Below are positions 1 to 5,297 of a DNA stretch of 5,297 nucleotides, one piece after another. The notes beneath the pieces were generated by a model, which was given only the letters and a program-made list of their open reading frames with translations, searched no databases and had not been told where the DNA came from. A program made the translations under genes and the position numbers. Positions within the stretch are counted from its first letter, which is position 1, and every line of letters begins with the position of its first letter. The DNA comes from a virus (lineage: Duplodnaviria > Heunggongvirae > Uroviricota > Caudoviricetes), in IMG/VR virus record IMGVR_UViG_2531839665_000011; one strand, written 5' to 3'.

Positions 1-1
1 C

Positions 2-973
2 AGCCAGCTTGCGGATGAGATGGCGGAGATGAAGACCACCATCACGAAACCCCGCAATGAAATCACACAGACGGTCAGTAAAACGCTGGAAGACCAGAGC
101 GCCACCATTCAGCAGATACAGCGCGTGCAGAAGGACACAAATGATGACCTGGCTGCGCTGTACATGCTGAAGGTTCAAAAAACGAAAGACGGCATTCCCT
201 ATGTGGCCGGTATTGGAGCGGGGATTGAGGATACTGATGGCCAGCCACTGAGCAACATACTGCTGCTGGCTGACCGTATCGCGATGATAAATCCGGAGAG
301 CGGCAACAGCACTCCGTTATTTGTGGCGCAGGGGAATCAGCTGTTCATGAACGACGTGTTCCTGAAGCGTCTGTTTGCGGCGAGTATCACGTCATCCGGC
401 AACCCCCCGACGTTTTCCCTGACGCCGGAAGGGAAGCTGACAGCCAGGAACGCGGATATCAGCGGAGCAATTACCGCGAATACCGGCACGCTCAATAATG
501 TCACCATTAACGAGAACTGTGTCATCAGAGGGAAACTGTCTGCAAACCAGATTGAAGGCGACCTGGTGAAGACGGTGGGGAAAGCCTTTCCCCGGAATAA
601 CAGTTATGCCAGCGGGACGGTAACCGTCACAGTTTACGATGACCAGGGCTTCGACCGGCAGATCATCATTCCCCCGGTGCTGTTTCGCGGGACGAAACAC
701 CAGAATTTCAACAGCCCGAATCAGCAGTCGTACTGGTATTCCACCTGTAAGCTGCAGGTGCTGAAGAACGGGGTTGAGATTTTCCATGAACCGGCAACGG
801 ATGTCAGCCGGGTGTTCTCATCGGTGATAGATATGCCGGCAGGGCGGGGTCATGTCACCCTGACGTTTAATGTGTCGTCGGCCGGTGCGAACAACTGGAC
901 GCCGACAACGTACATCAGTGATTTACTGGTTGTGGTGATGAAAAAATCCACAGCAGGTATCAGTATCAGCTGA
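2..973 (+). CDS. J: Phage tail tip host-specificity protein J (lambda J-like), C-terminal part; 5' end lies upstream of the window
   Basis: Reading frame is open from the first base of the window (no stop between 2 and the ATG at 20) to TGA at 971-973. Translation resembles the C-terminal receptor-binding region of lambda J as I recall it. Followed by a hairpin terminator and then lom and stf, the lambda gene order. Confidence 0.8.
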
Positions 974-990
974 ATTTTATAACCCAGAAC

Positions 991-1018
991 GGGCGTCAGA
1001 AATGACGCCTTTTTTATT
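991..1018 (+). terminator. Rho-independent terminator downstream of J (tJ-like)
   Basis: Stem GGCGTCA (992-998), loop GAAA, stem TGACGCC (1003-1009), then TTTTTTATT. Confidence 0.6.
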
Positions 1019-1039
1019 GCAGAAAAGCGAGAGGTAATT

Positions 1040-1433
1040 ATGCGTAAACTTTATGCCGCCATTTTGTCCGCAGCCATTTGTCTGGCCGTATCCGGTGCGC
1101 CTGCATGGGCGTCTGAACATCAGTCCACGCTGAGCGCGGGGTATCTTCATGTCTCGACGAACGTTCCCGGCAGCGATGATCTGAACGGGATTAACGTGAA
1201 ATACCGTTATGAGTTTACGGACACACTGGGGATGGTGACGTCTTTCAGCTATGCAGGAGACAAGAATCGCCAGCTGACCCATTACAGCGATACCCGCTGG
1301 CATGAAGATTCCGTTCGTAACCGCTGGTTCAGCGTGATGGCGGGGCCCTCTGTGCGCGTGAATGAATGGTTCAGCGCGTATGCGATGGCGGGCGTGGCTT
1401 ACAGCCGTGTGTCGACTTTTTCCGGGGATTATC
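1040..1433 (+). pseudogene. lom: lom 5' fragment (Ail/Lom/PagC-family outer membrane protein), interrupted by IS insertion
   Basis: RBS GAGAGG upstream of ATG 1040. Signal peptide MRKLYAAILSAAICLAVSGAPAWA, then sequence matching lambda Lom up to ...STFSGDYLR. The ORF then runs into IS terminal sequence (ITVKEIGE, stop at 1463-1465). The rest of Lom resumes at 4015. Confidence 0.85.
1429..1433. repeat. Target-site duplication, left copy (TTATC); alternative reading is a 7-bp ATTATCT at 1428-1434
   Basis: lom sequence ggggATTATCT is present at the left junction and ATTATCTccgcgtaactgac at the right junction; the overlap is the duplicated target. Confidence 0.5.
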
Positions 1434-1482
1434 TGCGTATTACCGTGAAGGAGATCGGTGAGTAACATCGATGGAGATCGGT
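1434..1482. repeat. IS left terminal inverted repeat region
   Basis: TGCGTATTACCGTGAAGGAGATCGGTGAGTAACATCGATGGAGATCGG pairs with the reverse complement of the right end, TGCGTATTTTCATGAAAGGAGATCACTCAATAACTTCCATCGAGATCGG. Confidence 0.6.
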
Positions 1483-1518
1483 TCGTGTCACTTTCACAGA
1501 ACCGTTTTTAAATTACCT

Positions 1519-2268
1519 TCACTGATCTCCTTCGGTCAACGGAGATTGTATTTTCCGCATTGATTCTCCTTTAAGTTCGATCTTGATACTGCCATGAACC
1601 AGTCGATCTAGGATGGCATCCGCATGTGTGGAGTCTCCGATCATTTTGTACCAGTTTTCCACCGGCAACTGGCTCACTACGATGATTGAGCCTCGTTGGT
1701 ACATCAGATCCACTATTTCCAGCAGGTCGCTACGCTGTTCTGATGAGAGAGGTTCCAGCCCCCAGTCATCCAGAAGCAGCAGATCGCTATTATTCAGCCT
1801 GGTCAAAAGTTTGCTGTATCTTCCATCAGCATGCCCCTGATAGCACTGTTCCATCAGCGCTTTAAGGCGATAATAGTAGACCTTGTATCCCTGTCGGCAG
1901 GCATTATGACCAAGTGCACATGCCAGGAACGTTTTACCGCTGCCGGTGGCCCCGGTCAGTAAAATATTTTGTTTCAGGGTTAACCAGTTTCCCTGACTGA
2001 GTGAACGGATGAGGGCCCTGTCCAGCCCTCTATTGTTACGATAATCCAGCTTTGATAACTCAGCATTAAGTCTGAACCGTGCATGTTTGATCAGACGCTC
2101 TGCCTTCCTGTTTTCACGGCAGGTTAGTTCTTCTGCTGTCAGTAATGACAGGCGTTCTTCGAAGCCCAGCTCCTGGTATGTGCCCGGCTGAGCAAGTTGC
2201 TTTTTAAGCGCATCACGGAAGCCGGTGAGTTTAAGTGCGGTCAGTTGTTCGTAAAGATGATTCATCAT
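1519..2268 (-). CDS. istB: IS21-family helper ATPase IstB (AAA+/DnaC-like)
   Basis: 249 aa. Walker A GATGSGKT and Walker B LLLLDDWG. Start ATG at 2266-2268 preceded by GGGA, 11 nt after the istA stop. Confidence 0.9.
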   Translation of the reverse strand: MMNHLYEQLTALKLTGFRDALKKQLAQPGTYQELGFEERLSLLTAEELTCRENRKAERLIKHARFRLNAELSKLDYRNNRGLDRALIRSLSQGNWLTLKQNILLTGATGSGKTFLACALGHNACRQGYKVYYYRLKALMEQCYQGHADGRYSKLLTRLNNSDLLLLDDWGLEPLSSEQRSDLLEIVDLMYQRGSIIVVSQLPVENWYKMIGDSTHADAILDRLVHGSIKIELKGESMRKIQSPLTEGDQ

Positions 2269-2279
2269 TGGATCCCGTA

Positions 2280-3281
2280 TCAGTGGTAATACTCACTGCC
2301 GCGTACGTTTTCGTGTTCCATCGTGGATAACAGATCTGGTTTTGGATCCTGAACAGGTTGTTTATCCAGACCTTTTTCCAGGATCGATTTAATACCTGAC
2401 AGACGCCATACCTTTGTTTTCAGAGCTCTTGCACATGCTGCATTAAGTCTGGCTTTACTGTATTTTTTATGAAGGTTCAGGAGTCCAAGGCAGAAGCGAT
2501 AGCTTTGTTCCGGATGTGGACGAGAGTTCAGTATATGAAGCACATAACTATGAGTTTCACTGCCTATGTGCCCCGCCCATTCCAGAAGACGCTCTGGCGT
2601 CCAGGTGGCATGCTGTCGATGAGCTTCAGGCATGTGCTCGTTGCGGGTACTGTAGCCATAAGTACGCTTGCGCGGGTGCACAGCAACCTCCTGCCCCTGA
2701 TTGAAGAGTCTTACCAGTTCTCCGGAGATCCATGCTTCCAGTTGCTGGCCTAACAGCGAACATGGAACCGAGTAGTAATGTTTGTCGATTTCCACGTGGT
2801 AATCGGCATGAACTCTGACTTTCTTCACCAGGGTGTAACTGTAACTGGCTTCAGGAAGAGGCTTCAGTGCGGGTTTATCAAGCTGGATGAAGAGTTCTGC
2901 ACGTGAATAACCCAACTTCTGCATTATTTTGTTATTCAGTCTTTCCAGCAACTCCCGAATGCGCTGATTAAGCGATGCAAGGCTGTAGAAGATCTCATGC
3001 CTGATTCGGGCCATGATCCAGCGTTCAACAACCTGAACGCCAACTTCAGCTTTGGCTTTATCTTTCGGTTTACGTGGCCGCGCAGGCAAAACTGCGACAT
3101 TATAATGCTCAAGCATCTGCTGGTAGGTAGGGTTAACGTCAGGATCATACTTACATGCCCTGGATGTGGCGCTTTTCAGATTGTCCGGAACAACAAGTTC
3201 AGGAACGCCACCCAACCACTGGAAGCAGCGAACATGACTCATCACCCAGTCTTCAAGCTGCTGAGACCAGGTGGTCTCTGC
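2280..3281 (-). CDS. istA: IS21-family transposase IstA, C-terminal catalytic part (downstream of an in-frame amber codon)
   Basis: Same frame as the N-terminal ORF. Contains VVPDNLKS (second Asp of DDE) and [14 protein letters not shown] (Glu of DDE). Translation is continuous across the 36 nt between the amber codon and the first internal GTG/ATG ([25 protein letters not shown]). Confidence 0.75.
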
Positions 3282-3821
3282 CTATGTGTAACTTGATGCC
3301 CCGAGAACAGCTACGATGACCTGAGCAGTTCTTATTTCTCCGGTCTCAGGGTCGGTAACGCCAACGGTAGGTCCACAGTAATCAACGAAAAGTTTTTCGC
3401 CAGCTTTATGTACCTGACGCATTGATGGTGAAGTGGTTTTGAGCCATTCACGGTACATCCGGCAGTAATGGTTATAGCTGTAAAAACCGCCTGGATTACG
3501 CTCACAGTATTCTTCCCAGAGTAGCTGCAGCGTCACGCATTTATTACGCAGTTCCCGGTGTACTGTAGCCCAGTCAGGCAGAGAGTGCTTCTTCATCTTA
3601 ACCTGGGTCTGAAGGAACGCATGTTTTAGTTTTGTATCATCCCATCCTGTAGGTAAGGGCCACTGCTTTATGCCAAGTTGAGCCGCCCGATTAGCATATC
3701 TGGATACAACGGAAGGGGAGATTGCAAGACTACGACCAATTTGTCGATGGCTGAGTCCAACACCGTATTTAAGCCTAAGAATTTCTTTAAGTTTTCTCAT
3801 AGAAATTGGAACTGTTGGCAT
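3282..3821 (-). CDS. istA: IS21-family transposase IstA, N-terminal part (HTH and first catalytic Asp region), ending at an in-frame TAG
   Basis: ATG at 3819-3821 with AAGGA 7 nt upstream. HTH-like LSHRQIGRSLAISPSVVSRY. LFVDYCG resembles the first DDE Asp region of IS21 IstA. Ends ...GASSYT at amber codon (plus-strand cta, 3282-3284). Confidence 0.75.
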   Translation of the reverse strand: MPTVPISMRKLKEILRLKYGVGLSHRQIGRSLAISPSVVSRYANRAAQLGIKQWPLPTGWDDTKLKHAFLQTQVKMKKHSLPDWATVHRELRNKCVTLQLLWEEYCERNPGGFYSYNHYCRMYREWLKTTSPSMRQVHKAGEKLFVDYCGPTVGVTDPETGEIRTAQVIVAVLGASSYT

Positions 3822-3885
3822 AGGTATCCTTTACCGGAATGGCAAAAGATACAGATCAACACACCTGTGAAGTTCCAATAACATT

Positions 3886-3997
3886 GATGGAGATCACTGA
3901 ATAACAAAATGAGTCAAAAGTGATCTCCATCGATGTTATTCAGCGATCTGTTCAAATGTTATTACCCGATCTCGATGGAAGTTATTGAGTGATCTCC
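3886..3997. repeat. Iterated terminal repeats at the IS right end (putative IstA binding sites)
   Basis: Motif GTTATT-N4-GATCTC(C) as three direct copies at 3935-3950, 3958-3973 and 3981-3997 (23-bp spacing) plus one inverted copy at 3889-3905. Perfect 12-bp inverted repeat GATGGAGATCAC (3886-3897) / GTGATCTCCATC (3920-3931). Confidence 0.7.
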
Positions 3998-4014
3998 TTT
4001 CATGAAAATACGCA
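3966..4014. repeat. IS right terminal inverted repeat region
   Basis: Reverse complement matches the left end with a few mismatches and indels; ends ...AATACGCA. Confidence 0.6.
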
Positions 4015-4019
4015 TTATC
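4015..4019. repeat. Target-site duplication, right copy (TTATC); alternative 7-bp ATTATCT at 4014-4020
   Basis: Same lom-derived sequence as at 1429-1433. Confidence 0.5.
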
Positions 4020-4225
4020 TCCGCGTAACTGACAACAAGGGGAAAACGCATGATGTGCTGACCGGAAGTGATGACGGTCGCCACAGCAACACGTCTCTGG
4101 CGTGGGGGGCTGGCGTGCAGTTTAACCCGACCGAATCCGTGGCCATTGATATTGCTTATGAAGGCTCCGGCAGTGGCGACTGGCGCACTGACGGTTTCAT
4201 CGTGGGTGTCGGTTATAAGTTCTGA
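4015..4225 (+). pseudogene. lom: lom 3' fragment (C-terminal ~70 codons of Lom)
   Basis: Translation YLRVTDNKGKTHDVLTGSDDGRHSNTSLAWGAGVQFNPTESVAIDIAYEGSGSGDWRTDGFIVGVGYKF matches the Lom C-terminus; stop TGA at 4223-4225. The listed ORF start (GTG 3989) lies inside the IS end. Confidence 0.85.
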
Positions 4226-4251
4226 TTAGCCAGGTAACACAGTGTTATGAC

Positions 4252-4279
4252 AGCCCGCCGGTTCAGGCGGGCTTTTTTG
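4252..4279 (+). terminator. Rho-independent terminator downstream of lom
   Basis: Perfect 8-bp stem AGCCCGCC (4252-4259) / GGCGGGCT (4266-4273), 6-nt loop, then a T-run. Confidence 0.6.
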
Positions 4280-4289
4280 TGGGGTGAAT

Positions 4290-5297
4290 ATGGCAGTAAA
4301 GATTTCAGGTGTACTGAAAGACGGCACAGGAAAACCGGTAGAGAACTGCACCATTCAACTGAAAGCCAGACGGACCAGCAGCACGGTGGTGGTGAACACG
4401 GTGGCCTCTGAAAATCCGGATGAAGCCGGTCGTTACAGCATGGACGTTGAGTACGGTCAGTACAGCGTCATTCTGTTGGTGGAAGGATTCCCGCCGTCAC
4501 ATGCCGGGACCATCACCGTGTATGAAGATTCTCAACCCGGTACGCTGAATGATTTTCTCGGTGCCATGTCGGAGGATGACGTCCGGCCGGAGGCACTGCG
4601 CCGTTTTGAACTGATGGTGGAAGAGGTGGCGCGTCACGCTGAGGAGGCGAAGAAGAATGCCGGAGAGGCGGAGACGTCAGCGAGGAATGCCGGCATATCA
4701 GCCAGTCAGGCAGAAGAGAGCGCTGCAAATGCTGACACTTCAGCAGGGGAGGCATCGGAGTCAGCCCGGCAGGCGGCAGAAAGTGCAGCCTCAGCAAAGC
4801 AGTCAGAGGATGCGTCCTCGTCCTCGGCTTCTGCGGCCGCTCAAAAAGCCAGTGAGTCATCACAAAGTGCAGCAGAAGCTGAATTGTCAAGAAAGACGGC
4901 AGAAAGTGCAGCCGGTAATGCAGCCAGGGATGCAACGACCGCAACAGAAAAAGCCCGGGAGTCAGCAGAAAGCGCACAGTCAGCGGAACAAAGCAGGATA
5001 GCGGCGGAAGAGGCCGTAAACCGAATCCCCACCGTGGTGGGACCTCCCGGGCCAAAGGGGGGAACAGGGGGCCCGCGGGTCCTCAGGGGCCGAAGGGTGA
5101 TAAGGGAGAGCGCGGTGACACCGGCCCTGTCGGGGCAACCGGCGAACGGGGACCGGCAGGTGATGCTGGTCCGGCAGGCCCGCAGGGGCCGAAAGGTGAC
5201 AGGGGAGAGCGGGGAGAGACCGGTCTGACGGGAAAATGCAGGTCCACAGGGTCCAAAGGGAGATACCGGTGCGGCAGGCCCGGCAGGCCCACAGGGA
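4290..5297 (+). CDS. stf: Side tail fibre protein Stf (lambda stf/orf401-like), N-terminal part continuing beyond the window; reading frame disturbed in the collagen-like region
   Basis: [17 protein letters not shown]...[25 protein letters not shown] matches the lambda Stf N-terminus, so ATG 4290 is the likely start rather than GTG 4284. Ala/Ser/Glu-rich segment, then Gly-X-Y collagen-like repeats from ~5040. Frame 0 hits TGA at 5226-5228 only because of frame slips at 5057-5071; the Gly-X-Y phase continues in another frame and returns to frame 0 after 5237. Confidence 0.8.
5040..5297 (+). repeat. Collagen-like Gly-X-Y triplet-repeat coding region within stf
   Basis: GPPGPKG (frame 0), then [56 protein letters not shown] (frame +2), then [19 protein letters not shown] (frame 0 again). 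Confidence 0.75.

Follow-up and report, generated by a model that had tools for sequence, protein, structure and literature searches.

The DNA analysed here (the window) is the entire contig AFAA02000031.1, 5,297 bp, from the draft genome of Escherichia coli O145:H2 strain 4.0967; the strain name was taken from the protein record EII34029.1, and the serotype, Stx2 status, and sequencing centre (JCVI) are given in Table 1 of a published report (PMC3359367). The window is the J-lom-stf junction of a lambdoid (lambda-like) prophage in a Shiga-toxin-producing E. coli, in which the 3′ end of J, a terminator, lom, and stf follow each other in the lambda layout described in the initial annotation. 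It is an ordinary piece of prophage. The abnormalities pointed out in that annotation, i.e., an insertion sequence (IS) in lom, a nonsense codon in the IS transposase (TAG, 3284-3282), and frame-disrupting homopolymer indels in stf, are all present in the deposited sequence, the last as three +1 insertions. The features and their coordinates are collected below.

Features of the window, with positions on the 5,297-nt contig
Feature	Position	Strand	Basis
J, tail-tip/host-specificity gene, 3′ part, 323 codons, open to the left contig end	2..973	+	ORF; Pfam Phage_Tail_Tip and Ig_GpJ_C; gpJ annotation in JB2
Private homopolymer anomaly at the left contig end: ACGAAACCCC versus AC(C/G)GAAACCC in all relatives; one base lost, one C gained, in frame, ET to KP	46..53	+	Alignment
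Intrinsic-terminator-like hairpin and T-run, after J	991..1018	+	
lom 5′ fragment, 131 codons plus 1 nt; ORF continues into the IS, stop at 1463-1465	1040..1433	+	JB2 annotation: Ail/Lom, C-terminus missing
Target-site duplication TTATC, left copy	1429..1433	.	Comparison with the empty site in O157:H7 LSU61
ISEc12 (IS21 family), 2,581 bp, TG...CA termini, imperfect terminal inverted repeats of ~24 bp with repeated GGAGATC motifs	1434..4014	-	Similarity to annotated copies
istB, helper ATPase, intact, 249 aa (248 aa from the second ATG)	1519..2268	-	NCBIfam IS21_help_AAA 270 bits (cut-off 200); Pfam IstB_IS21
istA, transposase frame, 513 codons, amber-interrupted	2280..3821	-	With W restored: NCBIfam transpos_IS21 308 bits (cut-off 160); Pfam rve
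Amber TAG replacing TGG (W180), inside the rve catalytic core (aa 139-252)	3282..3284	-	JB2 annotation "internal stop"
lom 3′ fragment, to the stop codon inclusive	4015..4225	+	
Target-site duplication TTATC, right copy	4015..4019	.	
Intrinsic-terminator-like hairpin, 8 pairs (7 G-C), and T-run, after lom	4252..4281	+	
stf (side tail fibre), 5′ three-quarters: prophage tail-fibre N-terminal domain, Ala/Ser/Glu-rich linker, collagen-like G-X-Y repeats; runs off the right contig end	4290..5297	+	Pfam phage_tail_N and Collagen on the corrected translation
G6 run, G5 in all complete genomes (+1)	5057..5062	+	
G5 run, G4 in all complete genomes (+1)	5067..5071	+	
TGA reached by the shifted frame; stop of the GenBank product EII34029.1	5226..5228	+	
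A4 run, A3 in relatives (+1); frame back in register 3 nt past the spurious stop	5231..5234	+	

The lom gene is a lysogenic-conversion gene for an accessory outer-membrane protein; lambda can grow without it, and both lom and stf are dispensable for plaque formation by lambda. In the window, lom is broken after nt 1433 by a 2,581-bp element on the minus strand (1434-4014), and the deposited gene is split at codons 131-132. In-silico excision of the element produces a 600-nt ORF for a Lom protein of 199 aa, which matches Pfam Ail_Lom over residues 1-199 of 199 with 402 bits.

The inserted element is identical (100%) to the copy in the complete genome JB2 and 99.9% identical to many RefSeq-annotated copies of ISEc12, in each case over all 2,581 bp, and it differs from an intact ISEc12 copy at three of the 2,581 positions. 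Its ends read TGCGTATT...AATACGCA, i.e., the TG...CA termini of the IS21 type, and the TTATC duplication falls within the 4-8 bp expected of such elements; a 5-bp duplication has also been reported for tssM::ISEc12 in E. coli ST131 (PMC10711316). With W180 restored, the element has the IS21 arrangement of istA (HTH and DDE/rve) followed by istB (AAA+). As deposited, the transposase gene of the element is interrupted by TAG at codon 180 in the rve core, as it would not be in an autonomous IS. Judged from its sequence, the window ISEc12 is a non-autonomous copy, predicted to make no full-length transposase, with both ends and istB intact.

The initial annotation suggested a comparison with the orthologous prophage in related strains. 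The JB2 ortholog (NZ_CP182203.1) lies between the yccA side and the tRNA-Ser/hya side, its lom::ISEc12 junctions, IS sequence, and stop codon are the same as those of the window, and before nt 5057 the two differ by one SNP, apart from the anomaly at 46-53. Its stf is intact (1,314 nt), whereas the stf frame of the window is broken as deposited, and the JB2 stf allele differs from that of the window at 12 substitution positions between 5157 and 5264. Five drafts, which stem from different projects, share these identical lom::ISEc12 junctions with JB2. Together with the TTATC duplication and the exact restoration of Lom, these shared junctions indicate that the insertion is genuine, i.e., that lom is really split by ISEc12 and that the split is inherited and not an artefact. 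An exact-pattern scan of viral_contigs found no occurrence of the lom/IS junction pattern. Hits H2-H6 resembled the same event, but among those inspected ISEc12 lies in stf in H2 and in tfa in H3; H54, a hit of an IS-only search, has the element at another position of lom and in the opposite orientation.

The IS sequence at the lom site, including the stop, is identical in JB2 and in the drafts L009-L011, whose contigs span the whole IS; on this comparison the amber codon, which is accompanied by a linked G>A change at 3275, is real and inherited. In the index of the assembly collection, the exact 179-aa istA product appears in 97 blocks, and amber copies occur at at least four insertion sites, with duplications of their own (TGCTGGC, TCTGG, CATGG) and in four haplotypes. 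The identical three-SNP haplotype is found in a ParB-family gene of F-like plasmids from swine isolates of three countries, and the two-SNP amber allele is rare, being present in 7 of 1,904 records of complete genomes. Since the amber allele also resides at four or more other insertion sites, it is probably older than the lom insertion, and the split of lom and the amber codon would then represent one event in a dispensable gene. In the proposed course of events, a single ISEc12 insertion, with its 5-bp duplication, would have brought the amber codon into lom on the incoming element, and the defective ISEc12 would have been moved in trans by the transposase of another copy. We slightly favour the broader reading that W180amber ISEc12 is a successful non-autonomous lineage, which after acquiring the stop spread to lom, to F-like plasmids (in their leading region), and to several sites on chromosomes. 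If so, wild-type IstA would mobilise it efficiently in trans, or, less likely, the stop would be tolerated. The amber codon could also reach several sites without transposition of a defective copy, through gene conversion among the IS copies or through repeated G>A mutation.

The strongest competitor to a pre-existing amber codon is that the stop arose in situ after the lom insertion, as an independent lesion, and that the other amber copies are derived from it or are due to recurrent mutation or gene conversion. Every copy at the lom site has the stop, no TGG copy that could settle which came first was found at that site, and ISEc12 occupies a single place in the JB2 chromosome, with no helper copy visible there. 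However, such an origin is unlikely given the separate insertion sites and haplotypes: three of the four haplotypes are without the linked change at IS position 740 carried by the lom copy and, unless reverted, are not its descendants, and the two-SNP allele is plasmid-borne in six of its seven complete-genome records. Even with the lom copy as founder, the defective element had to move.

The stf changes are of another nature. All three are single-base insertions that lengthen homopolymers within the last 241 nt of the contig. The Stf frame is broken as deposited; when the three bases are deleted, phage_tail_N and the collagen repeats fall in one frame, and the result is an open Stf with an unbroken G-X-Y repeat, identical at 334 of 335 residues to the intact LSU61 Stf. 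Among 5,818 homologous places in 712 complete genomes, the best match to the stf end is 305/308, so none of these places has any of the insertions, and exact-pattern scans of genome_contigs and metagenome_contigs found no double G insertion. The left-end region matches at most 158 of 160 positions in any of 2,991 complete-genome places. By contrast, the interior 5 kb shows zero indels relative to six independent assemblies (JB2 and L009-L013), and the 17 other homopolymers of at least 5 nt in the window agree with the JB2 complete genome. If the five length changes were placed uniformly over 5,297 nt, the probability that all would fall in the terminal 53 + 241 nt is ~5e-7.

A second contig, AEZU02000040.1, comes from a different strain and prophage and is part of a neighbouring WGS project; the accession prefixes adjacent to it are those of the JCVI batch. 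It stops 31 nt earlier in the same stf region and carries the same two G insertions and two more, one of its four lying outside any homopolymer. The remaining 11.5 kb of this contig is free of indels, and in its near-identical counterpart from a complete genome stf is intact. The IMG/VR contig L007, considered as the same genome as the window, was rejected as such because it belongs to this other assembly (AEZU02), and the shared insertions are thus a property of the pipeline or the sequence context and not of one read set. The anomalies are confined to contig ends, absent from all independent sequences of the locus, and recurrent in the same pipeline. On this circumstantial evidence, the stf frameshifts are almost certainly contig-end sequencing or assembly errors. 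The contig ends within J and stf, both of which would be repeated among the several lambdoid prophages of the strain, and the three stf insertions and the left-end -1/+1 pair would be consensus errors made where the assembly met multi-copy repeats; in the 4.0967 prophage itself, stf is in all likelihood intact. Over its final ~140 nt, the window carries the LSU61/L007 stf allele and not that of JB2, which may reflect real mosaicism rather than a collapsed repeat. The out-of-frame Stf tail peptide is the outcome of any net +2 upstream frameshift and is hence non-discriminating.

It is quite improbable that the stf frameshifts are real and that an stf pseudogene, together with lom::IS, marks a decaying cryptic prophage. 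The deposited sequence does contain them, frameshifted stf genes exist in nature, with lambda PaPa as the classic case, and two drafts with the same two G insertions could in principle share a real allele. The JB2 ortholog also has a further IS21 next to its repressor gene, which shows that the lineage does gain insertions. Against this stand the lack of any of the three insertions in the 5,818 homologous places, the intact stf of JB2, the sole complete genome to carry this lom::ISEc12 prophage, the restriction of all length changes to the two ends of an otherwise indel-free contig, and the recurrence of two insertions at the contig end of another strain's prophage from the same batch. The rest of the JB2 ortholog can be surveyed because its complete genome makes the whole ~50-kb prophage visible, and it serves only as a proxy for the remaining prophage of strain 4.0967. 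It is annotated with integrase, repressor/cro, replication genes, Q, lysis, terminase, capsid, and tail, and the IS21 next to the repressor gene is the only extra lesion seen. Its sole annotated essential-gene lesion is a "frameshifted" portal, which was rejected as a sign of decay because the gene is annotated alike, at the same length, in unrelated complete genomes. A literature search found no paper on the PhiR12 phages.

Still less credible is that the G-runs of the stf collagen region are slippage hot-spots for phase variation of side tail fibre expression. Two strains and prophages do share the same two G-run expansions, and the three insertions of the window total +3. However, 4-6 G is a short run for switching by slippage, the 5,818 complete-genome copies show no length variation, the second contig has an insertion outside homopolymers among its four, the stop codon of the window comes 3 nt ahead of frame restoration, and both cases lie at contig ends. 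Finally, a chimeric lom::IS junction formed by repeat-induced misjoining has a negligible probability: ISEc12 exists in multiple copies in many E. coli and IS elements are a frequent source of misjoins, but the 5-bp target duplication is perfect, lom is restored exactly, and both junctions recur in a complete genome and five drafts from different projects.

Taken as a whole, the window is very likely explained by a real lom::ISEc12 insertion that carried a pre-existing amber codon and by stf indels that are contig-end errors, with Lom alone lost. The window shows no loss of essential phage function, and the insertion inactivates Lom only. The count of three separate lesions in the initial annotation does not hold, since the lom split and the amber codon form one event and the stf frameshifts behave as artefacts. 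Of its two suggestions, each fits a different lesion and neither applies generally: a decaying prophage agrees with the genuine IS insertion and amber codon, but these amount to one event in the dispensable lom, and the stf indels are not evidence of decay; an error-prone assembly applies to the two contig ends but not to the interior. The caution it urged before trusting ORFs in the window is justified.

The value of these results is mainly practical. Lesion counts in a short contig overstate how far a prophage has decayed: in this case a single event in a dispensable gene accounts for two of the three, and the third is probably spurious. The protein EII34029.1 (UniRef100_A0AAN3V3J3) would be the product of an artefactual frame, with a late start at 4386, from which GenBank calls the gene, and an out-of-frame tail; the 312-aa Stf product from the ATG at 4290 is not on record. 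In this manner, contig-end errors in repeat-rich prophage genes would enter databases as truncated proteins that do not exist and as false calls of pseudogenes. Furthermore, the lom::ISEc12 junction with the amber allele is a lineage marker for this prophage, linking the STEC O145:H2 isolate, a rabbit-farm isolate, and several drafts.

Among known systems, the closest counterpart of the insertion is tssM::ISEc12 of ST131 clade C/H30 (PMC10711316), which likewise has a 2,581-bp element with istA and istB, TG..CA ends, and a 5-bp duplication, and in which a gene was inactivated by simple insertion and then inherited as a lineage marker. The window ISEc12 differs in carrying the rare W180amber allele in istA. 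The end of the lambda late region, J - lom - stf (orf401/orf314) - tfa, has the same gene order as the window, with terminator-like hairpins after J and after lom, a J with a C-terminal receptor-binding domain, a Lom of the Ail/Lom 8-stranded barrel type, and an Stf with a "prophage tail fibre N-terminal" domain, whereas lom is IS-disrupted in the window alone of the two. The window Stf is of the short 437-aa EHEC-prophage type with collagen-like G-X-Y repeats, in contrast to the 774-aa Stf of lambda. Laboratory lambda PaPa reportedly has a frameshifted stf, an observation attributed to Hendrix and Duda in 1992, whereas the stf frameshift of the window is probably not real. The latter resembles the consensus errors at contig ends and collapsed repeats of draft genomes, which occur only within a few hundred bases of the ends of contigs that stop in multi-copy prophage genes, are private to an assembly, and recur in a sibling assembly, and it shows no difference in kind from them.

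Contig AFAA02000031.1 (GCA_000194495.2), which the window covers entirely, derives from E. coli 4.0967 (serotype O145:H2, Stx2), whose genome was sequenced at JCVI (PMC3359367). The J-lom-stf arrangement proposed by the initial annotation is confirmed by the sequence and by the reading of its ORFs. Within this arrangement, three separate lesions had been described, i.e., an IS in lom, a nonsense codon in the IS transposase, and frameshifts in stf, and these had been attributed to a decaying prophage or an error-prone assembly. The observation is confirmed and its interpretation is partly supported: the first two lesions represent one event and the stf insertions are judged an artefact, so that the lesions are not three separate ones, and each of the two explanations applies, but to a different lesion. 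The coordinates of the features are summarized in the table.

Features of the window and selected features of the orthologous prophage in the complete E. coli genome JB2 (sequences L001 and L006)
Feature	Position	Strand	Remarks
J, 3′ 323 codons	to 973	+	Pfam Phage_Tail_Tip and Ig_GpJ_C
Terminator-like hairpin after J	991-1018		
lom start	1040	+	
istB and istA element, 3′ of lom start		−	
Target duplication	1429-1433 and 4015-4019		TTATC
ISEc12 insertion in lom	1434-4014		2,581 bp; TG...CA ends, imperfect terminal inverted repeats
Amber codon in istA	3284-3282	−	TAG replacing TGG (W180)
lom end	4225	+	
Strong terminator-like hairpin after lom	4252-4281		
stf	ATG 4290 to window end	+	
EII34029.1 (UniRef100_A0AAN3V3J3)	4386-5228		280 aa
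stf insertion 1	5057-5062		G5 to G6
stf insertion 2	5067-5071		G4 to G5
stf insertion 3	5231-5234		A3 to A4
JB2 portal gene, annotated 'frameshifted'	L001 5459-8043		2,585 nt
JB2 sodC	L001 16836-17363		
JB2 effector genes	L001 26001-27591		
JB2 IS21 beside repressor gene	L006 17049-19018		

The insertion in lom was mapped against the uninterrupted lom of E. coli O157:H7 LSU61. In silico removal of ISEc12 and one TTATC copy regains a 199-aa Lom, of which the full length is spanned by a Pfam Ail_Lom match. The element shares 99.9-100% identity with ISEc12-annotated copies in >1,700 RefSeq records, and its proteins exceed the NCBIfam cut-offs for the IS21 transposase and the IstB helper. The target duplication of tssM::ISEc12 in ST131 is likewise 5 bp long (PMC10711316). 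The same lom::ISEc12 junctions are present in JB2 (NZ_CP182203.1), which carries an identical IS and alone among complete genomes shares both this prophage and this insertion, and in five further drafts (L009-L013) found via the 141-aa Lom′ product. An assembly chimera is ruled out by these shared junctions, and the disruption of lom by an IS is genuine, as had been reported.

The window IS differs at three positions from the intact ISEc12 of strain 1162C. Its amber codon lies within the rve catalytic core (aa 139-252), so that no full-length transposase is possible; IstB is intact, as are the two ends of the element. This stop, also recognized initially, is real: it recurs in JB2, where istA is annotated 'internal stop', and in the three drafts with contigs across the whole IS (L009-L011). 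Furthermore, the amber codon is not peculiar to the lom insertion. The index of the assembly collection lists the exact 179-aa istA product in 97 blocks; among the ten places listed, amber copies occupy several unrelated sites (L016-L021 and L023-L024), three of them each flanked by a separate target duplication (TGCTGGC, TCTGG, and CATGG), and comprise four haplotypes in total. The identical three-SNP haplotype is found in the ParB-family gene of the ssb-psiB interval, in the leading region of F-like plasmids (L029-L031) carried by Chinese, US, and South Korean swine isolates, and the two-SNP form is rare in complete genomes (7/1,904 records). Two copies of the same haplotype (L016 3808-6388 and L020 1704-4284) have flanks without a matching target duplication, suggesting either IS-mediated rearrangement or recombination between copies.

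In the most economical reading, the stop would already have been present in ISEc12 on its entry into lom, and the transposase for this entry would have been supplied by another ISEc12 copy. Trans-complementation is established for mini-IS21 constructs. Alternatively, gene conversion or recurrent mutation may have placed the amber codon at several sites; under either origin, the IS insertion and the stop are one event and not two steps of decay. The presence of the amber allele at several insertion sites, the one mildly unexpected by-product of the analysis, suggests a non-autonomous ISEc12 lineage mobilised in trans, and the defective copy seems to have kept moving.

The homopolymer indels reported to break the stf frame are present in the deposited sequence, and alignment with JB2 and LSU61 identifies them as three single-base insertions, each extending a homopolymer. 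As deposited, the frame ends at a TGA (5226-5228), 3 nt short of the third, frame-restoring insertion. Without the three bases, the stf frame stays open over 335 aa with continuous G-X-Y repeats, and its product agrees with LSU61 Stf at 334/335 residues. Because the window is the entire contig, all three insertions fall no more than 241 nt from a contig end. None of them was found in 5,818 homologous places of 712 complete genomes (best match, 305/308), and stf, where present, has a median of nine places per genome. At the left contig end, positions 46-53 read ACGAAACCCC vs AC(C/G)GAAACCC everywhere else; this compensating −1/+1 homopolymer change in J, converting ET to KP, was absent from all 2,991 homologous places of complete genomes (best match, 158/160). 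The window interior has zero indels relative to JB2 and five other assemblies, and the remaining 17 homopolymers of at least 5 nt are all as in JB2. By our own arithmetic, the chance that all five length changes would fall in the terminal 53 + 241 nt under random placement along the contig is ~5e-7.

The double G insertion was found by an exact-pattern scan in one other sequence, the IMG/VR contig L007 (AEZU02000040.1, GCA_000194335.2), which belongs to a contemporaneous, neighbouring WGS project. Both the strain and the prophage of L007 differ from those of the window, and its lom is uninterrupted and its J allele another one; the contig ends in the same stf region, 31 nt earlier than the window, and carries both G insertions and two more. 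In its near-identical complete-genome counterpart, O111:H8 7-54 11A, stf is intact, and no indel separates the two across the other 11.5 kb. Judged from these sequence comparisons, the stf lesions are very probably consensus errors arising where the assembler met a collapsed multi-copy repeat.

GenBank EII34029.1 is the product of the artefactual stf frame; it begins late, at 4386, and its C-terminal 58 residues are out of frame. It belongs to a 90% cluster of 718 members, and since short contigs with a partial tail-fibre protein account for most of those listed, assemblies often break in stf. The last ~140 nt of stf (5157-5264) carry the allele of LSU61 and L007 and not that of JB2, with 12 substitution differences from the latter, while a single SNP (4439) distinguishes the window from JB2 upstream; either the prophage copies are truly mosaic here, or reads from paralogous prophages were assembled into the contig end. 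The antirepressor gene, inserted between L and K of the tail genes, comprises two overlapping ORFs in L007 (3935-4980) and is annotated 'frameshifted' in the near-identical complete genome (L026 5558-6480); because the interior of L007 is free of indels relative to the latter, the antirepressor frameshift, in contrast to those in stf, is real.

The window does not tell whether the prophage is decaying, because the contig stops in J and in stf. The orthologous JB2 prophage, flanked on the chromosome by the yccA side and the tRNA-Ser/hya side, possesses an intact stf (1,314 nt) and shares lom::ISEc12 and its amber codon with the window. Integrase, exonuclease, LexA-family repressor, Cro, replication genes, RusA, Q, holin, lysozyme, lysis protein, terminase, capsid, portal, head-tail genes, and a complete tail set are all annotated, and sodC immediately precedes J as a moron. 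The 'frameshifted' portal gene does not indicate JB2-specific decay, as the same annotation and length occur in the unrelated complete genomes O157:H7 TT12B and O111:NM 14614 (L027 and L028, both 410-2994), and the top hits, out of 1,252 records, have a region of equal length. The 'frameshift' is a habit of annotation or a conserved feature, and could stem from programmed frameshifting that is conserved or from a systematic artefact of annotation; the start of the gene is overlapped by a 222-nt ORF. The sole additional lesion is an IS21 beside the repressor gene. The tail-fibre genes are followed downstream by type III effector genes, for an EspF-repeat protein and for EspV in truncated form.

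In the deposited complete genome of phage PhiR12_1 (listed host, K-12 MG1655), an intact ISEc12 lies within a tail-fibre gene, so that an IS at this location does not by itself mark a phage as defective. For lambda growth, lom and stf are dispensable. ISEc12 recurs at the tail-fibre end of lambdoid prophages (L003 2501-5081; L004, L005, and L014 5883-8463, the latter three on the minus strand): in lom of strain 1162C, inserted elsewhere in the gene and in reverse orientation, in stf of OkiPb01716, and in tfa of IGC_RcoliRes_1.1, besides the tail-fibre gene of PhiR12_1. A target preference may underlie this, or simply the tolerance of a dispensable region to insertions. The caution initially urged over the ORFs was right, and everything in the window is of already known kinds: the gene arrangement is lambda-type, the IS21-family element is the catalogued ISEc12 with its usual 5-bp duplication, and the contig ends are unreliable, as is known for repeat-rich prophage regions of draft STEC genomes.

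Follow-up and report, generated by a model that had tools for sequence, protein, structure and literature searches.

An ISEc12 copy with an amber codon in istA within the lom gene of a lambda-like prophage

A copy of the insertion sequence ISEc12 has been described in Escherichia coli EC958, a strain of ST131 clade C, in which it interrupts the tssM gene and is flanked by a 5-bp duplication, ACTGC (PMC10711316). The copy that we analysed lies in a prophage sequence of 5,297 bp, hereafter the window, meaning the whole stretch of DNA that was examined. It shares with the tssM copy the 5-bp target duplication and the inactivation of the target gene through a split reading frame, and with intact ISEc12 copies the istA-istB order and the TG...CA ends. 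It differs from the tssM copy in its target, which is lom, and in its istA gene, which carries the changes W180* and A183T. At the protein level, the nearest characterized system is IS5376 of Geobacillus stearothermophilus, a different IS and a distant relative within the IS21 family, which likewise relies on two proteins, IstA and IstB. IS5376 IstB (8q3w, 5bq5) is the closest solved structure and aligns with residues 26-246 (E 1.7e-27). For IstA (8q4d, 8b4h), the alignment covers the catalytic and C-terminal regions, residues 107-391 (E 3.4e-13), and brings the D, D and E positions into register. At 513 aa, the ISEc12 IstA is longer than the chains of the solved structures, which have 373-406 residues.

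As for the target, lom occupies here the same position as in lambda and lambdoid phages, between J and the side tail-fibre gene. Once its two parts are rejoined, the encoded protein is 91-100% identical to the Lom of many lambdoid phage records, including Stx-converting ones; its identity to the Lom of lambda itself is only 47%. Unlike lambda lom, the gene is split in the window and would lack the capacity to encode a complete barrel.

The element, its genes and its ends

The element spans positions 1434-4014 (2,581 bp), with istA-istB on the minus strand, and its GC content is 47.3%, versus 53.5% and 59.2% in the flanks. Over its 2,581 bp, the identity is 100% with the copy of E. coli JB2 and 99.9% with the remaining full-length PGAP-labelled ISEc12 copies among the matches listed. 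In total, 2,410 records match the element, 2,220 of them at 99% identity or more in their best match, and the PGAP label of the matching copies is "IS21-like element ISEc12 family". Under the ISfinder convention, a name is given at a nucleotide identity of at least 95%, over the full length, to the reference; the element is identified here as ISEc12 on the strength of the PGAP labels and the published description.

The istB gene (1519-2268, minus strand) is intact and, from its first ATG, would encode a 249-aa AAA+ helper ATPase, with a score of 270 bits against NF038214 (cutoff 200) and 227 bits against PF01695. Its product contains a Walker A motif, GATGSGKT, from residue 106 and a Walker B motif, LLLLDD, from residue 163; the JB2 protein is WP_001016257.1, for which PGAP places the start one codon later than the first ATG. 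Upstream of istB on the same strand and 11 nt away, as in the IS21 gene layout, lies istA (2280-3821, minus strand), a 513-codon pseudogene whose reading frame is interrupted by a TAG at codon 180, as seen from the open reading frames and the alignment and as annotated by PGAP in JB2 ("internal stop"). Each of its two pieces corresponds to one half of the IS21 transposase equivalog NF033546 (1-150 for the N-terminal piece and 154-294 for the C-terminal one), the scores being 114.6 and 172.9 bits; the C-terminal piece exceeds the cutoff of 160 by itself. The original prediction had placed the element in the IS21 family, and these two pieces, together with an IstB above its own equivalog cutoff, bear this out. 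The pseudogene status of istA was absent from that prediction.

Both ends have the organization expected of the IS21 family, namely inverted repeats with TG...CA and subterminal units, more of them at the istA end. The terminal region on the istB side (1434-1533) comprises the terminal inverted repeat, two direct GGAGATC units at 1450 and 1473, spaced by 23 bp, and one inverted unit (1524-1530). On the istA-proximal side (3877-4014), the terminal inverted repeat is accompanied by four direct units with the same 23-bp spacing (3922-4014) and by an inverted one (3877-3898). GGAGATC occurs seven times in the window for 0.72 expected, a number reached in none of 200 shuffles, and six of the seven sites fall within the two terminal regions of the element. 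Subterminal repeat units of IS21 elements are assumed to bind IstA, so these are putative IstA-binding sites.

In order to position the ends, the window copy was aligned with five ISEc12 copies from other contexts. The block conserved in these six copies begins exactly with TG at 1434 and stops exactly with CA at 4014, which gives the ends TGCGTATT...AATACGCA. Because the aligned copies fix the ends at these two positions, the target duplication is 5 bp long, TTATC, with its left copy at 1429-1433 and its right copy at 4015-4019, both visible in the sequence, in the six-copy alignment and in the alignment with the empty site described below. A 5-bp match between flanks at independently defined ends would arise by chance with a probability of about 1/1024. 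The coordinates first given for the lom halves, for an element of about 2.58 kb and for istA-istB on the opposite strand proved right to the base; two duplications had been left in competition, TTATC with TG...CA ends and ATTATCT with other ends (these would be GC...GC), and only the former agrees with the six-copy alignment. Indeed, positions 1434 (T) and 4014 (A) are common to all six copies whatever their flanks, and the two additional bases of ATTATCT belong to ISEc12 itself, the A being its last base and the T its first. Two other aligned copies have 5-bp duplications of their own (GCAGA and CTCGG), and one other copy has a duplication of 7 bp, TGCTGGC. No target consensus is evident in six duplications (TTATC, GCAGA, CTCGG, CCATG, ACTGC and TGCTGGC).

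Both the size of 2,581 bp and the 5-bp duplication lie within the ranges of the family (about 2-2.7 kb and 4-8 bp). Self-mobility of an IS21 element calls for an IstA with an intact DDE triad, and here a TAG stands at codon 180. The window copy is thus a defective IS21 member, and its membership of the family by descent is unaffected.

The interrupted lom gene and its surroundings

The contig begins inside the tail-tip gene J, the 3' end of which occupies 1-973 on the plus strand (NCBIfam lambda_TipJ, 842-1163 of 1163; gpJ in the PGAP annotation of JB2). The 5' part of lom follows at 1040-1433 (plus strand) and consists of codons 1-131 and the first base of codon 132, according to the open reading frames and to the alignment with intact lom; PGAP labels it in JB2 as "Ail/Lom family ... 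missing C-terminus". As it stands, this part runs into the IS and forms a chimeric open reading frame of 141 aa ending at 1465. The 3' part, from the rest of codon 132 to the stop codon (4223-4225), lies at 4015-4225 on the plus strand and is labelled "Ail/Lom family ... missing N-terminus" in JB2, in agreement with the alignment. The split pieces of Lom therefore represent 131 and 68 residues. Downstream, the 5' part of the side tail-fibre gene (4290-5297, plus strand; PF08400 phage_tail_N, 233 bits) is frameshifted relative to JB2, where the gene is intact (1,314 nt), by 1-base insertions at 5057, 5067 and 5233, all in G-runs.

In a consensus scan, terminator-like hairpins followed by T-runs were found on the plus strand on both sides of lom. 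The one in the J-lom spacer (991-1018), which is a pattern match only, has an 8-pair stem and then TTTTTTATT; the one located 3' of lom (4252-4281) has an 8-pair stem with 7 GC pairs and then TTTTTT. No promoter-like site was detected by the same scan upstream of lom. A phage moron, an autonomous accessory gene within the late operon, would be expected to lie between essential late genes with a promoter and a terminator of its own; around lom, the scan gave terminator-like hairpins, as pattern matches, and no promoter-like match.

When the two halves were joined with a single TTATC, the resulting 2,711-bp sequence aligned to the empty site of E. coli O157:H7 LSU61, and no gap appeared where the halves meet. 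The rejoined gene encodes a 199-aa Lom (...FSGDYLRVTDNKGK...), which ends in F (...VGVGYKF), as does the C-terminal barrel-closing strand of the Ail/Lom/PagC/OmpX family, differs from the intact LSU61 allele by one amino acid and scores 402 bits against PF06316 (Ail/Lom family) over positions 1-199 of 199. This full-length match upholds the Ail/Lom assignment proposed from the start, and, compared with the intact LSU61 allele, the two halves rejoin precisely at TTATC. A simple insertion, which had also been proposed, is what the 5-bp duplication and the gap-free empty site support. With the barrel interrupted after residue 131 of 199, we infer, soundly in our opinion, that the insertion removes the Lom function of this prophage, and a functional Lom would not be available from it. 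Nevertheless, the window matches 10 places in JB2, which correspond to many paralogous prophage tail regions, and these may carry other lom copies.

Origin of the insertion and of the amber codon

The amber codon W180* (TGG>TAG) lies at 3282-3284 on the minus strand and results from a C>T change at 3283 on the plus strand. A second C>T change, at 3275 and 8 bp away from the first, leads to A183T; all four intact ISEc12 copies of the six-copy alignment have C at both columns. Judging from the alignment to IS5376 IstA (8q4d, 8b4h), the catalytic residues of IstA would be D147, D213 and E259, so that the stop falls between the first and the second predicted catalytic Asp. Since this amber codon is in frame, the copy would be unable to make its own transposase or to move alone, although a low level of read-through may occur. 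Despite the dead istA, istB and both element ends are intact.

Could the junctions, or the stop itself, stem from the sequencing rather than from the genome? The window corresponds to an entire draft contig (AFAA02000031.1) that ends in repeated prophage genes, and, compared with JB2, it contains the three insertions in G-runs mentioned above and clustered mismatches near both contig ends, so that a multi-copy IS might have been misjoined to the prophage in a short draft contig. This is scarcely credible, however, as the complete, PGAP-annotated chromosome of JB2 has this very insertion, stop codon included, and agrees with the window base for base across the IS and at both junctions. Moreover, the left junction recurs in five more NCBI draft assemblies, and the right one in three of these five; a perfect 5-bp duplication with a seamless empty site would not be expected from a misjoin. 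The errors evident elsewhere in the contig could also be taken to mean that the amber codon was misread and that the copy is a normal, active ISEc12. The amber change is a substitution, unlike these errors, which are indels in homopolymers at the contig end. Both substitutions recur in JB2, in three other drafts (all three of those that span the right junction have the amber allele) and in six plasmids that other groups sequenced; we give a misread codon next to no credence.

A further scenario is that two ISEc12 copies recombined, through a deletion, an inversion or the resolution of a cointegrate, and left the element between flanks that had once been separate. Cointegrates can be formed by elements of the IS21 family, and such recombination does happen with ISEc12, as an AR_0089 plasmid carries a copy without duplication (AATAA versus AGTAT in the flanks). 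In the window, however, the flanks are the two halves of one gene, with an exact 5-bp duplication and a gap-free rejoining to full-length lom, which makes this scenario very improbable; besides, a cointegrate later resolved by homologous recombination leaves the same footprint and would still be an insertion at this site. We consider it almost certain that ISEc12 transposed into the lom gene of a lambda-like prophage, that the copy, with W180* in istA, would no longer move alone, and that insertion and stop were passed down together within a small E. coli lineage including JB2, a rabbit-farm strain. One ISEc12 copy would have entered codons 130-132 of the 199-codon lom gene, and filling in of the staggered target cut would have produced the TTATC duplication. 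The insertion would cut the eight-strand outer-membrane barrel of the Ail/Lom family, and the nonsense mutation would have ended self-mobility while sparing istB and the ends.

Distribution and biological meaning

ISEc12 matches were found in 1,909 of 5,426 complete E. coli genomes. The idea of lom as a hot spot was not borne out, as JB2 is the only one of these 5,426 genomes with the element in lom. In five other high-coverage matches, ISEc12 is located in the tail-fibre gene, tfa, J or the J-lom spacer; the orientation shared by these five insertions was discarded as a bias of the search, which joins pieces on one strand, and is not biological. Insertions in prophage tail-region genes are common and ISEc12 is a catalogued element. 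The event is ordinary, already recorded in public annotation, and of little importance beyond correct annotation. What is lost is one copy of a gene for an accessory outer-membrane protein, for which paralogues in other prophages may compensate. In JB2, genes for EspF-repeat and EspV effectors lie in the prophage, and rpeA lies on a plasmid; the exact lom insertion could be used as a clonal marker of a small, probably rabbit-associated lineage of the attaching-and-effacing type.

Among 20,395 complete records of E. coli, the W180* and A183T allele appeared in just 7, and no record had only one of the two changes. Six F-like swine plasmids carry it in a parB-like gene of the leading region, with a duplication of its own, CCATG. 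The allele thus occupies exactly two sites, the prophage lom (TTATC) and the plasmid parB-like gene (CCATG), each with its own 5-bp duplication. As regards a plasmid-borne intact ISEc12 that might supply transposase in trans in JB2, the element was absent from the first 50 kb of pEc-JB2-4, a region that holds one IS100 copy. The two-site pattern suggests either movement in trans or gene conversion, given that conversion between plasmid and chromosomal copies would give the same pattern. We tentatively raise the possibility, to which we give somewhat less than even chances, that the ISEc12 copy moved after its istA had been disabled, either mobilised in trans by the IstA of another copy or delivered by a conjugative plasmid via the IS21 cointegrate route. 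If true, the movement in trans would provide a natural example of how the IstA of one copy mobilises another element of the IS21 family.

Insertion of ISEc12 in the prophage lom gene

In the window, which is the entire contig AFAA02000031.1 (assembly GCA_000194495.2), positions 1-973 are the 3' end of a tail-tip gene J of lambda type (NCBIfam lambda_TipJ, profile positions 842-1163), and the 5' portion of a side tail-fibre gene runs from 4290 onward (Pfam phage_tail_N, 233 bits). Between them lies lom, a 600-nt gene of the Ail/Lom family, in two pieces (1040-1433 and 4015-4225) separated by a 2,581-bp element (1434-4014) with two minus-strand genes, istB (1519-2268) and istA (2280-3821). Every coordinate of the original prediction proved correct. 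One strong terminator-like hairpin stands on each side of lom (991-1018 and 4252-4281), which fits the layout of a phage 'moron', but a consensus scan detected no promoter upstream of the gene.

A megablast search of 5,426 complete E. coli genomes with 1434-4014 as the query gave 2,410 matching records, the best match being at least 99% identical in 2,220 of them. The full-length copies among the matches listed are 99.9-100% identical to the window element, and in the PGAP annotation their transposase and helper ATPase are both labelled 'IS21-like element ISEc12 family'. On this sequence identity and these PGAP labels, the element is identified as ISEc12. The IS21-family assignment proposed originally is borne out by protein-family profiles: IstB scores 270 bits for the NCBIfam IS21 helper-ATPase equivalog (cutoff 200), and 227 bits for Pfam IstB_IS21, with Walker A GATGSGKT from residue 106 and Walker B LLLLDD from residue 163, and the two IstA pieces match the IS21 transposase equivalog one half each (positions 1-150 and 154-294). 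Among solved structures, the nearest are those of IS5376 IstA and IstB (8b4h, 8q4d, 8q3w, 5bq5). At each end of ISEc12 there are repeat units spaced 23 bp apart that share a GGAGATC core, two direct and one inverted at the istB end and four direct and one inverted at the istA end; the motif occurs seven times in the window (0.72 expected), with six of the seven sites in the terminal regions. Going by what is established for IS21, these units are putative IstA-binding sites.

The ends were mapped in an alignment of the window copy, extended by 15 flanking bases at either end, with copies from five further contexts (the JB2, OkiPb01716, IGC_RcoliRes and NCTC9112 chromosomes and the AR_0089 plasmid). 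Shared identity starts exactly at T1434 of TGCGTATT and stops exactly at A4014 of AATACGCA. The element therefore has TG...CA ends and a 5-bp target duplication, TTATC (1429-1433 and 4015-4019), as in one of the two readings first offered; the other, a 7-bp duplication, is excluded by the same limits. Other aligned copies are flanked by GCAGA and CTCGG, the AR_0089 plasmid copy is without duplication, and a published insertion in tssM of ST131 has ACTGC (PMC10711316). At one copy, in a prophage tail region of another E. coli strain (L005), the duplication is 7 bp (TGCTGGC) instead of the usual 5 bp.

The empty site was rebuilt by deleting 1434-4019, one TTATC being kept, and the resulting 2,711 bp aligned gap-free at the junction with the region of E. 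coli O157:H7 LSU61, where lom is intact. The rejoined product of 199 aa differs from LSU61 Lom (WP_001230428.1) only by D47E. The claim of a simple insertion, with the lom frame restored on rejoining, is thus upheld, and the comparison with an intact allele confirms the empty site. Membership in the Ail/Lom family is likewise supported by a full-length match of the rejoined protein to Pfam Ail_Lom (402 bits, positions 1-199 of 199). Many lambdoid and Stx-converting phages encode a Lom 91-100% identical to this protein, whereas lambda's own Lom is only 47% identical. Insertion occurred directly past the first base of codon 132, and therefore the 5' fragment still encodes the signal peptide together with approximately the first two-thirds of the barrel. 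We strongly infer that Lom function was lost through the insertion. A 78-aa ORF (3989-4225), with GTG as its start codon, begins within the istA-proximal IS end and runs into the lom 3' fragment; there is no indication of its expression, and no promoter-like site was found nearby.

A nonsense allele of istA at two sites

The window istA carries two plus-strand C>T changes, 8 bp apart, both absent from the four intact copies aligned; they were not part of the original prediction. The change at 3283 (codon 3282-3284) turns codon 180 of the minus-strand gene from TGG into an in-frame amber TAG (W180*), and that at 3275 turns codon 183 from GCC into ACC (A183T). Alignment to IS5376 IstA places the putative catalytic residues at D147, D213 and E259, and the stop would therefore fall inside the catalytic core. 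PGAP tags the JB2 istA 'internal stop'. The window copy is thus itself predicted to be disabled, although its istB and both its ends are intact.

In a search of 20,395 records with 61 nt centred on both substitutions as the query, only seven matched, each at 100% identity: JB2 and six F-like plasmids of swine origin (China, Korea and the USA). No copy with just one of the two changes, which would have been detectable, was found among the 20,395 records. In all six plasmids, ISEc12 is inserted in one and the same leading-region gene, which is parB-like and, in the plasmids retaining both flanks, lies between psiB and ssb. The full-length plasmid copy examined (pCAU16175_2, L014 2186-4766) has its own 5-bp duplication, CCATG. 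The same defective allele is therefore present at two sites with clean duplications, in lom and in the parB-like gene. In each of four swine plasmids examined, an IS3-family element interrupts the ISEc12 copy.

This distribution points to trans mobilisation or to gene conversion. Either the dead copy moved after the mutation arose, which would require transposase supplied in trans, transfer from a conjugative plasmid by the IS21 cointegrate route or rare read-through of the amber codon, or gene conversion between elements copied the two neighbouring changes. The sequences compared do not discriminate among these possibilities.

Distribution, lineage and target preference

Among complete genomes, lom::ISEc12 was found only in E. 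coli JB2, from a rabbit farm in Sichuan. Between the window and JB2 there are 18 differing positions, none inside the IS and almost all near the ends of the contig (46-50, 5057-5264). They include three 1-base insertions in G-runs (5057, 5067 and 5233), which frameshift the tail-fibre gene, and mismatches clustered at either end (46-50 and 5157-5264). These contig-end differences are likely draft-assembly errors or collapsed prophage paralogues. The frameshifts hit the collagen-like (Gly-X-Y) part of the gene, which is intact in JB2 (1,314 nt). By exact look-up, the 141-aa chimeric Lom-IS ORF is also encoded by five further NCBI draft assemblies; the left junction is present in all five, and the three that also span the right junction all carry the amber istA allele.

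The interrupted JB2 prophage adjoins tRNA-Ser and hyaAB, and carries sodC, a gene for an EspF-repeat effector and a remnant of espV, the latter two next to tRNA-Ser (L001, the prophage locus, 10568-12158). Plasmid pEc-JB2-4 (L019) carries rpeA and IS100, an IS21-family element distinct from ISEc12 (7146-10808, 46198-47999). The prophage effector genes and rpeA point to a probable rabbit-type attaching-and-effacing lineage of E. coli.

Nothing points to lom-specific targeting, since in other strains ISEc12 occupies neighbours of lom in homologous prophage tail regions: J, the J-lom spacer, the tail-fibre gene and tfa (L004-L007). The L007 copy is broken by an IS3-family element. The original finding is correct and well described, yet ordinary: a very common, catalogued E. 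coli IS lies in a non-essential prophage accessory gene, and the insertion stands in the same form in the public annotation of the complete JB2 genome, which already records the lom halves and the istA pseudogene.

Follow-up and report, generated by a model that had tools for sequence, protein, structure and literature searches.

Evidence for an inherited Trp180-to-stop allele in the transposase gene of an ISEc12 copy within an Escherichia coli prophage

A distant homologue of known structure of the transposase considered here is IstA of IS5376 from Geobacillus stearothermophilus. Its catalytic triad consists of D124, D187 and E233, and mutating these residues nearly abolishes integration (PMC10122671). 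The protein acts as a tetramer, and its binding to the element ends was proposed to mask the promoter (PMC10122671). Furthermore, the purified IS5376 proteins IstA and IstB integrate donor DNA in which the terminal repeats are the only part of the element (PMC10122671). IstA of ISEc12 belongs to the same family and has the same architecture, with HTH domains, a DDE core and a beta-barrel. We borrowed the HTH-1/HTH-2/DDE domain layout used below from IS5376 IstA (PMC10122671). The two proteins are nevertheless distant, with an E-value of about 3e-13 over residues 107-391 and lengths of about 400 aa for IS5376 IstA compared to 513 aa for ISEc12 IstA.

A closer reference is provided by intact ISEc12 copies, such as those on the plasmid NZ_CP032263.1 and the chromosome NZ_AP017620.1. 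Their ends, their istB gene and their gene order are the same as in the copy studied here. They carry TGG at istA codon 180 and GCC at codon 183 and encode a 513-aa IstA (WP_001298859.1), whereas our copy has TAG and ACC at these codons and encodes no 513-aa IstA. A third class of related systems are non-autonomous IS derivatives (MITE-like elements), which a full-length relative mobilises in trans. Like our copy they have intact ends, lack a functional transposase of their own and occur at more than one site. MITE-like elements are, however, internally deleted miniatures, while our copy is of full length and carries a single nonsense mutation.

The stretch of DNA analysed here (the window, 5297 bp) is the exact reverse complement of the whole draft contig AFAA02000031.1 (GCA_000194495.2). 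Its features are listed in Table 1. Our reading, of which we are highly confident, has two parts that are to be taken together: the window stems from an E. coli lambdoid prophage, in whose tail region ISEc12 transposed into lom, and the stop allele was inherited and marks a minor ISEc12 sub-lineage at several insertion sites. In silico excision of the IS together with one copy of TTATC regained an uninterrupted lom ORF of 199 aa. In an annotation lom should be labelled as IS-disrupted. Compared to the E. coli JB2 chromosome (see below), the window differs in homopolymer length at about 45-50, 5057, 5067 and 5233, and its tail-fibre gene is frameshifted.

Table 1. Features of the 5297-bp window; strand refers to the window as read 5' to 3'.
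Feature	Position	Strand	Remark
gpJ phage tail-tip gene, 3' end	20..973		
lom (Ail/Lom outer-membrane protein), 5' part	1040..1433	+	cut by the IS
Target-site duplication TTATC, left copy	1429..1433		
ISEc12 (IS21 family), 2581 bp	1434..4014	-	istA and istB on minus strand; identity to other ISEc12 copies begins and ends exactly here
istB, AAA+ helper ATPase, intact	1519..2268	-	RefSeq start 2265
istA codons 181-513 and stop	2280..3281	-	D213, E259, Mu-transposase-like beta-barrel, C-terminus; untranslatable as part of IstA here
Palindrome GAGACC-AGGT-GGTCTC	3263..3278		perfected by 3275 C>T; GGCCTC in intact copies
Codon 183, ACC (Thr)	3273..3275	-	intact copies: GCC (Ala); linked derived change, C>T at plus-strand 3275
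In-frame amber TAG, codon 180	3282..3284	-	plus-strand cta
istA codons 1-179	3285..3821	-	N-terminal DNA-binding region, start of DDE core, D147
Target-site duplication TTATC, right copy	4015..4019		
lom, 3' part	4015..4225	+	beyond the IS
Tail-fibre gene, start	from about 4290		

The element shows the features that define the IS21 family. Its ends (TGCGTATT...AATACGCA) are terminal inverted repeats of the form 5'-TG...CA-3' and are flanked by the 5-bp duplication TTATC. istA, encoding the DDE transposase (3821..2280), is followed by istB, encoding the AAA+ helper ATPase (2268..1519). Matching copies bear RefSeq product names of the 'IS21-like element ISEc12 family'. Searching a sequence that spans the element against 5,426 complete E. 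coli genomes yielded matches in 2,245 records; the median number of copies in ISEc12-carrying genomes is three. The istB product matched the profiles Pfam IstB_IS21 with 227 bits and NCBIfam IS21_help_AAA with 270 bits (cut-off 200), and the istB DNA is annotated in JB2 as WP_001016257.1, which is the protein of intact ISEc12 copies. Compared with two intact copies (L002 and L003), 2579 of the 2581 bases of the IS are identical. The sole differences are located at positions 3275 and 3283, such that the terminal repeats and istB are unchanged. A chance pattern of open reading frames was ruled out, since the whole 2581-bp element is only two nucleotides away from intact ISEc12.

Translating the minus strand from 3821 to 2280 provides one frame of 513 codons with a single internal stop, a TAG. 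The first-pass annotation had described an in-frame TAG (plus-strand cta, 3282-3284) that splits istA, and this is what we found in an otherwise continuous frame: the list of ORFs contains 3821..3282 (179 aa) and 3245..2280 (321 aa), which have their frame in common. After restoring Trp at the stop, IstA obtained 308 bits against NCBIfam NF033546 'IS21 family transposase' (transpos_IS21), for which the cut-off is 160. The Pfam domain rve matched residues 139-252 of the read-through protein, which places the stop at codon 180 inside the catalytic core; Mu-transpos_C_2 was matched as well. In an alignment with IS5376 IstA (PDB 8B4H/8Q4D) D147, D213 and E259 pair with D124, D187 and E233, i.e. 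with the complete DDE triad. The stop is thus located between the first and the second catalytic Asp (D147 and D213), as had been proposed from the letters of the window. The 179-aa product retains D147 and the N-terminal region, while D213, E259, the beta-barrel and the C-terminus are missing.

Where the window has T at positions 3283 and 3275, the intact copies on NZ_CP032263.1 and NZ_AP017620.1 have C. Codon 180 changed from TGG (Trp) to TAG by a transition, G>A on the coding strand and C>T on the plus strand at 3283. The first-pass annotation had considered a single-base change from a Tyr codon (TAC or TAT) as the simplest origin of the stop. The single-base change was right, whereas the Tyr codon was wrong, since the intact ISEc12 copies have TGG throughout. 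Tyr is found at this site only in the distant IS5376 IstA, where Tyr154 aligns with Trp180 of ISEc12. The linked A183T substitution (3275) had been overlooked in the earlier annotation. It is absent from the alleles that carry only the TAG (L010-L012, L014 and L015).

We then consider how widespread the allele is. An 81-mer covering both sites was found at 4,226 places in 1,904 records from the 5,426 complete E. coli genomes. In 7 of the 1,904 records the match was 100%, while the next-ranked rows matched at 97.5%, with both bases different; a record with a single mismatch was not present among the 1,904. The stop allele accordingly occupies 7 of the 4,226 places (about 0.2%), and more than 99% of the copies have TGG. 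One of the seven records is the chromosome of E. coli JB2 (NZ_CP182203.1; rabbit farm, China), in which the identical IS with the same TAG is found at the identical lom junction. RefSeq annotates the JB2 istA (locus ACNHKV_RS18275, within the split Ail/Lom gene) as a pseudogene with an 'internal stop'. JB2 is a different strain from the source of the window, and substitutions as well as homopolymer lengths distinguish its flanking gpJ and tail-fibre DNA. The remaining six exact records are complete plasmids from swine isolates (China, USA and Korea), where the two-base allele resides in a ParB-family gene or in what is left of this parB insertion after rearrangement. In a large assembly collection the 179-aa product was recorded on 41 contigs. 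Neither the two-base nor the TAG-only allele gave an exact 40-mer match in one-genome-per-species contigs or in JGI metagenome contigs. A further candidate for a TAG copy (L019) turned out to be a false positive: its contig ends at codon 179 and has C at the position that matches 3283, i.e. the TGG allele.

These data bear on two ideas of the first-pass annotation. With intact copies encoding 513 aa and the identical JB2 copy annotated as a pseudogene with an 'internal stop', its proposal of an inactivated IS copy is supported as far as an autonomous element is concerned. It had also asked whether other family members naturally have a stop or a two-ORF arrangement at this site. With TGG in more than 99% of the copies checked, a natural two-ORF or recoding arrangement does not apply; the stop is seen in 7 of 1,904 records, and IS5376 has a sense codon (Tyr) at the site.

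The allele was found at several insertion sites. Plasmid pCAU16175_2 contains a complete copy of the element in parB that is flanked by its own duplication, CCATG. To the two-base allele this CAU16175 copy adds IstA S24I and IstB D162E, two changes that are both non-synonymous. A look-up of the 179-aa product provided, besides the window itself with its lom copy, three contigs with TAG copies in parB. One parB-site copy (L013) has 0 differences to the window IS over 2581 bp despite the different, duplication-flanked sites. A third site, with the duplication TGCTGGC, lies beside a type I restriction gene and holds a copy that has only the TAG and is otherwise consensus. A further TAG copy is located in an MFS gene adjoining iucA; it is flanked by the duplication TCTGG and has private SNPs at 3220 and 2188. 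Two more TAG copies (L010 and L014), both with a SNP at 1800, are at sites without duplications. The same defective allele is thus present at more than one duplication-flanked site. The SNPs are nested: the consensus leads to the TAG-only allele; the 3275 change then defines one branch, that of lom and parB, within which the CAU16175 copy gained its two changes. Among the 5,426 complete genomes the parB junction was seen in 6 records and the lom junction in 1 (JB2), with the mutant allele in all seven and a TGG copy at neither junction. In five complete genomes the copy at the MFS/iucA site combines TGG with the SNPs 3220 and 2188, and in one Logan contig TAG occurs on that haplotype at the same junction. 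The five genomes were found with a concatenated query of four junctions, which is only partly informative as it joins repeated pieces of the IS.

A W185>TAG allele of ISEc12 is found in three complete records, the FDAARGOS_1059 chromosome, the B20123 chromosome and the plasmid pB20123_2. The B20123 chromosomal and plasmid copies both have clean duplications. As for W180amber, an istA Trp codon is changed to TAG, the copies are annotated with an 'internal stop', and more than one duplication-flanked site is occupied. W185amber is, however, an independent allele: it lies five codons downstream, at plus-strand 3268, which is the inner C of the Dcm site CCAGG at 3267-3271. Several further truncated IstA products are on record. 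Together with W185amber they make nonsense decay at istA Trp codons a recurrent and unremarkable process.

Translation of istA stops after 179 residues, and the copy is a transposase pseudogene. An uninterrupted transposase ORF, as an autonomous copy has it, is lacking here owing to the TAG at codon 180. Being without D213, E259, the beta-barrel and the C-terminus, the 179-aa product should not be able to catalyse transposition, and the fragment is expected to fail in strand transfer in particular. We are confident that the feature is an ordinary ISEc12 transposase pseudogene with an inherited Trp180>stop change in a non-autonomous copy. With ends and istB intact, the copy is a non-autonomous IS that could be moved only if IstA is supplied in trans. 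Mobilisation would need full-length IstA from another ISEc12 copy or rare read-through of the UAG. That purified proteins integrate DNA with the repeats only makes the action of IstA in trans mechanistically possible. A product re-initiated at the GTG at 3245 would have neither D147 nor the DNA-binding region. Polarity may in addition lower the expression of IstB, as about 1 kb of mRNA upstream of istB would be left untranslated.

The occurrence of the allele at several sites is most simply read as movement of the element at least once after it gained the stop, which the data suggest. Such movement requires a supply of IstA in trans, and we infer mobilisation of the IS in trans here. That W180amber, and independently W185amber, kept inserting by means of IstA from intact copies, or less likely by UAG read-through, has in our estimate a nearly even chance. 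In the literature that we searched, a cis-preference of IS21 IstA was not stated directly. The JB2 chromosome has a single ISEc12 copy, and in a search for a helper ISEc12 on the JB2 plasmid pEc-JB2-4 only IS100 was seen in the first 50 kb of 240 kb. In the window, a draft contig of 5.3 kb, the IS was joined to its flanks by the assembly, and ISEc12 therefore appears to be single-copy in the genome of the window as well. Given the sole chromosomal copy in JB2 and the assembly together with the flanks, the element may now be stranded.

The strongest alternative is that the copy is dead and has not moved since the mutation, while the allele was spread by gene conversion or recombination or arose recurrently. 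We consider this possible, with prospects clearly poorer than even. The MFS/iucA site speaks in its favour, where the private SNPs 3220 and 2188 occur with TGG as well as with TAG, which indicates short-patch conversion, in-situ recurrence or a chimeric short-read assembly at least there. The absence of target duplications at L010 and L014 indicates IS-mediated rearrangement, and the neighbouring W185amber in the Dcm site is plausibly recurrent. Recurrence would, however, have to recreate both substitutions, and an allele with a single one of them was not seen among the 1,904 records. Likewise, the lom and parB junctions were never found with a TGG copy in the 5,426 complete genomes. Movement of the element is moreover the simplest explanation for the identity of the lom and parB copies over 2581 bp.

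Alternatively, the amber codon could be decoded by a suppressor tRNA of the host or by natural UAG read-through, such that the copy would remain autonomous. This would account for identical nonsense alleles at several duplication-flanked sites, for W185amber at two such sites within one genome (B20123) and for the missing second ISEc12 copy on the JB2 chromosome. Natural E. coli strains, however, rarely contain amber suppressors, and the typical level of spontaneous UAG read-through lies well under a few percent. Since IstA of IS5376 is a tetramer, activity should drop steeply with decreasing concentration, which argues against read-through. A tRNA scan of the window found none and hence no suppressor tRNA there. 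The stop is confined to 7 of 4,226 places in complete genomes, and RefSeq calls those copies pseudogenes. Also, both changes of the CAU16175 copy (S24I and D162E) are non-synonymous, as expected of a decaying gene, the numbers being tiny. The suppressor host put forward in the first-pass annotation therefore gains no support from a window free of tRNA genes and from the more than 99% of copies with TGG, and we regard decoding of the amber codon as quite unlikely.

Still less probable, and in our view a marginal candidate, is that the truncation was selected, with the 179-aa fragment being a DNA-binding inhibitor or repressor of ISEc12, like truncated transposase inhibitors elsewhere. The fragment keeps the region that aligns with the two HTH domains with which IS5376 IstA binds the terminal repeats, so that by analogy it might bind the ends or hinder intact IstA; the promoter masking proposed for IS5376 would fit such a role. 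The allele has also lasted long enough to be present in isolates of rabbit, swine and further origin across three continents. Against this stands that it makes up about 0.2% of the copies with no sign of a sweep, and other truncations nearby (a stop after residue 184 and a 192-aa frameshift product) are more in line with random decay than with a selected design.

That the low quality of the draft contig produced a base-call or assembly error where the true sequence is TGG has a negligible chance, although the first-pass annotation had kept a base-call error as an option: the draft problems seen in the window are homopolymer indels that frameshift the tail-fibre gene while the TAG is a substitution, and the independent complete JB2 chromosome, the six complete plasmids, further NCBI and Logan contigs with both substitutions and the 41 contigs with the truncated product exclude it.

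An annotation should thus present the two ORFs as one istA pseudogene of ISEc12 and not as two genes, and beyond that the feature is of little importance. Such copies are already known, as public records annotate them as IS pseudogenes. The only mildly new point is that the mutant allele sits at several insertion sites, which suggests that mobilisation continued in trans. If movement after the mutation is true, it provides a small natural data point for the action of IS21-family IstA in trans on defective copies. A full-length 'pseudogene' IS would then act in natural populations of E. coli as a non-autonomous element that is still mobile, which would bear on how counts of 'pseudogene' IS copies relate to actual mobility. 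The locus also shows cleanly how independent assemblies can tell a genuine, inherited nonsense allele apart from an error of a draft assembly.

The two amber alleles differ in their mutational context. Deamination of 5-methylcytosine classically affects the inner C of a Dcm site, and W185amber, unlike W180amber, is explained by the Dcm site at 3267-3271. Dcm-site deamination was rejected as the cause of the change at 3283, where the context is TGCCCATG and not CCWGG. A local quasi-palindrome able to template the 3283 change was not found. A 9-mer inverted match to the 3283 region exists 300 bp off (3576-3584), which may be due to chance. The change at 3275 has the signature expected of a mutation templated by a quasi-palindrome, and we infer such an origin for it. 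It lowers the energy of the plus-strand hairpin, calculated with RNA energy parameters, from -7.0 to -12.1 kcal/mol.

The second istA substitution of the two-base mutant allele (3275 C>T, A183T) turns a quasi-palindrome into a perfect palindrome, as expected for quasi-palindrome templated mutation. Jointly with the W180amber change it also lengthens an inverted 7-mer to a 9-mer, TCTCTGCCT versus AGGCAGAGA, which may be a chance match. A further nonsense change affects the Trp185 codon, which is contained in a Dcm site. This W185amber allele is independent and was found in FDAARGOS_1059 as well as in the chromosome and a plasmid of B20123 (loci L023, L024 and L025). Both B20123 copies possess a clean target duplication and otherwise have the consensus sequence.

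Coordinates of the features, as window positions or window equivalents unless a plasmid is named
Feature	Position	Detail
Palindrome	3263-3278	GAGACC-AGGT-GGCCTC to GAGACC-AGGT-GGTCTC
Inverted 9-mer match	3275-3283 / 3576-3584	
Dcm site	3267-3271	CCAGG
W185amber	3268	C>T
Extra changes, pCAU16175_2 copy	1783, 3751	
Private SNPs, MFS/iucA site	3220, 2188	
SNP common to L010 and L014	1800	
Homopolymer differences, window vs JB2	about 44-50, 5057, 5067, 5233	extra G or A, C/A run shift
True substitutions, window vs JB2	5157-5265	
IS100, intact istA and istB	46198-47999 of pEc-JB2-4	240-kb JB2 plasmid

The copy of the two-base mutant allele on plasmid pCAU16175_2 (L004) carries two extra changes, both of them non-synonymous: in IstB, D162E (1783), which immediately precedes the LLLLDDWG motif, and in the N-terminal part of IstA, S24I (3751). 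These are consistent with relaxed constraint.

At one insertion site both states of codon 180 were encountered. The copies L012 and L020/L022 are inserted at a common position in an MFS gene adjoining iucA, with a common TCTGG duplication and common private SNPs. The codon at this site reads TGG in five complete genomes and TAG in one Logan short-read contig. Either the mutation recurred in situ, or short-patch gene conversion took place, or the assembly is chimeric. Two other TAG-bearing copies (L010 and L014, in GCA_001284405.1 and GCA_001285905.1) have one SNP in common and lie, judging from the flanking genes, at different flanks of a CP4-44-like island. Neither copy has a target duplication, which suggests an IS-associated deletion or recombination.

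The contig underlying the window is of draft quality. AFAA02000031.1 (NCBI assembly GCA_000194495.2), taken complete and reverse-complemented, is exactly window 1-5297, and both ends lie within phage tail genes, which are repeated among lambdoid prophages. Compared to the JB2 prophage the window contains several homopolymer-length differences, which throw the collagen-like Gly-X-Y part of the tail-fibre gene out of frame, locally disturb gpJ and are probably draft sequencing errors. True substitutions between the two were found as well (see table).

An intact ISEc12 copy with a GCCAA duplication is present in E. coli C51 (L021), a few hundred bases away from where the TAG-only copy (L011/L015) is inserted. 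The same type I restriction gene adjoins both, and ISEc12 seems to have targeted the region beside it repeatedly. JB2 additionally carries IS100 (L009), a distantly related IS21-family element.

Follow-up and report, generated by a model that had tools for sequence, protein, structure and literature searches.

A complete ISEc12 element interrupts lom in a lambdoid prophage

The window, i.e. the whole 5,297-bp stretch of viral DNA that we analysed, is a portion of a lambdoid prophage with a 99.7% overall match to E. coli JB2. It encodes the C-terminus of the tail tip protein J (positions 20-973), the lom gene (from 1040), which is split by an insertion sequence (IS), and a side tail fibre gene (from ~4290). 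The window differs from JB2 at 17 positions, 13 of which, including three single-base insertions, cluster at 5057-5264 in the part of the side tail fibre gene coding for collagen-like Gly-X-Y repeats, where the reading frame is broken. These differences could be sequencing or assembly errors or genuine repeat variation. An Rfam search of the window returned no match.

The insertion is a complete ISEc12 element of 2581 bp, located at 1434-4014 on the minus strand, with the termini 5'-TGCGTATT...AATACGCA-3'. It is 100% identical over the full 2581 bp to the annotated copy of E. coli JB2, labelled ISEc12 family by PGAP, and the original prediction of an IS21-family element was thus correct. Hundreds of other copies, which PGAP names 'IS21-like element ISEc12 family', are 99.9% identical to it. 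ISEc12 was found in 1909 of the 5426 complete E. coli genomes, and hundreds of conjugative resistance and virulence plasmids carry it as well. The copy of the JB2 chromosome that corresponds to ours is the only one there.

The boundaries of the element are well defined. The 16 nucleotides at 1434-1449 pair with those at 3999-4014 to form an imperfect terminal inverted repeat whose arms are 81% complementary, and TG...CA tips are present, with TGCGTATT starting at 1434 and AATACGCA ending at 4014. The element is flanked by two copies of the pentanucleotide TTATC (1429-1433 and 4015-4019), and in silico deletion of the IS and of one TTATC restores an intact reading frame for a 199-residue Lom protein. 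ISEc12 therefore interrupts the prophage lom gene, with a 5-bp target-site duplication.

The transposase gene istA (2280-3821, minus strand) is inactivated in this copy. It differs from an intact copy by two changes, a W180* nonsense mutation (TGG to TAG at 3282-3284) and an A183T substitution (3275), and PGAP annotates it with an 'internal stop'. Owing to the nonsense mutation, this ISEc12 copy is non-autonomous. The DNA-binding region is retained in the 179-residue N-terminal IstA fragment, which might in principle act as a competitor for the end repeats. The gene for the AAA+ helper ATPase, istB (1519-2268, minus strand), directly follows istA and is intact; its product matches IstB_IS21 (PF01695) with 227 bits (window 2268-1522). 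IstA scores 310 bits against the NF033546 profile (IS21 family transposase; cutoff 160), and this general IS21 model was the only one returned by the NCBIfam search, which gave no finer classification. Its Pfam domains are rve (residues 139-252) and Mu-transpos_C_2 (322-385), with a weak helix-turn-helix (HTH) match at residues 10-50. Judged by its sequence, the ISEc12 IstA protein is a true member of the IS21 transposase family.

Because ISEc12 lies on the minus strand, the flagged stretch at 3854-3997 is its left, istA-proximal end. The original prediction had called it the right end of the IS, which holds in window coordinates only.

Both ends are built of 23-bp units with a GATC box

Six GATC sites had been reported in this stretch (3854, 3892, 3922, 3945, 3968 and 3991), all of which are present, and their clustering indeed goes beyond chance, as six or more GATC within 141 bp occurred anywhere in the window in only 9 of 2000 dinucleotide-preserving shuffles. 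Over its full length, the window shows no GATC enrichment (25 sites found versus 23 expected). The tetranucleotide is rare in the phage DNA on either side of the IS (2 sites in the 2716 bp of 1-1433 and 4015-5297) and frequent within the IS (23 sites in the 2581 bp of 1434-4014), where the coding interior holds 14. The spacing is also distinctive: GATC-N19-GATC occurs four times, exclusively at the two IS ends, for a chance expectation of 0.11, and none of 200 shuffles reached four occurrences.

From the tip inward, each end consists of a 13-14-bp tip and then 23-bp units with the pattern nnnnnn-GATC(A/G)C-nnn-ATAAC-nnn. The GATC and ATAAC boxes of a unit are ~9-10 bp apart centre to centre, that is, about one helical turn. 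The left end comprises four direct units and one inverted unit, and the right end two direct units and one inverted unit. The GATC boxes thus start at IS positions 21, 44, 67 and 90 (direct) and 120 (inverted) on the left, and at 20 and 43 (direct) and 91 (inverted), counted from the tip, on the right.

On the left, all direct units read on the minus strand. L1 (IS 15-37; 3978-4000; AAAGGAGATCACTCAATAACTTC; GATC 3991-3994) is the predicted IstA site adjoining the cleaved tip, and its register is kept in 10 relatives. It is followed by L2 (IS 38-60; 3955-3977; CATCGAGATCGGGTAATAACATT; GATC 3968-3971) and L3 (IS 61-83; 3932-3954; TGAACAGATCGCTGAATAACATC; GATC 3945-3948). The three copies of GTTATT-N4-GATC originally described at 3935, 3958 and 3981 are real and exactly spaced by 23 bp, but the innermost reads GATCTG rather than GATCTC, and the array is larger than proposed, since a fourth direct unit exists. 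In this L4 unit (IS 84-106; 3909-3931), the GATC box (3922-3925) is intact and the second box is degenerate (TTTGAC). The inverted unit (IS 107-129; 3886-3908, plus strand; GATC 3892-3895) accounts for an inverted copy noticed at 3889-3905. Together with L4, it forms a palindrome with 22-nt arms (3877-3898/3919-3940) and one mismatch, which extends the perfect 12-bp inverted repeat previously recognized at 3886-3897/3920-3931. An extra inverted ATAAC box (AATAAC) is found at 3878-3883 on the plus strand, with no adjoining GATC box. Five of the six GATC are therefore in units; the sixth (3854-3857), in the istA leader, is outside the repeat units and is probably incidental.

At the right IS end (1434-1540), R1 (1447-1469; GAAGGAGATCGGTGAGTAACATC; GATC 1453-1456) and R2 (1470-1492; GATGGAGATCGGTTCGTGTCACT; GATC 1476-1479) are on the plus strand, and the inverted unit (1511-1533, minus strand; GATC 1524-1527) overlaps the istB stop codon. 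Facing inward at either end, the inverted units may serve as operators or have an architectural role. Tandem Repeats Finder reported no repeats in 1400-4050, because the units are only 61-82% alike.

A promoter scan of 3780-4030 on both strands detected no sigma-70-like promoter, and therefore no GATC can be assigned to an istA promoter. When the two ends are placed next to each other (1434-1449 and 4001-4014), a TTCACG motif of the right tip falls 16-17 bp from a TATTTT motif of the left tip. Speculatively, these might form a junction promoter for istA whenever two ends are joined, a situation known from the tandem or circular intermediates of IS21.

GATC is the most conserved part of the unit in the ISEc12 clade

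We gathered relatives of ISEc12 from species-representative genomes, plasmids and other assemblies, and their ends were delimited by the TGC..ATT tips and the inverted repeats. The resulting clade set comprises 10 elements whose IstA proteins are 56-93% identical to that of ISEc12; they come from Escherichia, Enterobacter, a Vibrio-like contig, Xenorhabdus, a metagenome-assembled genome (MAG), Psychromonadaceae, Psychrobium, Pseudoalteromonas, Aeromonas and Rheinheimera.

GATC is in register in 43 of the 44 units of these elements and offset by one base in the remaining one. Its columns hold 1.8 bits each, versus 0.3-0.5 bits for the upstream flank, where the bases just before GATC vary by lineage (GGA, GCT, TTT or GCC). 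GATC is thus the most conserved part of the unit in the clade. Conservation extends to the inner sites. The GATC equivalent to that of L4 is found at IS position 90 or 91 in all 10 elements, and the inverted left GATC (IS 119-122) in nine of them, the exception being the Psychrobium element. The inverted right GATC, ~91 bp from the tip, is present at every right end examined, three right ends being undefinable. An inverted second box at IS 137/138 is kept in the Enterobacter, Aeromonas, Rheinheimera and Pseudoalteromonas relatives, in each case without GATC. The GATC at 3854 is shared with the 93% identical relative only and is missing at that position in the other eight elements. This invariant core across the clade appears to be an unreported regularity.

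Two readings in which the array would have nothing to do with transposition were considered and rejected. A cluster arisen by chance is contradicted by the shuffles, which both the cluster and its spacing exceed, and by the unit register kept in relatives of many genera. The repeats resemble iterons at first glance, as in a plasmid-type replication array. However, the units form inverted IS ends flanking istA and istB, the only genes of the IS, and the context includes no rep or other initiator gene. We regard both readings as extremely improbable.

Two side observations were made in the course of this collection. In a Moraxella osloensis assembly, a 2511-bp contig consisting of the IS only (L003) codes for an IstA protein 100% identical to that of ISEc12, which represents either contamination or a very recent transfer. 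The chromosome of Enterobacter hormaechei carries a hybrid element (L077, 1240-1500 and 3810-3950) with an ISEc12-type left end (GATC) and an ISAs29-type right end (GAAC). The hybrid codes for an IstA with 69% identity to ISEc12 IstA, and no istB gene was called. In the assembly collection, 615 blocks list this protein, indicating that the chimaera is widespread.

Other lineages of the IS21 family use different core tetramers

Outside the clade, the layout of the units persists, and the tetramer found in the GATC register differs among lineages. The conservation of GATC in relatives thus stands at the level of the clade and does not hold at that of the family, where relatives whose repeats lack GATC exist, an observation that the original prediction had named as refuting its hypothesis. 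GAAC is found in ISAs29-like elements of Aeromonas, Klebsiella and E. coli and Salmonella plasmids, all Dam-positive hosts, and in a Francisellaceae element. GGAC is present in the ISPpu7-, ISPsy14- and ISPre4-like elements of Pseudomonas and in Sphingopyxis and Brucella elements (alphaproteobacteria). Other cores are TGCC in a Nitrosomonas element, GGGC in Rhodobacterales elements, and GCCC-type tetramers in elements of the alphaproteobacterial rhizobia and Azospirillum. GATC itself occurs in ISSso4-like elements of Enterobacteriaceae, in ISVch3-like elements of Vibrio vulnificus and Alteromonas, and, in the same register, in IS408 and ISBmu3 of Burkholderia (L058, L059). Every end unit of IS408 and ISBmu3 contains GATC, and ISBmu3 has more than 10 of them. 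In ISFK1 of Bradyrhizobium (L088, 1300-1480 and 3800-3950), every unit contains GATC, located 4-5 nt further out than in ISEc12. A Colwellia homologue named 'ISPsy14' hinted at a clade member in Dam-less Pseudomonas; this was ruled out, as the true ISPsy14, from a P. syringae plasmid, is ISPpu7-like with a GGAC core.

Burkholderia and Bradyrhizobium are not known to have a Dam system. It is established that Dam/SeqA/MutH are confined to Enterobacterales, Vibrionales, Aeromonadales, Alteromonadales and Pasteurellales. A 'Dam cohort' is referred to in PMC8826520 and PMC7174414. We analysed the association with hosts by counting lineages rather than elements. Same-register GATC is found in three of the four lineages whose hosts are Dam-positive and in one of the 11 whose hosts lack Dam (p = 0.03, one-sided Fisher test); when ISFK1 is added, accepting any register, the latter proportion becomes two of 11 (p = 0.08). 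This trend would favour a host-linked role, but it is weak, post hoc and confounded by phylogeny, and it is no evidence for selection by Dam. GATC is neither required in Dam-positive hosts nor restricted to them, since the ISAs29-like elements have GAAC, and Burkholderia IS408 and ISBmu3 keep GATC, as does ISFK1 in another register.

In a neighbour-joining tree of IstA, a rough distance tree with short deep branches, the ISEc12 clade, the ISSso4-like and ISVch3-like elements and IS408/ISBmu3 group together, and the GAAC-containing ISAs29-like elements are nested among them. This topology fits a single putative origin of GATC and one change to GAAC.

The units are predicted IstA-binding sites

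The end architecture of the IS21 family is already known, both for the family and for ISEc12 as a catalogued element. In IS5376, the direct repeats are 23 bp apart, and each contains two conserved boxes (CS1 and CS2) about one turn apart, each of which is contacted in the major groove by the HTH-2 or HTH-1 domain of IstA; integration needs two repeats per end, and an IstA tetramer wraps both ends (PMC10122671). The expectation of multiple end repeats in an IS21-family element thus agrees with the documented IstA-binding architecture, with its 23-bp spacing (PMC10122671).

The ends of ISEc12 closely resemble those of IS21 (L1-L3/R1-R2) and IS5376 (L1/L2 and R1/R2; PDB 8B4H), with 23-bp direct repeats at both ends, two boxes about one turn apart, and repeats that adjoin the TG...CA tips upstream of istA-istB. 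The 5-bp target duplication is also like that in the IS5376 assay. In contrast, the boxes of IS5376 are GC-rich, and those of ISEc12 are the lineage-specific GATC(A/G)C and ATAAC. Unlike IS21 and IS5376, ISEc12 carries one inverted unit at each end, besides a set of four direct units on the left. Its IstA is also longer than that of IS5376 (513 versus ~400 residues), with an N-terminal region that cannot be aligned with the solved protein. Accordingly, when we attempted to map the IstA contacts of the solved structures (8B4H and 8Q4D; R31, K32, T92 and K95) onto ISEc12 IstA, none was mappable, the alignment covering residues 107-391 only. As the N-terminal region is too diverged, neither the contact residues nor the assignment of boxes to HTH-1 and HTH-2 is transferable.

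IstA binding to the ISEc12 units is predicted because the family architecture has such sites. The units in the flagged stretch, the left end of ISEc12, are very probably IstA-binding sites with a GATC recognition core inherited by descent. The two boxes of each unit would be bound by the two N-terminal HTH domains of IstA. By analogy with the IS5376 complex, an IstA tetramer would bind the outermost units (L1/L2 and R1/R2) via the major groove, and the ends would be synapsed by IstA as two superhelical crossings before being cut at the terminal CA. L3, L4 and the inward-facing inverted units would represent accessory sites, possibly autoregulatory or architectural. GATC would then be the recognition tetranucleotide of the IstA of this lineage, sister lineages using GAAC or GGAC at that position.

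Dam methylation as a possible modulator of IstA binding

Dam of E. coli methylates GATC. The eight GATC in the units of ISEc12 (five at the left end, three at the right) will therefore, as a rule, bear N6-methyladenine in the groove predicted to be contacted by IstA. An effect of Dam on IstA binding, the hypothesis put forward in the original prediction, is plausible because the sites are Dam substrates whose methyl groups are located in the groove read by the HTH domains of the family. On these grounds, we see balanced chances that the methylation state measurably affects IstA binding, in one direction or the other. The comparative sequence data neither support nor exclude the Dam hypothesis. 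That host methylation would gate transpososome assembly through a Dam site in every predicted IstA unit at both ends, either blocking it until the sites are hemimethylated or being required for it, appears rather unlikely.

IS10/Tn10, IS50/Tn5 and IS903 are Dam-regulated elements in which one to three GATC are located at one end and in the promoter of the transposase gene, and experiments have shown that dam affects them. ISEc12 is like them in being an element of Dam-positive enterobacteria with GATC within a presumed transposase-binding site. It differs in that GATC is found in all eight sites, at both ends, with no assignable promoter GATC, and in that the Dam effect is hypothetical. A switch of the IS10/IS50 type might have evolved in ISEc12, such that full methylation would block or weaken IstA binding and transposition would take place mainly when the sites are hemimethylated behind the replication fork or when Dam is limiting. 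The position of GATC at the most conserved part of the units, at both ends and in a type of box read through the major groove in the family, is consistent with such a switch. So is the host range: all named hosts of elements with at least 59% IstA identity belong to gammaproteobacterial orders with Dam/SeqA/MutH, except for a doubtful MAG and the IS-only Moraxella contig. Methylation sensing by a transposase is established for Tn10/IS10 (PMC5371812). However, the ISAs29-like elements do well in these hosts with a GAAC core instead, IS408 and ISBmu3 keep GATC in Dam-less Burkholderia, and the association by lineage is weak and confounded by phylogeny, as described above (p = 0.03 or 0.08). The promoter scan upstream of istA detected no sigma-70 promoter, and hence no promoter GATC, and a literature search for IS21 or IstA together with Dam or GATC found no relevant paper that would support the switch for IS21-family elements.

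The geometry of the ends also argues against a switch of that kind, as both carry sites in inverted orientation, whereas the strand-specific mechanism of IS10 has one methylatable end. Because the ISEc12 sites are inverted between the ends, a hemimethylated daughter duplex would present opposite states at the two ends, and therefore a strictly strand-specific mechanism of the IS10 type would not activate both at once. Taking these points together, we regard the evolution of an IS10/IS50-type switch as a tentative and doubtful explanation.

Methylation might also act in the opposite direction, the IstA proteins of the clade preferring or requiring methylated GATC, with the result that the clade would be bound to Dam-positive hosts. 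The RctB iterons of Vibrio cholerae chromosome 2 offer a precedent: like the ISEc12 ends, they are iterated protein-binding repeats (predicted as such in ISEc12), each with a GATC, in a Dam-positive host, and a Dam-dependent modulation of RctB binding to them is documented (PMC8826520). They belong to a replication origin and are bound in a methylation-dependent manner, whereas the ISEc12 repeats are transposon ends that may or may not depend on methylation. In a scan of species-representative genomes, the hosts of the clade were limited to Enterobacterales, Vibrionales, Alteromonadales and Aeromonadales, as would be expected if methylated sites were needed. Nevertheless, that scan used ISEc12-specific peptide patterns, ordinary barriers to horizontal transfer explain the host range equally well, and the relatives in Burkholderia share this core and function in the absence of Dam. 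Methylation-dependent binding thus appears improbable.

Alternatively, the GATC arrays at 23-bp spacing, four consecutive sites on the left and two on the right, might when hemimethylated recruit SeqA, which would briefly hide the IS ends after replication. SeqA binding needs at least two nearby hemimethylated GATC, as also discussed in PMC8826520. Yet the 23-bp period follows from the IstA repeat architecture, being the same in family members without GATC, and 23 bp is ~2 bp off the helical phase. Sequestration by SeqA is accordingly quite improbable.

A functional analogy may be drawn with the maize Ac/Ds elements, which, as predicted for ISEc12, have many short subterminal transposase-binding motifs, each with a methylatable site. 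In Ac/Ds, the hemimethylation state decides transposase binding (PMC5371812). They are eukaryotic hAT elements subject to cytosine methylation and are not homologous to ISEc12, and the resemblance is limited to function.

Implications for ISEc12 and the IS21 family

As it stands, our analysis describes the expected end architecture of a catalogued element, together with an apparently unreported regularity, the GATC core of its units, and a testable hypothesis on the role of Dam. ISEc12 is a common element, present in about a third of complete E. coli genomes. If Dam does gate IstA binding, ISEc12 would be the first element of the IS21 family with a coupling to Dam and would provide the first bacterial multi-site transposon end with every site methylatable. 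The structural basis of methyl sensing would be directly testable, because the transpososome structure of the family is solved. The principle known for IS10, IS50 and IS903 would then extend to the IS21 family, and the mobility of ISEc12 would be tied to replication and to the expression of dam.

Follow-up and report, generated by a model that had tools for sequence, protein, structure and literature searches.

Three single-base insertions in the collagen-like repeat of a prophage side tail fibre gene are very probably contig-end errors of a draft assembly

The window (i.e., the whole stretch of 5,297 nucleotides that was analysed) carries a side tail fibre gene, stf, whose collagen-like repeat is broken by three extra bases. 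We infer from sequence comparisons that these bases are, in all likelihood, errors of sequencing or assembly at a contig end, in what is otherwise an ordinary stf of the EPclA type. Most probably the gene itself is intact and encodes an EPclA-type side tail fibre with, in order, a PfN domain, a coiled-coil stalk, a collagen triple helix and a PfC domain. A preliminary description of this DNA had named a homopolymer sequencing or assembly error as its first choice, and that choice is supported by the placement of the lesions at contig ends, by the clean interior of the contig and by the intact stf of the complete genome JB2 (NZ_CP182203.1).

The window was identical over positions 1–5297 to the NCBI draft contig AFAA02000031.1, from an E. 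coli draft assembly (GCA_000194495.2). A look-up of the 5′ fragment of lom, a rare sequence since it is fused to the IS end, led to this contig. Since the window is the complete contig, both of its ends are contig ends. It holds the end of the tail module of a lambdoid prophage, with the genes J, lom and stf in that order and with lom split by an ISEc12 element (Table 1). The ISEc12 insertion in lom and the internal stop in istA were also present in JB2, and several draft contigs (L137–L141) had the same insertion together with the same stop. These two features, common to JB2, to L137–L141 and to the window, are the marks of one lineage. In the drafts L137–L141, which have this IS junction too, the contigs end sooner than the window does, both in J and in lom/stf. 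Both genes that reach the ends of the window are present in several copies in bacterial genomes: stf was found at a median of 7–9 places per genome having any, and J at a median of 4. A scan of the window against Rfam found no family, and a look-up of IstB returned matches to unrelated IS copies only.

Table 1. Features of the window and its differences from JB2.
Feature	Position	Strand	Remarks
Difference from JB2 in J	45–53	+	CACGAAACCCCGC in the window, CACCGAAACCCGC in JB2 (CC -> C, CCC -> CCCC)
J, 3′ end	to 973		
ISEc12 target duplication	1428–1434 and 4014–4020		7 bp, ATTATCT
ISEc12 (IS21 family)	1435–4013		2579 bp, within lom
istB	1519–2268	minus	
istA	2280–3821	minus	internal stop after codon 179
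lom, 3′ piece	between ISEc12 and stf		
stf (EPclA type), 5′ 1008 nt	4290–5297	+	ATG at 4290; runs off the contig end; deposited frame stops at 5226–5228
stf N-terminal PfN domain	4290–4688	+	PF08400 match, residues 1–133
Difference from JB2 in stf	4439		one SNP
Ala/Ser/Glu-rich low-complexity stalk	4689–5039	+	PCoil region of EPclA, predicted by likeness (position, composition, PMC3368898)
Collagen-like Gly-X-Y domain	5040–5297	+	first 85 of ~111 residues, over three frames as deposited
G6 run, G5 in homologues and JB2	5057–5062	+	first +1 insertion (alignments); in no complete-genome copy
G5 run, G4 in homologues and JB2	5067–5071	+	second +1 insertion (alignments); in no complete-genome copy
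Differences from JB2 in stf	5157–5264		11 substitutions in 108 nt; window has the VT1-Sakai and O111:H8 alleles
TGA stop in shifted frame	5226–5228	+	upstream of the third insertion
A4 run, A3 in homologues and JB2	5233–5236	+	third +1 insertion (alignments); in no complete-genome copy

EPclA (EHEC prophage collagen-like protein A) is a protein of 437 aa in total with the domain order PfN, PCoil, Col (111 aa) and PfC, and serves lambdoid and Stx prophages as their side tail fibre; ECs2717 and H0004 of VT1-Sakai are examples (Ghosh et al. 2012, PMC3368898). The same paper lists frame-lost, defective EPclA* genes in finished O157:H7 genomes, namely Z1382, Z3309/Z3307 and ECs2159/ECs2158. The stf of the window occupies the position expected of EPclA, downstream of J and of the ISEc12-split lom, an order that homologous loci share with the window. 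Its N-terminal domain matched PF08400 (phage_tail_N) in Pfam with an E value of 1.6e-69, in the deposited as well as in the corrected translation. Residues 134–250, which would form the stalk, are rich in Ala, Ser and Glu and nearly identical to those of VT1-Sakai H0004. The collagen domain matched PF01391 (Collagen, E 6.3e-14) in the corrected translation only; as deposited, the reading frame of the PfN domain gave no PF01391 match and ended at the stop at 5226, whereas after removal of three bases it ran on to the end of the contig through 85 residues of perfect Gly-X-Y. The PfC domain (PF06820) was found in the homologues of JB2, VT1-Sakai and O111 7-54 11A, and in the window's gene it would lie beyond the end of the contig. 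Homologues of this stf are annotated as “prophage tail fiber N-terminal domain-containing protein”.

The preliminary description had also called the stf annotation unreliable, and we agree, as the public call on AFAA02000031.1 (L136) is a protein of 280 aa at 4386–5228. That call omits the true ATG at 4290 and stops at the artefactual TGA. Look-ups of the exact truncated stf products, 312 aa from the ATG at 4290 and 314 aa from a GTG at 4284, gave no match, because the public gene call begins at 4386.

Three-frame translation of the repeat revealed how the frame is lost. Frame 0 reads ...VVGPPGPKG and then nonsense up to the TGA at 5226–5228, just as had been described from the sequence, and the list of open reading frames has the same stf frame ending at 5228. 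Between the two G runs the repeat is in the +1 frame for two codons, E-Q, at 5063–5068, and from 5069 to ~5234 an unbroken Gly-X-Y repeat follows in the +2 frame. The clean +2 repeat noted earlier is thus present, but it begins at 5069 and not at ~5060, the stretch between the runs being in the +1 frame. Frame 0 resumes at 5235, and its first Gly codon is the one at 5241 from which the return to frame 0 had been reported. A run of ~55 consecutive in-phase Gly-X-Y codons in an alternative frame is not a product of chance.

When one base was deleted from each of the three runs, as the preliminary description had proposed (positions 5062, 5071 and 5236), the repeat became 85 residues long, and every third residue of it was Gly without exception. 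This corrected repeat also matched a real homologue exactly, the protein of VT1-Sakai. The whole corrected stf product has 335 residues, of which six differ from VT1-Sakai H0004, all before residue 169, so that residues 169–335 are the same in both. The three insertions add up to +3 by coincidence, all three errors happening to have the same sign, and the sum restores nothing, since the TGA at 5226 is reached before the third insertion; for this reason we also rejected a functional compensated frameshift.

An alignment to intact stf genes had been suggested as a check: the stf of VT1-Sakai is the same as the window over 4950–5297 except for the three +1 run insertions. A megablast search with positions 4900–5297 matched 722 complete-genome records and 296 phage records, and the top matches were all at 99.2% (395 bases aligned to 398), with none higher. 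The best match to the window as a whole was JB2, in which stf is annotated as an intact CDS. Over positions 54–5056 the window had no indels relative to JB2 and a single SNP, at 4439, where JB2 is the odd one out and VT1-Sakai and a second draft contig (L004, below) share the base of the window. All 17 other runs of at least 5 bases in that interval (A6 at 177, C6 at 403, G6 at 4104, T6 at 4273 and others) had the JB2 length, as did ~70 other runs of at least 4 bases in the interior of the window.

The other differences from JB2 are found near the two ends. In addition to the three insertions in stf, a pair of indels at 45–53 in J changes the protein to ITKPRN from the ITETRN of JB2. This variant was private to the window, the best identity among 2783 complete-genome places being 98.2% and the best of these places having CACCGAAACCCGC as JB2 does, and it is probably another contig-end error. 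All five private indels (5/5) therefore lie no more than 53 nt from one contig end or 241 nt from the other, at 45–53 and 5057–5236, and none lies in 54–5056; the chance of five indels all falling in the terminal 294 nt would be ~5e-7, a crude and post hoc figure. The cluster of substitutions at 5157–5264 marks a switch of allele, which may reflect either recombination between prophage stf genes or a walk of the assembler into a paralogous copy.

The insertions were then sought in other genomes. Neither the G6 nor the G5 insertion was present at any of 4864 places in complete E. coli genomes, where the best single-piece identity of 97.8% corresponds to both insertions missing, and the A4 insertion was absent from all 5229 complete-genome places (best 98.9%). 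Homologues with the same frame organisation, which in the preliminary description would, together with high-quality reads confirming the run lengths, speak against an error, were looked for, and no homologue shared the layout of the window. The wild-type string was present in at least 120 viral contigs, and apart from two draft contig ends the G5 and G4 lengths did not vary, either in these contigs or at the ~4,864 complete-genome places. The exact G6+G5 string had no match in genome_contigs or metagenome_contigs and one match in viral_contigs, the contig L004; the A4 string had no exact match in viral_contigs. Likewise, among 143 fetched loci the G5 insertion occurred in L004 and in the window itself (L136) only. 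Four two-piece BLAST joins that seemed better (H96 and H104–106) proved, when fetched or checked for the pattern, to be free of the variants, and a G6 string in L104 sits in an unrelated effector gene.

One-base indels that shift the frame elsewhere in stf were seen in 17/120 of the matches listed, which are draft-derived IMG/VR contigs with wild-type sequence at the first and second sites. Several of these indels lie in runs, and in some contigs their number reaches three or four. The contigs concerned were L013, L018, L023, L027, L028, L060, L067, L071, L082, L090, L094, L100, L101, L105, L108, L119 and L125; L018 and L094 had three indels each and L100 had four, at scattered positions. Frameshifts in stf are thus common in draft-derived contigs, whether as errors or as real pseudogenes.

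The contig L004 (IMGVR_UViG_2537562191_000027; 11,774 bp) served as a matched control. It is from an O111:H8-like strain and represents another prophage, without an IS and with a J that is 87.5% identical to that of the window. Its G6+G5 pair lies within the last 235 nt of the draft contig, as part of four single-G insertions at 11541–11591 that include the same G6 and G5; the two further insertions change CCGTGG to CCGGTGG and TCCTCAGG to TCCGTCAGG, and the A run has the normal length, A3. The first 11,500 nt of L004 aligned with 100.0% identity and no gaps to the complete O111:H8 genome 7-54 11A (NZ_CP077574.1), in which the runs are G5 and G4, all four insertions are absent and stf is intact. 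We considered whether L004 could come from the genome of the window itself and rejected this, as its best finished match is O111:H8 and not JB2, i.e., a different lineage. The same over-long G runs thus stand near the ends of two draft contigs that are unrelated to each other while, in the sequences compared, their finished counterparts are without them; in both cases only the draft has the lesions, and a finished genome with the same element does not. With its four insertions L004 never returns to frame, and the net +3 of the window is therefore a coincidence. In the same tail region of NZ_CP077574.1 (L142), an antirepressor gene at 5558–6480 is annotated as frameshifted.

These data suggest how the errors may have come about. 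The unique core of the contig is lom split by ISEc12, and from it both contig ends enter near-identical multi-copy DNA, namely the 3′ part of J on one side and the collagen-like part of stf on the other. The consensus of such overhangs may be built from few reads, from read tails or from reads of paralogous copies. The run lengths would have been over-called, G5 as G6, G4 as G5 and A3 as A4, because the overhang consensus rests on such few, poor or paralogous reads, and at the left end one C would have been put in the wrong place. Both the sequencing platform and the cause at the level of reads are presumed here.

The main alternative is that the insertions are real and that slippage in short runs has caused the decay of stf in a prophage that is IS-damaged and probably defective, in which case the cell would make a truncated PfN-PCoil protein of 312 aa ending at 5228. 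This prophage is already damaged, with lom broken by ISEc12 and an internal stop in istA, and under the relaxed selection that such damage implies it would be no surprise if stf had truly decayed. In addition, frame-lost EPclA has been reported in finished O157:H7 genomes (PMC3368898), and both points weigh against an artefact; some of the 17/120 frameshifted draft copies may be genuine as well. Nevertheless, we consider real decay unlikely. The near-identical prophage of JB2, with one SNP in 5 kb and the same IS and istA stop, has an intact stf with normal runs, and a spectrum of five indels to a single substitution over the shared part is unlike that of natural mutation. Moreover, all five indels are at the two contig ends, the second pair being in J at the opposite end from stf; none of the variants was found in any finished genome; and the G6+G5 pair of L004 is absent from the finished genome that matches it. 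That the pair was seen in two unrelated strains could in principle indicate a real allele or a mutational hot spot, and this also counts against an artefact. We give little credence, however, to the proposal of a genuine hot spot of slippage at the G5 and G4 runs, which would recurrently gain one G each in independent EHEC/EPEC lineages and thereby turn off the side tail fibre; finished assemblies would then have to miss the variant through polishing or rarity.

It has also to be asked whether the right end of the contig is chimeric, the assembler having passed into reads of a paralogous stf and the indels having arisen from the merging of copies that differ. This would fit the 11 substitutions relative to JB2 that appear after 5 kb of identity, where the window has the VT1-Sakai/O111 alleles, and the many stf copies per genome (median 7–9). 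On the other hand, G5, G4 and A3 were the lengths in every paralogous allele examined, so mixing alone gives no longer runs, and real recombination between prophages would explain the switch of allele equally well. As a full account of the indels a chimera is thus quite improbable, and it is in any event a variant of the contig-end error explanation and not a competitor to it. Hardly worth any weight is a functional role, either recoding by slippage of the ribosome or RNA polymerase at G6, G5 and A4 or an on/off switch at a G tract, even though the indels are in homopolymers with a net +3 and the G6+G5 pair occurs in two unrelated contigs. Recoding would need three successive +1 shifts, with the TGA at 5226 met before the third, and L004 with its four insertions shows no return to frame. 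Neither the same frame organisation nor any variation in run length was found in ~4,900 homologous copies (0/~4,900), and the window contains no Rfam element. Runs of 4–6 bases are also short for contingency loci. We therefore rejected programmed frameshifting, of which conserved frame organisation would be expected and for which no homologue shares the arrangement and the TGA comes before the third site, and likewise a phase-variable tract, for which the only exceptions to constant length were the two draft contig ends.

The biological importance of this frame break is slight, and its practical use is in quality control. The gene beneath it is already well described, being a prophage side tail fibre gene with a collagen-like stalk, and the break is very probably no real feature of it. 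The stf call of 280 aa on AFAA02000031.1 and the ITKPRN variant of J are unfit as evidence of pseudogenisation or of a protein variant, respectively. Where a draft contig ends in multi-copy prophage tail genes, its last few hundred bases can have clustered one-base indels, and scans for frameshifts or pseudogenes should mask contig ends or compare them with finished relatives.

In comparison to known systems, the window is most like EPclA, with which it shares the PfN domain (PF08400), an Ala/Ser/Glu-rich stretch that would form the stalk, the Gly-X-Y repeat once this is corrected and the gene order J, lom, stf. It differs in having the collagen domain spread over three frames, with the open reading frame stopping at residue 312, and in that the contig ends before the C-terminal part of Col and the PfC domain are reached. 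The defective EPclA* genes of O157:H7 resemble it in that the frame of stf is lost inside or between domains; those genes, however, are in finished chromosomes, whereas the lesions of the window are at contig ends and confined to the draft, the closest complete genome being free of them. In laboratory lambda PaPa, stf is split into orf-401 and orf-314 by a single frameshift. Here, too, a side tail fibre gene is broken by a one-base frameshift, but that of lambda has been verified as a real mutation and affects a gene present in a single copy, while the lesion of the window bears no sign of being real. The window also resembles cases of homopolymer-length and contig-end consensus errors in draft assemblies. 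The likeness lies in one-base changes of run length confined to the last 53 and 241 nt, in ends that fall in multi-copy DNA and in a clean interior, with the same signature in a second draft contig (L004) that has a clean finished counterpart; the difference is that one insertion of L004, the change of TCCTCAGG to TCCGTCAGG, lies outside any run.
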